Shown here: positions 1-64,000 of the stretch, piece after piece
How positions within the stretch are numbered: the stretch's first letter is position 1
How the letters are laid out: each line of letters starts with the position of its first letter
IMG/VR virus record: IMGVR_UViG_3300021371_000009
Location: 10,443-74,442 of that record
DNA from: a virus
Reading direction: 5' to 3' (one strand)
Length of the DNA: 64,000 bases
The notes under the pieces: model-generated
The model's database searches: none
What the model was told of the DNA's origin: nothing
The model's input: only the letters and a program-made list of their open reading frames with translations
Position numbers and translations under genes: made by a program

Positions 1-819
1 GTTGATTACTACCACCTTTACAAAATGGTCTTTATATTCACTCGCATCAAAGTTTTCATATGACTTATCTCTATCATTATATTCTAACTTCTTAAAGATG
101 CTGTATGGATTTTCAATGAACTCTAACTCTCTAGTCTCTGTATCAAAGATATGAAACCCACGCTTGTCACCATAGTCAGACCAAGTCATCTGATATGGAT
201 TACCTAGATATGTAATATTATCTTGAGTTGATTTGTGATGAAAGTGACCACTGAAAGCGCAATCGAATTTACCGAAAACTTTTCTATCTAATCCATGGTC
301 AAAGTTTGTGAAACCTTTATACATTGTAAAACCTTTAACTTCTAAGTGACCCATAAGAACTTGAGCATCAGTATTAGAAATCATCTGCATAGTTTCATCT
401 CTATTCTCTGGACAAATCCACGGAACAAAAAGCATCTTACAACCATCAAATTCTACTTCAGTTGCTTTCTCGTAAATCCAGGGTTCGTTGTTACCATCAA
501 ATCCAGTAAACAGCGTATTCATACTATTCACTTCATTTGTGTTCTTGTAGTATGTGTCGTGATTACCAATAATTACATGAGTATCAATACCCATGCGTCC
601 TAGTTTCCATATAAAGTCATGTCTAAACTTCTGTAGTGTTTTGAAGTTGATAAACTTACGTCTATCTGTAATGTCACCTAGATGAATACATGTGGTAATA
701 TTGTTTTCTTCTAAGTATGGAAAAAATGTATTATCATAAAATTTAAAGAAGTAATCGTTAAATACTTCACTGTCATTTCTGGCACCAAAATGTGTGTCAG
801 TTATTAATGCTATTTTCAT
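1..819 (-). CDS. gp47: Recombination endonuclease subunit (Mre11/SbcD-like); runs off the window start
   Basis: Not in ORF track; translated by hand from ATG at 819: MKIALITDTHFGARND...HLGDITDRRK...IIGNHD...GHLE...SGHFH metallophosphoesterase motifs; lies downstream of gp55 as in T4-like phages. Confidence 0.93.
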   Translation of the reverse strand, partial: MKIALITDTHFGARNDSEVFNDYFFKFYDNTFFPYLEENNITTCIHLGDITDRRKFINFKTLQKFRHDFIWKLGRMGIDTHVIIGNHDTYYKNTNEVNSMNTLFTGFDGNNEPWIYEKATEVEFDGCKMLFVPWICPENRDETMQMISNTDAQVLMGHLEVKGFTMYKGFTNFDHGLDRKVFGKFDCAFSGHFHHKSTQDNITYLGNPYQMTWSDYGDKRGFHIFDTETRELEFIENPYSIFKKLEYNDRDKSYENFDASEYKDHFVKVVVIN

Positions 820-2257
820 ATTCATTGTTCCATTTTGTAATCAAATCTTTGTGTAACAAAGTATCACTTCTATCGGTAAAATATTTACGTCTAGGTAGTT
901 GTCCATGAGAGTGTATATGCTCTATCAATACTTTATTAGATAACAAACCCAAAGCATATAATACTTGATTCCAGTTGTGTGAACCAAATATTCTATTTTG
1001 CGTTGCAACTGCTCCACTTACATTTCCAACATCTTCTAATAGTAACACACGTTCTTGTGCAATGTCAATATATTTTTTCACTTCTACCGGTAAATGTGAA
1101 TTTTTAACATCTTTCCAAAAATCAGTATCAGCAATACAATTGACATAATGTAGTCTAACGAATGCAAAAACTTGTTCAAACAAATCTTGTACGATAGTAT
1201 TATAAGTTTCTTTAGACTTGGTACCTGAGTTAATGTATGTTGATAGTAATTTTGCTTGCTGTATACCAACACCTATTGCTGTTGCTTCTAAAGGTTCATA
1301 AAAGTGTGATGACAGACCAATTAGTACTGTATTTCCAACCCAAGTCTGACTATAATTACCTGCCTCAAACTTAAATGTTTTTCCAACTTTAGGTTCGAAC
1401 CCTAATTTTTCGGTAACTTCTTTTACTGCATCTTCATAAGATATGTGCTTGGAACTGTATGCATATCCATTTCCCATACGTTCTGATGTAGGTATACGCC
1501 ACATCCATCCAGAACTCATTTTATGTGCTTGTGTGTGAATTGGATAATTGTCAGGTTCTTCATGAGGACATTGAAAAGCAAATGCACTATCTACAAACAT
1601 ATCATTTTGTCTAGATTTAAATTTAAAACCATCAACTTCAGATGCGATAATTCTTCTAAAACCACTAGCATCTACAAAAATATCTGCTTCATAAATCGCT
1701 GTAGCACTCTCAATAGATTTACAATTATCAGTTTCATCAATATTGACTTTTACAATCTTATCATCATAAAAACCAACACCGACTTCTTTCATTAGTTTTT
1801 GTAAAAATTTATTTAATTTTTGAGTATCAAAGTGAAATTGATTTGGTAGTTCATCCATTTCTCTAGCACAGTTTTCTAACTGCCATGGATTTATTAAATC
1901 TAATGGATCGCAATTACTACTCATATTTAAGTACATATGAAGTTCACTATCACCAGCATCTTCATCTGTAGTTAATGAATGAATATATCTCTTGTCAGTC
2001 CATCCTCTAAAGTCAACACCGAACTTAAATGTACAACCGCTTTGCTGTACAAATTCCTTAACAGGTATCGCCATCAATTCTCTAAAGTAGTTCACATGTT
2101 CTGTACTACTTTCTCCAACGCCAACAATACCTATTTCAGAAGAACCTACGACATACACATCTAGTCCAGGTTTCTCTTTCTTTAATATCAACGCGGCCAT
2201 TAGTCCAGCATTACCCGCACCTAATACACAAACACGTTTTCTATTCCATGAATTCAT
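797..2257 (-). CDS. Flavin-dependent (tryptophan-halogenase family) halogenase
   Basis: GAGNAG FAD-binding motif, GVGES, TFKFG (catalytic Lys position), WMWRIP signature, FYEPLEAT (PrnA Glu motif). Confidence 0.9.
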   Translation of the reverse strand: MNSWNRKRVCVLGAGNAGLMAALILKKEKPGLDVYVVGSSEIGIVGVGESSTEHVNYFRELMAIPVKEFVQQSGCTFKFGVDFRGWTDKRYIHSLTTDEDAGDSELHMYLNMSSNCDPLDLINPWQLENCAREMDELPNQFHFDTQKLNKFLQKLMKEVGVGFYDDKIVKVNIDETDNCKSIESATAIYEADIFVDASGFRRIIASEVDGFKFKSRQNDMFVDSAFAFQCPHEEPDNYPIHTQAHKMSSGWMWRIPTSERMGNGYAYSSKHISYEDAVKEVTEKLGFEPKVGKTFKFEAGNYSQTWVGNTVLIGLSSHFYEPLEATAIGVGIQQAKLLSTYINSGTKSKETYNTIVQDLFEQVFAFVRLHYVNCIADTDFWKDVKNSHLPVEVKKYIDIAQERVLLLEDVGNVSGAVATQNRIFGSHNWNQVLYALGLLSNKVLIEHIHSHGQLPRRKYFTDRSDTLLHKDLITKWNNEYENSINN

Positions 2258-2789
2258 CTAAAGCACCTTTACGTTCTTTCTTCTCTTTCTGAATTTCTTT
2301 CATCTCTTCAACTTGCTTATCATCATACATGTTATCTTGAAGAAACTCTAGATACTGATTTGTGTATTGACCGTCATCATGGTCATCAGTAAATAGACTA
2401 TCATCAACAACCATATTCTGAATTAACTTTTGCTTCAGTTCAGTTTGCTTCTTTTCTTTTTGAATTCTACGCAAAAATGCATAGTAAATAATTTGTGTAA
2501 AATATGCAAATGGATTTTTTGACTTCTCAGGATTAAAATTATGCAAATACATTAAGCAGTTTTCAATACCATCTGATATCATATCGTGCTTATATGTATA
2601 ATTAATAAAGTTTGGGCGGTATGATAAATGTTGTGCTATCTTGAGAAAACACTCACCAAGGTATCTTGTTACTGGTGGTGTTTCTTTACCTGCTGACTTT
2701 GCTTCATCAACTTTCACTCTGTATTCAATCAATGCTTCTAAGAACTCTTTGTTATTAACGTAGTGTTCTCGTTTTTTCTTTTCTGCCAT
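2241..2789 (-). CDS. gp55: Late-transcription sigma factor
   Basis: HYVNNKEFL, LSYRPNFINY, MISDGIENC, NF.PEKS.NPFAYFTQI.YYAFLRRIQKEKKQ. Confidence 0.96.
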   Translation of the reverse strand: MAEKKKREHYVNNKEFLEALIEYRVKVDEAKSAGKETPPVTRYLGECFLKIAQHLSYRPNFINYTYKHDMISDGIENCLMYLHNFNPEKSKNPFAYFTQIIYYAFLRRIQKEKKQTELKQKLIQNMVVDDSLFTDDHDDGQYTNQYLEFLQDNMYDDKQVEEMKEIQKEKKERKGALDEFME

Positions 2790-2808
2790 AATATCTCCAT
2801 ATTAACTG

Positions 2809-2837
2809 TTGACAACACCTACTTAGGTGTATATAAT
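2809..2837 (+). promoter_or_regulatory. Consensus sigma70 promoter oriented antisense to the uvsW operon, with a dyad in its spacer
   Basis: TTGACA (2809-2814), 17 nt, TATAAT (2832-2837); spacer contains ACACCTA-CT-TAGGTGT. Confidence 0.65.
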
Positions 2838-2864
2838 AGGGGTGTTCCCTTTTCAGAAACAATG

Positions 2865-3311
2865 TTAGTGTTTCGTTATCTTATCCTTGTTGTACATATA
2901 TTCCAGTATGTCTTCATCTTCACCTGTTATTCCTAGTTTCTCATTCATTTTATCCAATGCTTCTTTTAGTTGCGTTACATTTTCGATAGGTTCATCATCA
3001 AAGGAATCGATGGGATTAGTCTTACACTTCTCAACAATTCTATGATAGTATCTTATAACATCTTCTCTAGGGTTTGTCAAGGTTAAAATTGCATTCTTTG
3101 CAATGTAAAAAACTTGGTCATTTGAAAACGATTCCCAAGGTCCGAAAGTTGCATTCTCATATGCACCATCCCCATCTTCATGCTGTTGCATCCACTTATG
3201 AATTCTCATAGGTTCTGTTAGAGTAGCATACTCTTCATTCTCATCTACTTTAATTCTAGTAATCAAACTATCGCCGGTGGTCAGTTTGACTAATTTTATA
3301 GGGTCTGTCAT
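2865..3311 (-). CDS. Hypothetical protein (possibly Sm-like N-terminus) between uvsW and gp55
   Basis: 148 aa; IKLVKLTTGD start; overlaps the uvsW stop (ATGA); position typical of T4-like phages. Confidence 0.65.
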   Translation of the reverse strand: MTDPIKLVKLTTGDSLITRIKVDENEEYATLTEPMRIHKWMQQHEDGDGAYENATFGPWESFSNDQVFYIAKNAILTLTNPREDVIRYYHRIVEKCKTNPIDSFDDEPIENVTQLKEALDKMNEKLGITGEDEDILEYMYNKDKITKH

Positions 3312-4759
3312 ATGCTTACCTTTATAGTTTTATATTTAAATTTTTCTTCATTGTAAGTTTTAATTCTTTCAACAGCATGTTCTAGTGTATAATTACGATG
3401 CTGTTTCCAACTCATATCATCTGATATATCAAACAACTGCGCTTCTTCTTTATTGTCACCTAATCTAAGACCGCGCCCAATAGATTGAAGATTTCTGATT
3501 TTGGACTTACTAGGACTTGCAAAAATGATATTGTGAAGATTACGAATATTAATGCCAGTAGAAAAAGTACCGTAACTAGCAACAATAATCGCATCTGTTT
3601 CTTTCTCGGTAATAGCACGAATTTCCTCTCTTTCGTTTGCACCGACACCGCCAAACACAAAGAATACTTTTCTATCTTTTGCTTTCTCTTTTATAATATC
3701 ATATAATATTTTACCATGCTTCTCGACATATTGAAATAGTAATAGTGTGTTACCAGTCTGGTCAAGTGCTAAATTTCTAATGAAATTGTTTCTGGGTGTG
3801 TGAGACACTAAGAAATTCATCTCTTCTTGATATGTATATTTTTTGTTTTCTTGTCTTATCTCATCAGAGTAATTCAGCATGATACATGATATTTTTAATT
3901 TAGCAAGTTGACCATCTTTCATCAACTGCTTAGATGTTGTAAATCTACGAACAGGTCCGAACAATCCTTCTAGCATGAGTTTGTGAGTTTTTGTATCGTC
4001 TAATGTACCTGTCGTACCAAAACGCATAACTGCATTCTCTGTCTTTTCCATCAATGTTTTAAGTGATGTTGCTTTGAACAGATGTGCTTCATCACCAATC
4101 ACCATCTTATAATCGGCAAACCATTTCTTAGGTAGTTTATATACAGATTGCCAAGTCGTAATTACAATACGTTTGTCTGTATCTTTTTCGTGACCTGAAT
4201 AAATCTTGTGACAATTCTCTTCAACATTGTATCCATAATCTTTGAAGTCTTTATACATTTGTTCAACAAGTGATGTTGTAGGTACAATAATAAGAACTCT
4301 ACCTGAAGTGCCTAATTGTGTTAGACCATAGATAATGAGAGACTTACCTGAACCAGTTGGTGAAAGCATAACAAGTCTCTTATCATTTAGTCCATCTCGT
4401 ATTGCATCTACTTGATAGTTACGAGGCGTAAATGGTAAGTTTAAATCTAGTAATGCTTTAACTACTTCTTCAGTAGAAAATTTTTGTTTAGGTATAACAC
4501 TATCTTGTCCAACTAAATGATAACCTCTAGTCTTACAGAATTCTTCTAAGTGTTCCATTAAACCTATGTAGAGTTGACTAGTCCACATATTGAACAGACG
4601 TATTTTACCATCCCACATTTTATTACGAAATGTAGGCATGAACTCTGCTCCAGGTACTTTGAATGTGAAATACTCTGACAATTCATATTTAATGCCAGCA
4701 TCATCACAGTCAATTGACATGAAGACTTCGTTAATTTTTGATACGATTATAGAATTCAT
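3308..4759 (-). CDS. uvsW: UvsW DNA helicase
   Basis: WDGKIRLF, SPTGSGKS Walker A, DEAH, QSIGRGLR motif VI. Confidence 0.96.
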   Translation of the reverse strand: MNSIIVSKINEVFMSIDCDDAGIKYELSEYFTFKVPGAEFMPTFRNKMWDGKIRLFNMWTSQLYIGLMEHLEEFCKTRGYHLVGQDSVIPKQKFSTEEVVKALLDLNLPFTPRNYQVDAIRDGLNDKRLVMLSPTGSGKSLIIYGLTQLGTSGRVLIIVPTTSLVEQMYKDFKDYGYNVEENCHKIYSGHEKDTDKRIVITTWQSVYKLPKKWFADYKMVIGDEAHLFKATSLKTLMEKTENAVMRFGTTGTLDDTKTHKLMLEGLFGPVRRFTTSKQLMKDGQLAKLKISCIMLNYSDEIRQENKKYTYQEEMNFLVSHTPRNNFIRNLALDQTGNTLLLFQYVEKHGKILYDIIKEKAKDRKVFFVFGGVGANEREEIRAITEKETDAIIVASYGTFSTGINIRNLHNIIFASPSKSKIRNLQSIGRGLRLGDNKEEAQLFDISDDMSWKQHRNYTLEHAVERIKTYNEEKFKYKTIKVSI

Positions 4760-4889
4760 CTGTTACATCAACAAAACTTTGATATGTAGCACCACAGTTA
4801 ATGCATACATAATCCGGTGTCAATACTCCTTCTTCACTCTCAAAATAGTATTCACCACATACAGAACATTGAAATACTCTATGTGTCAT
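4731..4889 (-). CDS. Rubredoxin-like / zinc-ribbon small protein (52 aa)
   Basis: Below ORF-track cutoff; MTHRVFQCSVCGEYYFESEEGVLTPDYVCINCGATYQSFVDVTDEFYNRIKN; two CxxCG motifs; start overlaps the uvsY stop (TAATG). Confidence 0.75.
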   Translation of the reverse strand: MTHRVFQCSVCGEYYFESEEGVLTPDYVCINCGATYQSFVDVTDEFYNRIKN

Positions 4890-5332
4890 TACATTACTCC
4901 ATTCGTAAATTTATGCCATTCAATAGCATTCTTGATATCCCATCCTCTAGAATTAATTGAACGCAATACTCTTTCTACAAAATCTACAACTGTTTCCCAA
5001 TATGCAATTTTGTCTTTCTTTTTTATTAAATCAAAGTCACCATCTAAATGTTCATCCATCTCATTCTTTAGAGGTTTAGAACCTAGATATTGTTCCCAAC
5101 CCAAATCATCAAGTTCTCGTTGAGACATTTCTCCTCGAAAGTATCTCCACTTATATCTACGCAACTTGTAATAATCACTACGTTCTTTTTGTAGATTAAG
5201 TTTTGCTGTTGATAGAATGACAACATACTTTGCATGAAGATTAGGTGTCTGTAGACTTTCTTTTTCTAGATTAATATCATCAATCTTACAGTCTTGTTGC
5301 CACATTGTTTGAAGTTTATCTAAATCTACCAT
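4889..5332 (-). CDS. uvsY: UvsY recombination mediator
   Basis: W..D..ID, P.LHAKY, I..RGW.IKNAIEW.KF..G. Confidence 0.93.
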   Translation of the reverse strand: MVDLDKLQTMWQQDCKIDDINLEKESLQTPNLHAKYVVILSTAKLNLQKERSDYYKLRRYKWRYFRGEMSQRELDDLGWEQYLGSKPLKNEMDEHLDGDFDLIKKKDKIAYWETVVDFVERVLRSINSRGWDIKNAIEWHKFTNGVM

Positions 5333-5357
5333 ATATTCCTCATTTCAAATAGTACTC

Positions 5358-5386
5358 ATCATAACACAGATATAGCGTAATGTCAA
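5358..5386 (-). promoter_or_regulatory. sigma70-type promoter for uvsY-uvsW
   Basis: Minus strand TTGACA-17 nt-TATGAT upstream of the uvsY SD (GAGG). Confidence 0.7.
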
Positions 5387-5387
5387 G

Positions 5388-5969
5388 TTATAATTTCACA
5401 ATATCGTAGTAAGAGAAGGTAAAAGATGCTGATGCTGTTAAGTATGGCATAGAAGTGTCGGTAATGTCAAACTGAATTGCTTCTAATGATGTAGGAAATA
5501 AATCTTTGAAGCGTACTTCTACGTTAGCATTGTTGTTACTGTCTGTAATAGTCAATGTAGCATCAGTCATGGTTGGTGCAATAGGTTTAAGAGTTGAATT
5601 TCTTGCTGTAGGAAATTCAACCTGTCTATTAATATAGCGATTGTAGTCTTCTGTGTCAATATCTGCAGTTACTTGTACCATCCAATCTTTTAATGCTATG
5701 AAGTTAGTACAGTTTTCATCTACAAGAAAAGTAACTAGTAAATCGCCAAAGTTGATGGTATCACCAGGAACAGGTGTATCTTTCATTCGTGTCATCTGCA
5801 TTGATGACCCCATAGAGATATTAGGTAAATTTGCTGTTTGACATGTAAAGGATACACCCTCAAGTCTTTGCATTGTAAATACAAACTGAGCAGGTGTAAG
5901 AAAGTTTAAATTGGTAGCGGCAATGCTATCAGTCCAATTTGTATATGTAATATTTTCATCGTATGCCAT
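5388..5969 (-). CDS. gp3: Tail tube terminator / tail completion protein
   Basis: NFL.P..F.F, CQ.ANLP, PGD...FGDL.V.FLVDEN, F.DLFPTSL; lies between gp23 and uvsY. Confidence 0.88.
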   Translation of the reverse strand: MAYDENITYTNWTDSIAATNLNFLTPAQFVFTMQRLEGVSFTCQTANLPNISMGSSMQMTRMKDTPVPGDTINFGDLLVTFLVDENCTNFIALKDWMVQVTADIDTEDYNRYINRQVEFPTARNSTLKPIAPTMTDATLTITDSNNNANVEVRFKDLFPTSLEAIQFDITDTSMPYLTASASFTFSYYDIVKL

Positions 5970-6005
5970 AGTAGATTCCTTTATCTATACTACTATTTAT
6001 CCATT

Positions 6006-6032
6006 AAAAAAGGGGAGCATTTCTGCTCCCCC
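6006..6032 (-). terminator. Intrinsic terminator after gp23
   Basis: Minus strand GGGGAGCA-GAAA-TGCTCCCC followed by TTTTTT. Confidence 0.85.
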
Positions 6033-6061
6033 TTCTAAGGTTTCTCTCCCTTAATGCAATC

Positions 6062-7342
6062 TTACATCAGGTTAGTAACAGTTACCAATCTGTAGTATGA
6101 GTTGCTATCTGCTGAGATAGAAGTGAATGGGTTAGATACTAGACCATAACGGGTCTTGAAACCAATCTTAGGTTGGAAAGTATTCTCGCCCACTGCACGA
6201 ACCATCTGCAGAGGTACATAAGGACAGTAGAACAGACCAGCGTCATAAGCGTTTGAACCCTTATAACCAACACAGTAGAACTGGTTGCTATCTGAACTGT
6301 TTGCTGAGTACGGATCGATGTACACTTTAATCTTACCGTTGATGGTACCAGCGAATGTGTTGCCAGTATCGTCTACATTCAGATTAGTCTGAAGTGCAGG
6401 TGCGTAATCAAGAACGCCTGCCATTGAGAGAGCAGATGCAACATCACTTGAAGTGATGATGAAGTTACCCTTACCACGGCGAGTGTCTTGTGCGATTGTG
6501 TTAGCATCACGCTCAATCTGGAACAGAAGTCCCTTGAAACGCTCAACTGACCAACGACCGTTACTATCAACGTCAAGGTCGAAAGTACCAGCACTTGCTA
6601 CTGCGCCAGACTGTGCGCCTGCTTTAGCAGAAGTGTAGATAGTACGAACAACTTCGCGGTTGATTTCAGCAAGAATTTCTGCTGAAAGGATGTTAGCGAG
6701 TTCAGTTTCAGCATCAAGACCATGAACTGCTTTCAAGTCTTGTGCAAGTTCAAGAGTGTATTCTGCTTTCAACGCTCTTGTCTTTGCTGTTACTGAAGTC
6801 TTTTCGATGGTGAATGCCATCTCGTTGAACTGACCAGAGTTACCCATTGAGACTGCACCATCTCCAAGTGCTTCACCAGTACCTGTACCAGCGCCTTGAC
6901 CAGTTGTGAATGGTGATTCCACTGGGTTACCACCAGCATGTGCAGGTGTGACACCAGAGAAGTCTGTGTCTGCTTCGTTGAACAATGCTTCTGTACCACC
7001 CTGTGAAGAGTAGTTAGACTTCATTGCAAAAATCAGACCAGTTGGACCAGTCATTGGTTGCACACCACAGATGTCGTATGCGATAAGATTTGGCATTGCA
7101 CGGCGTACAAGCGAAATCAGGATTGGGTCAAACTTTGCGATACCGCCAGTGTCTGGCATAGTATCAGCATGGTTTGTTGGGATTGCTTCGTGAAGCATTC
7201 CGCGCTCTTCTTTCATTGCTTTTTCTTGGTTTTCCAAGATAACAGTTGTGACTGCCTTCTTGTACGAATCCTGAATTTGTGGCATATCAGGATGGTCAAG
7301 AACAGGACCCCACTTCTGCTGAAGGTTTTCTGTTAAAAACAT
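6062..7342 (-). CDS. gp23: Major capsid protein
   Basis: KW.PVL, FDPILISLVRRAMPNLIAYDICGVQPMTGPTGLIFAM, ELAQDLKAVHGLDAE, FQPKIGFKTRYG. Confidence 0.99.
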   Translation of the reverse strand: MFLTENLQQKWGPVLDHPDMPQIQDSYKKAVTTVILENQEKAMKEERGMLHEAIPTNHADTMPDTGGIAKFDPILISLVRRAMPNLIAYDICGVQPMTGPTGLIFAMKSNYSSQGGTEALFNEADTDFSGVTPAHAGGNPVESPFTTGQGAGTGTGEALGDGAVSMGNSGQFNEMAFTIEKTSVTAKTRALKAEYTLELAQDLKAVHGLDAETELANILSAEILAEINREVVRTIYTSAKAGAQSGAVASAGTFDLDVDSNGRWSVERFKGLLFQIERDANTIAQDTRRGKGNFIITSSDVASALSMAGVLDYAPALQTNLNVDDTGNTFAGTINGKIKVYIDPYSANSSDSNQFYCVGYKGSNAYDAGLFYCPYVPLQMVRAVGENTFQPKIGFKTRYGLVSNPFTSISADSNSYYRLVTVTNLM

Positions 7343-7387
7343 TTTATTATCTCCTCGTTGTTTAACGTATGTTAAATATTACAATAT

Positions 7388-7395
7388 TATTTATA
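7388..7395 (-). promoter_or_regulatory. T4-type late promoter for gp23
   Basis: TATAAATA on minus strand. Confidence 0.8.
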
Positions 7396-7399
7396 ATAT

Positions 7400-8698
7400 T
7401 TATTTGCCCACTGTTCTGGAGATTGCAGAAACGTAGTCTTTCATCTCACTGGTTAAGTTGACTGCTTCTGTAAGTTCATCTACAGCAACCTCATCCTCTT
7501 CGATTGTTTTGGCAATCTTTGGAAAGTAACTCTCCTTGAGTGTTTCCAATTCTTTTGCAAATGATTCCTCATCTGAGAACTCAAGACCTTCTACAAGACC
7601 AGAGAACTTCTCTTTTTGAGTATCAGTCAAATCTTTTGCAGATTCCTCGATAGCAACTTGCTTCTTTGCTTCGTTTACCATCTTAGATGTTTCAGCATTT
7701 GCTTCGATTTGCTCATTGAGTTTTTGCTCAAGTTCTGCAATCTTGTCTTGCTGTTCTGCTACCACATCATACTTGTCTTCTGGAACATCAATGTAATGCT
7801 CTTCGAAAACTTTCTTCAGTGATACGATAAAGTCTTCTGTGATTTCAGACTTGAGACCACGCTCAACAGCGAGTTCATTGTCTTTAGACCACTGCTCGAC
7901 AACATATGAAAGATATGTGTCAACCTTATCTGTCAAATCTTCTGCAATCTTTGCAGTCTCTTCATCGATTTGTGTTTCGTAATGCTCTTCAAGTTCGACA
8001 ATCTTATCAGCAACTTTAGAGTTTACTGCCGCTTCGAATACAGTCTTTGCTCTTGCTTTGAATTCGGCATCGAACTCACCGCCTTCAGTCAATGCATTTA
8101 CGTCATCTGACATATCTACATCTTCTTTCTTCGCGGCGTATGATGACTTCATATAACCATAAGATGCTTTCATATGCTTCATTTCTTTCATCTTATCGAC
8201 TTGAGCATGAAGTTTTTTCTTCATCTCTTCCATTTCTTTGTCATCATCTTCGTCTTCATCGTCATCGTCATCGGACTCGTCTTCGTCATCTTCCTCATCC
8301 ATATCCTTTTCGCCATTTTTCTTTTTGGCGTCCATTGCTTTTTTGAGGGCAGGTGGCATTTCGCCTTCCGCGACTTCTTCTTCAGAGACTACTTCTAGTT
8401 CTTCGTCTTCATCAGCATCTTCTTTAACTTTTGTAGCACCTGGTTTGATTTTCTGTTCGCCTTTGTTTGCTTCACCACCTGGAACTGCCGCTTTCTTGAC
8501 TTTCTTAGTCATTTCAGCAGGACCATTCTTATCGTCTGGTGATACAACAGCGGCACCAGCATCTTCAACGCCATCAGCGTCTCCGTCGATTTTCTTCATT
8601 GGTTCAGCGGCAACACCCTTACCACCAGGAGCAGTTGCTTCGTGCATTGATGCTTCAAGCAATTCTTTAATTTTATCTTCTACAGACATGTTGGACAC
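7400..8698 (-). CDS. gp22: Prohead core scaffolding protein
   Basis: Acidic coiled coil; F..KA.TVFEAAV, VD.YL.YVVE.W...N.LAVE.G, F.EHYIDVPE.K.DV; lies between gp21 and gp23. Confidence 0.93.
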   Translation of the reverse strand: MSNMSVEDKIKELLEASMHEATAPGGKGVAAEPMKKIDGDADGVEDAGAAVVSPDDKNGPAEMTKKVKKAAVPGGEANKGEQKIKPGATKVKEDADEDEELEVVSEEEVAEGEMPPALKKAMDAKKKNGEKDMDEEDDEDESDDDDDEDEDDDKEMEEMKKKLHAQVDKMKEMKHMKASYGYMKSSYAAKKEDVDMSDDVNALTEGGEFDAEFKARAKTVFEAAVNSKVADKIVELEEHYETQIDEETAKIAEDLTDKVDTYLSYVVEQWSKDNELAVERGLKSEITEDFIVSLKKVFEEHYIDVPEDKYDVVAEQQDKIAELEQKLNEQIEANAETSKMVNEAKKQVAIEESAKDLTDTQKEKFSGLVEGLEFSDEESFAKELETLKESYFPKIAKTIEEDEVAVDELTEAVNLTSEMKDYVSAISRTVGK

Positions 8699-8717
8699 TC
8701 CTTATTTGTTTGTCTAA

Positions 8718-8725
8718 TATTTATA
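8718..8725 (-). promoter_or_regulatory. Late promoter for gp22
   Basis: TATAAATA on minus strand. Confidence 0.75.
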
Positions 8726-8729
8726 TGTT

Positions 8730-9377
8730 TTACAGTTTTGACAAGAAATTATTAAATGCATTTAACTTTGCTTCTTGTAAAGAATTAAGTTTTGCTTTAG
8801 CAATTTCTTGCTTATATCTTTCGATATTCACTTCTTTGATGATGCCATTATCCCAAATCCATTCTGCGCCTTCCATGATGCCATTTACGAAAGCATCAGG
8901 AGCAGATGGGTCTGCAACAATGTCGGCGGCGGTTGCAAGATAAAAATCACCTTGCACTTCTTGGGCACCTGAACGACCCGCTTTAAGCGAACCCATTCCC
9001 CTAGAAGATACCCCCAATGTAGCGCCCTCATCCATCAAATTCTTAACAATCTTACCGTATGGAGTATCCATAATTTTTGCTTTGCCCATGACATTAGAAC
9101 CATCCATTGACAATTCTGTAATCATGTGCGATACTCTTTCAAGATTGATTGTCGGACCATCAGGATGACCCAACTCACCAAACGCACGTTTGCGGTCGAT
9201 ATTTTCTTTTGTATATCTCTTAACTTCAGTTTCCATAACTGACTTCGGATATACTCGACCGTTTCTATTCTTGAGGTCGGATTGCATAAACACGCCCTCA
9301 ATGAAATATTGTTTTGCGCCACCCTTCTCTTCTACGAGAAAGTTAGCGTCTGAAATTTCTTCTCTAATCAGTTTCAT
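8730..9377 (-). CDS. gp21: Prohead protease
   Basis: MKLIRE start, IEGVFMQ...NRNGRVYP, GELGHP, GVSSRGMGSL, DIVADPSAPDAFV. Confidence 0.97.
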   Translation of the reverse strand: MKLIREEISDANFLVEEKGGAKQYFIEGVFMQSDLKNRNGRVYPKSVMETEVKRYTKENIDRKRAFGELGHPDGPTINLERVSHMITELSMDGSNVMGKAKIMDTPYGKIVKNLMDEGATLGVSSRGMGSLKAGRSGAQEVQGDFYLATAADIVADPSAPDAFVNGIMEGAEWIWDNGIIKEVNIERYKQEIAKAKLNSLQEAKLNAFNNFLSKL

Positions 9378-9378
9378 G

Positions 9379-9735
9379 TTAGATACCTGCATAACCTGTT
9401 AATTTTTTAAGCACTAGAACTGCGGTGCCGCCTGTTGTGATAGTCACTTTAATATCTTCATCACTATCTGTAACTTCTAGTGCAGGTAAAATCCAATGAC
9501 CTGATGTACCAGTTGCACCGCTATCAAATTTTACAGTTCCGGTTGTAGCACTCTCAATAACTACATCTCCTGACCAGTAGATTTCTTTAATACCAACTGT
9601 AGGTGATGAAGCAGTTTGGTTTGTCACAAGAAATGAAGCACCATCAATATCGATAGTAGTATTTCCCGCTCCTCCTGTCACACTGACTACATTAGTCGTT
9701 TTGGTGACCTTTAGAAATTGTTGACCTATTGCCAT
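9379..9735 (-). CDS. Small beta-rich putative virion protein; paralog of 17963..18334
   Basis: 118 aa, Thr/Gly/Val-rich, ends LKKLTGY; own late promoter at 9761-9768. Confidence 0.6.
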   Translation of the reverse strand: MAIGQQFLKVTKTTNVVSVTGGAGNTTIDIDGASFLVTNQTASSPTVGIKEIYWSGDVVIESATTGTVKFDSGATGTSGHWILPALEVTDSDEDIKVTITTGGTAVLVLKKLTGYAGI

Positions 9736-9760
9736 TGCTTATACCCTTTTTACTTACTTA

Positions 9761-9768
9761 TATTTATA
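9761..9768 (-). promoter_or_regulatory. Late promoter
   Basis: TATAAATA on minus strand. Confidence 0.7.
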
Positions 9769-9773
9769 AAAGT

Positions 9774-11336
9774 TTAATCTTCGTTTTTTGCCATCTTAGT
9801 AATAGTAGCATAAAAAACTGCTTTACCCTTTTCTTCACCATATCTATCGGTGAAGTCTTTCATAGGCACTTCTTTTTCCAACTTCTTCATCTTATCTTTT
9901 TCTGCAGTTGTTAGTTCTCTTTCAGAAAAATCTTTTAAACTTAAATCTTCATTTTGTCTGCGTAGAACAGCGGCAACTTGCTTGTCTTTTGAAAGACCTC
10001 TTGCAATCTTTTCAATTGCTTTTACTGCACCTGTCATGTTACCACCTTTGTAACGCTTGTCAGATGCTACACCAATCGCCATCTTTCTTTGCTTCGGTGT
10101 AAATCTTTCATCAAGTTCTTCTTCTTCTTTGAGTTGTGACTTATCTACTTTGTCACCAATTGCTTGTGCAGTTTTTAATCTTGCCATTTTTAGTGGTGCA
10201 ACATCTTTAAAACGCTTTTCAAGACTTCTGCGATCCAATCTCAAATCTCTCTCATCACTACCCATTGAATAGATTTTCATATCTGTTCCAACAAGAGCAT
10301 ATCTCATCTTTGGTGCTTCATCAAGTTCAACTTCTTCTGGGATAACTCTCATGTTACCAGAAATGTAAGCAGGATGCATCTTCAATGCTCTCTGAGCATC
10401 TTTCTCATCGTTGCTGTCAACATAAACTTTAACTGTTTTCTTTGCGCTATCAGCATCTACACGAAACTTAATACGACCCATCTTCTGAGCAATCTCTTTA
10501 CCAATACCATCGCCCATCATTCTGTTGAAGATTTTTTGTTTCTTAGGGTCTTTGAAGTTACCATCTTTGTCGAATAGTTTTGCAAGATGTGGGGGTAGAC
10601 CTGCTTCGATAAGTTCTACACTCTCTTTCATCAACTCTTTAACTGATTTCAAATCAAGTTTAAGTGCTTTAGCAATTTGTTCTGCAGTCTTTCCAGAATC
10701 CATCATCATATGAAACTGCTTCATTTTACCTTCGTTGATATCATCATCAAAGTACTCATTGATTTTTAGTTGTTTAACTGCGTTATCGAAATCTCTTTTT
10801 GATTTAGCAAGTACTGTTTGTAATTGCATTTTTGATGCTGGTTTTAGACCTTGATACATTGTAAGTAACTTATCAGCAACTTTAGGATCAACCTTTGCTT
10901 TTTTACCATCAGCAAACTCAATAGGTTTCATACCTCTAAGTGATACTGCTTTTCTTAACTGCATCATAATATTTTTGTCTGCCGCTTTTCTATCATCGTC
11001 AGTGGCAGTGTTATCGATGTCTGCGGCGTCTTTACCTGTTCTTCGACCCATTGCTTTAAACGCATCACGCTTTGCACGATTTTCTTGCAACTCTTCACCC
11101 ACAAGTTTCAAGTAATCATTAATAATTTTGTCTGTATCTTTTTCACTACGATATGAACCGGCATACTTTTCTTTATCAAAGTATACAAAGTACTTACCAC
11201 CTTTTGTAGTAACAGTAACTTCGATGTTCTTCTTACGACCTACTTTCTCGGTCTTTACTATCTTTTCGCCACTGTCTACTTTGACTTTTTCAGCGAGGTT
11301 GATAGTCTGTTTTAATTGGGTGAATGTTACAGACAT
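9774..11336 (-). CDS. Lys/Glu-rich prohead core / internal head protein with many (I/L)xE sites
   Basis: 520 aa at the gp68 position between gp67 and gp21; LAE, LQE, INE x2, LIE, LDE x2, LKE motifs. Confidence 0.65.
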   Translation of the reverse strand: MSVTFTQLKQTINLAEKVKVDSGEKIVKTEKVGRKKNIEVTVTTKGGKYFVYFDKEKYAGSYRSEKDTDKIINDYLKLVGEELQENRAKRDAFKAMGRRTGKDAADIDNTATDDDRKAADKNIMMQLRKAVSLRGMKPIEFADGKKAKVDPKVADKLLTMYQGLKPASKMQLQTVLAKSKRDFDNAVKQLKINEYFDDDINEGKMKQFHMMMDSGKTAEQIAKALKLDLKSVKELMKESVELIEAGLPPHLAKLFDKDGNFKDPKKQKIFNRMMGDGIGKEIAQKMGRIKFRVDADSAKKTVKVYVDSNDEKDAQRALKMHPAYISGNMRVIPEEVELDEAPKMRYALVGTDMKIYSMGSDERDLRLDRRSLEKRFKDVAPLKMARLKTAQAIGDKVDKSQLKEEEELDERFTPKQRKMAIGVASDKRYKGGNMTGAVKAIEKIARGLSKDKQVAAVLRRQNEDLSLKDFSERELTTAEKDKMKKLEKEVPMKDFTDRYGEEKGKAVFYATITKMAKNED

Positions 11337-11342
11337 TTTTTA

Positions 11343-11522
11343 CTACTCCGTTGTTTCGATTTCTAGTTCACCTTTATCGTTAAAAAGTGTTTTAGCAAAT
11401 GTTTCTTTTGCTGTTGCTAATTCATGCGCTACTTTATCATTCATTACTGATTGAAATTTAACTTCAGCATTTACAAAATCTTTGTTGTTAATATCGTTAA
11501 TCATTGCGTTAATTTTACTCAT
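11343..11522 (-). CDS. gp67: Prohead core protein, gp67-like (59 aa)
   Basis: Below ORF-track cutoff; MSKINAMINDINNKDFVNAEVKFQSVMNDKVAHELATAKETFAKTLF...; start overlaps the gp20 stop; syntenic. Confidence 0.7.
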   Translation of the reverse strand: MSKINAMINDINNKDFVNAEVKFQSVMNDKVAHELATAKETFAKTLFNDKGELEIETTE

Positions 11523-13036
11523 TAGAATTGATCCTCTTCTTCACCGTCTTCTCCGCCAGATGCTTCCGCTTCTGCTTCTATTTCACTATTTATCTGCTCA
11601 ATATCATCATCATTTTGCTTGAGAATATTCTTACGAATCCACAAGTTACTATAATATTGACCAGCATATTCAGCGGCATCTCGTACTAAAGCAAGACGTT
11701 CTCTTAATATTTCTTGGTCTTTCAGTTCTGTGAACTGATTATCTTTTACATAATCATAACGAATATCTTCTTTCATAAGTTCCCAGTCTTCTTCAGTTAT
11801 AACGCCTTTAAGCAATAACTGTGTGCGTAATAAGTCTTGAAATAGTTCATTGAACTTCTTACGCAATCTACCTACAAACTTAGTAAACTTCAATTCATCA
11901 CGATTAATCTCTGTTGCTCGACCTAACTGAAAACCACTTTCAGGTTGCATACGAGACTGAGGTACATTGAGTGCTAAGAACATCTTCTTCTTAAAATACT
12001 CAATATCTTCAATCTCACCGAGGTTTTGACCACCACCTAGTGTAGTAATCTCTGTACCTCTACCACCTTCTCTGCGAGGCATCCAGAAGTCTTCTAGCAT
12101 GTTCATAAACTTACGGTCGTCTTTTACTTCACCTGTATCACCATCATAAACTAACTTATTCTTAAAGTTATTCATAATGTCTTTTAGATACTGTTCTGCT
12201 TTCTGCTTAGGTAAGTTACCAACATCTACATAAAATACTCTACGCTCAGGTGCCCTTGCAATACGATAGATAACAAGAGCATCTTCCATCATACGCAACT
12301 GATTGACTGGTTTGATTGCTTTGTGTAAATAACCCACAACCATATTGTTATTCATATCAGTCATACCAGAAGGCACATATGTTACGCTATCTTTAGTGAG
12401 AGCAATTGCATTTGCAGTTTTCATCTGCGTTACATTTGTCGCCACCGATCCTTCAGTGTATAGGAAGTATTCTTTAATCTTTTTAATACCACTGACGCCC
12501 TTTGTAATTTCTTGCTGTTCGTCTTTAATAACTTCACGAACAAATTTTATTGAACGAGGGTCGACAATTCTGAGTTTTTGTATGCCTTCTTTTGGATTAC
12601 TGCTATCAACTACTTTATGAAAATATAGTCTTCCATCAATATACCAACGCTTAAATAGTTCATGAGACCTCTTATTGAAGTCAAGCATTCTTAGAACTTG
12701 TTTAAACTCTTCATTAATTTTCTTTTTAATAGATGATGAAACCTGCACATCGTCTAAAGTTATAGATACTTGCCTATCGCTGTCAGATACGATTGCTTCA
12801 TTGATAATATCATCAATCGCCGCTTCGCATTCTGGGTGCATAGAAATTTCACGATACTTCTTAATTAAGTCGTATTCGTTCTTTGCTCTATAATCTTGAT
12901 TAACAAATGTGCCATACGCGCCACCAGAAACAGTAGACACGCCATCGTCTGGAGAAGGAAGAATTATATCCTGCTTTGGTAAATTCTTCTCTCCTCCATT
13001 ACGACTGATTTCAAATCCGAATAGTTTTACTGCCAT
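11522..13036 (-). CDS. gp20: Portal vertex protein
   Basis: KLFGF, WYIDGRLY.HK, YLHKAIKPVNQLRMMEDALVIYRIARAPERRVFY, EDFWMPRREGGRGTEITTL. Confidence 0.99.
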   Translation of the reverse strand: MAVKLFGFEISRNGGEKNLPKQDIILPSPDDGVSTVSGGAYGTFVNQDYRAKNEYDLIKKYREISMHPECEAAIDDIINEAIVSDSDRQVSITLDDVQVSSSIKKKINEEFKQVLRMLDFNKRSHELFKRWYIDGRLYFHKVVDSSNPKEGIQKLRIVDPRSIKFVREVIKDEQQEITKGVSGIKKIKEYFLYTEGSVATNVTQMKTANAIALTKDSVTYVPSGMTDMNNNMVVGYLHKAIKPVNQLRMMEDALVIYRIARAPERRVFYVDVGNLPKQKAEQYLKDIMNNFKNKLVYDGDTGEVKDDRKFMNMLEDFWMPRREGGRGTEITTLGGGQNLGEIEDIEYFKKKMFLALNVPQSRMQPESGFQLGRATEINRDELKFTKFVGRLRKKFNELFQDLLRTQLLLKGVITEEDWELMKEDIRYDYVKDNQFTELKDQEILRERLALVRDAAEYAGQYYSNLWIRKNILKQNDDDIEQINSEIEAEAEASGGEDGEEEDQF

Positions 13037-13077
13037 ATTTTCTCCACCTAAACATTATACCATTATCTTGAAAGTTA

Positions 13078-13647
13078 TTAAGCAGTTGTATCTGCGGTTG
13101 TTACACCACCGAAACGACCACCAAGACTTTCAAAGAACTGGTAAGTAAATTCACAAGTAAACTCTGCAATTGCATCGTTTGTTCCAAAGTCTAGAGCAAT
13201 CTCACCAATGTTGGTTGGATATGCGTCTTTGATTATATATGACTTGAGAACATCATCATTTCTGTCTAGATGGTCAACTCGTAAATCAACGAGATATTCA
13301 CTAGGCAGGACTCTACCTCGATTAGTTACTACGTTGTTGATACCATTCTGCCAGATTTCAAAGGCATCGCGGATTGCGAATGATGTGTCATTGTACACTG
13401 TTACAGTCCATGGAGTGAAAGTTCTTTCACCACCAAAGTTTACAACACGACCCCTATAGTTGACTGGAGTGTTACCGATTGTTGAACCAGGAAGTGCGGC
13501 GCCTCGGCAGAGAAATTCTGCATCTCTGCCTGCTACGCCCGCTACTGCTCCAGAAACGTATTCTGGAAATGATAGCGTTACTCTGAACTGGTTTGCTCTC
13601 GCACCCCCACCAATCATACGGGATTTAAAGTCTGAAATTGTTGCCAT
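13078..13647 (-). CDS. gp19: Tail tube protein
   Basis: GGARAN.F.V, FLC..A.LPGS, RGR.....G.RTF..WT.TV.ND..F.IR..FE.W; GATAAATA late-promoter variant at 13672-13679. Confidence 0.96.
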   Translation of the reverse strand: MATISDFKSRMIGGGARANQFRVTLSFPEYVSGAVAGVAGRDAEFLCRGAALPGSTIGNTPVNYRGRVVNFGGERTFTPWTVTVYNDTSFAIRDAFEIWQNGINNVVTNRGRVLPSEYLVDLRVDHLDRNDDVLKSYIIKDAYPTNIGEIALDFGTNDAIAEFTCEFTYQFFESLGGRFGGVTTADTTA

Positions 13648-13681
13648 TTTTATATGCTCCTATTATCTTACTATTTATCCC

Positions 13682-15598
13682 TTATACACCAGTCTCTTCA
13701 AAAGAGATACCAGTTCTTGTTGCTACGAATGTAAGCGTGATAAAGTTAATTGACCTTGCAGGTTTAATAAAGATATCTGCTCTAAACTCGTTTGCATCAA
13801 TGACTGCAGGAGTATTATTAGTTTCGTCACAAACAACTTTAAAATCAAAGATGCCTCTGCGACCTTGAATATCTCTCAAGAACGGTTCGACTAGATTTCT
13901 AAAGTTTGCTCTAGTGAAAGTGTCGTTGAATTCAAACAACTGAAACTTCGCCGCTGTAGCAATTGCTTTTTCTAGAATGATGAACAATCTACGAACATTA
14001 ATTCTATCAAATGCACTTGGTGCAGTCAGCATAGTTTTATCACCAAAGAGTGTGATGCCTTGTCCAGGGAATGCTACAACTGGATTAACTTGCTTTCTAT
14101 AGAGGGAATCTCTATCTGCTTTATCTGGTGAGAATGCGACTTTTACTGCATTCTTAATCTGCCCACGGTTAAAACCAGCAGGTGAGAAGAATGGATCAGC
14201 AACTAAGTCAGTTCTTACACAGCATCCAGCAACATCAGCATTCAAAGGAATCCAACGATATACATCGTTGTATCTGTCGTACTGATATTTCCAACCACTA
14301 TCCATTACTGCGAATGAAGAGTTGATATTTGCCGAATTATCTCTAAAGTCTACAATATCTGTTGCGGCAGTTGTTGAAGTTGCATCAGCAAGTTCTGGTG
14401 ATAAGAATACCATACAGTCTTTTCTGATTTCAGCAACATTGTCTACAACGTATTTTGCTGTCGCTCCGTTTGCAGGTCCCATGACAATAAGAGAGATATC
14501 GAATTGCTCATCGTTTGCAAATTTAGCATATGCAGTCTGTAGTTCTCCTGCACTAGGAGCGGCACCATTTGCGGCACCTGACAGAGAAACGTACTGTGGT
14601 TCTCTACTTGTGTGTGCAAAAGCATTACTCAAAATACCTGTCCCTGTACCTACGTCACTATCAAAGTTTGAACCGTGGTCACCGAACCAGAGATAATTTG
14701 AATACTGATTAATATGCTCTACATAATAGTTTACTGTTCCATCTGACTTCTTTGCATCAGTTGCGACAGATAAATTTGAGAACTTTTCAAGTATTGTGTT
14801 TGCAGTTCCAGTAATATCTCCATCTTCATCGATGACGATTACATGAAGTTCATCATTAGAACCGCCTCTTGCTGTTGCTTGTGCAGATGTTCCTGGTGCA
14901 TTATCGAATTCTGCATGATAGTACCACTTGACAGTTACATTAACAGGTGTAACTGTTCCATCAACTGCAGTAGTTAGACCAGTAGTCTTACCCTTTTCGT
15001 TGATAGTCAAGGTATTTGTTGATACTGCTGTTACTTCATATTCAGTATTGTGTCCAGCAAATACAATCAAGTCTCCTACAAAGATAGTTGCCGCAGATAC
15101 AACTGTTACTGATGTTGCTCCTAACGCATTAGAGGTTACACATGTAGTAGTATTAGTACTTGTGTAAGCACCTGCAGTGTGACATACTGATACTTTAAGT
15201 GAGTTACCCAAAGTACCTGGATACTTTGCCGCCCAATCGCCAACTCCTGTTGCGACTGCAGAAGCACCTAGATTATCGTATTGTGTTTCGTTTTTAATTA
15301 AGAATCCTGAACCGTCTTGTGTCGCGTTCAGCATACTTGCCTTTTCTGCTCTAATAACTTGAAGATTAGAACCATAACTCAGAAAGTTTGCCGCAGAGAA
15401 GAAATATTCGTATGTATCAGCATTAGGTTCACCGAAAACGGAAACCAATTCATTTTCTGAAGATACATTGATTACATCGTCTACAGGTCCCCACTGAAAG
15501 TTGCCCGCATATGCTCCCGGTGAGGTTGCTACTGCTGGCACAACCTGTGTTAAGTCCACTTCACGAACTAGAACGCCTGGTGAAATTTGAAATGCCAT
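13682..15598 (-). CDS. gp18: Tail sheath protein
   Basis: MAFQISPGVLVREVDLT start, F.WGP, AKYPG.LGN, SPAGFNRG, SAFDRINVRRLF, IKPARSINFITL.FVATRTG. Confidence 0.98.
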   Translation of the reverse strand: MAFQISPGVLVREVDLTQVVPAVATSPGAYAGNFQWGPVDDVINVSSENELVSVFGEPNADTYEYFFSAANFLSYGSNLQVIRAEKASMLNATQDGSGFLIKNETQYDNLGASAVATGVGDWAAKYPGTLGNSLKVSVCHTAGAYTSTNTTTCVTSNALGATSVTVVSAATIFVGDLIVFAGHNTEYEVTAVSTNTLTINEKGKTTGLTTAVDGTVTPVNVTVKWYYHAEFDNAPGTSAQATARGGSNDELHVIVIDEDGDITGTANTILEKFSNLSVATDAKKSDGTVNYYVEHINQYSNYLWFGDHGSNFDSDVGTGTGILSNAFAHTSREPQYVSLSGAANGAAPSAGELQTAYAKFANDEQFDISLIVMGPANGATAKYVVDNVAEIRKDCMVFLSPELADATSTTAATDIVDFRDNSANINSSFAVMDSGWKYQYDRYNDVYRWIPLNADVAGCCVRTDLVADPFFSPAGFNRGQIKNAVKVAFSPDKADRDSLYRKQVNPVVAFPGQGITLFGDKTMLTAPSAFDRINVRRLFIILEKAIATAAKFQLFEFNDTFTRANFRNLVEPFLRDIQGRRGIFDFKVVCDETNNTPAVIDANEFRADIFIKPARSINFITLTFVATRTGISFEETGV

Positions 15599-15647
15599 GT
15601 TATTTACTCCCGTATTTAAAATCAAAGGTTTTAGTCATTTACGATAA

Positions 15648-15655
15648 TATTTATA
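15648..15655 (-). promoter_or_regulatory. Late promoter for gp18
   Basis: TATAAATA on minus strand. Confidence 0.75.
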
Positions 15656-15658
15656 AGT

Positions 15659-17284
15659 TTACCAATTTGTACTATCGACTACAACCCATCTGTCACCATC
15701 TGCATCGACAAAGGATTCGGCACCAGCGCCTTCTTCTTGACTTACAAAACCAAATGGTGTTAATTCATCTTCTATTGCTTGCATTTTCTCTTTATATAAT
15801 TTTTGTCGTATATCATTCTCGGTTAATTCTTTGAAATACGGTTGTCCACTTAACCATGCAAACATCACCAAGCACATTGCTAAATCATCGTGACTACCTT
15901 CTTCTGCTTCGTAAGAACCTTTTCTTGCTACAAAAGTAGATAGTTCGTTGATAATATCGAAATCTTGAATTATCAACTTGTTTTCTTCTATTAGATTTTT
16001 GAGATTACTACAACCCAATCTTTTGAGTTGACCCGTAGTTCTAGCACCTAATGTGGTGCCTCCTCCAAAACCTCCTCCTAAAACTTGTCCTGCTCTACCT
16101 TTCCATGTGGTAGATAATAAGTTTTCGTATTCTATATCATTATTTAGAATATCCGCGACTTGTTGACCTATATCATTTATCTCAACAAGTATATATGCAT
16201 CGTTATAATGAGAACACATTCTATTAATAACAGTTGGATACATTAAAGGTGAAATTTCATTTGAACGATACTTACATACAACTTTAAAAGGCATCTTTGT
16301 TACATCTAGTATCACAAACGCACTGTAGTCGATTCCTACGCCCCTTGAGACATCAACTGTGCAAATATATGTGTTACCTTCTTGTGCTTTTTCATATACT
16401 GTTACACCTTCTTTATCATATTCGGGTTGCTTGTATGCCATATTACGCAATGAATTAGGGTTGATAAGTGTATTACTTGACCCTAAGAACTGACATTCAA
16501 ATTCTTGATCCCACTGTTCTTGAGAAGTATTTTTAATCGTTTCTTCTTTAAAGCGAATACCACGACCAGGAATATCATTCCACTCAACTTCAATAGTTGC
16601 ATAATTACTACGTTTCTCTTCAGCATCAACCCACATCTTATAAAAATGGTTCATACCTTTAGGTGTAGAAACAACCATCACTTTTGTATTTTTACCAGAA
16701 GTAATTGTGGGATATACTGACCTAAAAAACTCTTCTGCTAGATTATTTGGAACGAATGCAAATTCGTCTAGAAATACTAGATTGAATGAACCACCACGAA
16801 CCGCGCTAGATGATGTTGATGATGCAATAATTTTACTGTCATTCTCTAATACAATAGAACCTTTGTTCCATTCCTTGATACCTTGCTGTAAGTAAGGCGG
16901 AAGTGCTTCATACGACATATGAATTTTTGCAAGCAAATCTCTTGCAAGGGAACCTTTGTTCGCAAGAATAGCACAGTTTACTGTTGGATTGAATAACGCA
17001 AACCACAGAATGTATGAACACACAGTAGTTGATTTACCTGACTGTCTAGGAATTTTACATATAGAAAATCTGTTCTTATGAAATGTTTTAATCATCTTCT
17101 TTTGAAACGAATACATTTCAAAAGGAATAAAACCTTCATCCAGATTAACAATCTTAATATACCTTTCGATAAAATATGATGGGTCCTTAGAACACTTTAC
17201 ATACTCTTCGATTTGTTCTGCAGTAAACTCTTGCTGAACATTAGTTTTTTTAAGATTAGGATTTCCTAAATAATTATCACTCAT
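15659..17284 (-). CDS. gp17: Terminase large subunit
   Basis: YLGNPNLK, PRQSGKST Walker A, FLDEFAF Walker B, STPKG.NHFY, DVSRG, HDDL.M. Confidence 0.98.
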   Translation of the reverse strand: MSDNYLGNPNLKKTNVQQEFTAEQIEEYVKCSKDPSYFIERYIKIVNLDEGFIPFEMYSFQKKMIKTFHKNRFSICKIPRQSGKSTTVCSYILWFALFNPTVNCAILANKGSLARDLLAKIHMSYEALPPYLQQGIKEWNKGSIVLENDSKIIASSTSSSAVRGGSFNLVFLDEFAFVPNNLAEEFFRSVYPTITSGKNTKVMVVSTPKGMNHFYKMWVDAEEKRSNYATIEVEWNDIPGRGIRFKEETIKNTSQEQWDQEFECQFLGSSNTLINPNSLRNMAYKQPEYDKEGVTVYEKAQEGNTYICTVDVSRGVGIDYSAFVILDVTKMPFKVVCKYRSNEISPLMYPTVINRMCSHYNDAYILVEINDIGQQVADILNNDIEYENLLSTTWKGRAGQVLGGGFGGGTTLGARTTGQLKRLGCSNLKNLIEENKLIIQDFDIINELSTFVARKGSYEAEEGSHDDLAMCLVMFAWLSGQPYFKELTENDIRQKLYKEKMQAIEDELTPFGFVSQEEGAGAESFVDADGDRWVVVDSTNW

Positions 17285-17534
17285 TTACAATTTTCTGTAA
17301 TACTACTTCAAACTGGTCAATCTTCAGTGTACGATTAGGCCAGTAGATATAATCTTTCTCTGGATTTGCTTTTAAATTATTTAACAAAGGAATAACTGCA
17401 TCATGCAGTTTCTTTACTTTTCCTTGTAGTTTTTGAACCTCTTCTGATGAAGATGTAGCAGTTTGTGCAAGTTGCTGTACTGCTTCTAATTCATTTTCAT
17501 CAACTGCGGTAAAACCAAAATCAAAATCACTCAT
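17277..17534 (-). CDS. Hypothetical protein between gp16 and gp17
   Basis: 85 aa; FDFGFTAV, PLL.NL..NPEK.YI.WPNR; overlaps both neighbours. Confidence 0.7.
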   Translation of the reverse strand: MSDFDFGFTAVDENELEAVQQLAQTATSSSEEVQKLQGKVKKLHDAVIPLLNNLKANPEKDYIYWPNRTLKIDQFEVVLQKIVNE

Positions 17535-17952
17535 GGTCGATTACCTTCTCTTCTTTCTCACCTTTAATCAACTTTTGCAATTCTGCAGTTGAACCAACGA
17601 ACAATGCATTTGTTACGTTTTGTGGTGCTTTTTCATCTACTTTATTTAAGTCTTTCATATTTTTCTGTAGTCTCATCAAATCTTGAGTTACATCACTAAC
17701 TGTTTTAATTAATTGACCTGCTACTTCATATGAACGAGGGTTTTCTGCTTCTCTTGCTAATTGAAGAATACCTTCGATTGCTGTATTACCCTTTTCGATG
17801 AGCATATGAAAGTTTTGTCGTGCAATTTCATAGTCTGCATCTGCATCTGCTTTATTGGGGTCAGGTGCTGGTAGATGGTCAGATGCTTGAACTTCTGTCG
17901 GCAACTGTTCTGCTATATCAAATACTCGATTTAATTTTTCATCAATACTCAT
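17527..17952 (-). CDS. gp16: Terminase small subunit
   Basis: DYE.AR.N...LIEKG..AI, PR.YEVAGQLIK, NALFVGSTAELQK. Confidence 0.93.
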   Translation of the reverse strand: MSIDEKLNRVFDIAEQLPTEVQASDHLPAPDPNKADADADYEIARQNFHMLIEKGNTAIEGILQLAREAENPRSYEVAGQLIKTVSDVTQDLMRLQKNMKDLNKVDEKAPQNVTNALFVGSTAELQKLIKGEKEEKVIDHE

Positions 17953-17962
17953 ATCACACTCC

Positions 17963-18334
17963 TTATAGTTGTGTGAATCCGCTTACCTTTTTCAAAGTAA
18001 TCGTCACAGTTCCATCTTCAATAAAAACTCGTAAATCTTTACTTGGTTCTGCTGAAAGACCAAGTTGTCCTGTATTTGTAATAGCACCTACTCCTGCTCC
18101 ACTAAAAGTAAACACTGCTGTTAGATTTGGTTCAGTAACACGATAAATCTCAATGTCTCCCACATTATTGTCATAATCAATTTGTAGAATAATACACTCT
18201 GGATTTTCTGCAGTTTCATCCCTACCTAAAGTATCTACATCCATATCAAAATCAACTGAACCAGGAGTGAAGTCTCCCGATACTGCAAAAGTTGCTCTAG
18301 TTTCTGTAGTTGCTAATATTGTCTTAGTTGCCAT
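17963..18334 (-). CDS. Small beta-rich putative virion protein; paralog of 9379..9735
   Basis: 123 aa, ends LKKVSGF. Confidence 0.6.
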   Translation of the reverse strand: MATKTILATTETRATFAVSGDFTPGSVDFDMDVDTLGRDETAENPECIILQIDYDNNVGDIEIYRVTEPNLTAVFTFSGAGVGAITNTGQLGLSAEPSKDLRVFIEDGTVTITLKKVSGFTQL

Positions 18335-18350
18335 TTTATAATCTCACTTA

Positions 18351-19127
18351 TTATGTTACTGGATTATCAGTCCACGTTTCACTAAATCCAAAATCATCAT
18401 CTGCATCTGCAGAAGTTGGGTCTGGAGTTGTCACCAATCTACTAGTAGGTGTAATTGATGTTCCTATAGTAGGAGAGTTGTCTAAGAAAGCATCTGCTTG
18501 CACAGTCTTAATGATACCTTGCTCAGAAATAGGTCCATAGAAATTCATCTTTACAGTAAATGTCATAGTATATATGATACTTCTACGAGAAGCAAAATCA
18601 CCTTCATAATCATCCTCATATGTTAGACTTTCTAGTATAAGAGGAAAGTCATCTTTAATTCCCATCTCAGGAACAGCATTAATAGTTAAAGTATATGCTG
18701 GTGTGAAAAATGGTAATATTTGTTCAACAACTTGAAGTGCATCTTCTTGGTTTTTTGCCATAATAAACAGACTGAAATTCAAGTTGTAAGGTACAGATTG
18801 ATATTGTCTTTTAATCTCTGTGCTAGTAGTACCAACTGTTTTACGAACATTCATTTTGTTTACTTTACGTTGACCATCATAATTAAATCCACTAATTTCA
18901 AAACCCATTCTTGGTAAAGTTAGTTGGTGAGTATTCGTTAGTTGAGGATTTTCATATAGTCTAGCAAGAAATTTTTGTTTTGGTCCATATGCAAGAGGCA
19001 CTTTCAGTGATTGTATTGCATTACCGCTTGCATCTTTTCTACGAATGTCGATATCATTGAATACGCTACCAAATGCGATAACACTTCTGCGAATTGTTTC
19101 ATGATAAAAATGATTTTGTCCTAACAT
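18351..19127 (-). CDS. gp15: Tail sheath stabilizer / terminator
   Basis: FYHE.IRR.VIAFG..FN, KVPLAYGPKQKFLARL, LPRMGFE, PYN..F.L.I..KNQEDALQ.VEQILPFF. Confidence 0.96.
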   Translation of the reverse strand: MLGQNHFYHETIRRSVIAFGSVFNDIDIRRKDASGNAIQSLKVPLAYGPKQKFLARLYENPQLTNTHQLTLPRMGFEISGFNYDGQRKVNKMNVRKTVGTTSTEIKRQYQSVPYNLNFSLFIMAKNQEDALQVVEQILPFFTPAYTLTINAVPEMGIKDDFPLILESLTYEDDYEGDFASRRSIIYTMTFTVKMNFYGPISEQGIIKTVQADAFLDNSPTIGTSITPTSRLVTTPDPTSADADDDFGFSETWTDNPVT

Positions 19128-19909
19128 TATCTTTGTACCTCGCCAAATGGATTGCTTGTGCTAAAGTCTATGATATCTTCTGCATTCAAACTAAAGTCGT
19201 TGTTTCTTGAAAGAGGTTCAATACTTGCACCAATTGTTGTCGCATTAGTTGTTGTTGAAAGTGTATAATCTTCTTTGATAATCTTAAATCCATTTTCAAG
19301 CAACAATGAACCTGAACTATCTTCAAGTGATATTTCATAGTTAAACATGTCAGTTGAACGTGCATCTTCAATAGCATCAATCGCTGATACACCAGTATCA
19401 ATCTTCTCTGAACTGTATACAAATCTTTCAACATCTAATCTGTATGTGTAGATATTATTTGCTTGATAGAAAATATTCTCATGCTCAACAAATGTGATTT
19501 CAAATAAACCTTTTGTCATAGGAAAGTATAGTAAGTCACCTTCGTTTGGTCTGCCTTCTACAATTAAAGATGCGTTATCATCAACTGCAGTAGACCAACG
19601 CGATTTAACAACAACAAAACTTGCCCTGTCTCGTATCTCAACACCAAATTTCGACAAGAAGTCACCTTCACCCTCAAATCCATCTACTGATTGTAGATAC
19701 ATCTCTATAGAGTGTGCAGACGTAAATTTAGATAACTCATCTTCATTGAAGATTGTGTCTACGTTTACTAATGTGCGAGGAATGTAATAGATGTCAAAAC
19801 CATAAATCTTAATTGCTTCTGTATAAAGATTTTCAATTAGGGTTTGCTCTAAAGAATAACCTGTACTATCTAATCCGCCGCCTTGGTCGAAATACGCATT
19901 AAGTGCCAT
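19127..19909 (-). CDS. gp14: Neck protein
   Basis: EQ.L...L..E.IK.YG..YYIPR, GF.G.GD.LSKFG.E.RD, RPNEGDL.YFP, NPFG. Confidence 0.95.
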   Translation of the reverse strand: MALNAYFDQGGGLDSTGYSLEQTLIENLYTEAIKIYGFDIYYIPRTLVNVDTIFNEDELSKFTSAHSIEMYLQSVDGFEGEGDFLSKFGVEIRDRASFVVVKSRWSTAVDDNASLIVEGRPNEGDLLYFPMTKGLFEITFVEHENIFYQANNIYTYRLDVERFVYSSEKIDTGVSAIDAIEDARSTDMFNYEISLEDSSGSLLLENGFKIIKEDYTLSTTTNATTIGASIEPLSRNNDFSLNAEDIIDFSTSNPFGEVQR

Positions 19910-19913
19910 GTAA

Positions 19914-20855
19914 TCATCCTACCATCATGTCAACTGGTAATTCATATCTGAGTGACATTTCTTCTTCGATTTTTGCAATCTCTTCCATTGCTTCTTGCAT
20001 AATACGAACACCATCAAGTGTTACACCACCTGGCATTTGTACTCCAGCAAATTTACTTAGATTGTTACCCCATTGCAATTTGATTAGTGCAGTAAGATAT
20101 TTCTTTAAGAACATATCGTTATACACATCAGCATAAGTTGCAGGGTCTAGAATTCTATATGCTTCAAATACAAGATACTCATCTGCTTTAATATCATTGT
20201 TCCAGTCCATGTCTACAAAAATTCTATCAGAATGACGATTAAATCTAATTGGTTTTTCACCAACTAAAAGTTCATCAATTAATGATAGATGTTGCTGTAT
20301 CATATTATAGTATAGCACAGATGTACTTGCTAAGTCAAATAATTCATTTAATCTTAGTTGATAGCGAACATCAAACATATCTATCTGTGTGTTATTTGTG
20401 AAAGGAAATACTCGTTCTACTCCTGTGATAGCATCAGTTACAGGAACATAACCGTTCTTAATATCGCCTACTGTGATTGCTGTGATTGTATCTGTCGCTG
20501 ATGATGATGCACCTGTAATTGCTTCAGTAGTCAAATCACCAACTTCTTTATAAAGTCTTAGTGTAGTTGATGTTGGAGCATCATATATGTAAGCGACTGC
20601 ACTAGATGTGCCTCCAGTAATTTTCTCGCCAATAGTAAATTGCGAGGAATCTGAAACTGTTATTGTTGTTGCTGTTACTTTGTGCTTGAGATATGTTTTC
20701 TCTACACCGTCAAAGTGATATTCTTGAAAGAACTGAATTGCTTCATCTGTTCTATCATCTATCTGGTCAGTTGACACGTTAATATCAATGACGCCTTTAC
20801 CTAGACGGCGCAAGCAATATTCTTGTAACTCGCTTCTGCTTGTTGGGTTCGCCAT
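19914..20855 (-). CDS. gp13: Neck protein
   Basis: P.SR.EL..YCLRRLG..VIDINV, EYHFDG, K.QWG.NLSKF.GVQ.PGGVTL.G, YELP.D...G. Confidence 0.96.
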   Translation of the reverse strand: MANPTSRSELQEYCLRRLGKGVIDINVSTDQIDDRTDEAIQFFQEYHFDGVEKTYLKHKVTATTITVSDSSQFTIGEKITGGTSSAVAYIYDAPTSTTLRLYKEVGDLTTEAITGASSSATDTITAITVGDIKNGYVPVTDAITGVERVFPFTNNTQIDMFDVRYQLRLNELFDLASTSVLYYNMIQQHLSLIDELLVGEKPIRFNRHSDRIFVDMDWNNDIKADEYLVFEAYRILDPATYADVYNDMFLKKYLTALIKLQWGNNLSKFAGVQMPGGVTLDGVRIMQEAMEEIAKIEEEMSLRYELPVDMMVG

Positions 20856-20901
20856 AAAAAATCTCCAAGGTATGTTCTTATTAGTATTTATACCTTGGAG
20901 A
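20856..20901 (-). promoter_or_regulatory. Late promoter embedded in a 12-bp hairpin that covers the gp13 SD (also terminator-like)
   Basis: TCTCCAAGGTAT (20862-20873) / ATACCTTGGAGA (20890-20901); TATAAATA at 20885-20892; U-run then AUG. Confidence 0.7.
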
Positions 20902-20934
20902 AAATAGAGTTTAAAATTTTGACTTTTTTTATTT

Positions 20935-21327
20935 TTATGCTAGAATTGCTTCGACCTGACCATGTTGTAATGTATTATCTGTTAATGCAATTGCTTTCAC
21001 GGCAGCAAAATCGGCGGCGTTATCAACTGTCAACATTCCTTTATAAGCAGATAATACTAGAGTATCACCCTTTGATACAGTACCTCGTACAGAAACGATG
21101 CAACGTCCAGTCAAAGCAACATATGGATTTGACGTTTTATCTAGGGAATAGATAACTCCAATTGCTTTGTTATCATCTGCACCCGTAGTCACTGCGATAT
21201 CATAAGTTCCTGCCGCGGCGCGAACAAAGGTACCTACAGACAAAAGATTTGCCGGATCAATTGTAAATCTTTCAGCAAAGTCTGATACTTCTCTTTGTAG
21301 AATTAATCTTCCGTTTTTAATTGGCAT
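20935..21327 (-). CDS. Stand-alone fibre C-terminal chaperone-like (peptidase G2 / capsid-cement-like) domain
   Basis: DFAERF...IGVI...VALTGR..V.V.G.V.KGD.LV.S...G...AIAL...G.VE pattern. Confidence 0.55.
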   Translation of the reverse strand: MPIKNGRLILQREVSDFAERFTIDPANLLSVGTFVRAAAGTYDIAVTTGADDNKAIGVIYSLDKTSNPYVALTGRCIVSVRGTVSKGDTLVLSAYKGMLTVDNAADFAAVKAIALTDNTLQHGQVEAILA

Positions 21328-21338
21328 ATCTTATTCCC

Positions 21339-22196
21339 CTACTCTTCTGATGCATCTTCAGAGGATTCTGCGGCGTCTAATCTTTCTTGTGCCGCGTCAA
21401 TATCCGCAAGAGTAACTATCGTACTCATTTTATCTTCATTGATATTACCTCTAACATCTCCAACTTTAGCAATTCTTTCTTCTAATGAAAGTTTAGTTGA
21501 GAGGGGTAATGCATCTGCCGCTTCAATATTAGGTTGAAATGCAATCTTTTTTGCAGTTTCTTCATCAATATCTCTAAGAATATCTTCAGGCGAATTAGGC
21601 ATAATTCTAAGATAATCTTCAGATTGAACCATCCAGTGTTTATTCTCAGGTTTAGGATAACGCTTTTTAACTGCAAGTCTTCTCGCCTGCAATGCATCAA
21701 CTCCTTCTTTATTACCTTCTACGATATACTCCCACAATGCTCTAATCATTGCATCTTCTCTTGGATAGTTTGCCGCTCTCATATCTAAGTATGCTTGCTG
21801 GTCTAAAATATCTTGAACAAAAGGACGCATTCTCTTTAATTCGGAGATTGTTGGTTTTGGTAAATGATTGTCTTCATCCCAAACTACTGCCTCAAGTGCG
21901 CCCGCATCTAGACCACTGTCTGCAGAGTTCCATGATGCACCAGGTGGGGTGCTTAATGACCATTCACAAGTTGGATATAATACTTGCAACATTACTGCAA
22001 TGTTATCTGCTCTTCTAACTCTAGAATGATACTCTGTTAATATTGCCTGTTCTGCCTCAGAAATTGCAATTCCCATGGTTCCCTTTTCCATGATTGCTTC
22101 AACTTCATCTCTTGTAGGCGGACCTTTTCTAATCAATTCATCAACTGACTGAGGTCCTGCAGTTCTTTTAACTGCACTTCTTAAATCGTCTGCCAT
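21339..22196 (-). CDS. Tail fibre assembly chaperone-like (XkdW-like) protein
   Basis: L.P..EW, W......PKPT..EL, Y...R...YP......L, VK..YPKP; follows the fibre tip genes; late promoter at 22233-22240. Confidence 0.6.
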   Translation of the reverse strand: MADDLRSAVKRTAGPQSVDELIRKGPPTRDEVEAIMEKGTMGIAISEAEQAILTEYHSRVRRADNIAVMLQVLYPTCEWSLSTPPGASWNSADSGLDAGALEAVVWDEDNHLPKPTISELKRMRPFVQDILDQQAYLDMRAANYPREDAMIRALWEYIVEGNKEGVDALQARRLAVKKRYPKPENKHWMVQSEDYLRIMPNSPEDILRDIDEETAKKIAFQPNIEAADALPLSTKLSLEERIAKVGDVRGNINEDKMSTIVTLADIDAAQERLDAAESSEDASEE

Positions 22197-22244
22197 TTTT
22201 AAACTCCTAAAATTATAAATTATCTACATACTTATTTATATAAC

Positions 22245-22814
22245 TTAAACACCATCGTGTGTTACCGATCCAGATTTTACTCGATCCTCAGGTATTGCAA
22301 TTTCTTTTGCAATCATATAGAAATCTCTAACTTCGACATCTCTATCAGTATTTTCGTTTCTAACTTTCACTTCAAAGGTAATCGCATTAGTTACTCTAGG
22401 TATATATGCATGTGTGAGAGCAACATTACTTCTAAAATTACTTGTTGATCCATAGCGACTATGGGAAGTGTTCAATCTATCGTTTCTACCGCCATGATGA
22501 CTAAATGTATTACCGTAAGGGGTTAACCCATGAAATCCATTTTGCTCATACTCATTAATACCATTTGCAAATAATGCCGCCGCGTAAGTATCTAATGTGT
22601 TTGTTCCTCCGCCAACATCTCCCATTACAAAACTAGCACTTATTTCCATTATGCTTGTTGCATATAGTGGTGTAATTGTAAGTGGCGAATTATCAATTGT
22701 GGTAAATTGATTAGAATTTGTGCTATGAATCCAAGAACCAGAATTTTCTGAAAATTTATATTGGATTAATAAAGAACCTTTCACTGCCCTTTTAGTTATC
22801 TTTTGTAAGGCCAT
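22245..22814 (-). CDS. Putative tail-fibre tip / receptor-binding paralog 5
   Basis: MALQKITK..V.GSLLIQ, ITP.Y..S..E, C-terminal AKEIA; one of five tandem paralogs. Confidence 0.6.
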   Translation of the reverse strand: MALQKITKRAVKGSLLIQYKFSENSGSWIHSTNSNQFTTIDNSPLTITPLYATSIMEISASFVMGDVGGGTNTLDTYAAALFANGINEYEQNGFHGLTPYGNTFSHHGGRNDRLNTSHSRYGSTSNFRSNVALTHAYIPRVTNAITFEVKVRNENTDRDVEVRDFYMIAKEIAIPEDRVKSGSVTHDGV

Positions 22815-23089
22815 ACATTAAAATTCCTTATTGATTAGTTCTGACTACCAGAACTTGCTAATCCTATTGAAATTTCCTTTGCAATTAAAAATAAATCTCT
22901 GACCATAAAGTTTCTGTCTGCCGTACATCTTGCACGAACATCAATATCTTGTTCATTAGTTGTTCCTGGAGTAAAAGCATGGTTCATATTAAGTGCATAT
23001 GATTGTCCAGTTGCATGGCCATGTCTACTAGTGGAAGTGCGTAATCTATCGTTTCTACCGCCATGATGACTAAATTGATTACCGTAAGG
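22464..23089. repeat. Pair of 57-bp near-identical blocks (22464-22520 and 23033-23089)
   Basis: 52/57 identical by hand alignment, including a 33-bp exact match AATCTATCGTTTCTACCGCCATGATGACTAAAT. Confidence 0.9.
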
Positions 23090-23383
23090 TCTAAGTCCAC
23101 CAAGTGAAGTTACTAAATATTCTTGACTATCATTAACGTAAATTGCGCCTTGATATGTATCAGTTACATTTGATGCGTTTTCCGTATCTCTCACGGACAT
23201 ATTTGATTGTGTTTCTAGTATTGAATCGGCATACTGTGGCGTCATTAATATATTTTTACCGTTAATTTGAGTAAAGGTACTTGATGCGGTATTAATATCA
23301 AAGTCACCAGTATTCTCAACGTACTTAAATTGTACTAAGAGAGACCCATGTACAATATGTTTTGTTACTCTTGTTAATGCCAT
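22835..23383 (-). CDS. Putative tail-fibre tip / receptor-binding paralog 4
   Basis: MALTRVTKHIVHGSLLVQ, TPQYADSILE, PGTT, AKEIS. Confidence 0.6.
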   Translation of the reverse strand: MALTRVTKHIVHGSLLVQFKYVENTGDFDINTASSTFTQINGKNILMTPQYADSILETQSNMSVRDTENASNVTDTYQGAIYVNDSQEYLVTSLGGLRPYGNQFSHHGGRNDRLRTSTSRHGHATGQSYALNMNHAFTPGTTNEQDIDVRARCTADRNFMVRDLFLIAKEISIGLASSGSQN

Positions 23384-23394
23384 TTTTTTCCCTC

Positions 23395-23928
23395 TTACGT
23401 TAAGTTATAATGTTCGCCAGCAATTTCTGAAATGGTTATAAAACCATCTTGAAAACTTACCGTAGCACTTGTATTTTCCATTGCAACCCATGTTCCTACT
23501 TCTTGAGCGGCAGTTGATCCTGGAGCATGAATATGGTTCATGTAAATTGCTGTTCCCATGCCATAATGTCTCCAGTTCTGTCTACCATTTCCTTCTCCAA
23601 ACTGTTGGTTTTGATGGTTGTGATTGCCGCCGCGAGATTGATTGGTCCCAATAATTCCTTTTTGAATGTATTCATCACTGCCATTTACTACAAATTTTGC
23701 CATACCCGAATGATATCCGGCAACGCCTGCGCCAGACGAGGTTAATTGTGCAGAACCAGTGCAAACAAGTTCTAAGTGACTATCACTGTATTGCGGTGTA
23801 ACAGTTGTGTTATCACCCCACTGAACAAAGGTGGAACTATTATTTGTCACATTAGAAAAATCTTTACCATAATGTGCAATTAACACCGATCCATATACAA
23901 TGTGTTTAGTTACTTTTGTTAATGCCAT
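23395..23928 (-). CDS. Putative tail-fibre tip / receptor-binding paralog 3
   Basis: MALTKVTKHIVYGSVLI, TPQYSDSHLE, PGST, ISEIA. Confidence 0.6.
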   Translation of the reverse strand: MALTKVTKHIVYGSVLIAHYGKDFSNVTNNSSTFVQWGDNTTVTPQYSDSHLELVCTGSAQLTSSGAGVAGYHSGMAKFVVNGSDEYIQKGIIGTNQSRGGNHNHQNQQFGEGNGRQNWRHYGMGTAIYMNHIHAPGSTAAQEVGTWVAMENTSATVSFQDGFITISEIAGEHYNLT

Positions 23929-23955
23929 TTCCCATATTCCTTTTTATATATCTAT

Positions 23956-24477
23956 TTATGTAAGATTAAAACCTAAGTCAGATAACTCTGAAACGGTCAT
24001 AAAACCACCTTGAAAAATAACTGGCGGAGATGTAGTAGCAATCTGACATTGTATTTCTTGTTTATTATTACTGACTAATTGATATAGATGGTTTAAATAT
24101 ACTGTTGATCCTGTTCCATAAACTCTAAAGTTCTGTCTACCATTTGCTTCGCCAAACTGTTGGTTTTGATGGGAGTGGTCGCCGGATCTTTGTTGATTTA
24201 GTCCAACAATATCTCTTATCAAATGTTCTTCTTGACCATTAATCATCAATCTGAGTTTACCTGCATAAAATCCAGCGGCCAGGTTACCGGTTAGTTGAGC
24301 AGAACCTGTTACTACTACTTCGATTATATTTTTTGGGTCATTTGGTGTGAAGTCTAATTGGTCACCCCAATTGGTAAAAGTAGAACTAGAAGTTGAAGCA
24401 TCAGTCATATCCATGCCATAATGCGAAACTAGAACTGATCCATAAACCGCTCTTTTACTCACTTTCTTTAATGCCAT
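23956..24477 (-). CDS. Putative tail-fibre tip / receptor-binding paralog 2
   Basis: MALKKVSKRAVYGSVLV, FTP, VSELS. Confidence 0.6.
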   Translation of the reverse strand: MALKKVSKRAVYGSVLVSHYGMDMTDASTSSSTFTNWGDQLDFTPNDPKNIIEVVVTGSAQLTGNLAAGFYAGKLRLMINGQEEHLIRDIVGLNQQRSGDHSHQNQQFGEANGRQNFRVYGTGSTVYLNHLYQLVSNNKQEIQCQIATTSPPVIFQGGFMTVSELSDLGFNLT

Positions 24478-24497
24478 GTTATAAAGTTCCTATTATA

Positions 24498-25025
24498 TTA
24501 GTTTACATAGTTGTTACTTGGTGTTCCTGTTACGATACCTCCAGCAACTTCTTTTACCATGATAAACCCATCTCTTCCTTGTAAGTTACCACCTCCATCA
24601 TTATTACTTCTATTTGCTTGTATAGTACATGTTTGTAAGTTTGTAGTTCCCGGTAAATGTCTATGATAAAGACTTACAGATTTACCTTCTCTACGACTGT
24701 TCGCTGAATTGTATGCCCTATCGAAAACAGAAACAGATGCGGCATCATTAATTGTATATTCTGTTTGACCATTAACATCTAGATATAAATTTACCTCGGC
24801 GCTATCAAATGTTCCATCATTTGGTGCCCCACTATCTGCATTATTACTAAGTGTTCCAGTAAATCTACATTCCAAAATAGAGTCCGCATATTCTGGAGTT
24901 ATTGTGATATTATCCCAATTTGCAATGGACGTTGCCGCGTGATCCAAGTTACCCATATCTTTATAACGAACTTGAACGATAGTCGCTCCATACACAATGT
25001 GTTTAGTTAATTTTGTCAGTGCCAT
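24498..25025 (-). CDS. Putative tail-fibre tip / receptor-binding paralog 1
   Basis: MALTKLTKHIVYGATIVQ, ITPEYADSILE, PGTT, VKEVA. Confidence 0.6.
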   Translation of the reverse strand: MALTKLTKHIVYGATIVQVRYKDMGNLDHAATSIANWDNITITPEYADSILECRFTGTLSNNADSGAPNDGTFDSAEVNLYLDVNGQTEYTINDAASVSVFDRAYNSANSRREGKSVSLYHRHLPGTTNLQTCTIQANRSNNDGGGNLQGRDGFIMVKEVAGGIVTGTPSNNYVN

Positions 25026-25037
25026 TTTTATTACCCT

Positions 25038-27416
25038 TTAAATAAATCTTACAACTTCAAGTTTTTGCTCATTGACAGGTATAGATGTCATATACAACTT
25101 ATTACCCACAATTACATATTGAGTTGGGTCTTGTAACTCTCCCTCTAAGAACACTAGAAGTTTTTGTTCGTTATATGTATCTTGCACAGTTCCGAATGAA
25201 TGCTTCTCAAATACAAGTTCTCCCATATCAAAAATCTGCTGTGAACCATTACACTTGAATACTAGTTTCTTCGTTTCTAAGTCAGTCTCACTTGAAGTTC
25301 CTGAGTATGTTGTAATGTCGAAAATACCTTGCACTTCAATAAACGCATCTTGAGAAGGTGCAGTATTAAATGTCAATGTAGTTCCACTCAAAGCATATTC
25401 TTCATCTCTAAGTACTTTACCATTGATTACTACAAGAACACCAAAGTCGTTAGGTGTAGTTGTTGAGGTGAATGGAATTGTGAATTGAGTAGCAGAACCA
25501 GTTCCTCTCAATACTACTTTTCTTCTATTTGTTGCCGCGACTTCTGTACACTTCAATACTTTACAATCAATAACAGAACCGAATGCTGGATGTTCATCAA
25601 AGAAACATAACTTATTTTTCTCTACAAAGTAGGAATCATCATTCTGATATACACCATCAATATGAACAATAACACTATCGTCAGATGATGGATGTAATTC
25701 GATAAGACCAGTTGCTTCATCTAAAAGTCTAACAAACATGTGGTCACCAGCACCAGTTGATGCAATACCAGTCATTGTTACTGTCTTCGCGTCTTGTGTA
25801 TTATGTCCGGCGCCGGGAGTAAGTGTTTCAAACATAATCAATTCGACTTTTACTGATTGGTCAGATGAACCAGGATTTCCCCCTAGTGTCAAAGTTTGAC
25901 CAGATATTGACCATGTGTCTCTTGCCTGAATAATACCATCAACAATAACTAAGAACATTTCTTCATTTGCGGCATTAGCAGACTGAGTTGAGAATGTTCC
26001 ATGTCTGCTTGTATAACCAGATGCGGTTGTAAATGTATTTGCTGAACCGTTCGATGTCCATGTTGCACGACTAATTGCTGTGTCTGCTAATAGTGAAACA
26101 TCATCGTTACCTATCAGACTTTTCATGTCTCTGATTTCAATTTTAGGTGCTTGGTCATCAACGCCAACTCTAGAACCAATATTTACTATTTGATTTGATG
26201 CTCCAGAACCTTCATTGAAGTCTGCAGAAACTACAGTGTACTCATCATAAGGTTGAATAATACCATCAATAGCAACAATCAAATCTGCTTCATCAGTTGA
26301 TAAGTCATAAGTTGTTTCTTTTTGATATACGTTATTTGTAGTATCCCAGTGATGATTGTTTACATCAAAGTATTGCTGACCTTCATTATCTGTGATTGCA
26401 GTGATAGTCAATGTCGCATCATTAGTTGAACCAGATTGAATGATTGTCAATACTTCGTTATTCTGATAGTTGTATGCAAATTCACCATTTGCTAAGTCGG
26501 TATTGATTGTAACACCAGTTACAATACCACCAGCGGCGGTGATGTTTACTCTGAATCCTTGACCAGAACCGCCTCTTGCTTCTAGATTGTTTGCTGATGT
26601 ATATCCTGAAGTACCAGCGTTTGTTGGTCCACTAATAGTTGTTGGTTGACCATTAATGTTTTTACCCATCAGAACTCTTCGGTTAAGATTGGTATACATT
26701 GTGCTTTTAAGACCTCTAAATTCAATTGGTGTATTTTCAGTCAATACACTTTCATGAACATACTTATATTCGTTTACAAGAGCATACTCATTATGATTAG
26801 ACATTACAGATGCACTTGCGCCGCCTCTAAAGACAAGAAGATTGTGTTCAGCATCAGTCTTTTGATGCATAGGAACAATATTCTGCAATCCATCGGTGAT
26901 TGCTCTTGTTCTTACAATTGCTAGACTGTTTGATGCTTGCACATTACCAGATGGATCAATAACATCATAGATACCTCTGATTTCAAGTTCAGTATTAATT
27001 GAGGGAACTTGTGTCAAAACTACTTTATTTGCAAATAGAACATAATCTTTATCTTGAAGAATATCACCATTTTTAGTAACAATAATTGAATACTCATCAG
27101 GTGGTGTAAATCCACAATCGAATATTCTTTGTGTACCATCACACAAATATATTTTACTTCTTACAGATTGAAACTCGGATGCTTTCAGTGCTTGAATAAT
27201 TACTTCTGCGCCGTCTGCCGGTGCATCTGAAAGAAGTACTTTATTAGGATGTTTGAATACAAAATCTTGGTCGTTTAGATACACACCATCAATATACACC
27301 GACATTTGATTGTCGCTGAGTGGTATGAATTCTGTTGTAAATATCTTACGAATCCCATCGGCAATAAACCTTTGAGTTCTGATATTATTTCCTTTAGTTC
27401 TTCCGATGTAAGGCAT
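25038..27416 (-). CDS. Repeat-domain virion structural protein (fibre hub / distal fibre)
   Basis: 792 aa; starts MPYIG; about 8 repeats of xDG/NG...F...V.(I/V)DG..Q....Y......L.....P. Confidence 0.7.
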   Translation of the reverse strand: MPYIGRTKGNNIRTQRFIADGIRKIFTTEFIPLSDNQMSVYIDGVYLNDQDFVFKHPNKVLLSDAPADGAEVIIQALKASEFQSVRSKIYLCDGTQRIFDCGFTPPDEYSIIVTKNGDILQDKDYVLFANKVVLTQVPSINTELEIRGIYDVIDPSGNVQASNSLAIVRTRAITDGLQNIVPMHQKTDAEHNLLVFRGGASASVMSNHNEYALVNEYKYVHESVLTENTPIEFRGLKSTMYTNLNRRVLMGKNINGQPTTISGPTNAGTSGYTSANNLEARGGSGQGFRVNITAAGGIVTGVTINTDLANGEFAYNYQNNEVLTIIQSGSTNDATLTITAITDNEGQQYFDVNNHHWDTTNNVYQKETTYDLSTDEADLIVAIDGIIQPYDEYTVVSADFNEGSGASNQIVNIGSRVGVDDQAPKIEIRDMKSLIGNDDVSLLADTAISRATWTSNGSANTFTTASGYTSRHGTFSTQSANAANEEMFLVIVDGIIQARDTWSISGQTLTLGGNPGSSDQSVKVELIMFETLTPGAGHNTQDAKTVTMTGIASTGAGDHMFVRLLDEATGLIELHPSSDDSVIVHIDGVYQNDDSYFVEKNKLCFFDEHPAFGSVIDCKVLKCTEVAATNRRKVVLRGTGSATQFTIPFTSTTTPNDFGVLVVINGKVLRDEEYALSGTTLTFNTAPSQDAFIEVQGIFDITTYSGTSSETDLETKKLVFKCNGSQQIFDMGELVFEKHSFGTVQDTYNEQKLLVFLEGELQDPTQYVIVGNKLYMTSIPVNEQKLEVVRFI

Positions 27417-27433
27417 GTGTTACTTCTCTCTCT

Positions 27434-27769
27434 TTACGGTGTAAATTCTAGTGCATTGACAACAACATCAAGAGAATTCGCTCTAGATGCTTTCACCTTT
27501 ACAATCTCTCCATCGTTCAAGTTAATAGGTCGCTCCAAGGTTGCTCCTAAGTTTGCTTGAACTGGATAAAGATATGCTACATGAAACTCATTACCTGCTC
27601 CATCGTCAATAACAATATTAACGTACAAGTCTTCTAGGTTATATGTGTTTGTAATGTAGATTGAGTGAATGACCGCATACTTACCACTAGGTACCGTGTA
27701 TAAAGTACTACCTGAACCTGTGGATGATGCTCCACTCACTTTTGTATTTTTAAATATACCTGTTGCCAT
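27434..27769 (-). CDS. Small virion structural / fibre adaptor protein; paralog of 29759..30094
   Basis: 111 aa; MATGIFKN, LYTVPS, I.L..GE....AS..NSL.V....LE; late promoter at 27792-27799. Confidence 0.65.
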   Translation of the reverse strand: MATGIFKNTKVSGASSTGSGSTLYTVPSGKYAVIHSIYITNTYNLEDLYVNIVIDDGAGNEFHVAYLYPVQANLGATLERPINLNDGEIVKVKASRANSLDVVVNALEFTP

Positions 27770-27803
27770 TTTTACTTCCTATCTATATTCATATTTATAA
27801 TAC

Positions 27804-29756
27804 TTATGACATTGCAATTGCAAAGAAACCTAAGTCTTCGCCAAGTGCAGGTGGCGCAACTAGACTTCTTGCTAGTTTCTTCAATGCTCCTCCATCAGAA
27901 GCATCAGCGATAATCAAGTCATCAGCATTCTGAACCGATGTTGCTCTTGGTAGACCATTAACAATGTTTGTAACTGAACCAGTTGTGTCTAGTGAAGATG
28001 CCGCTACTGAACCTGCCGCAAGAGTGGTTGCAACTGACATTGTAGTATCTTGTAAATCTGTCATAGTTGATGATACTGTGCCAGTCACATCACCAGTCAA
28101 AGTAACTGTGAGTGATGGATCGTTCAATGCAACGTCAAGGTAAAATCTGTTATTAGCATCATCATGATTTAGTGTAATGGTATTACCAGCACCCGGAAAT
28201 GAACCACCCGTATTAGATGTATTTTCGAATGAACCAATATAGTCATACAATGCTTCAACACCAGTTGCAGTAAGATTATCAAAGTCACGATTTGTCTTTG
28301 CATCAATCAGACCAGTAATTGTTGTGTAGAAGTTTGCATCATCGTTGATTGCCGCGGCGAGTTCGTTCAGTGTATCAAGTGCGCCTGGTGAACTATCAAT
28401 GAGTTCTGAAATTGCTGTACGCACATAGCGCATTGTTGCAACTCTAGAGTTGTTCTGCGTTTGTGGATATGTTGCATATGTAAAGTTCACATATGGCGGA
28501 ACGTGCATACAAGGACCACCACCTTCAGACAGTGTGATTGAACCACCACTCTCTGATACAAATTGAGTTCTAAAACCATGTACTGTCAATGTGTCACCAT
28601 TTATTTCCATAATTCTTGTCAATTGATTGTTTGCGGCATTTGTACAACCTTCAATCTTACATACATCACCAACTGAGAATCCACTCATATCACCAGAATT
28701 TGATGATGCAATAGTACATGCAGTTTGCTCTGAGAAGTATTCTGGATCAGACAGAGGTGTAATTGTCAAGTTCGAACTTGCACTAAGTCTAACTGCTTCA
28801 GGTAGTCTCTTGTGTGCGTAGATAACTGTAGACTTCTGTTCACCATATGCGTTGTTGATGTCTGTGCCAATAAGCAACTGGTCATCAGCACCCATAAACA
28901 TGTCGCCATCAGTAAGACGCACAGTACCTAGAACATCACTATCGGAATCTGTTAAGTTCAATCTTGCTTGAGCGGCACTATCAGCATTGTTTTCATCTTG
29001 AATTGTAAATGTTGCGGCGCCAGACCCTGCCGCTTGGTCAGAGAATGTAATTGTTCCATCAATCTTAACATCACCAACAATATGTAGAATTTCAGTAGGA
29101 GACGTTGTACCAATACCTACTTTTGAAGTTGCTGTGTTTACAAATAGCAGATTATCATTGGCATTACCTTTAACATGAAAATCTAGTCCTACTTGTCCAT
29201 CATTGATAGTTACTTCGTCAGGAGTGAGCATCATAATAGACTTGAGTGTTCCTCCCGCCATAACATTAAAGTCAAACTCACCTTCTTCTGCACCATCAGT
29301 AGGGTCTTTAATATGACCATACATTTCTGCATAAGTTACAGTTTCATCTGCAGAGTTCTTACCTTCTAACTTGAATTTACCTAATATATCATCAACGGCA
29401 GGAGTATTACTATCTCTTGTAAGAGTTATTGTAGGACTTGCTGTTGCACCATCGTCAGTGTGAAATATATTAATTCCCTCACCAACTATGTCAAGAGCAA
29501 CAGTTGGAGATGCAACATTAATACCAATTCTGTCGTTTGTTGTATCGATTACAAGCGTATCTGTGTCAAAGTTATGACTACCAGATGTTGCACTGTTTGT
29601 GATAACACCAGTCTGTGTCTGAGTTGTGTCAGTAATTGTCAGGTTAGTAGTAGTCGATGCAGTATCATCAATACCTGTCGATTGAAAAGTGGTGATTGTA
29701 CCACCATCAATTCTATTACCTGATACTCTTGGTTGCGCTCCTACATACTTCGCCAT
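27804..29756 (-). CDS. Tail fibre protein
   Basis: 650 aa, Thr/Ser/Gly-rich; RIGIN..SP...LDIVG and KVGIGTTSP...LHIVG repeats; LIDSSPGALDTLNELAAAINDDANF fibre motif; ends FAIAMS. Confidence 0.8.
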   Translation of the reverse strand: MAKYVGAQPRVSGNRIDGGTITTFQSTGIDDTASTTTNLTITDTTQTQTGVITNSATSGSHNFDTDTLVIDTTNDRIGINVASPTVALDIVGEGINIFHTDDGATASPTITLTRDSNTPAVDDILGKFKLEGKNSADETVTYAEMYGHIKDPTDGAEEGEFDFNVMAGGTLKSIMMLTPDEVTINDGQVGLDFHVKGNANDNLLFVNTATSKVGIGTTSPTEILHIVGDVKIDGTITFSDQAAGSGAATFTIQDENNADSAAQARLNLTDSDSDVLGTVRLTDGDMFMGADDQLLIGTDINNAYGEQKSTVIYAHKRLPEAVRLSASSNLTITPLSDPEYFSEQTACTIASSNSGDMSGFSVGDVCKIEGCTNAANNQLTRIMEINGDTLTVHGFRTQFVSESGGSITLSEGGGPCMHVPPYVNFTYATYPQTQNNSRVATMRYVRTAISELIDSSPGALDTLNELAAAINDDANFYTTITGLIDAKTNRDFDNLTATGVEALYDYIGSFENTSNTGGSFPGAGNTITLNHDDANNRFYLDVALNDPSLTVTLTGDVTGTVSSTMTDLQDTTMSVATTLAAGSVAASSLDTTGSVTNIVNGLPRATSVQNADDLIIADASDGGALKKLARSLVAPPALGEDLGFFAIAMS

Positions 29757-29758
29757 GA

Positions 29759-30094
29759 TTAGATATCCTCTAGAATACTTGCAATAGCATTCAATGATGC
29801 TGATGCACTACTTGTCACTGCTAATTTATCACTTTCATTCAGTACAATCTTTTGTCCACTAATAAATGATAGTGTTGAGTTTGCTGGAATGTTTATGTTG
29901 TTTCCTATTACTACATATGATGACGCGGAATCATCGTATATTTCAACATCTACAGTAATAGCAGAAACAGTAACATTTGCCAGTTCTAGACCAATAATCA
30001 TACTACGCTTACCTATTGCGGAAGGTGTAGTATACATATCAGTTCTAGCAGTTCCTACTCCACTAGCAATTCTATTTTCGAAATCATTTGCCAT
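29759..30094 (-). CDS. Small virion structural / fibre adaptor protein; paralog of 27434..27769
   Basis: 111 aa; MANDFEN, MYTTPS, IIGL.LAN, IP.NSTL, KIVL...D.L.VTS....SL....SILE. Confidence 0.7.
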   Translation of the reverse strand: MANDFENRIASGVGTARTDMYTTPSAIGKRSMIIGLELANVTVSAITVDVEIYDDSASSYVVIGNNINIPANSTLSFISGQKIVLNESDKLAVTSSASASLNAIASILEDI

Positions 30095-30117
30095 TTTTTT
30101 CCTCTATTTTCTACTAT

Positions 30118-30462
30118 TTATTCAACAAATCCATGAGCATCTAAATCACTATCTGAACCAAATACTGCGATAGGATGCATATCGTATGCTTGTGGTTCTG
30201 CTTCTGAAATACGAAATCTACCAATTTCATTCGCTAATTCATTATGTGCTTCTACAAAACTTTCATTTGCATTTGGTCTAAGTGACGCATCAATACTTGT
30301 TATATCACCCAAATCTGATTGTATAACATTAGCGGCATTTACTAAGTTACTACCTAAGTCTGCGTTGATTCCATCTGGATCACCAACTGCATTACCTAAA
30401 GTATTAGTATTATTAAACCAATCTTTAAAACTAATCAGTCTTGTAAAATCAATAAGTGCCAT
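30118..30462 (-). CDS. Short fibre-anchor-like protein
   Basis: 114 aa; SFKDWFNNTN start and NLV.A.N / FVEAHNEL repeats resembling 30465..30746. Confidence 0.5.
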   Translation of the reverse strand: MALIDFTRLISFKDWFNNTNTLGNAVGDPDGINADLGSNLVNAANVIQSDLGDITSIDASLRPNANESFVEAHNELANEIGRFRISEAEPQAYDMHPIAVFGSDSDLDAHGFVE

Positions 30463-30464
30463 AG

Positions 30465-30746
30465 TTATGCAAACGCAATCAATACAGGTCTAGACAATGC
30501 ATTAGCAGATGATAAGTTGTCTAAGTCTGTCTTCAACTCATTTAGTGAACCTACTAAATTTGATTTCTGAGCAGTAGACAATGTAGTCAAATCTCCCTGT
30601 TCATTATCAAGTTCATTCACTGCGCCCACAACATCTGTAGCAGTTGTTGTCAATGATGCAGGATCACCTAAATTAGTAGAGATAATATTAGTCTTCTGTC
30701 TCCACTGTTCTAAACTGTCCGTTGTGTTTACTACTACTACTGCCAT
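30465..30746 (-). CDS. Short fibre-anchor protein
   Basis: 93 aa; TDSLEQWRQKTN N-terminal motif; LTTTATDVVGAVNEL and LSTAQKSNLVGSLNEL fibre repeats. Confidence 0.6.
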   Translation of the reverse strand: MAVVVVNTTDSLEQWRQKTNIISTNLGDPASLTTTATDVVGAVNELDNEQGDLTTLSTAQKSNLVGSLNELKTDLDNLSSANALSRPVLIAFA

Positions 30747-30747
30747 A

Positions 30748-30972
30748 TTACTTCTCCAATACTTGAATGAGCATACGTTTTATATCTCGCATTTCATCTT
30801 TAAGAGTATTTATCTCATCACACATATTCTGCACTTTCATCTTTTCAGACTTTTTAGCGAGTTGAACTGTCATGTATTTCTGATATTCAACAGAATTAGT
30901 GTTAATAACACCTTTGCTATTTTTCTCTCTAACTAGGTCAGGATGACCTTCTATTTGTATAAAGTTTTTCAT
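30748..30972 (-). CDS. Hypothetical protein
   Basis: 74 aa; IEGHPDLVR...S.G.IN, C-terminal coiled coil EI..LK.EM.DIK.ML; follows the large structural gene. Confidence 0.7.
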   Translation of the reverse strand: MKNFIQIEGHPDLVREKNSKGVINTNSVEYQKYMTVQLAKKSEKMKVQNMCDEINTLKDEMRDIKRMLIQVLEK

Positions 30973-30973
30973 A

Positions 30974-33900
30974 TTACAGTGCCAATGCTATAACTCTAAG
31001 GTTCTTAATTTTAGGTACAAACGATGTATTTGTTGACTTCATAACAATCTTAATTGCAACAGCAGAAAACTCTGCTAATCCTTCTACTAGATGTGTTCTC
31101 TCTCGGAAAACTGTAGGATCACCATCTGCGCTATCTGATATTTCAGTATCAACTTTTGCCCAAGGAATAGTTTCAAACTTTTGTTCAGTACCATCAGTAA
31201 TTCTCTTATAGTATACATCAACAGTACAAGAAGCAGGTCTATTCATTTCATACAATATCTTAATTGCTGTAGAAGGATTTTGAAGAGTAAATCTTCTAGT
31301 CACATAGTTTGCTAGATTACTTGCTCCCGCTGGAGCAATATCATGTAAATACTTTTCATGCTGTACAATAGTGACTGCATTAGATGCCGCTTCATCAGTA
31401 GCAGGTACTGGTGTTGTTGTGATAGTTGCAGTTGTACCATCATTCTTATAATTACTAATCAAGTACTTTTGATTGTTGCCAGAGTTTGCGGCACCCGATA
31501 TTGTAATATACTTACCAATATCTAAAGTATCAAACAAATCTCTTGTTGCACTATTTGTTGTAGTAATATTACCATTTGTATTTGAGAATGCAACATTAGT
31601 ATCTGCACTTACTGCAGTTCTATCATCATGTGTGCTTAGATTAACATCTGTTTCAACTCTATTATCAATTCTGTTTTGAATACAGCATAGAGATATACGC
31701 TGGGAATCAATCATTGGTGATACAAAATCATTCAGTGTATTGAATGTTGCTCTAATTCTAGCAGAGTAACCAACAGTTCCACTTTCATTTTCTTTGGATT
31801 CAATAATCATAGGTTCATCATATATTTGATTTTGATTTTCTTGTACTGGTTTAAATCCAGTGAAAATGTTTCCTGCTTTTTTCTGAACATTCATATCATA
31901 TGTCAAAGATGATTGTGCAAAACGAATGTTTGTCAGAGTAGGTTGAATAATATCAGCAATAAAGTTTCTAGTTGCTTGAACATTACCTCCCCCCACAGTA
32001 TCACTAGATAATCCAGCAATACCATTTACAACATTTCCTGCAGTAACTTCGATAACATAAGTGTCATTTGTTACAGGTCCCACAACAGTATGTTGCTTAT
32101 TAAACTCTGTATGAGGTATACCGTTTGTGGTAGAGTTTGCGCCATAGAATCCAGGAGCAACATTAGCAATTGTCACTTTATCTCCAACTGAGAGACCATG
32201 ATTTCTTTGCGTTACGCGAACTTTATTAGTGTTCGGTGCTGTTTCAAATGGGTTGTTATTCAGAACAGTAAATCCATTTCTTACGTTCTTAAAGTCCATT
32301 ACTGCAACATTACCCGTAAACAATGCACGATACATTGTCATTTTGATATCTCTAGTCTGATGAGGTGTCCATGTATTACCATTCTGAGACAAGAACATAG
32401 TACCAGTCAATGGGTTTCTAGAAATTGTTCTGTTGTCTCCGAGATTACTCTCGCCAATATCAGAGAAGAATACTTTACATCCAGGTTGGTCAACTTTAAT
32501 CAAGATTGCATATGTTACATCGCCCGCTAAGAAGATTGGACTATCAAACACAACAGTTGTTGGAACAGTTGCATCAGTAGATACTTTCACATCTGCAACG
32601 TCAATTACTTTTTGTTGAATAATTTTTTCTGATGGGAACCCGTCTTTTGTGTTAACCATCTGAATAATGATAGGTCTTGTACCTGCTTCATTGAAATACA
32701 AGTCAACTTTAGTAATCATAACACCATCTTTTGCTTCGTTAATCACAAAAGTTTGTGCTAGTGGATCGTGCTGACCGCAACCGCCGCCTGCACCAGAACC
32801 ACCGCCGTCACCGCCGTCACCACCATCTGCAGATGGAGGCGGTTGAACTCTAGAAGTTCTTTGAAAGCGAGTTGAACCAGTAATGTTTCTTGAAATTTCG
32901 CGCTCTTCTTGTAATCGGTCACGAACAAATTCTGCTTGTCTAAGAGACAAGATAGTTTCTTCTCTTGTTTCGTTTATACCTGTTGCATGAAATATCTTTT
33001 CTGCTTTTGTAGTGTGAATACCAATTTCAATATTATTTGTATTATTATCAATAAATCTTAATGTTCTGTCACCAGTTCTAAATTTCACGGTATCAGTATT
33101 TGGAACTACAAATACACCAGTATAAGTACCTTCATTATCAGTGATATTATCATCACCAAACTGTTTTAAGTTTTTGTATATGTCTGTAGATGTACCATCT
33201 GATACACTATTAATTGCTGTGATTTCACACAAATTCTTTGCGCCTAAAGCATTGTCGATTGTACCTGTAAGGTCATCTCCGATTGCAAAACCATTCTTGA
33301 TATTTGAAACATGAAATGTATGAGGAAGTGTATCTGCTGTTTCTGTGTTTAGATGTCCAGCATAACTAACAACACCAGATGCTTGAAGTCTCGTTACAGT
33401 TCCTCCAGAAGTGTATGCAGTTACAGTGCCGATTGGTGTACCGGTTGCATCAAAATTTACAATAGTAAATGTACTTGTGCCTGTATCTACACTTTCAACT
33501 CTATATTTGCCTTCATTTAGTTCTGTTGAACCTACAATATTTGCAAATTCAACTACATGACCAACTGAAATACCTGATACACTAGATGCTGTAATAGTTA
33601 CAGTATTACCAACTTTCGCTACATTTGATATTGAAGTTGCTGTGTGAACAGAGTTTCTTACAACATCTCCAAGAGCAAATGCAAGTGCAGGATATGCGAT
33701 ATCGGAATCTGGGTCTGCGAAAGTACCAAAGTAACGAGCATTGTCTGTGTCGAATTCAACTCCAGGGTCTTGTAGTGGATCAAACTGAAAGTCTGTTCTG
33801 TTTGGAGCAGTCACAGTAAATTTATCGTCAGGTTTAACATATGCGTTCACACTAACATTATCAAAGAATGCATTTACTTTAGTTCTAGGTTTCATGTTAT

Positions 33901-36900
33901 CAATCTGAACATGAATTGGTATTTCACGCATATACGGAATCATAGACATATCTACAATTCTATCACCCATTGGTTTATCAACTGTTGAATTTAAAAGTTT
34001 AGTTTCTACACCTTCACGGACTTGTCCTACTTGTTGAGTACCTACTTGCTGTAGAATGTTACCATTCCATCCTCCTGATACCCCACTACCAATATTTCGT
34101 TCGCCAGTGAAGATTTGTTCACCAAACCAGTTGTCTTGCCATGATTCCCAAACTGTACCTTCAACGCCAATCTCATCTGCTAAGAATTGAATTGCATCAA
34201 AGTTGTTGTCATCAACAACCACAAGGTCAGGTCTGCGAGTTGTATCTTTCCAATCATCAGAAGCAGGTGTAAGTATCATCTCTCCAGTATATGGAGAAAC
34301 TTTATACGCATTGACTTCCATGCTGTCTGAAGCATATGGGTTTTCAATAAATGGTATTTCACTATAATCTAAAGTAATAACACCATCTTTATGTTTTCTA
34401 TAGTTTGCGGCAGTTCTTTGTGCATCTGTAGAGTTCTCTTCGACCATCTTCACAATTTCAGTATGTGCCATTGGTCGCGCTTGCTTTCTTTTCATATCAA
34501 TAGCAACACGATAATCAGGAGAACCTACATTACCGATTCCGTGACCTTTGAAATTATCTACAATGAAACCATTCTTCAGTCTTGGATTACCGTCAGCATC
34601 TAATATTAGCAAATCGGTTGTTGCTTTCTCAAGCAAGTTGAGTGAACTGACTTCTTCAAGATTAGAAATTCTAGTTTCAAGTCTGCCAATATCTTTCATA
34701 GTGTAGCGTTTATTTTTAATCTTTCTCGCAACAACTTCTGAAATATTGATAACATAAGGTTTGTACGTCACTTCAAAAAGTGTCATCGCCTTACCAAGGT
34801 CAAGAGGTGGTCTAGGAGTAATATCAGGAACTCCAGGTATTCTAATAAACTTACCATCAAAGTTCATTGCAATCTTATCGATACGTCCTAAGAAGTATGA
34901 AAAGTCTGCATTGAAGTTTGTACCAATCATAGGAATTTCAGTGACAGAACCACCACTACCTGTGAATGATCCTCCACTATCTTGAATTCTTGGTCTAAAG
35001 TCTAAACAGTCACGCAAGTCATATGTATTACCATCTCCATCAGGTGATGAATATATCGGAATATCTTCGTAATCTACAACACCGTCATAACTGTCTACTG
35101 AGAAGTAGTCTCCACCAGAGTGAGTAAAGTAATCAAATGTTACTAGTAGACGCCCTGTAGGCGCAGGACGACCCGGTTTAAGTATAATTCGTGCTAAGTC
35201 ATAAAACGCATCTCTTTGACCGTTATCAAATGTAAATCTATCAGTGATATCTTGGTCAGATGAAGTAGCATTAGTGCTAAAGTCCGCCGCCATTTTGACA
35301 GACTTGAGAGCATACCCATCTGCTTTACCAAGAGTAATCTCTGTATTTTGCGCGGCACCTTGAGTTGTAATCTGAACTGTGGAATTTGGTTGTAGTGCTT
35401 TAGTTTTTTCAGCGCCAGCGGCACCTGAAATTTCAACAGAAGCAATAATTTCAACTGAGTTACCGTTTGTTGGATTTGCACCAGATGGTAGAGTTTTTGA
35501 TAATAGATTACTAATTGTTAATGTTCTACCACCATTACTAAGTGCTAAGTCTCCAGATGCGATAGGTAAGATTGCACCAACATCTTGTGATGCTAGTGTA
35601 GTACCAGTTCCAGTAGCAGTAACAATTGCAATAAAGTTTTGTAAGTTTGATACAGATGCAAAGGATTCATTATCCGGTACAGTAAACTGTGCGGCACCTG
35701 CGGCAATGTTATATGCAACATCAAAGTGTCTTCGTACAGTGTAAGTAGATGATAATACGTTGTCTGGATTCTGTGCATCCGAACCACGAATTTTTCTCAT
35801 TCTAAAGTATCCAGTTGGAAACACTAGAATTTTTTGGTCTGGTCTTAAAAGTTCTGCAGAAAAACGCTTGAGAATACCACCACTAACAACATTACCTGCG
35901 GCGGTTGTTGTGTTAGCAGTTAGTTCTAATGCTAAGTTATTAGTAACAGTATCTACTTCTCCAATTCTAACATCACCTGTTGTGGTTGTCAAGAATAATA
36001 CATCACCAGCGCGAACTTGAGAGTTGAATGCAGTACCAACACCAGTTACAGTAGCATCTGCATCTGCAGTTGAAGCAGTACCAGATAGTGTTACTAGTTT
36101 AGGTTCAATCTGGCATGAGAATGTTGCACTCGCCGGTGTTGAACTATCACCGAATGCTCTAGCATCTCTAGCAAAATCTTTACCATCATTCATTTGAATG
36201 TCAAAAATACTGAGTTTATATGTTACTTCATCAATGGCGCCAGTGAAGTCTCCATCATGTAACTGAATACCTCTTAGGTTTGCGTTACCAATTACTGCAG
36301 GTGAACCATCTATAAAATCATCATAGATGAATACTTCCGCGAAATCATTAATATCAGCGGCACCAGTTAGTGTGTTTACTAGAACAAAGTTACCAACATC
36401 AGTCTGAATTGGTGTATCTACAACAGAGTTGAATGTTCTTGGTTTAGGAACATTAACAAACTTTGTAATTTTACTTTCGACTTCGTAACCTTGAACATAT
36501 GCTTTACCAGGTTCAATACCAAGAGCAAGTTTTGCTCTATCACCTGGTGTGTCTGCGTTTGCATCCCACACACCTCTGTTGGTGCCGTCATTAAAGTGTT
36601 CACGAATATCAAGTCTAAAAGGTTTAACTTCATAGTCACCACTTTCATCATATGTTCTTCTTGCAAATTCTTCTTGTAAGAAGTTATAGTTTGCTTTTTC
36701 AACAAGTTTAGAAATCTGTCCTTGCTCACATCTTGCGAGTTCAATAAAGTTTACATCATCTGTCGCTGTAAGTGATTTTTTTGTTAGTGTAAGATTAATT
36801 TTGTATCTATGTGCGCCAGGAGCGGCAAAGTTAGATGCTCCTTGTGCATTATCTTTAAGTGTAGCATCTTCTTCAGGTGTTACTGTAGTTTGTGATACTT

Positions 36901-37663
36901 GAAATCCTACACGAAAAGATGGATAGTTATGATATGGTTCAAGCAGAATTCTTTGCGCTTCGTTTGCAACAAAGAATCCATTGATGAAATAAACACCTGC
37001 TTGAATTTGAATTGCAGAACCTCTACCAACAGTATCACTATTACCCGCGGCAGTCATTACCGCAGGGTCAAAGAAGTCGATATCAGGTGTGCCTTCAGGT
37101 TGTGTAGACATAACAGTACCAGTTGTTAATAGTGATGCTGTTAGTTCTGTAGTTTGGTCAGCAGTCATATCTGGATTTTTTGCAACAGTATTATCTGCAT
37201 TCAAAGATGTAACATTTTCACCAATAGCGTATCTTTTGGTTGCACCATCAGTACCACTATCTTCATATTTAATATACAGGGTTAAAGGTGTAGTAGAGGT
37301 GGCCGCTAAAGTTCCAATAACTTTCGCTTTAACGCCTGTCTCTGAACCCGTAATAATCTTGTTTAAAAAATCTGTTCTATAACTTTCTACGTTCTGAGCA
37401 TTAAATGTTGATTGTATCTTAATGAAATCATATTCAAAGTCGAAAGCGATGTCGCCAGGAATAACCATCGAACCTTCTTTAAAGACATGTCGTCCATGTC
37501 TCTCAATCTGATTTTGTAAAATCGATTGTAGTTGGGTTAACTCTCTCGCCTGAACTGGAAATCCAGGACGAAAGAGTACACGATGAAAATTCTTCGCTTT
37601 AGCACCACCCGCGCCTTCAAAATCATCATAATAAGGGTCTACATTAAAATCTATAACTGCCAT
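30974..37663 (-). CDS. Very large virion structural protein (VrlC/DUF4815-like)
   Basis: 2229 aa; FNV.PYYDDF, VLFRPG.PVQARELTQLQSILQNQIE, APGAHR, RYTMKDIG.LE.RI..LE, DPLAQTF, G.MFLSQN..TW, P.IK.LR.IAL. Confidence 0.88.
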   Translation of the reverse strand: MAVIDFNVDPYYDDFEGAGGAKAKNFHRVLFRPGFPVQARELTQLQSILQNQIERHGRHVFKEGSMVIPGDIAFDFEYDFIKIQSTFNAQNVESYRTDFLNKIITGSETGVKAKVIGTLAATSTTPLTLYIKYEDSGTDGATKRYAIGENVTSLNADNTVAKNPDMTADQTTELTASLLTTGTVMSTQPEGTPDIDFFDPAVMTAAGNSDTVGRGSAIQIQAGVYFINGFFVANEAQRILLEPYHNYPSFRVGFQVSQTTVTPEEDATLKDNAQGASNFAAPGAHRYKINLTLTKKSLTATDDVNFIELARCEQGQISKLVEKANYNFLQEEFARRTYDESGDYEVKPFRLDIREHFNDGTNRGVWDANADTPGDRAKLALGIEPGKAYVQGYEVESKITKFVNVPKPRTFNSVVDTPIQTDVGNFVLVNTLTGAADINDFAEVFIYDDFIDGSPAVIGNANLRGIQLHDGDFTGAIDEVTYKLSIFDIQMNDGKDFARDARAFGDSSTPASATFSCQIEPKLVTLSGTASTADADATVTGVGTAFNSQVRAGDVLFLTTTTGDVRIGEVDTVTNNLALELTANTTTAAGNVVSGGILKRFSAELLRPDQKILVFPTGYFRMRKIRGSDAQNPDNVLSSTYTVRRHFDVAYNIAAGAAQFTVPDNESFASVSNLQNFIAIVTATGTGTTLASQDVGAILPIASGDLALSNGGRTLTISNLLSKTLPSGANPTNGNSVEIIASVEISGAAGAEKTKALQPNSTVQITTQGAAQNTEITLGKADGYALKSVKMAADFSTNATSSDQDITDRFTFDNGQRDAFYDLARIILKPGRPAPTGRLLVTFDYFTHSGGDYFSVDSYDGVVDYEDIPIYSSPDGDGNTYDLRDCLDFRPRIQDSGGSFTGSGGSVTEIPMIGTNFNADFSYFLGRIDKIAMNFDGKFIRIPGVPDITPRPPLDLGKAMTLFEVTYKPYVINISEVVARKIKNKRYTMKDIGRLETRISNLEEVSSLNLLEKATTDLLILDADGNPRLKNGFIVDNFKGHGIGNVGSPDYRVAIDMKRKQARPMAHTEIVKMVEENSTDAQRTAANYRKHKDGVITLDYSEIPFIENPYASDSMEVNAYKVSPYTGEMILTPASDDWKDTTRRPDLVVVDDNNFDAIQFLADEIGVEGTVWESWQDNWFGEQIFTGERNIGSGVSGGWNGNILQQVGTQQVGQVREGVETKLLNSTVDKPMGDRIVDMSMIPYMREIPIHVQIDNMKPRTKVNAFFDNVSVNAYVKPDDKFTVTAPNRTDFQFDPLQDPGVEFDTDNARYFGTFADPDSDIAYPALAFALGDVVRNSVHTATSISNVAKVGNTVTITASSVSGISVGHVVEFANIVGSTELNEGKYRVESVDTGTSTFTIVNFDATGTPIGTVTAYTSGGTVTRLQASGVVSYAGHLNTETADTLPHTFHVSNIKNGFAIGDDLTGTIDNALGAKNLCEITAINSVSDGTSTDIYKNLKQFGDDNITDNEGTYTGVFVVPNTDTVKFRTGDRTLRFIDNNTNNIEIGIHTTKAEKIFHATGINETREETILSLRQAEFVRDRLQEEREISRNITGSTRFQRTSRVQPPPSADGGDGGDGGGSGAGGGCGQHDPLAQTFVINEAKDGVMITKVDLYFNEAGTRPIIIQMVNTKDGFPSEKIIQQKVIDVADVKVSTDATVPTTVVFDSPIFLAGDVTYAILIKVDQPGCKVFFSDIGESNLGDNRTISRNPLTGTMFLSQNGNTWTPHQTRDIKMTMYRALFTGNVAVMDFKNVRNGFTVLNNNPFETAPNTNKVRVTQRNHGLSVGDKVTIANVAPGFYGANSTTNGIPHTEFNKQHTVVGPVTNDTYVIEVTAGNVVNGIAGLSSDTVGGGNVQATRNFIADIIQPTLTNIRFAQSSLTYDMNVQKKAGNIFTGFKPVQENQNQIYDEPMIIESKENESGTVGYSARIRATFNTLNDFVSPMIDSQRISLCCIQNRIDNRVETDVNLSTHDDRTAVSADTNVAFSNTNGNITTTNSATRDLFDTLDIGKYITISGAANSGNNQKYLISNYKNDGTTATITTTPVPATDEAASNAVTIVQHEKYLHDIAPAGASNLANYVTRRFTLQNPSTAIKILYEMNRPASCTVDVYYKRITDGTEQKFETIPWAKVDTEISDSADGDPTVFRERTHLVEGLAEFSAVAIKIVMKSTNTSFVPKIKNLRVIALAL

Positions 37664-37699
37664 TTATTGCTCCGGTATCTTTCTATTCTACTATTTAGA

Positions 37700-39058
37700 C
37701 TAGAATTCAATGACTAGTTTGATATCTTCAATCTGGTCAGATGCACGATTAATCGGGCGTCTATGTTCTAGATACATGATATCACCACTGTCAGGTTCTA
37801 CTTCAGGATTGTTTAGTGCATTGATAGTACCTGCGGCAGAAGAAGTTCCACCTGTTACTGTCTCAGCACCAGTGAATGAAGTAAATCCAGTATTCACATC
37901 TTGATAGTAGCGTAGAATTCTGTTACTAGAATCCCAATCAATTACTCTCGCAGATGCAGATGAAGAACCACCTGTGATTGTTTCATCAACTACAAATGTT
38001 CCAGTAAGACCCGCACTCTCAAAAGTGATAGACTTAGTTGCTGTTCTTGTAGTATCTGTAGCAACAGTAGTAGTACCATAGTTAAATGGATCACGAACAA
38101 GACCAATTCTACGATAGTCATTAGAAACTGGGAAGTCACCAGAACCATCATTGTACTCAAGTCTTACATTGTTCATTACATAGAATCCACCAAGTTCATG
38201 AATAGCATTCGATGAATGTCCACCTTCTGGTGAAATGATTGCTTTCAATGCTCCAGCAGAACCTCCACCACCGGACACAGTGATAGTTGCTTGAGTATAA
38301 CCAGAACCTGCGTTGGTAATATTTACTGCATTAATAGAACCAGCAGAAACGGTTACTGTTGCAGTTGCGCCTGTACCATCACCAGTAATAGTGACTGTAG
38401 GTGCTGACGTATAACCAGAACCTGCGGCAGTGATATTAATTTTCTTAATTTCACCATCTGTTGCCGCTTGCTGTGTATCATACTGTTCTTTGTATGGTTG
38501 TCCGGCGCCTGGATCAGAAGCAATGAATTTCACTGGCATGAAGTCCGTTGACAAGAACTTCAGAGCATCAGCGGCAGAAATTGTGTACATGTATTTCCAT
38601 ACATAACTATCTGCAGTTGTGATATAACCAGTGTCAGTACCAGTTGGTTTTGTAGTTGATGCGCCACCATTGTTATTATTAATAACTTTGTAGACGTTGT
38701 AATCATCTGTCAGAACATAGTATGTTGCGGCAGAAAGTGATGTTGCACCACTGGCGGCAGCATTTGTTGATGAATAGTCATGCGCGTACTCATCGTATAC
38801 TGTACCAGAAGTCCAGTCTCTTCTTACTACTGCGTGAACAACGTCTGATGCAGTCACACGCTTCATGGCGACCATATCGTCATAAGCATTAAATGCTGTA
38901 TCGTTGTTATCAACAGGAGTAGGAGGAGATGTATCATCGGACCACGCTTGTGGACGACCGATGAACAAATAAATGTTTGTTCCTGATGCTTCACTGAATG
39001 CTTCGATATATTGCTCTGCATTGTGAATACGGAACTTATTAGTAATGATTGCGGCCAT
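37700..39058 (-). CDS. gp8: Baseplate wedge subunit
   Basis: MAAIIT.KFRI.NA, Y.FIGRP..W, W.SGT.YD.Y, VYK.I.N, D.Y.WKYMYTI, SGD..Y.E.R..I.R..DQ.EDIKL..EF. Confidence 0.92.
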   Translation of the reverse strand: MAAIITNKFRIHNAEQYIEAFSEASGTNIYLFIGRPQAWSDDTSPPTPVDNNDTAFNAYDDMVAMKRVTASDVVHAVVRRDWTSGTVYDEYAHDYSSTNAAASGATSLSAATYYVLTDDYNVYKVINNNNGGASTTKPTGTDTGYITTADSYVWKYMYTISAADALKFLSTDFMPVKFIASDPGAGQPYKEQYDTQQAATDGEIKKINITAAGSGYTSAPTVTITGDGTGATATVTVSAGSINAVNITNAGSGYTQATITVSGGGGSAGALKAIISPEGGHSSNAIHELGGFYVMNNVRLEYNDGSGDFPVSNDYRRIGLVRDPFNYGTTTVATDTTRTATKSITFESAGLTGTFVVDETITGGSSSASARVIDWDSSNRILRYYQDVNTGFTSFTGAETVTGGTSSAAGTINALNNPEVEPDSGDIMYLEHRRPINRASDQIEDIKLVIEF

Positions 39059-39094
39059 TTTTTCCTCTCTTTAAACTAATTAAGTGTGTTACAT

Positions 39095-39102
39095 TATTTA
39101 TA
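39095..39102 (-). promoter_or_regulatory. Late promoter for gp8
   Basis: TATAAATA on minus strand. Confidence 0.75.
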
Positions 39103-39109
39103 AGACTTT

Positions 39110-42064
39110 TTAACTGCTTCGTAGGAAGATTTCGGAATCAAATGTGAAATCTAGTTTTCTACCAGGAAAGTTTACTAAGTCATCTACATTATTGACAATC
39201 TCATTCAAATGTACGATTTGCGTATTTGCATAAGTATCCCAATAATCATCATTGCTGGTGTTACTACCAGAATAATTACTTGTCAATTTAGAACTATCAT
39301 ATGTTCCTCTATATATACGACCACCGCGGTCGATTTCTCTAGTTCCTGCGCTGTATGGCGGGAACAAGAACTTGAAGCGGTCTAGTGAATACCCTGTAGG
39401 TCCGAGTTTTGCTGACCCATAGGACTCATGTAAGTGTGCATCTTCTAGACCAAGAGATGCAATTAAGTGTAGTTTCGATGATGAAGTTGCTGTTAGTACA
39501 TCTGTAGATGTGATAGTTGGTAATAGAAGTGTGACTACATTCTGTACGCTCTGTGCAACTCTAGCAATTTGGTTATAAATCTCTATTGTGTGTTTAACTG
39601 AAGTTCCTGCAGTCAATGTCTCTGCCCACGTTTCAAATGTTTGCAGTATAATAGTAATATCAGGAGTTTGGTCAGTCTTACCATGTTGGTTACCATCTGC
39701 AGTTTCATTGTTTGGTGATGCAGGTATTCTTGCACTCTCATCAAATGAAGCACCTGCGTCACGCAAGAACAATGTAATGTCTTTTAAGAATTGAGCAGTA
39801 GCATCAATGTTGGCAATAGGTGTAGCATGTGATGGGAATTGTAGAATAGGCATTACACCACCTGCTTCTGTTCCGATAACCAACTCTTCACCTCTCAAAT
39901 AATTCTTGCCTTTATTGGTGTTGACTTCTTCACTGTCTTCCATCAGAATGAAATTACCATCTTCAGTAACTATTCTAGTTTCAAACATATTTGCATGAAC
40001 AACTTCTGTAAAAATCTCTAATTCTATTTTTTGCAATCTCGCAACAGGAGTTGCAGACTTTAGAATTTCTAGTAATATTTGAAGTTCTTTAAATCTAGGT
40101 TGATTACCATTCAGTCTAAATTCAGAACCGCCCCATGCTCTGGCAGAAACAGATGTTGAAACCGAAACCTCACCAAACAGTGCAAGACCAACTGGATGAA
40201 GAATTCTCTTAACTGCATCTCTCCATACGTTGATTGAGTTACCTACTTTGATAACATATGAAAAATCTTGATAATAAAAACTGTCTTGAATACTCTTAGA
40301 ACTTTCAGATAAACGACCATCTGCACCAAAGAGAACACCTTCACTAGAAGATACTGTTCCATTCTGAGGATTAATTACAGCAGAACCAACTTGACAAACT
40401 GTTGCTGTTGCACCAGAAATTACGCCCGTTATTCTAGACCTTCTAAGACATATATCATCTTTCTCATATAAACTAGAATTTAATCTAAATGTGTCTTCAA
40501 ATGTATCTAGTTTAATCTTATACAAGTTTCTATCGGTATCTATTGATTGAATAGTCCCATTTTCAACAGTTGTGATTTCACTTAATAGTGCATCTCCAGT
40601 CTCTAGCAATATACTATCTTCATCTTGCTTTAGAAGTTTATATGGTTGACTAGTTATTGCTTCACCTGCAATAAAAGTACCTTCAATATTCTCTAATATT
40701 AAATTCTCTTGTACAATAACATCAGGAGGTGAAGTATATCCACTACCCAAGTTTGTTCTAATAACTCCAGTAATTCGACCTAGATTATTAGATAATGATT
40801 TAATTACTGCGCCAGTTCCATTTGTTGATGTCACACCAACAAGAGGAAGTCTATCATAATTCACACCTTCATTTACAATAGTTAAATCATGAATAATTCC
40901 TACATGGTCAGCATCATCTGGAATAATACGACCACCATCTTCTAATAGAAGTAAATCACCATCTTCTTTAGCAATTTCTCTCAAATCACCTGCTAAAATA
41001 CTGTGTCCGCTTTCTAGAAGAATGCCTGAACCATCTGCTTCAGATATTAATCTACCTTCGTTACGCTTTACAATTGCACTAGCATTTGCTCCCAACCCTC
41101 CATCTGTGTAAGAGAGAGGATCACCTAAAGCATAATCACGACCTCCATTTTCAATCAAATAATCTTGAATTGAACCTTTACCTACTGTGCTAATATCAAA
41201 TTGAGAAGAATTACCAATCTCTTCAGATACTACTATATCTCCGCTTTCTGTAGTAATATATCCACTATCATCTTCTTTTTCTAATCTAGGTGTTTTATTA
41301 GAAGTTACAAGAGGGTCACCAGTATTATAATAAGCACCTGAAGTAGGAATACTAATGCCTGTGATAATATTATCAACTTCACCTTCGACTATGCCTGTAT
41401 CTGTAGGTACTGAGATAATTTGTCCTGCAACAAAAATACCTGCAACTGAGTTTTGAGTGAGTGTAAGTTGATATATTGTACTAGTTCCAGATTGAAACGC
41501 AATAAAGTTTTCAATAAGACCTGTTGCTTGGTTAATGTCTGGTTGTAAAGGTACATTTTTCTGTAATATTTGTTTACCTACAATCTCACCAATGTTTGCA
41601 GTATCTCCAGTAAAGTCTTTAATATTGATAATAATATCAGAAGTAAACTGTCCATCGGATACACGCAACATATCTCGTTTTGGATAGTAAACAGAAACAT
41701 CTTCATTAAACAACATTCTAAACAAAAGAATAATAGATTTGTCTGTTCCTTTTGCTTGATAGAATTCTTTAATATTTTTTAGAAGAGTTCTCTTATCATT
41801 AAGAATGGAATCAGGAATATCTACAAGATAATTTTCTTTAAAATATGTTACAAAAGCATCTACTGTATTATCAATGTCATTATACAACTTAGCATTACGA
41901 GTTGTTTCGATGGCATTGCCATTTAATTCTAACCACTCATAGTATGCTTCAATAAAAGTGACAAATGTTGTATGGTCACTTCTGACAAATTCAGGCAATT
42001 GGTCTCCTATTATAGAAGATACCGCGCCTTTTATGTTATCAATATTTGCTTTAAGTAAAGACAT
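39110..42064 (-). CDS. gp7: Baseplate wedge initiator (gp7-like)
   Basis: QLPEFV...H..F..F..AYYEW.E, FY..KGT..S..LLFR.LF, IQDS.YYQDFSYV.K, HP.G...FGE; lies between gp6 and gp8. Confidence 0.8.
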   Translation of the reverse strand: MSLLKANIDNIKGAVSSIIGDQLPEFVRSDHTTFVTFIEAYYEWLELNGNAIETTRNAKLYNDIDNTVDAFVTYFKENYLVDIPDSILNDKRTLLKNIKEFYQAKGTDKSIILLFRMLFNEDVSVYYPKRDMLRVSDGQFTSDIIINIKDFTGDTANIGEIVGKQILQKNVPLQPDINQATGLIENFIAFQSGTSTIYQLTLTQNSVAGIFVAGQIISVPTDTGIVEGEVDNIITGISIPTSGAYYNTGDPLVTSNKTPRLEKEDDSGYITTESGDIVVSEEIGNSSQFDISTVGKGSIQDYLIENGGRDYALGDPLSYTDGGLGANASAIVKRNEGRLISEADGSGILLESGHSILAGDLREIAKEDGDLLLLEDGGRIIPDDADHVGIIHDLTIVNEGVNYDRLPLVGVTSTNGTGAVIKSLSNNLGRITGVIRTNLGSGYTSPPDVIVQENLILENIEGTFIAGEAITSQPYKLLKQDEDSILLETGDALLSEITTVENGTIQSIDTDRNLYKIKLDTFEDTFRLNSSLYEKDDICLRRSRITGVISGATATVCQVGSAVINPQNGTVSSSEGVLFGADGRLSESSKSIQDSFYYQDFSYVIKVGNSINVWRDAVKRILHPVGLALFGEVSVSTSVSARAWGGSEFRLNGNQPRFKELQILLEILKSATPVARLQKIELEIFTEVVHANMFETRIVTEDGNFILMEDSEEVNTNKGKNYLRGEELVIGTEAGGVMPILQFPSHATPIANIDATAQFLKDITLFLRDAGASFDESARIPASPNNETADGNQHGKTDQTPDITIILQTFETWAETLTAGTSVKHTIEIYNQIARVAQSVQNVVTLLLPTITSTDVLTATSSSKLHLIASLGLEDAHLHESYGSAKLGPTGYSLDRFKFLFPPYSAGTREIDRGGRIYRGTYDSSKLTSNYSGSNTSNDDYWDTYANTQIVHLNEIVNNVDDLVNFPGRKLDFTFDSEIFLRSS

Positions 42065-44025
42065 TAATATCCGCTTCCACTGCCGCTACCTGATGATCCG
42101 CTACTACCACCACTGCTTTGTACTTGAATACTTGATGCGGCACCTGCTACACCTGTACCTCCAGTTCTACTTAATTCACTAGAACTAGTAGTCTGATAAT
42201 CAACACCCGCTGAGGATTCTCCAGTTGCAATCTTATCAACGATTGTATTAACTGTGATATCTTCAGTATTGATAGTTAATAGTACATTACGAACACTTAC
42301 AATATCGTTAGAATTCAATGTCACAAAAACCTCAACTGAGTTATTATCTAAGACTGTTCCTGTAATATTCAACTGGTCAACGATTAGTTTACCTGTGCCA
42401 TAATCAATAGCACCTTGCGTATTATTAACATAAACTTTAGTTGATGAACCTTCTTCAAGATAATATGAACGAATGTTTCCATTACCATCATCATCTAAGT
42501 ACAATGTTTGAAGTCTTCCTGAAATATTAAATCCCGTTGAAGATAAGTTTGATGGTGATCCAGGTCCTTGAGTAAATATTGGATTATAGAAGTTAATAGT
42601 ATATTTACTTTCTTGATTTAAAATAGCATCAAAATTTCTCTCGCATCTAATTGTTGAAATGTTAGATATAACACCTTTATCTGCTTGGTCAATAATAGAT
42701 ACAAATTTAGAATATCTAAAAACACTATCAAAGTCTTTTAATTCTGTAGAATTGAAAGTTGTGACTGCATCACGAATAGCAGAAGAAATATCAGTCATCG
42801 TTGATGTTGTAATATTCGGATTCCAATACGCTGTGATTGTAGGAATAATATTAATATAAACAGGGTCTACAATTTCAGGTGTGATAGAAACCATAGTCTT
42901 TCCAGATAAGACAGTATTTTTAATAGCATCTTTAGTTGATGTGGTCAATGTTCTTCCTGTTTTCGGTTTGATTGACAAAAATACTTTTCCGTAAATAGGA
43001 GGGTCATTATCTTCACCACCCCAAACTTGCATAGCATCAACATTATTATATAACTTAGGAAGAATAACTTTATAGTCTTCTGCGGTCACTGCTCTTTTTT
43101 GTGCAGAGTATGATTTAGGAGCATTAAATTTTATACTCTCTATAGTTTCTCTAGGTGCACCGTTTTCAGAGTTGATGACAGTAGTAATTGTTGCGTTAGT
43201 AGAACCACCGACAGAACTTTGCAGTGTAAATGAATTTGCTCCATTAGCATCTTCTTCATTACATACAATATATTCAATAATTATGATATTACCATCTGAT
43301 AGTGATTTACCCAAAACATCATCACCAAAAGACAACTCATAGAAACCATTTTCAACAGCATCTAGAAAAAATACTTCCGAGTCGGATTTGACTTCTAAGA
43401 AGTCATCTGCTTCAACATAAGTTGATGTTGTTAAATCAGCAACAGATTCCTGAACTTTTACTTTTAGTGTAGACACATCTATGTTTCTATCATTCAATAA
43501 AAATCTTTGTGCAGGATCGGCACTATTTTTAGTATATTGAAGTGTCAGTAGTGTTCCTTCTTTCACATCGATATTGGTAAATGTATAGACACCTTCTGTA
43601 GGAATAATAGTTACATCAGAAGTTGTAACAAATTGATAGTTAGCATCATTCACACGACTTCTAAATACGGTTCCTTTAGTCATCGTCAAAGAAGATGGAT
43701 TTCCAGTAGGACTATTAATAGTTACGTTAATTCTAGCAGTTGCCGCTGTTGAAGAGCGAGGACGATATCCAAGATGTTTTGCAAGAGATATTACACTATC
43801 TCTTTTCACCGCACTGTCTAAGAACATTTCGTTTGCTACCATGTTTGCGTAAATAGCATTGTAGTGTGTATTATAAGATAGTACATCAAGCAACGTATTC
43901 ATTGCTGACCCCTCAAAATTATAATCTTTAAATTCTTCTTGAGATGATAAGTAAGATTTTAGATTAGTTTTAATATTGTTAAAATCTAACTCGGTAACTC
44001 TTAATCTGCTAGTTGTCTGTGCCAT
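42064..44025 (-). CDS. gp6: Baseplate wedge subunit
   Basis: ELDF..IK.NLK, DY.FEGS....LLDVL.YNTHY, NE.FLDSA..R, SIKFNAP..Y..Q.RAVT..DY, WGGE.N.PP.YGKVF. Confidence 0.96.
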   Translation of the reverse strand: MAQTTSRLRVTELDFNNIKTNLKSYLSSQEEFKDYNFEGSAMNTLLDVLSYNTHYNAIYANMVANEMFLDSAVKRDSVISLAKHLGYRPRSSTAATARINVTINSPTGNPSSLTMTKGTVFRSRVNDANYQFVTTSDVTIIPTEGVYTFTNIDVKEGTLLTLQYTKNSADPAQRFLLNDRNIDVSTLKVKVQESVADLTTSTYVEADDFLEVKSDSEVFFLDAVENGFYELSFGDDVLGKSLSDGNIIIIEYIVCNEEDANGANSFTLQSSVGGSTNATITTVINSENGAPRETIESIKFNAPKSYSAQKRAVTAEDYKVILPKLYNNVDAMQVWGGEDNDPPIYGKVFLSIKPKTGRTLTTSTKDAIKNTVLSGKTMVSITPEIVDPVYINIIPTITAYWNPNITTSTMTDISSAIRDAVTTFNSTELKDFDSVFRYSKFVSIIDQADKGVISNISTIRCERNFDAILNQESKYTINFYNPIFTQGPGSPSNLSSTGFNISGRLQTLYLDDDGNGNIRSYYLEEGSSTKVYVNNTQGAIDYGTGKLIVDQLNITGTVLDNNSVEVFVTLNSNDIVSVRNVLLTINTEDITVNTIVDKIATGESSAGVDYQTTSSSELSRTGGTGVAGAASSIQVQSSGGSSGSSGSGSGSGY

Positions 44026-44429
44026 TATCGTGTCCTTGTCAAGTAGGTTTCAAATACCTCTGACCCTGTAAAGTTTACAACATGAAAAAATATTCTCACT
44101 CTATATGAATTTGTATCTGCTTCATCAAATACTTGTACTTCATCAAGTCTTGCTCTTGGTTCGTGATTGTCAATAACTTCACGAATAGATTTCTCAATAA
44201 GTCTTCTAGTCATAGGTGTGTTATTTTCAAATAACAAATCAGCGATTGATGTTCCTAGATAAGGTTGAAATGGTCTTTCAAAGTATCTGGTTCGCAAAAG
44301 AGATTTCATAGATTGTTTCACTGCTTCAACGTCTGTCTTTCTCGCTACATCTGTTGTTGTAGAAAGTTTAGTGAAGTTAAAGTCTAAATCTTTAAAATCT
44401 GCTGTTTTTCTTGTTACTGTTGTTGCCAT
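44025..44429 (-). CDS. gp25: Baseplate wedge subunit / sheath initiator
   Basis: DLD.NF, AVKQS...L..T...ERPF.P..G......LFE, EPR; late promoter at 44435-44442. Confidence 0.93.
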   Translation of the reverse strand: MATTVTRKTADFKDLDFNFTKLSTTTDVARKTDVEAVKQSMKSLLRTRYFERPFQPYLGTSIADLLFENNTPMTRRLIEKSIREVIDNHEPRARLDEVQVFDEADTNSYRVRIFFHVVNFTGSEVFETYLTRTR

Positions 44430-44447
44430 ATGACTATTTATACCTGT

Positions 44448-44744
44448 TTACCCACCAGCAAATACATTCTTTGAACCAGTTGCAACTGATGTGCAAGAAG
44501 TTACACCATCTCCAACTCTACCACAACCTTTATTGTTCACAAATACTGTTGACGAACCTTTACTTATAGGTTTCGCATGAGAAGGACATGGTGCACCAGG
44601 TAGTTTATGAGTTGTATTCTTATCACCTTGTCTACTAATACCAGTACCATTACAAAACACATTGCCACTTCTTTGGTCTCTCTTAGGAATTGAACAATGT
44701 ATCACATCTTTATCAACGCTATCACCTCTACAAACTGCTGGCAT
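44448..44744 (-). CDS. PAAR-family spike tip protein (gp5.4-like)
   Basis: PAV.RGD, NVF.NG....R.GD, H, GS.TVFVN.....RVGD, GS.NVF.G. Confidence 0.9.
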   Translation of the reverse strand: MPAVCRGDSVDKDVIHCSIPKRDQRSGNVFCNGTGISRQGDKNTTHKLPGAPCPSHAKPISKGSSTVFVNNKGCGRVGDGVTSCTSVATGSKNVFAGG

Positions 44745-44941
44745 TATAATCTCTCTCTAGAAAATATCTCTTTGAACTTTGTGTGAAAAGTATCAATCAA
44801 ATCATGTTCTTCTTGCGTATGCGGTTCCGGCGGAAAGTCAGGTTCAAATCCTATCAGATTGTCAAATGACATAGGTATATCATCGATATGACGATATGTG
44901 TGAACTACACCACCAATCAGAACTTGAAACTTACCTGTCAT
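44744..44941 (-). CDS. Hypothetical protein
   Basis: 65 aa; DIP..FD.LI.F.PD.P..PH....H; translationally coupled to the PAAR gene. Confidence 0.7.
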   Translation of the reverse strand: MTGKFQVLIGGVVHTYRHIDDIPMSFDNLIGFEPDFPPEPHTQEEHDLIDTFHTKFKEIFSRERL

Positions 44942-44953
44942 CTATTTTACCCC

Positions 44954-45856
44954 CTAGTTCAAATCAATTCTAGGTGCATCAGCATCAATATGCTTACCAC
45001 CATTCAAGTCAATTGTATCAGACGCATCAACTCTAAAGTTGACACACTTAACACGAACATCTTTAGTTGATTGTATATCAATGTCATCTTCTGCTTTAAT
45101 AGTTGCTTTACCGCCTACATATATGTTATATTGACCCTTCACATGTTCGTTATGGTCTTTTTCTATTAGAACTTCTTGCACACCCTCATTCAATATTCGT
45201 ATAGAACCATCAGGATGCATCTCAATGAAACTACCTGACATATGTTGTATGTTAATTCTTTCTCCATCTGGCGTATCATCCAGTTCAATGACATGTCCAC
45301 TCTCTGTTTGATTTACTTTATTAAATGGGTATCTTGCATTATAAGGAATTGGCATAGTGTTCCAAGTACCACCATCCCATGCAATAGGATGAGCAGGATG
45401 CTTTTCAGCATCTAGAACTTCTTGCTTCTTCTTATAAAGTTTAGACCTTTTGTCGCCTCTTGCTAAACGAGAAGTATCAGGTTCATTAATCTCTACAGGA
45501 TGTGTTCCTGAAGGGTCACAGAATCCTAAATCAGTGTTTGGTCTTTCTATAGGATAACCATGAAATGAACCCATAACAACAGGTTCTTGACATTCATTAC
45601 CATCTCTAAAGAAACCTAAAACCCAAGAACCCTTTAAGAGTCCTGATGGAGAGTGACCTATTTGTGAAATAGATGCACCGGTTGTTGGCATCATTACCAT
45701 CGCCCATGGTAAATCATCTGTAGATAATGTTTCTTTATCTTCGGTATGAATACCCAAACATCTGACTTTAACTCTACCTAATTGTTCAGGATCATTGTGG
45801 TCTTCAACTACACCTTGAAACCAAGTAAATCCATCAAATCCCATAAATTTTCTCAT
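44954..45856 (-). CDS. gp5: Baseplate central spike (OB fold plus short beta-helix; no lysozyme domain)
   Basis: WF.GVVED..DP..LGRV.VR..G.H, LPWA, V.GFF.DG...Q.P, YP.N.V..TESGH..E.DDTP..ERI...H.SG. Confidence 0.92.
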   Translation of the reverse strand: MRKFMGFDGFTWFQGVVEDHNDPEQLGRVKVRCLGIHTEDKETLSTDDLPWAMVMMPTTGASISQIGHSPSGLLKGSWVLGFFRDGNECQEPVVMGSFHGYPIERPNTDLGFCDPSGTHPVEINEPDTSRLARGDKRSKLYKKKQEVLDAEKHPAHPIAWDGGTWNTMPIPYNARYPFNKVNQTESGHVIELDDTPDGERINIQHMSGSFIEMHPDGSIRILNEGVQEVLIEKDHNEHVKGQYNIYVGGKATIKAEDDIDIQSTKDVRVKCVNFRVDASDTIDLNGGKHIDADAPRIDLN

Positions 45857-45865
45857 AATCTACCT

Positions 45866-46588
45866 CTAGTTTTGTTTGAGTATAATATCAAATGCCGCTG
45901 TTACTCTTGCATTGTTTGACCGAACTGATGCACGAACATCAATATCAGACTTCTCTGGAATTACTCTAGGAACTGAAAACTCGTATAAGTATTGTCCACC
46001 TGCACCAGATACTTCAAATGAGTGACCAATTCTGAATGCATCTTGTCCAAAATAACGAACAAACATATTACCTGTTGCATCTGCGCCAGACTGAACTGTT
46101 GCAGTTCCTTTCATTAGATAACCTGTGTAACCTGCAGGAATTGTATAAATCGCCATCAGAGTTTGACCAATACCAGCAGTAATTCTTGCAACAACTGTAG
46201 ATGATACTTTAATATCGATATTCCCTACATTATCTGCACCTGAAGAAACATATGCTCTAAAGACACGAATGAATGTTACTGAATCCGTAGTTGCGTTTGC
46301 TGATGCATTTGTGAGTGTGCAAGTTGTAGAAACACTCTCGTAATTTTCGTCAAGTCCTTCGATAGTTATTACTTTGTTAGCATCACTAGCATTTGCTCTA
46401 TCTACTGTGACTGCAGATGCAGATGAGAATGATGACCATGGATACGGTGTGTCATCAATATCCCAAACTGTACCAGTTGTGTTCTGAGACATTGCAGGAA
46501 CAGCACCGAACTTGTGTATATCAGATACACCTTTGAGTAAACCTCTTGCTAGATTTATGCGCTCATCATTGAAAAAGTAGTTGCCCAT
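45866..46588 (-). CDS. Conserved phage protein, probably virion-associated
   Basis: 240 aa; KFG, I.GLD.NY, F.RVFRAYV, GQTLMAIYT.PAG, IPEKSDI; late promoter at 46615-46622. Confidence 0.6.
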   Translation of the reverse strand: MGNYFFNDERINLARGLLKGVSDIHKFGAVPAMSQNTTGTVWDIDDTPYPWSSFSSASAVTVDRANASDANKVITIEGLDENYESVSTTCTLTNASANATTDSVTFIRVFRAYVSSGADNVGNIDIKVSSTVVARITAGIGQTLMAIYTIPAGYTGYLMKGTATVQSGADATGNMFVRYFGQDAFRIGHSFEVSGAGGQYLYEFSVPRVIPEKSDIDVRASVRSNNARVTAAFDIILKQN

Positions 46589-46617
46589 AAGATGCTATTC
46601 TCTCCCTTTAGTCTTAT

Positions 46618-47004
46618 TTATACTGACAGTGTTTGGTTACTCGTTTTGAATCCTTTTTTACGCATGACAGTCTTCGCTACAAGGTCAAACTCCTGAGAGT
46701 TTCTATCATACTTTAGAACAAATGGCATATTTATATCAGTTTGCATATCTTTCAAAACTGCTTCAGCATCAGGTCCTAATTGCGGAATCTTTTTACCATG
46801 TTTGTTATAAGTTTGCTTAAACAGTCTCGTAAGTTCTGCAGTAGTAATCTGTTTCTTGTTACGTTCATCGTTTACCCTATCTAAAAAATGTCGAGTGAAT
46901 TCAACATCGATGCCGACCTTTGCAAACAACCTATCTGCAAACTTTTCTACGCCATCTAAATCACTCTTTGAAACTTGCTCTCTTAGTTCAGAAAATTTAC
47001 GCAT
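46618..47004 (-). CDS. Putative internal head protein with HFxDRxNDxRN motif
   Basis: 128 aa, basic; MRKFSELRE start resembles a capsid-targeting leader; FTRHFLDRVNDERN, KTVMRK. Confidence 0.55.
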   Translation of the reverse strand: MRKFSELREQVSKSDLDGVEKFADRLFAKVGIDVEFTRHFLDRVNDERNKKQITTAELTRLFKQTYNKHGKKIPQLGPDAEAVLKDMQTDINMPFVLKYDRNSQEFDLVAKTVMRKKGFKTSNQTLSV

Positions 47005-48385
47005 TCCATCCGTCCTTTACGATATTCATGTCTACTTTATATGTTGCAGTTTGATTTGATATAGGAGTAAACATATGTACACAGTCTCTAATCAAGTAAT
47101 GACCAGAATACTTTTTATTATAAACATCTTCAACACCTTCGACTTTTCTAATCGCAGGATAATTAAATTCTAGCAAACGTCCACACTCAATAATTGGATT
47201 ACCAGGTGCTTCGAAATTTTCTACAACTTCATCATCTAATTGTTTAACAATTTGCTTTCTCTTTAAAACGGTTCCATCAGCATATATTGTTCTAAATCCA
47301 ACTTCATCTTTTTTCATAGAATGTATTCTACTTTGTTTAGGACTTAGCATAATATTAATATCACTAGATACTGACTTATAAGGTTTATCAAAATGTGCTT
47401 GTTTTGATAATCTAACATAATCACTAAAATCATCCCAATAGTTATAAGTCTCTACTGTATAATTTTTATGAAATATATCATGTGTTATGTGCTTTGATAC
47501 AATATGTCCTGATATCAAATCTTTAGCAAGTTTTTGTCTTTCTAATATTCTAAAGTCATCTACGTTTTGTGTAGTTTCTGAACCAACCATTCCTGACTGA
47601 GGTTTGCCGTCTGACCCAACAACAGGGACTCCAGGTATCTTATATAAATAACCTTTTTTGACTTTACCACTTTTGTCTCTTTCATTTTCAACGTCTGCCA
47701 TCAAATCTGTAATAACTAAGTTTTTCTCTTTATCAAGTAATGTTGATGTAGAAACAAAATAAAACCCCCCAATACTCTCATAAAAGAAATAACCAGGAGT
47801 ATCTTTTGTCATAGATACTGCTCTATTAGTAACCCACTTAATTGCTTGACTTGGTTTCCACATAGGACAAACAAACTTTAATCCTCCAATAGAAGGTCCT
47901 GTTGCTAATCTTTTATGAGTACTTCTCAAACTACGATTGAATATATTACCTATGATAACATGTGGTTCTCCCACAAATGAAGAAGATAATACAGTATTCA
48001 TATTTCTATATCCTTCTTCACTTATGAGTTTTAATGTGAATAATTGTTTTCTTTCTTGAATGATTACATTTTCAATACCAATAACACGCATCCATATTTC
48101 ACGTTCAGTACTGCTTTCACCATCTTTTACATTATATTTAAAATGAAATATGTTTGCGCCAAGAATAGGATAATCAGGAATCATATCATTGCTGTCATTA
48201 ATCATAAGAGTTCCTGTTATGAAAGGCGTTAATACACTTTCACTCATAGAAAAACTCACATATATGCTAAGTAAATCTAAAAATTTATCAGAACCTCTAG
48301 CATCTTCAATTGTTTTTGCAGTATTAGGAAATAACTGCATTGCTTCGACTTGTACTTCACCGCCGCCTTTAACTCCGCCTGCCAT
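46997..48385 (-). CDS. Baseplate hub protein (gp27-like)
   Basis: 462 aa; ES...PFI.G...I.DS, P.W.P...I.W, .FFYE...GF.F.S, PGN....G, YSG.YLI....H; lies between gp53 and gp5. Confidence 0.7.
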   Translation of the reverse strand: MAGGVKGGGEVQVEAMQLFPNTAKTIEDARGSDKFLDLLSIYVSFSMSESVLTPFITGTLMINDSNDMIPDYPILGANIFHFKYNVKDGESSTEREIWMRVIGIENVIIQERKQLFTLKLISEEGYRNMNTVLSSSFVGEPHVIIGNIFNRSLRSTHKRLATGPSIGGLKFVCPMWKPSQAIKWVTNRAVSMTKDTPGYFFYESIGGFYFVSTSTLLDKEKNLVITDLMADVENERDKSGKVKKGYLYKIPGVPVVGSDGKPQSGMVGSETTQNVDDFRILERQKLAKDLISGHIVSKHITHDIFHKNYTVETYNYWDDFSDYVRLSKQAHFDKPYKSVSSDINIMLSPKQSRIHSMKKDEVGFRTIYADGTVLKRKQIVKQLDDEVVENFEAPGNPIIECGRLLEFNYPAIRKVEGVEDVYNKKYSGHYLIRDCVHMFTPISNQTATYKVDMNIVKDGWNA

Positions 48386-48387
48386 AA

Positions 48388-49206
48388 TTAATTTCCTATA
48401 ATTTGTTTGAATTCTTCAACAAACTCTTGTAAAAGATTTGGTCTTAAAATTTTAATTTGTCGCTTTTCTTCGTTAAGTTTTTCTTCATATAATCTGTTGG
48501 TGATAACATCACTATTGAATGTTTGTTCAGTTCCAGGACTGGTGAAGAGTTTATATGTACTTTCTGTAGTTCTAATCTTTCGATTTGTATCTCCAGATGC
48601 GGCAGGTCTTTCATAATGATGAATACCATCAGGTCCAGAATTCACAGTCCACAGTTTATATATGTTACTGTCATATGTACTCTTCGCGTGACCTTGACCA
48701 TAATTACCTGGCATATGAAAAACTGTACTACCAAATTCACTAAATGTGTGAGTGTGTGATATTCCAGTTCCATTTTGTTTATATCTATTATATTCTTTTG
48801 CTTCTTTTTCAGATAAAAATATAGGATACCAATACCCAGAACCAGTATGCATACCAGAAGTACCAGTTCCAAATAAAGCATAAGGACCATTACCTCCATA
48901 CTTTTTATTAATCATATTTTTTAATTCGCGTTCAGTTCTCGGCCAGTCTTCATAAATATCATGTATTTCATTAGTTACGAGAAAAACCCAAGCAAACTTA
49001 CTTGAGTTATAAAATTGATGTGCTAATATATCAGGTCTTTCACCCTCTTGTATATCATACAAGTCATATGAGAATGCGCTATTAGCAATTCTGCTATTTA
49101 CTTTAACTCTACGAATAATATCTTTTGTTATAATCGCTCTAGTTTGTAATTCACCTTGTTTAGTGATATCGTAGAATGTTGTTGGAAAATATTCAAAATA
49201 ACTCAT
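48388..49206 (-). CDS. gp53: Baseplate wedge subunit with an ~85-aa insertion
   Basis: MSYF..FP, Y.I.EGERPD.LA...Y.....WV.L..N.I.D....WP, IHHYE, YE..LNE.KR.IK.L.P. Confidence 0.92.
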   Translation of the reverse strand: MSYFEYFPTTFYDITKQGELQTRAIITKDIIRRVKVNSRIANSAFSYDLYDIQEGERPDILAHQFYNSSKFAWVFLVTNEIHDIYEDWPRTERELKNMINKKYGGNGPYALFGTGTSGMHTGSGYWYPIFLSEKEAKEYNRYKQNGTGISHTHTFSEFGSTVFHMPGNYGQGHAKSTYDSNIYKLWTVNSGPDGIHHYERPAASGDTNRKIRTTESTYKLFTSPGTEQTFNSDVITNRLYEEKLNEEKRQIKILRPNLLQEFVEEFKQIIGN

Positions 49207-50303
49207 TAGTAACCCTCTTCAATTCTCTTCTTATGCAATGGTTCAATTTCTCTGAAGTTCATAGTTACTTGAATTTCTGTAGGTTGACCATCTCTATTAG
49301 TAGAAAAAACTCCAGTTGAAGTGTAGTTAGTATTGAATGAAGTTAAATAGCAAGTTGATATTTTGTGCATGAATTGATTATGTCTATTTTGATGCATGAT
49401 AGAAATATCAAATAGTGAAGGATAATCAAAGAACAACCCACTAGGTATCAACTCAGGATGCATATGAAATCTAAATGTTTTAATAATCTCATCAATAGCA
49501 ACTGCTTCTTGTTCAGACCTTGCGGCAAACTCATATGTAAAAGTAAATTCTCTAAAAGACATGCTTTCAAATCTTTGTTCGATATGTGGATTTGAAACTC
49601 TTCTTGTAGAGACTTCCATAACATTCTGCAGGTTCATACCAAACATATCTGGTATTTGAAACAATACTTCTGATGCAAGTCTCGCCGCTTGACCACCCAA
49701 GTTTGCTAAATCAGCATTAGCATTATCACCTGCTCCTGCTCTTGCTAATAGTCCAACAAGAGGACCCATTTTTGCTTCTGTATAATTAGCAGTTGAGTTC
49801 ATCGTCATTGTATTTGGTACTGCAAGTGCAATTGAAGAGTTTAACTTCTTTAAATTTTGTGCGCCGCCAAACGCGCCATCTGTAAACTTACCTAGACTGT
49901 CAGTCACCGCTGATCCAGTTTCACTACTTAGCGCATCATCTACAAGTCCGCCTTCACCTCCAGTAATTGCTTTACCCAATTCGGCGGCATATTCTCCACC
50001 CTTTTCTACAACTCCTCTTACATCAAGTTTGTTTCCTAATATTGCAGATTCCCCTTTCCATGCTCTAGGTTCTCCCGGAGTTCCTTGTAAAGAGGTAAAG
50101 GATGTTGTTTCATCAAAGTATATGTCAAAGATAACATGATTATCAAATTCAGCAGGTGCGTCAATACCCAAATCAATGGGATATGTCAATCCCATTGTAC
50201 CATACTGTCTACCAGTCTTCGCTGGTTCACCTAATCTAGACGAATTTCTGGCAAATCGACCTAGTGCCGAACTGCCAGTAAAATGTGGGTTTAATATCGC
50301 CAT
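49206..50303 (-). CDS. gp48: Baseplate tail-tube cap
   Basis: L.YP.D, I.L..P, NP..E..F....FR.F.F...F..RS..E, F..P..F.I, KI..C.L.....NYT. Confidence 0.88.
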   Translation of the reverse strand: MAILNPHFTGSSALGRFARNSSRLGEPAKTGRQYGTMGLTYPIDLGIDAPAEFDNHVIFDIYFDETTSFTSLQGTPGEPRAWKGESAILGNKLDVRGVVEKGGEYAAELGKAITGGEGGLVDDALSSETGSAVTDSLGKFTDGAFGGAQNLKKLNSSIALAVPNTMTMNSTANYTEAKMGPLVGLLARAGAGDNANADLANLGGQAARLASEVLFQIPDMFGMNLQNVMEVSTRRVSNPHIEQRFESMSFREFTFTYEFAARSEQEAVAIDEIIKTFRFHMHPELIPSGLFFDYPSLFDISIMHQNRHNQFMHKISTCYLTSFNTNYTSTGVFSTNRDGQPTEIQVTMNFREIEPLHKKRIEEGY

Positions 50304-50315
50304 ATGGTTTCTTCC

Positions 50316-50344
50316 TATAAATAGTAATTACGATATTATTTATA
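50316..50344. promoter_or_regulatory. Two face-to-face late promoters serving the divergent gp48 and gp4 operons
   Basis: TATAAATA on + strand (50316-50323) and on - strand (50337-50344). Confidence 0.75.
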
Positions 50345-50357
50345 AGAGTTTTTCGAT

Positions 50358-50792
50358 ATGGCATATAAAGGTAGATACACTCCACAAAATAAAGACAAAT
50401 ACGCAGGTAATCCATCGAATGTGATATATCGCTCTCTTTGGGAACGTAAACTTATGAAATGGTGTGACCTAAATCCTGACGTTATCAAATGGGGAAGTGA
50501 AGAAACTGTGATTCCTTATGTGTCACCTCTTGATAATAAAATACATCGATATTTCGTAGACTTCTATATACAAGTCAGAACAAAAGATGGACTGATTAAA
50601 TCTTATCTAGTAGAAGTAAAACCCAAAAAATACACTAAACCTCCCGAAACTAATCCTAAGAAGAAGTCAAAGTCTTGGTTTTCTGAAGTTAAGAATTGGG
50701 GAGTTAATTCTGCGAAATGGAAAGCGGCAAGTGAATATGCTAAAGATAAGAAATGGGATTTCATAATTCTCACAGAAGACCATTTAAAGTAG
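50358..50792 (+). CDS. gp4: Head completion nuclease (TnsA-like)
   Basis: YKG.Y.P.N..KY.G, YRSLWE, W.SEE..IPY.SP.D...HRYF.DF, EVKP, VN.AKW.AA, LTE. Confidence 0.93.
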   Translation: MAYKGRYTPQNKDKYAGNPSNVIYRSLWERKLMKWCDLNPDVIKWGSEETVIPYVSPLDNKIHRYFVDFYIQVRTKDGLIKSYLVEVKPKKYTKPPETNPKKKSKSWFSEVKNWGVNSAKWKAASEYAKDKKWDFIILTEDHLK

Positions 50793-50805
50793 CATAAATA
50801 CTATT

Positions 50806-51399
50806 ATGGCAGAGATTAAAGTACTAGAAGAAATAAGGAATGCGTCTGGAGACCAAAGACGTTCTGCACAATGGTATCAAGACCAAGTAAAAAGTCTTGT
50901 CGGTACTCGCTATGAACCTACGCAGTTTCAAAGAGAGTATGCAGAAAATATGACAGGCAGAATGTTACCTGGACGTATGTATTTGATAAACTATTCAAAC
51001 CCTATTGGAAAAGGAACTCCAGCATTACCTTACTATGATATGTTTCCTCTTATACTTCCATTTAATGTCGAAAGTAGTTACATTACCGCACTAAACTTTC
51101 ACTATCTACATCCAGTCAATAGAGTTATACTATTAGAGAAACTAAGTAGATTTAAAATAGGTGATACAGATATTCAAACGAGAATTCGTGCAGATTGGGG
51201 TATACTAAGTAACTTTGCTAGATTTAGAGAAGTAAGACCTTCTGTGAAGAGATATAAGAAAAGTCAAATAAAAGGTAGATACTTGTTTATACAACCTGAT
51301 GACTGGACAACAGCGGCAATGTTACCGACAGAGAGTTTTAGGGGTGCAAGTAAGCAACAAGTCTATTTAGACAGTAACAGAAAAATGAGGGCAAGATGA
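50806..51399 (+). CDS. gp2: DNA end protector protein
   Basis: S..WY, G.MY...Y, LPYYD.FPL..P, LNFHYL.P..R, VKRY, W..A..LP...F, V..DS; CATAAATA upstream. Confidence 0.9.
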   Translation: MAEIKVLEEIRNASGDQRRSAQWYQDQVKSLVGTRYEPTQFQREYAENMTGRMLPGRMYLINYSNPIGKGTPALPYYDMFPLILPFNVESSYITALNFHYLHPVNRVILLEKLSRFKIGDTDIQTRIRADWGILSNFARFREVRPSVKRYKKSQIKGRYLFIQPDDWTTAAMLPTESFRGASKQQVYLDSNRKMRAR

Positions 51400-52154
51400 G
51401 TATAGATAATTTTATTGCAGAAGTGCATGGAAGAGACGGAGCAGGACTTGCAAAGTCTAATAGGTATATGGTAGTTATTGATGTGCCTAGAGGTCCATCT
51501 GCTAATAATTTAGGTCGCTCTTCTAGATTTTCAGATATTAGTGCGGGTCAAAATCAATACGGAAGATACTCGCAACTAATAAATGGTCAAAGACTAGTAA
51601 ATCTTTACTGTGAAGCAACATCACTACCATCAATGAACATAGATACTAAATTAAATAAACAGTATGGACCAGGAAGAGAAATTCCTTATGGTCATAGTTA
51701 TACGCCTGTCAACTTTACATTTTATATGGACAGAGAGTATACTGTAAAGAAATTTTTTGATGCGTGGCAGAGAACAATTATTGACCCAGACACATCAAAA
51801 ACTAATTACTACAATGAATATGTGACTTCTGTTCATATTCTAGCACTAGATAATAAAGACAGCATAGATGCAAATGGAACACTAAGAGCAAAATATCAAT
51901 GCACACTGATAGAAGCATATCCAAAAACTGTTGCTGAAATTGCATACAGCGCAAGTAACTCTGAAGTAGCAAGACTTCAAGTATCAATGCAATTCAGAAA
52001 ATGGAAAGAAACTACTGCGGCGACTGGTATTGGTTCACTTGGTTCTAATATTGTCATGAATGATTATGTAACATATAATCCTGTGCAGTCAGTACAAGCA
52101 CGTTCTGATGCGAATTTCGCAAGAATGGAAGCAGACGTTGAAGATTTATGGTAA
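51396..52154 (+). CDS. gp54: Baseplate tail-tube initiator (gp54 / gp19 family)
   Basis: G.AK.NRY.V, C....LP, TFY.D.......FF..WQ, YY.EY, L.EAYP, L.V...FR.W; lies between gp2 and gp26. Confidence 0.75.
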   Translation: MSIDNFIAEVHGRDGAGLAKSNRYMVVIDVPRGPSANNLGRSSRFSDISAGQNQYGRYSQLINGQRLVNLYCEATSLPSMNIDTKLNKQYGPGREIPYGHSYTPVNFTFYMDREYTVKKFFDAWQRTIIDPDTSKTNYYNEYVTSVHILALDNKDSIDANGTLRAKYQCTLIEAYPKTVAEIAYSASNSEVARLQVSMQFRKWKETTAATGIGSLGSNIVMNDYVTYNPVQSVQARSDANFARMEADVEDLW

Positions 52155-52193
52155 TTAAATATTAACTAACGATTAAACTATGGAGAAAACAAT

Positions 52194-52898
52194 ATGGCAC
52201 TACCAAGACTTGATGCACCACAATATGACTTGACATTATATAATGGTGAGAATATTAAGTTCAGACCTTTTCTGGTCAAAGAACAAAAACTTCTTCTATT
52301 GGCAGTAGAAGAGCAAGAACAAAAACATGTTATGAATGCTATGAAGCAAATCATTTCAAATTGCATCTTCGACCAAGTAGATGTAAATACATTACCTATA
52401 TTCGAAATCGAGAATATATTCTTACGATTGAGAGAAAAATCTGTAGGTGAGCAAATTGATTTGAGATTAGTATGTACTGATGAAGAGTGTAAAGGACAAA
52501 CACCCTATACATTGGACTTGACACAAATTAAATATGATATGGATAGTATTCCTAGTAGAACAATTAAGATTAGTGAAAATGTTAATCTTAATATGAGATT
52601 TCCAACAATGTCAAATTTAGAAGATGTAACTAATTTAGAAAATGTAGAAGATAACTTCAAATTTCTTGCGAGTTGTATTGAAAGCATTGAAGCAGATGGA
52701 AATATCTATGATGTAGATACAACACCGAAAGAAGAAATTCAAGCATTCATCGAAAGTATGACAACATCACAATTTAATATGCTAAAGAATTTCTTTACAA
52801 CTTTACCAAGATTATCGAAAGACCTTGATTATACATGCAGTAAGTGTGGAAAGGAACAAAAAAGAGTAATTAGTGGAATACAAAGTTTTTTAGCGTAG
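52194..52898 (+). CDS. gp26: Baseplate hub assembly chaperone
   Basis: MALP....P.Y.L, KFRPFLVKEQK.LL.A, F.IE..FL.LR.KSVGE, CxxC near C-terminus, G.QSF. Confidence 0.93.
   Translation: MALPRLDAPQYDLTLYNGENIKFRPFLVKEQKLLLLAVEEQEQKHVMNAMKQIISNCIFDQVDVNTLPIFEIENIFLRLREKSVGEQIDLRLVCTDEECKGQTPYTLDLTQIKYDMDSIPSRTIKISENVNLNMRFPTMSNLEDVTNLENVEDNFKFLASCIESIEADGNIYDVDTTPKEEIQAFIESMTTSQFNMLKNFFTTLPRLSKDLDYTCSKCGKEQKRVISGIQSFLA
52886..52892 (+). other. Predicted -1 ribosomal frameshift slippery site (U UUU UUA) joining gp26 to gp51
   Basis: Heptamer in X XXY YYZ phase, one codon before the gp26 stop; the -1 frame is open into gp51. Confidence 0.65.
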
Positions 52899-52927
52899 GC
52901 CTCTCGCATGATGATTTAGTAAATCAC

Positions 52928-53074
52928 ATGAGAACTAATTTTGCACTAATGCAACATCATAAATACTCATTAACAGAACTTGAAAATATGATGCCATGGG
53001 AGAGGGAAATTTATATAACTCTGTTGACCCAATTTATTGAAGAAGAAAATGAAAAAGCAAAACAACGGAGATAA
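52928..53074 (+). CDS. gp51: Baseplate hub assembly catalyst (48 aa from first ATG; frame open from 52874)
   Basis: Below ORF-track cutoff; MRTNFALMQHHKYSLTELENMMPWEREIYITLLTQFIEEENEKAKQRR. Confidence 0.9.
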   Translation: MRTNFALMQHHKYSLTELENMMPWEREIYITLLTQFIEEENEKAKQRR

Positions 53075-53077
53075 TAA

Positions 53078-53410
53078 ATGGGAGAAGATATTAAAGAAGC
53101 AGGTTACCATCCAGCAGATGTAAATGGTGATGGTAAAGTCACACCTGATGAAAAGCAAATGTATCTAGAGTTCAAAAGAAAAGAACTGGAGGATGCTGAC
53201 GCAAGAAGAGATGCAATGAGACAGATGACATGGTTTGCGTTGTTGGGTATGTTATTCTATCCAGCAGGCATTTTGATTACATCATTACTAGGACAAGATA
53301 AAGCGGCGACACTAATTGCAGATATCGCACCGACTTATTTTGTCGCAATCTCAGCATTGGTTGCCGCCTACTTTGGAGCAAATGCATATGCTGATAAGAA
53401 AAGCAAATAG
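53078..53410 (+). CDS. Small membrane protein with EF-hand-like loop; possible holin
   Basis: DVNGDGKVTPDE loop, two hydrophobic helices, AYFG, basic C-terminus. Confidence 0.55.
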   Translation: MGEDIKEAGYHPADVNGDGKVTPDEKQMYLEFKRKELEDADARRDAMRQMTWFALLGMLFYPAGILITSLLGQDKAATLIADIAPTYFVAISALVAAYFGANAYADKKSK

Positions 53411-53418
53411 GTAATTAA

Positions 53419-55542
53419 ATGGCAGACAAAAAAGACACCATTGGCGGATTGAGTGATGCGGTAGAAACTCTGAATAAAGATAATGCCACATCTGGTATAG
53501 AAAGTAATCAAATACTAGGTAATATCGAAAGTGGTATTCAAGATTTATATGCCGTCAATTCACAAATGCTTGAAGCGATGTCTGCCATACAAGCATCACT
53601 AGCACCTGATGCATTCGGTTCCGCACAATCAACAGAAACATCTAGAGAAGGAGATGGTGCACCTATTATAGGTGGACCAGCAGAACAATCTGTTGTTACT
53701 CCTACTGAAGGTAAAAAAGGCATGGGCATGATGGGTATGCTCGGTGTTGCCGCCGCTGGTGCGGCCGCTGGTCTTGTTGCCGCTTTTGCAGGATTCTTAG
53801 ATTTCGATGCACAAAAAGTAAAAGATAAAGTTCTCATTCTTACAAGTATTGCAGATGAAGTTGATGGCGCCGATACTGCAGAGACAGTTGCAACTCTCGC
53901 ATCATTAGGTGTAGGTCTTGCCGCATTTGGAATTGGTTCTATTGCTAATGGTATAGGTCAATCATTTATGAAAGATAATTGGGCGGAAAGCATTCTAGAA
54001 AGTGTTACCTCCCTTGTAAAAATTGGTGACTTATCTTTTCTTAAAGCAGTTGAGGCGGCGGCATCTTTAACCACAGTTGGTGTAGGTCTTGCCGCATTTG
54101 GACTTGGTTCTGGCGTTGGCGCACTTGGTGCAGGTCTTGCGGAAGGAATGCTAAAAGAAGGGTGGGCGGACAAAATATATGATAGTGTCGCAAAACTTAT
54201 ATCGATTGGTGATTTATCTTTTCTAGGAGCAGTTGAAGCGGCAGGTTCATTAACTACACTTGGCGCAGGTCTTGCGGTGTTTGGGGTTGGTTCTGCAGTC
54301 GGTGGAGCAGGTCAAGCAATCGCTGACACTATGAGTGATGCCAATTGGGCACAGCGCATTTATGATAGTGTAGAAACTCTTATTGGTATTGGTGATTTAA
54401 GTTTCTTCGCCGCTGTTGAAGCGGCAGGTTCATTGACTACACTCGGTGCTGGTCTGGCAGTATTTGGTGTTGGTTCTGCAGTTGCTTCGCTTGCTAAACC
54501 TGGTTTTGCAGATGGTATTGTTGAAAGTGTAGAAACACTTACAAGTGTGAAAGATAAAATAACCGCAGAAGAAGCAGAAACATTTAGTGACACAATGGGT
54601 AGTTTGTCGGCAGGACTTCTAAAGTTCTCTGGTGGTAACTTCTTAGCATCAATTATGGATGCTGGTGCCGCACTGATGGGTTTTCTAAGTGGTAATGAAA
54701 GTCCTATTGAGCAAATGATAATCATTGCAGATAAATCTGAAGAATTGAATAAAGGTGCAGATGCAATTGATAGAGTTAGACTTGCTCTTAGTAAATTATC
54801 TGATATTAGTTTTGATGGTGCGGGATTTAATATAAAAGAATTGACTGATGATTTGATGAACTCAATACCTGCACTTGAACTTGCAATTCAAGGCGGAACA
54901 GTTGGAGAAGGTTTCTTCAGTTCAGGAACAGAAATTAAAGGTCTAGCATCTCCAGACATTGATTATGAAGCGGCAGTAGCAAGAATTCAATCTCTTCGTG
55001 AAGCATTGGGTGGTGCAAGTGCTAGTGTAAGTAGTAGTGTAGCACAGACTGCTGTTCCTGCTGATACAGGCGCAGGCATTACAGGAAGCACAGATACAAC
55101 GATTGTAGATACAGGCGATTTAACATTACCATACAATTCTAGAGAAAAGAAGTTAAGAGCAAAACAACTTGCAAAGGCATTGGGTATGGGTACTGCAAGG
55201 ACTGCAACATTTGAAGCAGGTATCCCCACAACAGTTGATGGTGTTGAAGTTCCTACATATCTCTACACTAATGATGAAATTGATAGAATTAATGGTGCTA
55301 GAACTATGAGAGCAGAGATGAACAATACCTCTGCTAATCTCATTCCAACTAGACAATCAGGACAAGACTTGCAACAAGCACAAGCAGAAGCAAATGCTAA
55401 TTCTGGTTCGTCTCAAGCACCTACTGTCATTCAGTCAAACGTATCACCAAGCACTGTGAATAACCAGAGTACAACAAATCTTGCTTCTCGTACTCAGCAT
55501 CACACTTCTGCTAAAAATGAATTGATGCTCGGCGCCTTCTAA
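53419..55542 (+). CDS. Tail tape-measure / baseplate hub protein (gp29-like)
   Basis: 707 aa, Ala/Gly-rich helical with 61-aa repeats; follows gp26-gp51; Ser/Asn/Thr-rich tail. Confidence 0.75.
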   Translation: MADKKDTIGGLSDAVETLNKDNATSGIESNQILGNIESGIQDLYAVNSQMLEAMSAIQASLAPDAFGSAQSTETSREGDGAPIIGGPAEQSVVTPTEGKKGMGMMGMLGVAAAGAAAGLVAAFAGFLDFDAQKVKDKVLILTSIADEVDGADTAETVATLASLGVGLAAFGIGSIANGIGQSFMKDNWAESILESVTSLVKIGDLSFLKAVEAAASLTTVGVGLAAFGLGSGVGALGAGLAEGMLKEGWADKIYDSVAKLISIGDLSFLGAVEAAGSLTTLGAGLAVFGVGSAVGGAGQAIADTMSDANWAQRIYDSVETLIGIGDLSFFAAVEAAGSLTTLGAGLAVFGVGSAVASLAKPGFADGIVESVETLTSVKDKITAEEAETFSDTMGSLSAGLLKFSGGNFLASIMDAGAALMGFLSGNESPIEQMIIIADKSEELNKGADAIDRVRLALSKLSDISFDGAGFNIKELTDDLMNSIPALELAIQGGTVGEGFFSSGTEIKGLASPDIDYEAAVARIQSLREALGGASASVSSSVAQTAVPADTGAGITGSTDTTIVDTGDLTLPYNSREKKLRAKQLAKALGMGTARTATFEAGIPTTVDGVEVPTYLYTNDEIDRINGARTMRAEMNNTSANLIPTRQSGQDLQQAQAEANANSGSSQAPTVIQSNVSPSTVNNQSTTNLASRTQHHTSAKNELMLGAF
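53980..54480 (+). repeat. 183-bp (61-aa) tandem repeat, about 3 copies, in the tape-measure gene
   Basis: GDLSF codons begin at 54025, 54208 and 54391. Confidence 0.9.
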
Positions 55543-55772
55543 TGATACACGCTTTCATGTTGATGGTTGTTATCGGAACAGGAGAGTTTAGACAAGTTCA
55601 ACCAGACCCTATGTATTTTAGAAGCATATCCACTTGTCTTTGGTATGCAAAAAGAATCCCACAACAGTTTGGTAATTACTCATACGGTGCTTATGTGGAC
55701 CCTAAAGATAGGGTTACTGCTTACTGTAAACCTGTCAAAATTCAAGACGGTGTACATATCTACGACCATTAA
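55542..55772 (+). CDS. Hypothetical protein
   Basis: 76 aa; hydrophobic N-terminus, two Cys; start overlaps the upstream stop (TAATG). Confidence 0.6.
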   Translation: MIHAFMLMVVIGTGEFRQVQPDPMYFRSISTCLWYAKRIPQQFGNYSYGAYVDPKDRVTAYCKPVKIQDGVHIYDH

Positions 55773-56215
55773 TTCATTTTGATATAATAATATGCAAACC
55801 CAATGCCAACGATAGAACCTATGATTAGCACTCCCGCGATTGCCATTTCAAAATATTCATACATCTTTTGTTCTCGCTGTGCCTTTATTCGCAATGCTTC
55901 TTTCTTTTGTTCTTCTCTTCTTCGTGCCGCTTCTGCTTGAAACTTGATCCAATCTTGCCACATACCAGCGCGTCCCGTATAAATCATAAGTTCGCGCAAC
56001 TCATCTTCTTGTGCCTTAATTTGTTCAAGTGCCATAAATTCTTCAAGGTCCGACTTATCAGACTTTGAACTCTTATTTACTTCAATCTGTAATTTACTTT
56101 TGGCGTCAAAATAATTTAGAAGTCCCTCACCCATCTGATGAAGTTCTCTACCTTCTTGGACAAATTCTTTGACGGTTTTAAATGCCGCTGTGGCAATTGC
56201 TAATTCTGCAAGCAT
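55769..56215 (-). CDS. Hypothetical coiled-coil protein with C-terminal TM helix
   Basis: 148 aa; GAGG SD; late promoter at 56294-56301. Confidence 0.7.
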   Translation of the reverse strand: MLAELAIATAAFKTVKEFVQEGRELHQMGEGLLNYFDAKSKLQIEVNKSSKSDKSDLEEFMALEQIKAQEDELRELMIYTGRAGMWQDWIKFQAEAARRREEQKKEALRIKAQREQKMYEYFEMAIAGVLIIGSIVGIGFAYYYIKMN

Positions 56216-56301
56216 ATTGATTCCTCATTTGCTAAAAAAGAAGAATATAAATCAATTGTTGCTATTTAATGATATGTGTCACTCTCTCAATAATATTTAT
56301 A

Positions 56302-56334
56302 AAAGAAAAAGGGTTACCATTGCTGATAACCCTT
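56302..56334 (-). terminator. Intrinsic terminator downstream of gp32
   Basis: Minus strand AAGGGTTATCA-GCAA-TGGTAACCCTT followed by a T-run. Confidence 0.75.
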
Positions 56335-56441
56335 ACTTTCACTGTTAATTTTTTATGAAGTACCTACAGCAAGCGCATGTAGACCAAACTAGTATAAGGC
56401 GCATACATCATAAAGGAATAACTTCCAGTTCTCCTATGTGT

Positions 56442-57362
56442 TTAATCTTCAGATGCTAACTTGCTGAAGTATGACATTGCTTCATCATCTTCATCATCAT
56501 CAACATTAGAAGTTGTTGCAACTTGTGGTGTAGATTTCTCTTCTGCCACCCAAGGTGCGCTTTCTTCTGCAACAGGTGCTGGCGCACTTGGTGCAAAAGT
56601 CTCTGGTGCTGAATTCAAGTTCAGTACCAAATCTAGTTTTGCTTTCAATTCATCATATGATTTGAAGTTAGAAGGTGCAACAAACTCTTGCAGTTTGTGC
56701 TGAGACTTCCATAGACTTTCAATCTTCTCATCATTACCTTCAAACAAAGGTGATGCACCATCAAACTCAGATTTATCGTAATTAGTAAAACCTTCTACTT
56801 TACGAATTTTGAGTTTGAAGTTACAACCTGCCCAAGGATCAAATGGGTTGACAGGTGTTTCATCTTCGAACTGTGGTTTCATGTGATCCATAATCTTATC
56901 AAAGATTTTTTTACCAAACTTAAACAGTTTGACTTGACCTTCATTCTCAGGATGCTTTGGGTCAGAGACTACTAAGACATTAGCGATATACGAAAGTCTA
57001 CGCTTCTGCTTTCGTGCAATATCTTTGTTTGCTTCAGTGCCAGAGTTCCACAGAATAGAGTTATACTCTGCTACAGGGTCTTTCTGATTGAGGGTAGTGA
57101 GTGAGTTTTCAATATACCACTTACCAGTAGGACCTTGAAACCCGTGATTGAAAACACGAACCCAAGGAAGTTCTTCGCCTTCACTTTGAGGAAGAAAACG
57201 AATTACAGCATAACCATTACCAGACTTATCAAGTTCTGGACGCCAGAAGCGTTCATCTTGATTGCTGTTGTTTGACTGTTGGGGTTTGTTTACTTTATCT
57301 ACTTCTGAAAGTAGGCGGGATAGGTTGTCGTTAGACTTTTTTAGTTGTGCAAAATTTGTCAT
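56442..57362 (-). CDS. gp32: Single-stranded DNA-binding protein
   Basis: D.RFW.P..DK.GNG.AVIRFLP, HGFQGP.G.WYIEN, FGKKIFDKI, NFKLKIRKV.G..NYD.SEF, acidic tail. Confidence 0.98.
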   Translation of the reverse strand: MTNFAQLKKSNDNLSRLLSEVDKVNKPQQSNNSNQDERFWRPELDKSGNGYAVIRFLPQSEGEELPWVRVFNHGFQGPTGKWYIENSLTTLNQKDPVAEYNSILWNSGTEANKDIARKQKRRLSYIANVLVVSDPKHPENEGQVKLFKFGKKIFDKIMDHMKPQFEDETPVNPFDPWAGCNFKLKIRKVEGFTNYDKSEFDGASPLFEGNDEKIESLWKSQHKLQEFVAPSNFKSYDELKAKLDLVLNLNSAPETFAPSAPAPVAEESAPWVAEEKSTPQVATTSNVDDDEDDEAMSYFSKLASED

Positions 57363-57423
57363 TTGTATTACCTCGTATGTACGTTATATTGCGTTGTATA
57401 AGTTTATCTTATCCACATATTCA

Positions 57424-58059
57424 TCATATGCTACTATTTATACGACTTTCATCATATTTCTGTTGCTTACTATACACTATTGCCTTGTATTTGTCAACAT
57501 CAAAATCAAGAAAAGGTCGGTATTTAATTAACTTTCGCCGTTCTTCTTTCCAAAAGAAATCATCACCGAGCGTCTTATCCCAATATGCCAAATAGTTGTT
57601 AATAGCATCTAGTATCAACATCGTTTCGATTGTTACATCTCCACGACTATACATTTGTAGTAGAAGAGGATGTTGCTCATCTTTAACTACAAAGCATTTG
57701 TCGAACTTATTGATATTCTCTTCATCAAGTTCTGAACAAATCTCATCAAGGTCATCATGCAAGTTTTTAGTTAAACTCTGTAAGCGACCTTTCCATTTAT
57801 TATATACTTGTAATGCTTCTTCATAAATGAAAGCACCACCCCATCGATTACCATCAACATGATTAGCAATTAAAAACTTAGGTAGTTCATCTTCACTAAA
57901 CTCTTCTGCAAGTTTCTTAAAGTTAAACTGGTCAGACCTTTTATAAAAAGTTTCATCTTTTGTCTTGACTGCACCTCTAGTCTTTGTTATATCATATCTA
58001 TCTGTTGTGAAGTGTAACTTAAAAGCAAGATACACATTGAAAGCATCGAATTCATTCAT
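57424..58059 (-). CDS. gp59: Helicase loader
   Basis: YLA.KLHFT...YD..K..G, F..R.D...F.KL, HP.LL..Y....IET..IL, KY.PFL. Confidence 0.88.
   Translation of the reverse strand: MNEFDAFNVYLAFKLHFTTDRYDITKTRGAVKTKDETFYKRSDQFNFKKLAEEFSEDELPKFLIANHVDGNRWGGAFIYEEALQVYNKWKGRLQSLTKNLHDDLDEICSELDEENINKFDKCFVVKDEQHPLLLQMYSRGDVTIETMLILDAINNYLAYWDKTLGDDFFWKEERRKLIKYRPFLDFDVDKYKAIVYSKQQKYDESRINSSI
57435..57497 (-). promoter_or_regulatory. Tandem sigma70 and late promoters for gp32 inside the 3' end of gp59
   Basis: TTGACA (57497-57492), 17 nt, TATAGT; TATAAATA at 57435-57442. Confidence 0.65.
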
Positions 58060-58652
58060 CTGTAAGGTTTGCCGCATATCCATCCTACTAAACTATATCT
58101 CTTACCTTTTGTGACTGGTCGAACTCTATGATAAGTAAATGATGGAAAAACAATTGCTTCTCCTGTCTTTACTTGACACAATTCAGTTCTATTCTCTTCA
58201 TGTGGTAGTCCTAATTCAAATTCAAACTCACCACCTTCATAATCATGATTGAGTAGCACAGAGAAACTAATCTTTCTTATCTTACCTTGTAGATACTTGT
58301 CAGCATCAGTATACGGCACACTTCTCTGGTCGGCGTGCCAATTATAATGTTGTTCAGGACCATACGTTGTAAATTGTAAATCTTCGATTGCATCATAATC
58401 AAAGTTCCAATTGTTATTTGCATTCTCCAGATATATCATTTTAAGTAAAGGTTTGTAAATGAATTCAGTATCAGGATTTCTTTTGAACCAAGATATAGAA
58501 CTATTTCGATGTCCTTGTATTGCCGCTTCAGTTCCATCTATCTTAGCATCTTCTAAATTCAATTCGCCCATCTGAATAATTTTATCAACTTCAGGCAAAG
58601 TAAAAACAGGTTTTGTGGTTGAATAACAATATTTTAAAATCATATCATACAC
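58056..58652 (-). CDS. 2OG-Fe(II) oxygenase (PKHD / prolyl-hydroxylase type)
   Basis: Y.WHAD, RKIS.S.LL...YEGG.F, G..IVFPS..YHRV.PVT.G.RYSLV.W. Confidence 0.92.
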   Translation of the reverse strand: MYDMILKYCYSTTKPVFTLPEVDKIIQMGELNLEDAKIDGTEAAIQGHRNSSISWFKRNPDTEFIYKPLLKMIYLENANNNWNFDYDAIEDLQFTTYGPEQHYNWHADQRSVPYTDADKYLQGKIRKISFSVLLNHDYEGGEFEFELGLPHEENRTELCQVKTGEAIVFPSFTYHRVRPVTKGKRYSLVGWICGKPYR

Positions 58653-59208
58653 TTTCTATAGAATGCATATCTGTAAATGCTCTTGTCATATTAAATGCTA
58701 TTGTAACCCTTTCATTATCTTTATCATGTCTAGGCATTGCATGATATAACCATCCGTTAAATATAATACACTTACCTTTTTCTGCATATACAATTTCAGC
58801 ATTCTCGTTGTATATTTGAATTCTAGGATCAAAGAATTCAGTTTTACCTATGTTGTCGTAGTATAACACGGCAGACATCATCATTCTATCTCCATGACGA
58901 TGAATATCATGAGTACATCCCGCGGGAACGTAATTCACCCAAGAGTTACTAATAACATACTTATTTTTCGTATGTCTTGATATTGTAGAACAAATATTAT
59001 CTAAAATAGAATTTGTGATTGGTCCAACATCCAGACTAGGAGGATTATTAAAACTACTGAAATAATCTTTCACATAAGAAGTAATTCCAGAATTTCTAAA
59101 CATATCCAATTCATGCCTAGATAAGTCTATAATTTCTTCATCAAACTGTATCTCGTAAAATACTGTAGGAAAAGCATTATATTCGGTTAAGGTTAAACCT
59201 TCAATCAT
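58645..59208 (-). CDS. Putative 2OG-Fe(II) oxygenase (TIGR02466-like)
   Basis: FPT, SWVN, H..H.H, SAV.Y, F.DPR, G..I.F..WL.H, R.TIAFN. Confidence 0.85.
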   Translation of the reverse strand: MIEGLTLTEYNAFPTVFYEIQFDEEIIDLSRHELDMFRNSGITSYVKDYFSSFNNPPSLDVGPITNSILDNICSTISRHTKNKYVISNSWVNYVPAGCTHDIHRHGDRMMMSAVLYYDNIGKTEFFDPRIQIYNENAEIVYAEKGKCIIFNGWLYHAMPRHDKDNERVTIAFNMTRAFTDMHSIESV

Positions 59209-59456
59209 ACCGGCAACTCTGCAGTAGTCTTAGGTAGATAATGTAAGTCTTGTGCATTGACAGTGACTTTATCTTTAAGTGTTTTACTCACAAACTTCTT
59301 CACATCTTCTGGTTCAAGTTCATGCTCATCACAATATAGAAGAATAGCATCCATATGCGTGACTGCTTTATCTAGTACAATATCTTCAATAATTTTACTA
59401 AATCTTTTTGGTGTCATTGGTTCTGGATTAGTCATGCCTTGCCTTTTCATAAACAT
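59205..59456 (-). CDS. gp33: Late-promoter transcription co-activator
   Basis: F...IE..V, .DAI..YC....E.E.V.K..S..LK.K....A..L.YL, LP. Confidence 0.88.
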   Translation of the reverse strand: MFMKRQGMTNPEPMTPKRFSKIIEDIVLDKAVTHMDAILLYCDEHELEPEDVKKFVSKTLKDKVTVNAQDLHYLPKTTAELPV

Positions 59457-59472
59457 ATAATCATTAGACTAA

Positions 59473-59518
59473 TATACATTATTATAATAAAGAAGTCAAG
59501 GGATTTCTCCCTTGACTT
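59473..59518 (-). terminator. Hairpin terminator overlapping a sigma70 promoter for gp33
   Basis: AAGTCAAGGGA-GAAA-TCCCTTGACTT then a T-rich tract; its 3' arm supplies TTGACT-17 nt-TATATT. Confidence 0.65.
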
Positions 59519-59531
59519 TACACTTTTACCA

Positions 59532-59750
59532 TTAGCGTTGTGAAACGAAAGAATTCATCTCATTTGCTAGTTTGCTGATATCTTCGAATGTCGGAAATGC
59601 TGGCATTTCTGGAAACTGAACATCTAGTCCTGCTTCTTTGTCTGCATAGTATTTCTCTTTAAGATTATTGATATCAGTGTGATATTGCTCTGTGAGCAAC
59701 TCTCTGGCGCTTTGTATCATACTAAAGCGTAAGTCGAATGGATTACTCAT
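59532..59750 (-). CDS. Hypothetical protein (72 aa)
   Basis: ATG at 59750 with AGGAG SD; NPF.LR......A..LL..QY...P..PT..DI...A..M..FV. Confidence 0.75.
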   Translation of the reverse strand: MSNPFDLRFSMIQSARELLTEQYHTDINNLKEKYYADKEAGLDVQFPEMPAFPTFEDISKLANEMNSFVSQR

Positions 59751-59789
59751 ACTATTTCTCCTTGTGTGTATGTGTGTAATGTAGGGTGA

Positions 59790-60268
59790 AGCAATTGCTT
59801 CTTCTGTTTCCAGGCGTCCCCACAACACCCAGAAGATTATGCCGCTAGGCGAACATCTTCATATGCAATGTTATCGTTTGCATTTATGTTTTTGAATTCT
59901 CTTCATGCCTTCTTAATGCAGTCGAACCTATTTCGCCCCCATCATAAACACACTATTCTTCAAACCAAAGAAGGAAATCAAAACTTCCTGTAATTTGATA
60001 TAATACAAACATTAGAATACAAAACCAAATAAACCAGAATAAGTAAAAACCTAAGGTTCGATATATCTTTTCCATTGGAAGGTATTTTTCAAATAATGTT
60101 TGGATATCCCATACATATTTAAATTGTATAAACCAACAGAACCATCTTACATATTTGTTTGGCGTATTTTCTTTTGTTATCTTAGTCATATTTCCTTAGT
60201 GTGTTTATGGTGGAGGCGGTGGGTACTGCCCCCACGTCCTACAATCCTCCAACATGTGTCATCAAATT
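59790..60268 (-). ncRNA. ssrA: Circularly permuted (two-piece) tmRNA, alphaproteobacterial type; outer ends approximate
   Basis: Acceptor piece ...GGACGTGGG-GGCAGTA-CCCACCGCCTCCACCA ends at 60208; coding piece starts GGGGGCGAAATAGGTTCGAC at 59940; G3.U70 pair; tag ANDNIAYEDVRLAA* at 59881-59837. Confidence 0.93.
59953..60189 (-). CDS. Aromatic-rich small membrane protein encoded inside the tmRNA intervening segment
   Basis: 78 aa; AAGGA SD a few nt before ATG; TM segment LGFYLFWFIWFCILMFVLYQI. Confidence 0.7.
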   Translation of the reverse strand: MTKITKENTPNKYVRWFCWFIQFKYVWDIQTLFEKYLPMEKIYRTLGFYLFWFIWFCILMFVLYQITGSFDFLLWFEE

Positions 60269-60274
60269 CAATTC

Positions 60275-60305
60275 TATTTATACTACATTCAAGCAACTTT
60301 GTCAA
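60275..60305 (-). promoter_or_regulatory. Superimposed sigma70 and late promoter for the tmRNA
   Basis: TTGACA (60305-60300), 17 nt, TATAAATA (60282-60275). Confidence 0.75.
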
Positions 60306-61353
60306 GAACATATGGGTCGATATCTAGATATTTACCCCATTCAGTATAGTAGTGTCTCATACCTACTTCATCATGTATAGTTCCATTCTCATGTCTTCCA
60401 TGTAGAATGTTTCTTGTTTCTGTACCTTCACGCATTGTTGTACCTTGACCTGCTACACCAATAAGGTCTTCGTGCAAGTTTCTACCGAAAGGTCCCCATA
60501 TACTATTGTGATGCTTGATACGAGTTTGTCTTTCTTCTGGTGTATCTTTTCTTAATCCATATCCACGAAACTCAATCAATACTTTATTCGGACCAAGTGG
60601 TGTTACTGTGTCTGAACGATATGCACTCCCACGGAGGTTAAAGTTGAATCCTGGAAAGAGGTCGACCATGTACCACTGGTTGGGCGGCAGATTGGGAAAA
60701 GATAAATCCCCTCTATCTTCAAATCCGTCATACTCTTCGTAATTAACAGTAAAACTACTAACATTAACATGACCGTTATCAAAAGGAATATTTTTTCTAG
60801 CGAAATATTCATCATTGAATCCTGACACTCTATTAAAGTAATGCATGAAGTCGTGATAGAATTCACTGTTTGTGTCATGCCACAGTTTGTAGTTTGTATC
60901 TATCACTGCTTTGTGATAGTGAAAGACTTCCATTTCTTCTGTGTCGATTGCGTCTGCGATACAATCAAATGCGCCTGCAGTCCATTCTTCTACTGACTGT
61001 GTAGGGTTAGGGTCAAGCGTTACCCACACCATACCCCCATGCTTGATTTCACAATGCAATGGCACACCAGATGGTAAGTGTCCAATGTTACCAGAGAGTT
61101 TATTTACTCCACTGTCTCTTGTTGCTTTTACACCACTTCCAGTATTTACTGCAAGTACATTTACTCCAGCAATCTGTGTGGTTCTATAATCACCAACATT
61201 ATACATCTCTGAGATGTGACACATCGGTACCCAGACTTTACTGAATATTAATTCCTGTTCTTGTTTATATATTTCGTAGTTATTATATGCTCTACTACTA
61301 ATTGCTTCTATTCGTGGTGCTGATGACCACTGCTTATGATTACGAGGTGGCAT
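60289..61353 (-). CDS. msmA: Ring-hydroxylating oxygenase alpha subunit, methanesulfonate monooxygenase MsmA-like, lacking the Rieske motif
   Basis: IF.KVW...CH.SE....GD, NYKLWHDTNSEFYHDFMH Fe site, NLHEDL; no CxH or CxxH anywhere; MsmA assignment is from recall, not a search. Confidence 0.78.
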   Translation of the reverse strand: MPPRNHKQWSSAPRIEAISSRAYNNYEIYKQEQELIFSKVWVPMCHISEMYNVGDYRTTQIAGVNVLAVNTGSGVKATRDSGVNKLSGNIGHLPSGVPLHCEIKHGGMVWVTLDPNPTQSVEEWTAGAFDCIADAIDTEEMEVFHYHKAVIDTNYKLWHDTNSEFYHDFMHYFNRVSGFNDEYFARKNIPFDNGHVNVSSFTVNYEEYDGFEDRGDLSFPNLPPNQWYMVDLFPGFNFNLRGSAYRSDTVTPLGPNKVLIEFRGYGLRKDTPEERQTRIKHHNSIWGPFGRNLHEDLIGVAGQGTTMREGTETRNILHGRHENGTIHDEVGMRHYYTEWGKYLDIDPYVLDKVA

Positions 61354-61416
61354 ACTAGTCTCCTTTCTGCCATATCAAATATTTATTTCTCAAGCAATAT
61401 TTTTTGTTACTATCAC

Positions 61417-61803
61417 TTAATAGGAAGTTCGTATACCGGTTTCTGCTTTTTTAAAAAGTAAACTATTAATTTCTAAACCTTTACCCATAGAGATGAAGCA
61501 AGTAATTTTATTCGTAGGTATGAATTCTAAAATAGTAATAGTTCCAGTATCGACATTACCAATTATTTCAATTCCAGTTTGAATATCACTGACGTATCTC
61601 ATTATACCAATTTCACCATGAGACTGTTGAAAATTTTTCTTAACCACATCATATTCATCGGAAGTACATGTAACATTTTTGCTAGATTGAAATACACTAG
61701 GTTCTGGTTCTACTTCAGGTAAGTCTTTTGGTTCTGCACTAGCAAAACCTGCTAAAAATGATATAGACCAAATTAGCACTATTACATATACTACATTTTT
61801 CAT
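61417..61803 (-). CDS. Hypothetical secreted/periplasmic protein
   Basis: Signal peptide ending ASA-E; two Cys; N..TGT.TILE. Confidence 0.65.
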   Translation of the reverse strand: MKNVVYVIVLIWSISFLAGFASAEPKDLPEVEPEPSVFQSSKNVTCTSDEYDVVKKNFQQSHGEIGIMRYVSDIQTGIEIIGNVDTGTITILEFIPTNKITCFISMGKGLEINSLLFKKAETGIRTSY

Positions 61804-61818
61804 TTTACTTTCCTTTGC

Positions 61819-62370
61819 TCACCGTATGAGCATATTAAAAGGCATCGTAATTCTAAACTCATCTTCATAATGAGCAGGCATATCATGTTCTAACCAACCG
61901 GGAAAGAAAACTACTTTACCTTTTTCAGCAACTTCGACATGAGGTTGCCAATTGAATACTTGAGGTCTTGGATCATAAAAATTTGTTTGCCCAATAGTAT
62001 CAAAGTAAACAATAGCACATATCATGTTATCTCGACCATGACTATGCTTTGAATGCACATTACCTTTCGGCACATAGTTAAAAAAACTATTTTCTATATG
62101 CACTCTATCTTCTGCTATAATTCTAGCAATTCGTAAAACATTATCGCTAATTAATTTAGTAGAAGACCCTATATCATCGACCTTTTCTAAACCAGTATTA
62201 TATGTGGTAAAGTATTGTCGTATACCACTTTTATTATTTTTAGCATACTCTACTAACTCTTCTTTACAATCATCAGCGAGTGATGTTGGTAAGAAATATT
62301 TATATAAGTTTGAAGGAAACAGTTGAATGGTATCAATATCCATGAGCATCTCTCCACGCATCTCTAACAC
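61819..62370 (-). CDS. Putative 2OG-Fe(II) oxygenase (TIGR02466-like); paralog of 58645..59208
   Basis: NYVPKGNVHSKHSHG, AIVY.D.IG.T.FYDPRPQ, AEKGK...F.GWL.H.MP, R.T..FNM. Confidence 0.85.
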   Translation of the reverse strand: MLEMRGEMLMDIDTIQLFPSNLYKYFLPTSLADDCKEELVEYAKNNKSGIRQYFTTYNTGLEKVDDIGSSTKLISDNVLRIARIIAEDRVHIENSFFNYVPKGNVHSKHSHGRDNMICAIVYFDTIGQTNFYDPRPQVFNWQPHVEVAEKGKVVFFPGWLEHDMPAHYEDEFRITMPFNMLIR

Positions 62371-63004
62371 TTCGATATTCTTCTATGTAATCATCTCGTT
62401 TTACTTTAAATAGTTGAGGTTCATCACCTTCAACTGCAATCAAGATACAAATCTGGTCAATAGGTTTTGCAGTTCTCTCTTCGAACATAACTGCATACGC
62501 CGCGCCTTGCATGAAGTAATTGCTGATGTACTCTTCTTTTTTTGGTTTACTTGCTGTCTTGAAATCGATAATAGACAAACGATTATCAAACTCAGCAACG
62601 CAATCTACACGACCTGCAGTTTGCAGAAACTTTGAGTACATAGTTTTTTCTTGAAAGTGTATATTGTCTATACGATGTAAGAAAGGTTTAATACTACTGA
62701 ACATAGACATCTCACCAGGACCCTCAATCTTAGGTTCTTTATTGTTGAGATAGTCTTCGCACTGATAATGAAATCTTGTACCTCTTGATGATGCTTGGCG
62801 AGATATCTTGTTTGCCGCTTCATCACCTACTCGCTTGCGCCACTCCATAATACCTTTGCGAGTGTGCCAACCTAAGACTGTAGTTACGGATGGATACTTT
62901 TGACCATCTGGTGTGACGTACAGTCTTAGGTTGTCGTTTTGCTCAGTTGTTAATTCTGGCAGTTTACTATCATAATCAAGTTCTTCAATGTGTGTATATT
63001 TCAC
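62333..63004 (-). CDS. PD-(D/E)XK exonuclease
   Basis: R.Y.TP.G..YPSVTTVL, WR.RVG...A, RGT..H...E.YL, AGRVDC.AE......IIDFKT, YF.Q..AY. Confidence 0.92.
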   Translation of the reverse strand: MKYTHIEELDYDSKLPELTTEQNDNLRLYVTPDGQKYPSVTTVLGWHTRKGIMEWRKRVGDEAANKISRQASSRGTRFHYQCEDYLNNKEPKIEGPGEMSMFSSIKPFLHRIDNIHFQEKTMYSKFLQTAGRVDCVAEFDNRLSIIDFKTASKPKKEEYISNYFMQGAAYAVMFEERTAKPIDQICILIAVEGDEPQLFKVKRDDYIEEYRSVRDAWRDAHGY

Positions 63005-63023
63005 TTTTTCATCCTCTAGTGTG

Positions 63024-63052
63024 AGTATAGCACACTATAATGTAATTGTCAA
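63024..63052 (-). promoter_or_regulatory. sigma70-type promoter for the exonuclease operon
   Basis: TTGACA-17 nt-TATACT on minus strand. Confidence 0.7.
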
Positions 63053-63630
63053 GAGTTAAGCATCTGTTCCCGGTCTGCTTTTCTTGATTCCTCGCTATCT
63101 GGATTCTCCGCCATGTATATTGCCATTTCGGTTGTATCATTATTTCTAACTGTCCAACCCCTACCAAAAGTTTCAAATGTACTTAAACTTTCATAATAGT
63201 CTTGACGATTTGCTTGATACTTCTTAATGGTTTCTACTAGACCATTCTCCTTCACATATGCTTTTACTGCTTTCAGAGTATTAGGTCCAATCCCACCATC
63301 TGCAGTAGTGCCAATCATCTTCTGTAAATATTTTGCGGCACGACCTGTACCCGCATTTACACCAAAGTCAAAAACACACAAGTCTAGTCCAGAAGGAAGT
63401 TTATCTCCCTTAATTCTATCCCAATAATTCTTTTGATAGATAGGACGAACATCATCTTCATCCAAGTCTCTCATATCTTGTTCAGATACTTCATGACCAA
63501 CCCACTCTTCATAAACTCTCTTAGTTACACCCATGTTGGTGATGCCTCCAGGATCTTTAGGATGATTAACAAAACCACCCTCATGCACTAATATCTTAGC
63601 AATGCATTGACCCATATTTTCTTTTGCCAT
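63049..63630 (-). CDS. Endolysin, glycoside hydrolase family 108 with peptidoglycan-binding domain
   Basis: HEGGF.NHP.DPGG.TN.GVT, IY...YW, FD.GVNAG, DG.IGP.TL, FGRGW..R. Confidence 0.92.
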   Translation of the reverse strand: MAKENMGQCIAKILVHEGGFVNHPKDPGGITNMGVTKRVYEEWVGHEVSEQDMRDLDEDDVRPIYQKNYWDRIKGDKLPSGLDLCVFDFGVNAGTGRAAKYLQKMIGTTADGGIGPNTLKAVKAYVKENGLVETIKKYQANRQDYYESLSTFETFGRGWTVRNNDTTEMAIYMAENPDSEESRKADREQMLNS

Positions 63631-63648
63631 CTTTGTTACTCCTTGTAA

Positions 63649-64000
63649 TTATGCGACCTGTCGCATCTTCTTGTCTATGCTTTCAAATGTATTTTCATAT
63701 TGTTTTTGGTTCTTGCTTAATATATATTCCTTCACAAGACCACTTCTTACAATATCTTCTTCTTTGAAGTCAATTGTTTCAAAACATTTCATAGATTTGA
63801 TTATATCCATAAACTGAATGAGACCTCTTTGTTCTGCATTGTTCTTCAAATCAGTTTGCATAAAGTCTCCACAGAAAGCAATGCGCGAGTTTTCTCCCAC
63901 TCTAGTGATGATTGTATCTAATTCATGAAAATTTAAATTCTGACATTCATCAACAATAATAAATGCATCCCTTAGTGTAATGCCTCTAATATATGAAGTA
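63649..64000 (-). CDS. phoH: PhoH-family ATPase; 5' part outside the window
   Basis: Frame extends to the window end: SYIRGITL...IIVDECQNLNFHELDTIITRVGENS.I.FCGD..QTDL...DIVRSGLV. Confidence 0.93.
   Translation of the reverse strand, partial: TSYIRGITLRDAFIIVDECQNLNFHELDTIITRVGENSRIAFCGDFMQTDLKNNAEQRGLIQFMDIIKSMKCFETIDFKEEDIVRSGLVKEYILSKNQKQYENTFESIDKKMRQVA

Follow-up and report, generated by a model that had tools for sequence, protein, structure and literature searches.

A predicted small membrane-protein gene in the intervening segment of a permuted phage tmRNA gene

The permuted tmRNA gene

The window, by which we mean the whole stretch of 64,000 nucleotides that was analysed (positions 10,443 to 74,442 of IMG/VR record IMGVR_UViG_3300021371_000009), belongs to a viral contig of 74,442 bases with an estimated completeness of ~41%, and its gene content indicates a T4-like aquatic myophage. 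On the minus strand it carries a tmRNA gene in two pieces, where the acceptor piece with its CCA end comes first, followed by a 267-nt intervening segment (IVS) and then by the coding piece that begins at G1 (Table 1). The initial annotation had read the locus in this way, with the CCA ending at 60208, the IVS at 60207-59941 and G1 at 59940, and both the Rfam alignments and the sequence bear this out. The permuted order is directly visible in the acceptor stem, where CGCCUCC-A-CCA (60218-60208) lies upstream of GGGGGCG (59940-59934), forming a 7-bp stem that contains G3.U70. The comparison with an alpha-tmRNA covariance model, which had been proposed as a check, places the locus above the gathering score of two Rfam models, each covered over its full length: RF04321 (tmRNA_permuted; 59837-60269, minus strand, 69.6 bits vs a gathering score of 47) and RF01849 (alpha_tmRNA; 59793-60309, minus strand, 58.3 bits vs 50). 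The identity of the locus as a permuted two-piece tmRNA gene of the alpha type is confirmed.

ARAGORN, when run on the whole window, calls neither a tRNA nor a tmRNA, and we think that the long IVS is the reason for this miss. The tmRNAs of relatives that also hold an open reading frame (ORF) in the IVS score 69-103 bits with Rfam, and some relatives reach 121 bits. Because the scores of the window's own tmRNA (58-70 bits) lie below those of some relatives, we infer its function from conservation. One lineage (L147-149) carries a compensated change in the acceptor stem (GGGGUCG / CGACUCC). Among GenBank records, the four OM43 phage Melnitz genomes come closest to the region, with a match that is limited to the tmRNA T-arm and acceptor segment.

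The Caulobacter model of circularly permuted two-piece tmRNA genes in Alphaproteobacteria reportedly goes back to Keiler et al. in 2000, and in this model the IVS is missing from the mature two-piece tmRNA. The window's gene resembles the alphaproteobacterial form in the order of its parts (acceptor piece, CCA, IVS, G1, coding piece), in its T-loop GGCAGUA and G3.U70, in a tag that ends in LAA, and in a pairing between leader and trailer that lengthens the acceptor helix. It departs from that form in the IVS itself, which is short in the hosts, whereas here its 267 nt are occupied by a protein gene.

Table 1. Features of the tmRNA locus and of the gene within its intervening segment, listed in the direction of transcription
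Feature	Position in window	Strand	Content	Basis
tmRNA promoter (predicted)	60275..60305	-	TTGACA 60305-60300, 17-nt spacer, TATAAATA 60282-60275	sequence
tmRNA acceptor piece	60208..60269	-	5′ strand of pairing helix, T-arm (GUGGG / GGCAGUA / CCCAC), 3′ strand of acceptor stem, discriminator A, CCA	Rfam RF04321 and RF01849 alignments; sequence
CCA	60210-60208	-		read from sequence
Closing stem, 5′ arm	60197..60209	-	CAUAAACACACUA; includes C75-A76 of CCA	repeat search, MFE fold, covariation over 92 IVSs
IVS, 267 nt	60207-59941	-	unaligned insertion between CCA and G1	both Rfam alignments
Shine-Dalgarno-like AAGGA	60193..60197	-	at stem/loop junction, 3 nt 5′ of AUG	sequence
78-aa ORF	59953..60189	-	stop UAG 59955-59953 included	ORF list
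Closing stem, 3′ arm	59943..59955	-	UAGUGUGUUUAUG; first three bases are the ORF stop UAG	repeat search, covariation, MFE fold
G1	59940	-	coding piece opens GGGGGCGAAAUAGG	sequence
tmRNA coding piece	59793..59940	-	3′ end approximately at end of RF01849 model	Rfam alignments and sequence
Tag reading frame	59881-59837	-	GCA AAC GAU ... GCG GCA UAA = ANDNIAYEDVRLAA + stop; alanine resume codon	

The closing stem and the gene in its loop

The two ends of the IVS are held together by a stem that runs on from the acceptor helix. A repeat search finds an inverted repeat of 22 nt (59934-59955 / 60197-60218) that is 91% complementary: the acceptor stem supplies 7 bp, a U-A pair and an A.C mismatch come next, and the remaining 13 pairs (CAUAAACACACUA / UAGUGUGUUUAUG) are perfect. 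The minimum free energy (MFE) fold of 59925-60222 retains the whole stem and is more stable than shuffled sequences (z = -4.6). Across 92 distinct IVSs, 92.6% of the cells at the 13 stem positions are paired, as compared with 70.1% after shuffling of partners (maximum 73.6%, n=500) and 31-54% in slid registers, and most stem positions show several pair types. The covariation that the initial annotation had asked after is therefore present. The length of the stem hardly varies: its median is 13-14 bp in every class of IVS length, with no trend against IVS length (Spearman rho -0.03), and it measures ~13 bp in IVSs from 29 to 388 nt. ORF-free IVSs of 29-99 nt also carry it, the short ones being plain hairpins such as the 29-nt UAAACACUUUUACUGAGAGUGCUUAUGAU. 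Because of this covariation and of a stable length at all IVS sizes, we regard the closing stem as ancestral in these phage pre-tmRNAs; its loop is the part that the ORF of the window occupies. Of the role first proposed for the 13 pairs, the extension of the acceptor helix stands; a clamp specific to the ORF does not, with ORF-free IVSs having the same stem at the same median length. A dedicated clamp, in which a longer loop would be closed by a longer stem, is ruled out by the independence of stem length from IVS length.

The loop is filled almost entirely by a 78-aa ORF with its own Shine-Dalgarno (SD) motif, as the ORF list and the sequence confirm. Its AUG lies 18 nt past the CCA and the ORF takes up 88% of the IVS, an occupancy that was reached in none of 200 shuffles of the IVS loop. 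A protein search returned 20 clusters of homologues with 46-94% identity and lengths of 76-103 aa, among which the motifs NKYVRW and YVWDI.TL.EKY are invariant. Relatives of the ORF were retrieved at 37 viral loci (L123-L159), a sample of arrangements that is biased by having been collected through the ORF itself; among the matches listed in the unbiased, pattern-based sample described below (L003-L122), the sole other member of the family is L051. Copies at >=80% identity sit within the IVS of permuted tmRNA genes that have differing promoters and pairing helices. In pairwise comparisons among nested copies in diverged phages, where dS is near saturation, dN/dS is 0.04-0.14, and the differences concentrate at third codon positions (e.g. 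9/2/25). An unconserved ORF with a ratio near 1 had been named as the outcome that would count against coding; the ORF is instead conserved, and its divergence is that expected of a real protein-coding gene under purifying selection.

The family is also found outside tmRNA genes. Its members in L151-L159 (49-67% identity) are operon genes coupled to their neighbors by overlapping start and stop codons, with no tmRNA nearby by Rfam. In L133-135, a copy with 90% identity is joined by ATGA coupling to the 99-aa gene before it, and directly after it comes a different tmRNA, whose IVS is short. This copy still has a remnant (UAGUGUGAUUAUAAU) of the stem's 3′ arm. This remnant suggests that the gene has moved between nested and free-standing positions. 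It could be argued that the ORF is never translated and that what is conserved is a structured spacer constrained at the level of RNA, in keeping with a fold more stable than its shuffles (z = -4.6) and a product without a family in Pfam or PHROGs. Such a constraint would have to account for the low dN/dS with its third-position bias, for amino-acid motifs kept down to 46% identity, and for homologues that are ordinary, translationally coupled operon genes far from any tmRNA, and we find it scarcely credible.

In the predicted product, a basic N-terminus is accompanied by a conserved helix (NKYVRW...YVWDIxTLxEKY) and, by hydropathy, one hydrophobic transmembrane segment at approximately residues 45-65. 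Its AlphaFold model consists of two long helices at moderate confidence (pLDDT 68). Pfam and PHROGs give no match for the protein, a tblastn search against 50,697 GenBank phage records leaves it without a match, and the best score in the ESM Atlas (<=0.81) is at chance level. A role at the inner membrane that affects the envelope of the host, such as superinfection exclusion or a part in lysis timing, is only a guess.

A gene sitting inside a tmRNA gene invites the thought that the tmRNA has become a relic, inactivated by the insertion, so that only the protein gene would still matter and would be using the old tmRNA promoter. The Rfam scores, which are below those of short-IVS relatives, and the missing ARAGORN call could be read in this way. 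However, the insertion lies exactly in the one segment that the mature RNA lacks, where it occupies the loop of a hairpin whose closing stem has been kept, and the acceptor stem, G3.U70, the T-arm, the tag frame and its stop codon are all intact. Phages with a nested ORF that have diverged to the point of saturated dS keep their tmRNA above threshold, with a compensated acceptor-stem change among them. We therefore hold a relic to be very improbable.

Intervening segments of related phages, hosts and other systems

A pattern scan of viral contigs with the same T-arm and acceptor sequence yielded at least 120 loci. Among the matches listed, the IVSs form a continuum from 3 to 267 nt, and the range across related phages extends from 3 to 388 nt when the loci retrieved via the ORF are added to these matches. 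Long IVSs tend to be filled by genes on the sense strand. Of 52 distinct IVSs of >=100 nt, part of which were retrieved through the ORF itself, 39 have a sense-strand ORF that fills >=70% of the segment, as opposed to 10 of 52 on the antisense strand, and in 31 of the 52 the ORF is longer than in >=95% of loop shuffles. The IVS ORFs of the pattern-based set fall into ~12 similarity groups among the matches listed. Four further groups with several diverged members (B-E) show a coding type of divergence, with pN/pS of 0.06-0.5, uncorrected for saturation. One singleton ORF (L022) matches Pfam DUF6356 above the cut-off, and another group is DUF2061-like, below the cut-off. In L136/L137, a 388-nt IVS holds two coupled ORFs, the second of which belongs to the 78-aa family of the window and has a GTG start that overlaps the TGA of the first.

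These nested ORFs share how they begin and, often, where they end. SD-like motifs precede the start codon of most IVS ORFs in the relatives, and unrelated IVS ORFs of other phages start at the same short distance from the CCA. The stop codons are frequently placed on conserved tmRNA sequence, either as a UGA directly before G1 or as a UAG at +11 to +13 of GGGGGCGAAAUAG. In several other groups the frame passes through G1 and stops 13-42 nt into the mature tmRNA. The cultured phage Melnitz is among these: GGAG and AUG directly follow its CCA, and the frame of 54 codons crosses G1 and reaches its stop after 42 nt of the mature RNA. In GenBank, the Melnitz tmRNA contains no annotated CDS. It is likely, and part of the reading that we prefer overall, that the loop behind the stem is a tolerant slot which holds different small genes in different phages.

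Bacterial genomes were scanned in a matching way, with at least 120 loci found, mostly in Alphaproteobacteria and many of them in Pelagibacteraceae. Among the matches listed, the median host IVS is 31 nt long and the longest 95 nt, with 0 of 115 alphaproteobacterial genomes reaching 100 nt, and the IVS of Pelagibacter is ~10 nt long. For the phages, again among the matches listed, the median is 94 nt and the maximum 266, and 42 of 98 loci have an IVS of >=100 nt. Within these samples, it is the phages that have long IVSs with ORFs.

Two-piece tmRNA has been described in marine T4-like myophages, namely the OM43 phage Melnitz and pelagimyophages (Buchholz et al., 2022; PMC9004378), in a paper that leaves the IVS undiscussed (the word 'intervening' occurs 0 times in its text). 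The window resembles Melnitz in its kind of phage tmRNA, in the promoter layout, in the sequence of the closing stem (CCAUAAACAC ... GUGUUUAUGAU-G1) and in having an SD motif and an AUG directly after the CCA. It differs in that the IVS ORF of Melnitz is of another family and reads through G1. Melnitz also has a glutamine riboswitch after its tmRNA, for which Rfam finds no counterpart in the window, and the 72-aa gene downstream of the window's tmRNA (59750-59535) has no similarity to the late-transcription coactivator of Melnitz.

The contents of other intervening segments offer partial parallels. A 2025 tmRNA database paper, whose database holds only 79 phage sequences, lists as unusual IVS contents one intact tRNA-Ala gene and one repetitive element and has no protein-coding passenger, 'ORF' occurring 0 times in the text (PMC11915505). 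The window agrees with these cases in that the IVS of a permuted tmRNA gene can hold a passenger, and differs in that the passenger here is protein-coding. The same paper describes homing-endonuclease genes in the group I introns of intron-form tmRNA genes (PMC11915505). There too a protein gene lies in a portion that is removed from the mature RNA, but those are mobility genes in a self-splicing intron in the T-loop, whereas the window has neither intron nor endonuclease and removal would, by analogy, proceed by ordinary tRNA-type end processing. The nearest analogy is with the intervening sequences of 23S rRNA in Coxiella burnetii and Leptospira that carry the ORF S23p and are described as a selfish element (PMC4990558). 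In that account as well, a stem-closed segment with an ORF inside is cut from the precursor of a stable RNA. It sits, however, in 23S helix 45 and is excised by RNase III, and the ORF of the window has an SD motif, is under strong purifying selection and belongs to a family that also occurs as ordinary genes. Membership in the S23p type, which is found at 23S rRNA helix 25 or 45, was considered and rejected, the RNA being a tmRNA and the ORF having no Pfam match. A search of open-access text found no description of protein genes in tmRNA IVSs. While two-piece phage tmRNA is known, we found no published description, in open-access text, of a protein gene in its IVS. The window is not a unique case: many related phages, cultured Melnitz included, hold other small ORFs in this position.

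Transcription, translation and maturation

Upstream of the acceptor piece, the dual promoter sequence is present as first noted. Its TATAAATA can be read both as a sigma70-type -10 element (TATAAA) and as a T4-type late promoter, and the promoter overlaps the stop codon (60291-60289) of an upstream gene for a 354-aa oxygenase-like protein. Among the matches listed, TATAAATA recurs 66-74 nt before the CCA end in 86 of 126 distinct related loci, and in 63 of these 86 a -35-like hexamer lies 16-18 nt upstream of it. A generic sigma70 scan missed the promoter because its rule demands a T at the last -10 position. This conserved placement fits a promoter that may combine early use with late use of the T4 type.

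From the tmRNA promoter to the ORF, the same generic scan detects no other promoter-like site on the minus strand, and the sequence between acceptor piece and ORF contains no second TATAAATA. Lacking its own promoter and starting only 18 nt after the CCA, the ORF is probably transcribed from the tmRNA promoter as a part of the pre-tmRNA. Middle and late promoters of phages are short and easily missed, which leaves some room for a separate start inside or just after the acceptor piece that would transcribe the ORF independently. Against such a start are the shortness of the gap between CCA and AUG, the lack of a sigma70-like site on the minus strand in the acceptor piece or of another TATAAATA, and the unrelated ORFs elsewhere that begin at an equally short distance from the CCA, as fits a shared tmRNA promoter; we judge it improbable.

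RNA data touch on this locus as well. Assembled contigs of 20 metatranscriptome runs match part of the stretch, and in 2 of the 4 runs examined contigs cover the IVS. One exact contig of 333 nt spans the whole IVS and both junctions, and another exact contig of 295 nt (59940-60234), from a library whose record is marked 'DNase', begins in the T-arm, crosses the IVS and ends at G1. The same runs contain contigs of related phages with other IVSs. Because ends, strand and level cannot be read from them and carry-over of DNA is possible, these contigs are weak hints only. The high depth at 60207-60239 falls on sequence that is common to many tmRNAs and is uninformative for this phage.

How the nested gene is translated depends on the order in which the precursor is made and folded. 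Most likely, the tmRNA promoter would drive a pre-tmRNA that carries the ORF, and ribosomes would load at the SD motif before the 3′ arm of the stem has been transcribed, which happens ~250 nt later. The ORF would then be translated mainly on the nascent or unprocessed precursor. Once the stem and the tRNA-like domain fold, RNase P would cut at G1 and 3′-end nucleases would trim the other end to the CCA, with tmRNA maturation ending or altering the life of the ORF message. Because the SD motif abuts the stem, the folded RNA may translate poorly.

The initial annotation had instead favored the excised IVS as a self-contained mRNA, its ends paired in the 13-bp stem, which would serve as the main template and tie protein output to tmRNA maturation. 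The window's IVS would make a complete message for this purpose, with ORF, SD motif and stop all inside it and the MFE fold predicting the stem. Attack by RNase E and by 3′ exonucleases is end-dependent, and paired ends shield an RNA from it, a protection that the excised segment would share. Yet excision is not a general route to a complete message, because in several groups, Melnitz among them, the stop lies inside the mature tmRNA and the excised IVS is left without one. The stem is equally long in IVSs that hold no ORF, and with the SD motif at the stem junction, ribosomes should start less readily on the closed form. In the model from E. coli, endonucleases cut and exonucleases trim the 3′ trailers of tRNA-like RNAs, a pathway that does not guarantee release of an intact fragment. 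Taken together, this makes the excised segment an unlikely main template, although we do not dismiss it.

The reading that we consider probable is that of a working-looking two-piece phage tmRNA gene, in which the loop of the IVS has been expanded by a genuine small membrane-protein gene placed in the slot behind the ancestral stem, and in which translation would take place mainly on the precursor. A bolder version, which we put forward tentatively and would not expect to hold in full, sees in the IVS an evolved, exchangeable expression slot, where one transcript is both mRNA and precursor of a stable RNA. Any one molecule could then either serve for translation of the nested gene or fold and be processed into tmRNA, a proposal that we make because the SD motif sits at the closing stem, while the stop codon falls within this stem or the mature 5′ end. 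In this way small membrane proteins might be metered against tmRNA output, and frames that run past G1 might give rise to non-stop messages that are resolved by the phage's own tmRNA.

Textbooks present tmRNA as a stable RNA, and in the permuted form of its gene the spacer has so far been treated as disposable. A protein gene under selection in that spacer, in an arrangement that recurs with different genes in many aquatic phages, would mean that a ribosome-rescue RNA and a protein come from one transcription unit. The arrangement escapes gene callers as well as tmRNA finders, as seen in the blank ARAGORN result here and in the lack of a Melnitz CDS in GenBank. It poses the question of how translation and RNA processing compete on one molecule, and experiments on this are possible because Melnitz, which is in culture with OM43 strain H5P1 as its host, carries an ORF in that slot too. 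For these phages, the spacer would be a place in which to park and swap small membrane-protein genes.

Passengers of the tmRNA spacer

The tmRNA spacer can hold a small operon, because the intervening segment (IVS) of two related loci, L136 and L137, carries two overlapping ORFs. Here, the first ORF encodes a 41-aa peptide resembling the Melnitz-type IVS peptide (...KYEDLCK), while the second, whose GTG start overlaps the TGA of the first, belongs to the family of the window's 78-aa ORF. Small membrane proteins are what the majority of IVS passengers resemble. The IVS ORF of locus L022 matches Pfam DUF6356 at 33.5 bits (cut-off 24.4), and that of L104/L088 is DUF2061-like, with a score under the cut-off. 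In the cultured phage Melnitz, an unannotated 54-codon frame lies inside the annotated SsrA feature, extends across G1 and reaches its stop codon 42 nt inside the mature coding piece; RNase P cleavage would leave this message without a stop codon.

Features of the window and related loci
Feature	Location	Strand	Remark
Oxygenase-like gene	window 60289-61353	-	5′ of tmRNA promoter; PF00848 match
SD + AUG frame, 54 codons	L001:2552-2716		Melnitz MZ577097 record, about 46096-46260
Glutamine riboswitch	L001:2854-2902		immediately 3′ of Melnitz tmRNA
IVS of related phage tmRNA, 388 nt	L136:1359-1746		two ORFs; also L137
Free-standing copy of 78-aa gene	L133:1501-1760		also L134, L135
IVS ORF of another phage tmRNA	L022:6425-6595		DUF6356
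tRNA gene	L150:2069-2151		~200 nt 3′ of tmRNA in one relative

Genes flanking the tmRNA

Upstream, the minus-strand oxygenase-like gene, whose stop codon lies within the tmRNA promoter spacer, matches ring-hydroxylating oxygenase alpha subunits in their catalytic domain alone (E = 1.6e-7), and no Rieske-domain match was found in it. Downstream, unlike in Melnitz, the region 3′ of the window tmRNA (59750-59793) gave no riboswitch match. The next gene encodes 72 aa (ATG at 59750, SD AAGGAG), and no similarity was found between it and the Melnitz late-transcription coactivator.

Mobility of the nested gene and constraint on the tmRNA

Three relatives (L133-L135) carry the 78-aa gene outside any IVS, as a copy with 90% identity that is ATGA-coupled to an upstream 99-aa gene and directly followed by a different, short-IVS tmRNA. 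Past its stop, this free-standing copy still has a remnant of the 3′ arm of the IVS stem. The arrangement suggests that the gene moved into or out of the tmRNA spacer by recombination. In one lineage that carries the nested ORF (L147-L149), the acceptor stem GGGGUCG / CGACUCC replaces GGGGGCG / CGCCUCC, and this compensated change at acceptor pair 5 argues that the tmRNA is still under selection.

Follow-up and report, generated by a model that had tools for sequence, protein, structure and literature searches.

A phage gene for a methanesulfonate monooxygenase-like alpha subunit (MsmA-like) without a Rieske cluster probably contributes the catalytic half to a split host Rieske oxygenase of the methanesulfonate-monooxygenase type. 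The gene, whose product we call aC, lies in a window of 64,000 nucleotides, the whole stretch of DNA that we analyzed, which comes from a 74-kb IMG/VR viral fragment with an estimated completeness of 41%. The grounds for this reading are the anatomy of the sequence, complementary losses in aC and in a host paralog that we call aR, the synteny of the host locus, the co-occurrence of the two genes, the signs of purifying selection, and a structure model whose geometry is as expected. On a wider form of the proposal, which we hold to be evenly balanced between true and false, the oxygenase of SAR116 bacteria is obligately heteromeric, made of two half-degenerate MsmA paralogs, and many unrelated marine phage lineages have captured its catalytic half and plug it into the electron-delivery half of the host.

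The aC gene occupies 60289-61353 on the minus strand (ATG start, stop codon at 60289-60291) as an intact open reading frame of 354 aa; the plus-strand translation of the same interval is riddled with stops. A ribosome-binding site, AAGGAG, stands 6 nt 5′ of the ATG (61360-61365, minus strand). As a weak lead, AATAAATA (61380-61387, minus strand) is a late-promoter candidate, one mismatch away from TATAAATA, which we take to be the T4-type late-promoter box. PF00848 is the sole Pfam domain of the protein (residues 139-343, 31.9 bits against a cut-off of 24.9); PF00355 was not detected by Pfam, and aC has no canonical Rieske [2Fe-2S] site. Residues 1-74 (61132-61353, minus strand) are what remains of the N-terminal Rieske-fold strands, without cluster ligands: in NCBIfam and PDB sequence searches, the match to the first Rieske-domain strands of other alpha subunits covers residues 18-78 and breaks off there. 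Residues 75-98 (61060-61131, minus strand) are a linker that, in alignments, takes the place of the CPH-X26-CMFH cluster-binding loops of canonical MsmA, compared to which aC is net ~55 residues shorter and has lost all four cluster ligands. The cysteines, found only at positions 45, 101 and 131, are in neither a CxH nor a CxxH context, and the CxH...CxxH motif is absent from the 354-aa protein.

The catalytic domain, residues 99-354 (60292-61059, minus strand), is marked by PF00848 and by ~70-73% identity to the catalytic domain of canonical MsmA. It contains E164-x2-H167-x3-H171 (60841-60864, minus strand), a candidate bridging carboxylate and two putative iron histidines, and D296 (60466-60468, minus strand), the candidate carboxylate ligand of the mononuclear iron. 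All four residues are invariant in 31 of 31 aligned aC and MsmA sequences, and, if the roles assigned from the family alignment are right, aC would retain a 2-His-1-carboxylate iron site together with its bridging carboxylate. A surface segment at residues 298-328 (60370-60462, minus strand) has many invariant columns, aligns with no counterpart in aR, and is predicted from the complex model to be the dock for the Rieske loops of aR. In a single-chain AlphaFold model of aC (pTM 0.82, mean pLDDT 78), residues 1-74 were modelled as beta strands (pLDDT 86-95), and Foldseek against the PDB matched the fold best to Rieske oxygenase alpha subunits. The protein thus has an alpha-subunit fold with the catalytic domain PF00848. 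The best fold matches were terephthalate dioxygenase (TPADO; 7q05, 7vju), salicylate 5-hydroxylase (NagGH; 7c8z) and CntA (6y8j), with Foldseek E values of 1e-15 to 5e-19 and TM scores of ~0.7; their alpha subunits are 13-18% identical to aC and, unlike it, each binds its own Rieske cluster.

An earlier note, written from the letters of this stretch, had described an intact frame of 354 aa, the three cysteines, E164, H167, H171 and D296, the missing CxH...CxxH motif, and a short linker at about residues 75-98 in place of the cluster-binding part. These readings hold: the frame is on the minus strand, and alignment to canonical MsmA maps the loss of ~55 residues. The note had also called the protein MsmA-like, and its best Rieske-bearing homologs are indeed MsmA proteins of Hyphomicrobiaceae and Filomicrobium.

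Two length classes of homolog are found in bacteria when one genome per species is considered. The short form (~362 aa, 72-83% identity to phage aC) occurs in single-cell and metagenome genomes of SAR116/Puniceispirillum, on contigs that in some cases reach 200-600 kb. The long form (~415 aa, 53-57% identity) comes from Hyphomicrobiaceae, Filomicrobium and Hansschlegelia, among others; it bears CPH-X26-CMFH, has msmB, msmC and a BenC-type msmD after it, and is canonical MsmA. The closest cluster-bearing homologs of aC are therefore MsmA proteins from msmABCD operons, and the identity of phage aC to those of Hyphomicrobiaceae and Filomicrobium, 53-57% overall, rises to ~70-73% over the catalytic domain. 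A homolog in a cultured phage is gp61 of Puniceispirillum phage HMO-2011 (YP_008320323.1), which is 72% identical to the window protein across 98% of its length. The aC gene is present on more than 600 IMG/VR contigs, and a metagenome protein collection contains more than 1200 near-length homologs; among 50%-identity representatives, the matches were mostly fragments. The phage backgrounds that carry the gene include a T4-like lineage, a second myovirus group and HMO-type podoviruses, with others untyped.

Every short-form copy that we inspected was a full-length open frame (80 of 80 viral and 22 of 22 genomic). Pairwise dN/dS among the phage copies was 0.088 overall, with 0.042 in the catalytic domain, 0.16 in the N-terminal remnant and 0.45 in the linker, the least constrained part of the gene; among SAR116 copies it was 0.028. 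Phage aC is under purifying selection and, being intact and carried in a phage genome, is an auxiliary metabolic gene of the msmA type. The possibility, named in the earlier note, that the deletion might be an assembly error or unique to this contig is ruled out by its presence in HMO-2011, in those >600 IMG/VR contigs and in bacterial genomes; nor do the homologs evolve neutrally, as the note had allowed they might, given dN/dS of 0.088 in phages and 0.028 in SAR116.

When canonical MsmA was used to root the tree, the proteins without a cluster formed a monophyletic sister clade to it, of 104 rows (SH-aLRT 100). Within it, 85 of the 87 rows that are phage-borne or context-less make up one clade (support 98), beside which the SAR116 chromosomal copies branch. 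The window copy belongs to this main phage clade, in a T4-like subclade of 10 rows (support 97), whereas HMO-2011 gp61 has a long branch of its own; gp61 and the copy on a metagenome-assembled genome (MAG) contig, L022, lie on long branches nearer the root, below the SAR116 copies. Short forms without msm neighbours were also seen on five contigs, L003, L004, L016, L022 and L023, from bins assigned to Endobugula, Verrucomicrobiales, Hellea, Rickettsiales and Legionellales. Four of the five fall within the phage clade, and L003 carries HMO-2011-like terminase and lysozyme genes; all five look like phage contigs binned to bacterial MAGs.

The cluster-less form is not confined to phages, a point that the earlier note had proposed to check: in SAR116 bacteria, aC is chromosomal and lies, with conserved synteny, inside an msm locus. 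The locus starts with a divergent msmEFGH-like ABC importer, followed by aR, a reductase-fused paralog of ~800 aa, a beta subunit (PF00866) and a 133-aa Rieske ferredoxin. From the ferredoxin it continues with a 274-aa protein of no known family, aC, a LysR regulator gene and a TauE sulfite exporter, and ends with a PanB-like hydroxymethyltransferase, a formate-tetrahydrofolate ligase (FTHFS), two FolD and a second TauE. The protein between the ferredoxin and aC (~270 aa, for example at L009:8921-9745) has no Pfam or NCBIfam match, and homologs with 27-36% identity sit just 3′ of msmD in many canonical msm loci (e.g. L059:13303-14100). A remnant of MsmD was considered for this protein and ruled out, because the canonical loci hold both a BenC-type MsmD and its homolog; the protein, still uncharacterised, accompanies msm loci.

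The domains of aR run in the order Rieske, Pyr_redox_2, Reductase_C, and its C-terminal part is a ferredoxin reductase of the FAD/NAD(P)H kind. The first ~210 residues form a near-perfect Rieske domain of the MsmA type, in which CPH-X26-CMFH does not vary across 11 genomes, and the alpha-subunit scaffold continues beyond it. In 11 of 11 aR sequences, WHDTNSEFYHDFMHY is either missing or degenerate, and a deletion removes HEDLIGVAGQG, the segment that holds D296; E-x2-H-x3-H is lost from aR. A three-way alignment including these 11 aR sequences shows the reverse in every aC, where the cluster loops are gone and the iron motifs are kept. In this alignment, aC and aR are complementary, each without exactly what the other retains.

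Our survey of co-occurrence covered 192 genomes of the SAR116 order (Puniceispirillales), in which 14 had both genes, out of 16 with either. One further genome had aR only, in a frame of 513 aa against the usual ~800, and one had aC only plus a 136-aa fragment; both hits look fragmentary. Canonical MsmA by itself was present in one genome, and the rest had neither aR nor aC. In three genomes where aR was not directly upstream of aC it was encoded elsewhere, twice on the same contig. In G002 (C5:71188-72156), the aR match is confined to a 341-aa frame and may not be reductase-fused there; two aR/aC pairs on separate contigs of G001 (C16 and C45) may represent two strains in one bin.

We modelled the complex of phage aC with residues 1-400 of aR, including a 2Fe-2S cluster and Fe. 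The complex scored 0.87, against 0.00 for the best of 3 controls. In calibration, 58 of the 80 solved complexes reached this mark, as did 2 of the 110 mismatched pairs; our runs, unlike the calibration, used their own alignments and ligands. Contact agreement between runs was at least 49%, and the partner pLDDT was at least 85. In the model, the two ligand loops of aR (residues 89-97 and 121-124) are in contact with residues 160-170 and 298-328 of aC, and aR H123, of the CxxH motif, contacts aC Y166 and H167; the confident aR:aC interface runs one way only. Rieske oxygenases such as naphthalene dioxygenase have a head-to-tail geometry in which a Rieske histidine, a bridging aspartate and an iron histidine adjoin, and the predicted aR:aC interface corresponds to this known geometry of the family. 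As Rieske oxygenase trimers have already been solved, the high score may reflect likeness to them and not binding.

The neighbours of aC in the viral record are T4-like, including a gp32-like ssDNA-binding protein, PhoH and baseplate genes, so the source virus is a T4-like myovirus fragment and not an HMO-type podovirus. We found no aR, beta subunit, ferredoxin, reductase or Rieske-bearing paralog in the 74-kb record (est. 41% complete), which extends to the whole record the earlier note's remark that no beta subunit, ferredoxin or reductase lies nearby. Nor was any aR, beta subunit, ferredoxin or reductase present within 6 kb on each side of 80 viral aC loci. Since aR accompanies aC in 14 SAR116 genomes and was found neither in this record nor in those loci, the phage would depend on the aR of its host.

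Directly 3′ of aC, Rfam models detected a permuted two-piece tmRNA of the alphaproteobacterial type at 59793-60309 of the window, on the minus strand (RF04321, 69.6 bits, gathering 47; RF01849, 58.3 bits, gathering 50). ARAGORN reported no tRNA or tmRNA in the window and missed this permuted form. The tag at the end of the coding piece reads roughly ANDNIAYEDVRLAA, and a spacer of ~250 nt that contains a 78-aa ORF (59953-60189) separates the coding piece from the acceptor piece. In RNA-library contigs from three studies, the stretch 59952-60205 (~250 nt, spacer and 78-aa ORF) is swapped for 18-40 other letters, and close relatives therefore lack the insert. The same 78-aa ORF adjoins the oxygenase gene in two further phage backgrounds (L118 and L140, 80-83% identity), and 40 nt of the tmRNA acceptor arm (60200-60239) recur in many otherwise dissimilar contigs. 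Near-identical contig pieces from the RNA-library runs of the three studies cover parts of aC and its neighbours, as assembled contigs that are no measure of transcription, strand or level; the sample labels of these libraries include 'marsh' and 'freshwater'.

Two paralogous ORFs, at 58645-59208 (187 aa) and 61819-62370 (183 aa), both on the minus strand and ~34% identical by cross-hits, bracket aC and the tmRNA. Homologs of HMO-2011 gp62 (53% identity; 55548-55733, plus strand) and gp60 (27%; 55781-56221, minus strand) are also present. In HMO-2011 these two genes flank msmA; in the window they stand side by side, and we rejected them as functional partners of aC because they lie 4-5 kb away from it. 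The sequence of phage aC groups with copies from SAR116 and from SAR116 phages. Together, the tmRNA, this grouping and the HMO-2011 homologs point to SAR116 or a related alphaproteobacterium as the probable host.

Adjoining alpha subunits of a Rieske oxygenase work together, the cluster of one passing electrons to the iron of the other. Given this arrangement, contact between aR and aC would restore one working electron path. We infer that the two proteins assemble, and envisage that an ancestral MsmA gave rise in the hosts to two complementary paralogs, aC of ~362 aa and aR of ~800 aa. NAD(P)H would donate electrons to the FAD of aR, from which they would move on to the small Rieske ferredoxin, to the Rieske cluster of aR, and then via E164 to the iron of aC, which would activate O2 and split methanesulfonate into formaldehyde and sulfite. 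GR-type reductases usually reduce Rieske ferredoxins, as in biphenyl dioxygenase systems, which would explain the presence in one locus of a free ferredoxin alongside the fused reductase. Methanesulfonate is the likely substrate to judge from the ~70% identity of the catalytic domain to that of MsmA and from the content of the locus, where an importer, two TauE and C1-tetrahydrofolate enzymes make sulfite and formaldehyde fit as products. During infection, phage aC would join the host's aR, beta subunit and ferredoxin and sustain or raise sulfonate oxidation to sulfite, C1 units and reducing power. The phage may benefit from the sulfite, from C1 units for nucleotide synthesis via the linked tetrahydrofolate genes, from the reducing power, or from having a subunit replaced that is prone to damage; the supply of aC would resemble that of the damage-prone PsbA by cyanophages.

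The earlier note had proposed three mechanisms, and the borrowing of clusters from host MsmA is the best fit among them, with the amendment that the likely donor is a dedicated aR and not ordinary MsmA. It had also read the clean in-frame loss as a sign of selection and not of decay. Purifying selection agrees with that; yet the loss is not phage-specific, and because aC is chromosomal in SAR116 it cannot be credited to phage-specific selection or to the saving of iron. Counting against the split enzyme are the drift of the phage linker, which has lost the vestigial cysteine of host aC, and the long-branch position of HMO-2011 and L022. Stoichiometry is its main difficulty, because a cyclic alpha-3 ring cannot alternate two types of subunit, which leaves at most one productive interface per trimer.

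If aC worked independently of aR, then the MsmC-like 133-aa Rieske ferredoxin might dock where the loops are deleted and reduce the iron of aC directly, leaving aR as a separate reductase or in some other role. Between the aR and aC genes, the SAR116 locus has a conserved Rieske ferredoxin, and the kept candidate bridging carboxylate, E164, could serve any Rieske donor. We nonetheless consider this unlikely, as it does not explain why aR should keep a near-invariant MsmA-type Rieske domain and scaffold minus exactly the iron ligands, nor the tight co-occurrence of the two genes; moreover, the cluster loops of aR sit on the aC iron site in the complex model. It is likewise improbable that the substrate of the split enzyme is not methanesulfonate but, for example, a different small sulfonate or some methylated compound, with the phage gene serving a different pathway. 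In the literature that we searched, there was no demonstration of SAR116 growth on methanesulfonate, and all proven methanesulfonate degraders carry an intact long-spacer MsmA (PMC4433239); on the other side, the catalytic domain is ~70-73% identical to that of the Filomicrobium and Hyphomicrobiaceae enzymes, and the msmEFGH-like importer, two TauE and C1-tetrahydrofolate enzymes fit the products of methanesulfonate.

A subunit without the cofactor that normal alpha subunits need, encoded without partners, could also be suited to poisoning or retuning the host oxygenase, and the earlier note had raised a dominant-negative role. We regard a dominant-negative or regulatory function as very improbable, because the same form without a cluster, at ~80% identity, is encoded by the host itself, and because the iron ligands and active-site motifs are invariant in a catalytic domain with dN/dS of 0.042, none of which a poison subunit would need. 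The missing motif is the one feature that would suit a decaying remnant or an assembly artefact, to which we assign a vanishingly small probability: all 80 viral and 22 genomic short-form copies are full-length and open, >600 viral contigs and a cultured isolate phage carry the gene, dN/dS is 0.09, and RNA libraries from three studies contain pieces nearly identical to it. Assembly error and pseudogene are refuted by the open frames, the spread, the isolate and the dN/dS.

Parts of this picture have been described before. The Rieske motif was found to be absent from many MsmA proteins predicted in GOS and virome data, HMO-2011 included (Henriques and De Marco, 2015; PMC4433239), and in IMCC1322, the host of that phage, only one of two proteins annotated as MsmA has it (PMC4433239). 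The same paper treats a long-spacer motif, CXH-X26-CXXH, as the signature of MsmA (PMC4433239); alignment shows this motif to be deleted in phage aC. Viral msmA has been listed as a marine auxiliary metabolic gene with dN/dS <1 (2021 preprint, 10.1101/2021.01.05.425418). In the literature searched, we found no paper on the function of the cluster-less subunit or on a second host paralog as its complement. The new part of our work thus appears to be the explanation and not the object, because the gene, its missing motif and purifying selection on it are already published.

Among known systems, gp61 of HMO-2011, annotated as 'methanesulfonate monooxygenase', resembles phage aC in belonging to the Rieske-less clade and in standing alone, without msmBCD neighbours. 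HMO-2011 is a cultured phage that infects SAR116, and is a podovirus whereas the virus of the window is T4-like. The aC of SAR116 (Ca. Puniceispirillum), 77-83% identical to phage aC, has the deletion and iron ligands of the latter, but it sits with aR, a beta subunit and a ferredoxin, in contrast to the phage copy with no nearby partners, and it keeps a vestigial 'CP' of the CPH motif where the phage linker has no cysteine. Canonical MsmA shares the catalytic motifs WHDTNSEFYHDFMHY and HEDLIGV with phage aC in identical form, but has CPH-X26-CMFH and, after it, msmB, msmC and a BenC-type msmD, none of which accompanies phage aC. A precedent for metal centres split over two gene products is the chlorophyllide a oxygenase of Micromonas, in which, from the work of Kunugi and colleagues, the Rieske site reportedly lies on one chain and the iron site on its partner. 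We know of no virus with one half of that enzyme, which is eukaryotic, belongs to an unrelated substrate family and has no reductase fusion. Its occurrence on two polypeptide chains in Micromonas pusilla is described in PMC9615114 (citing Kunugi et al., 2013).

In marine viromes, viral msmA is included among the auxiliary genes of the sulfur cycle, and its cluster-less subunit looked non-functional or was left unexplained. If the division between aR and aC is true, then there would be a concrete electron path for one of the most widespread oxygenase genes of surface-ocean phages. Surveys of MsmA based on the Rieske motif would miss the catalytic subunits of both SAR116 and its phages, and a bacterial homo-oligomeric Rieske oxygenase would have turned into a two-gene enzyme with a division of labour.
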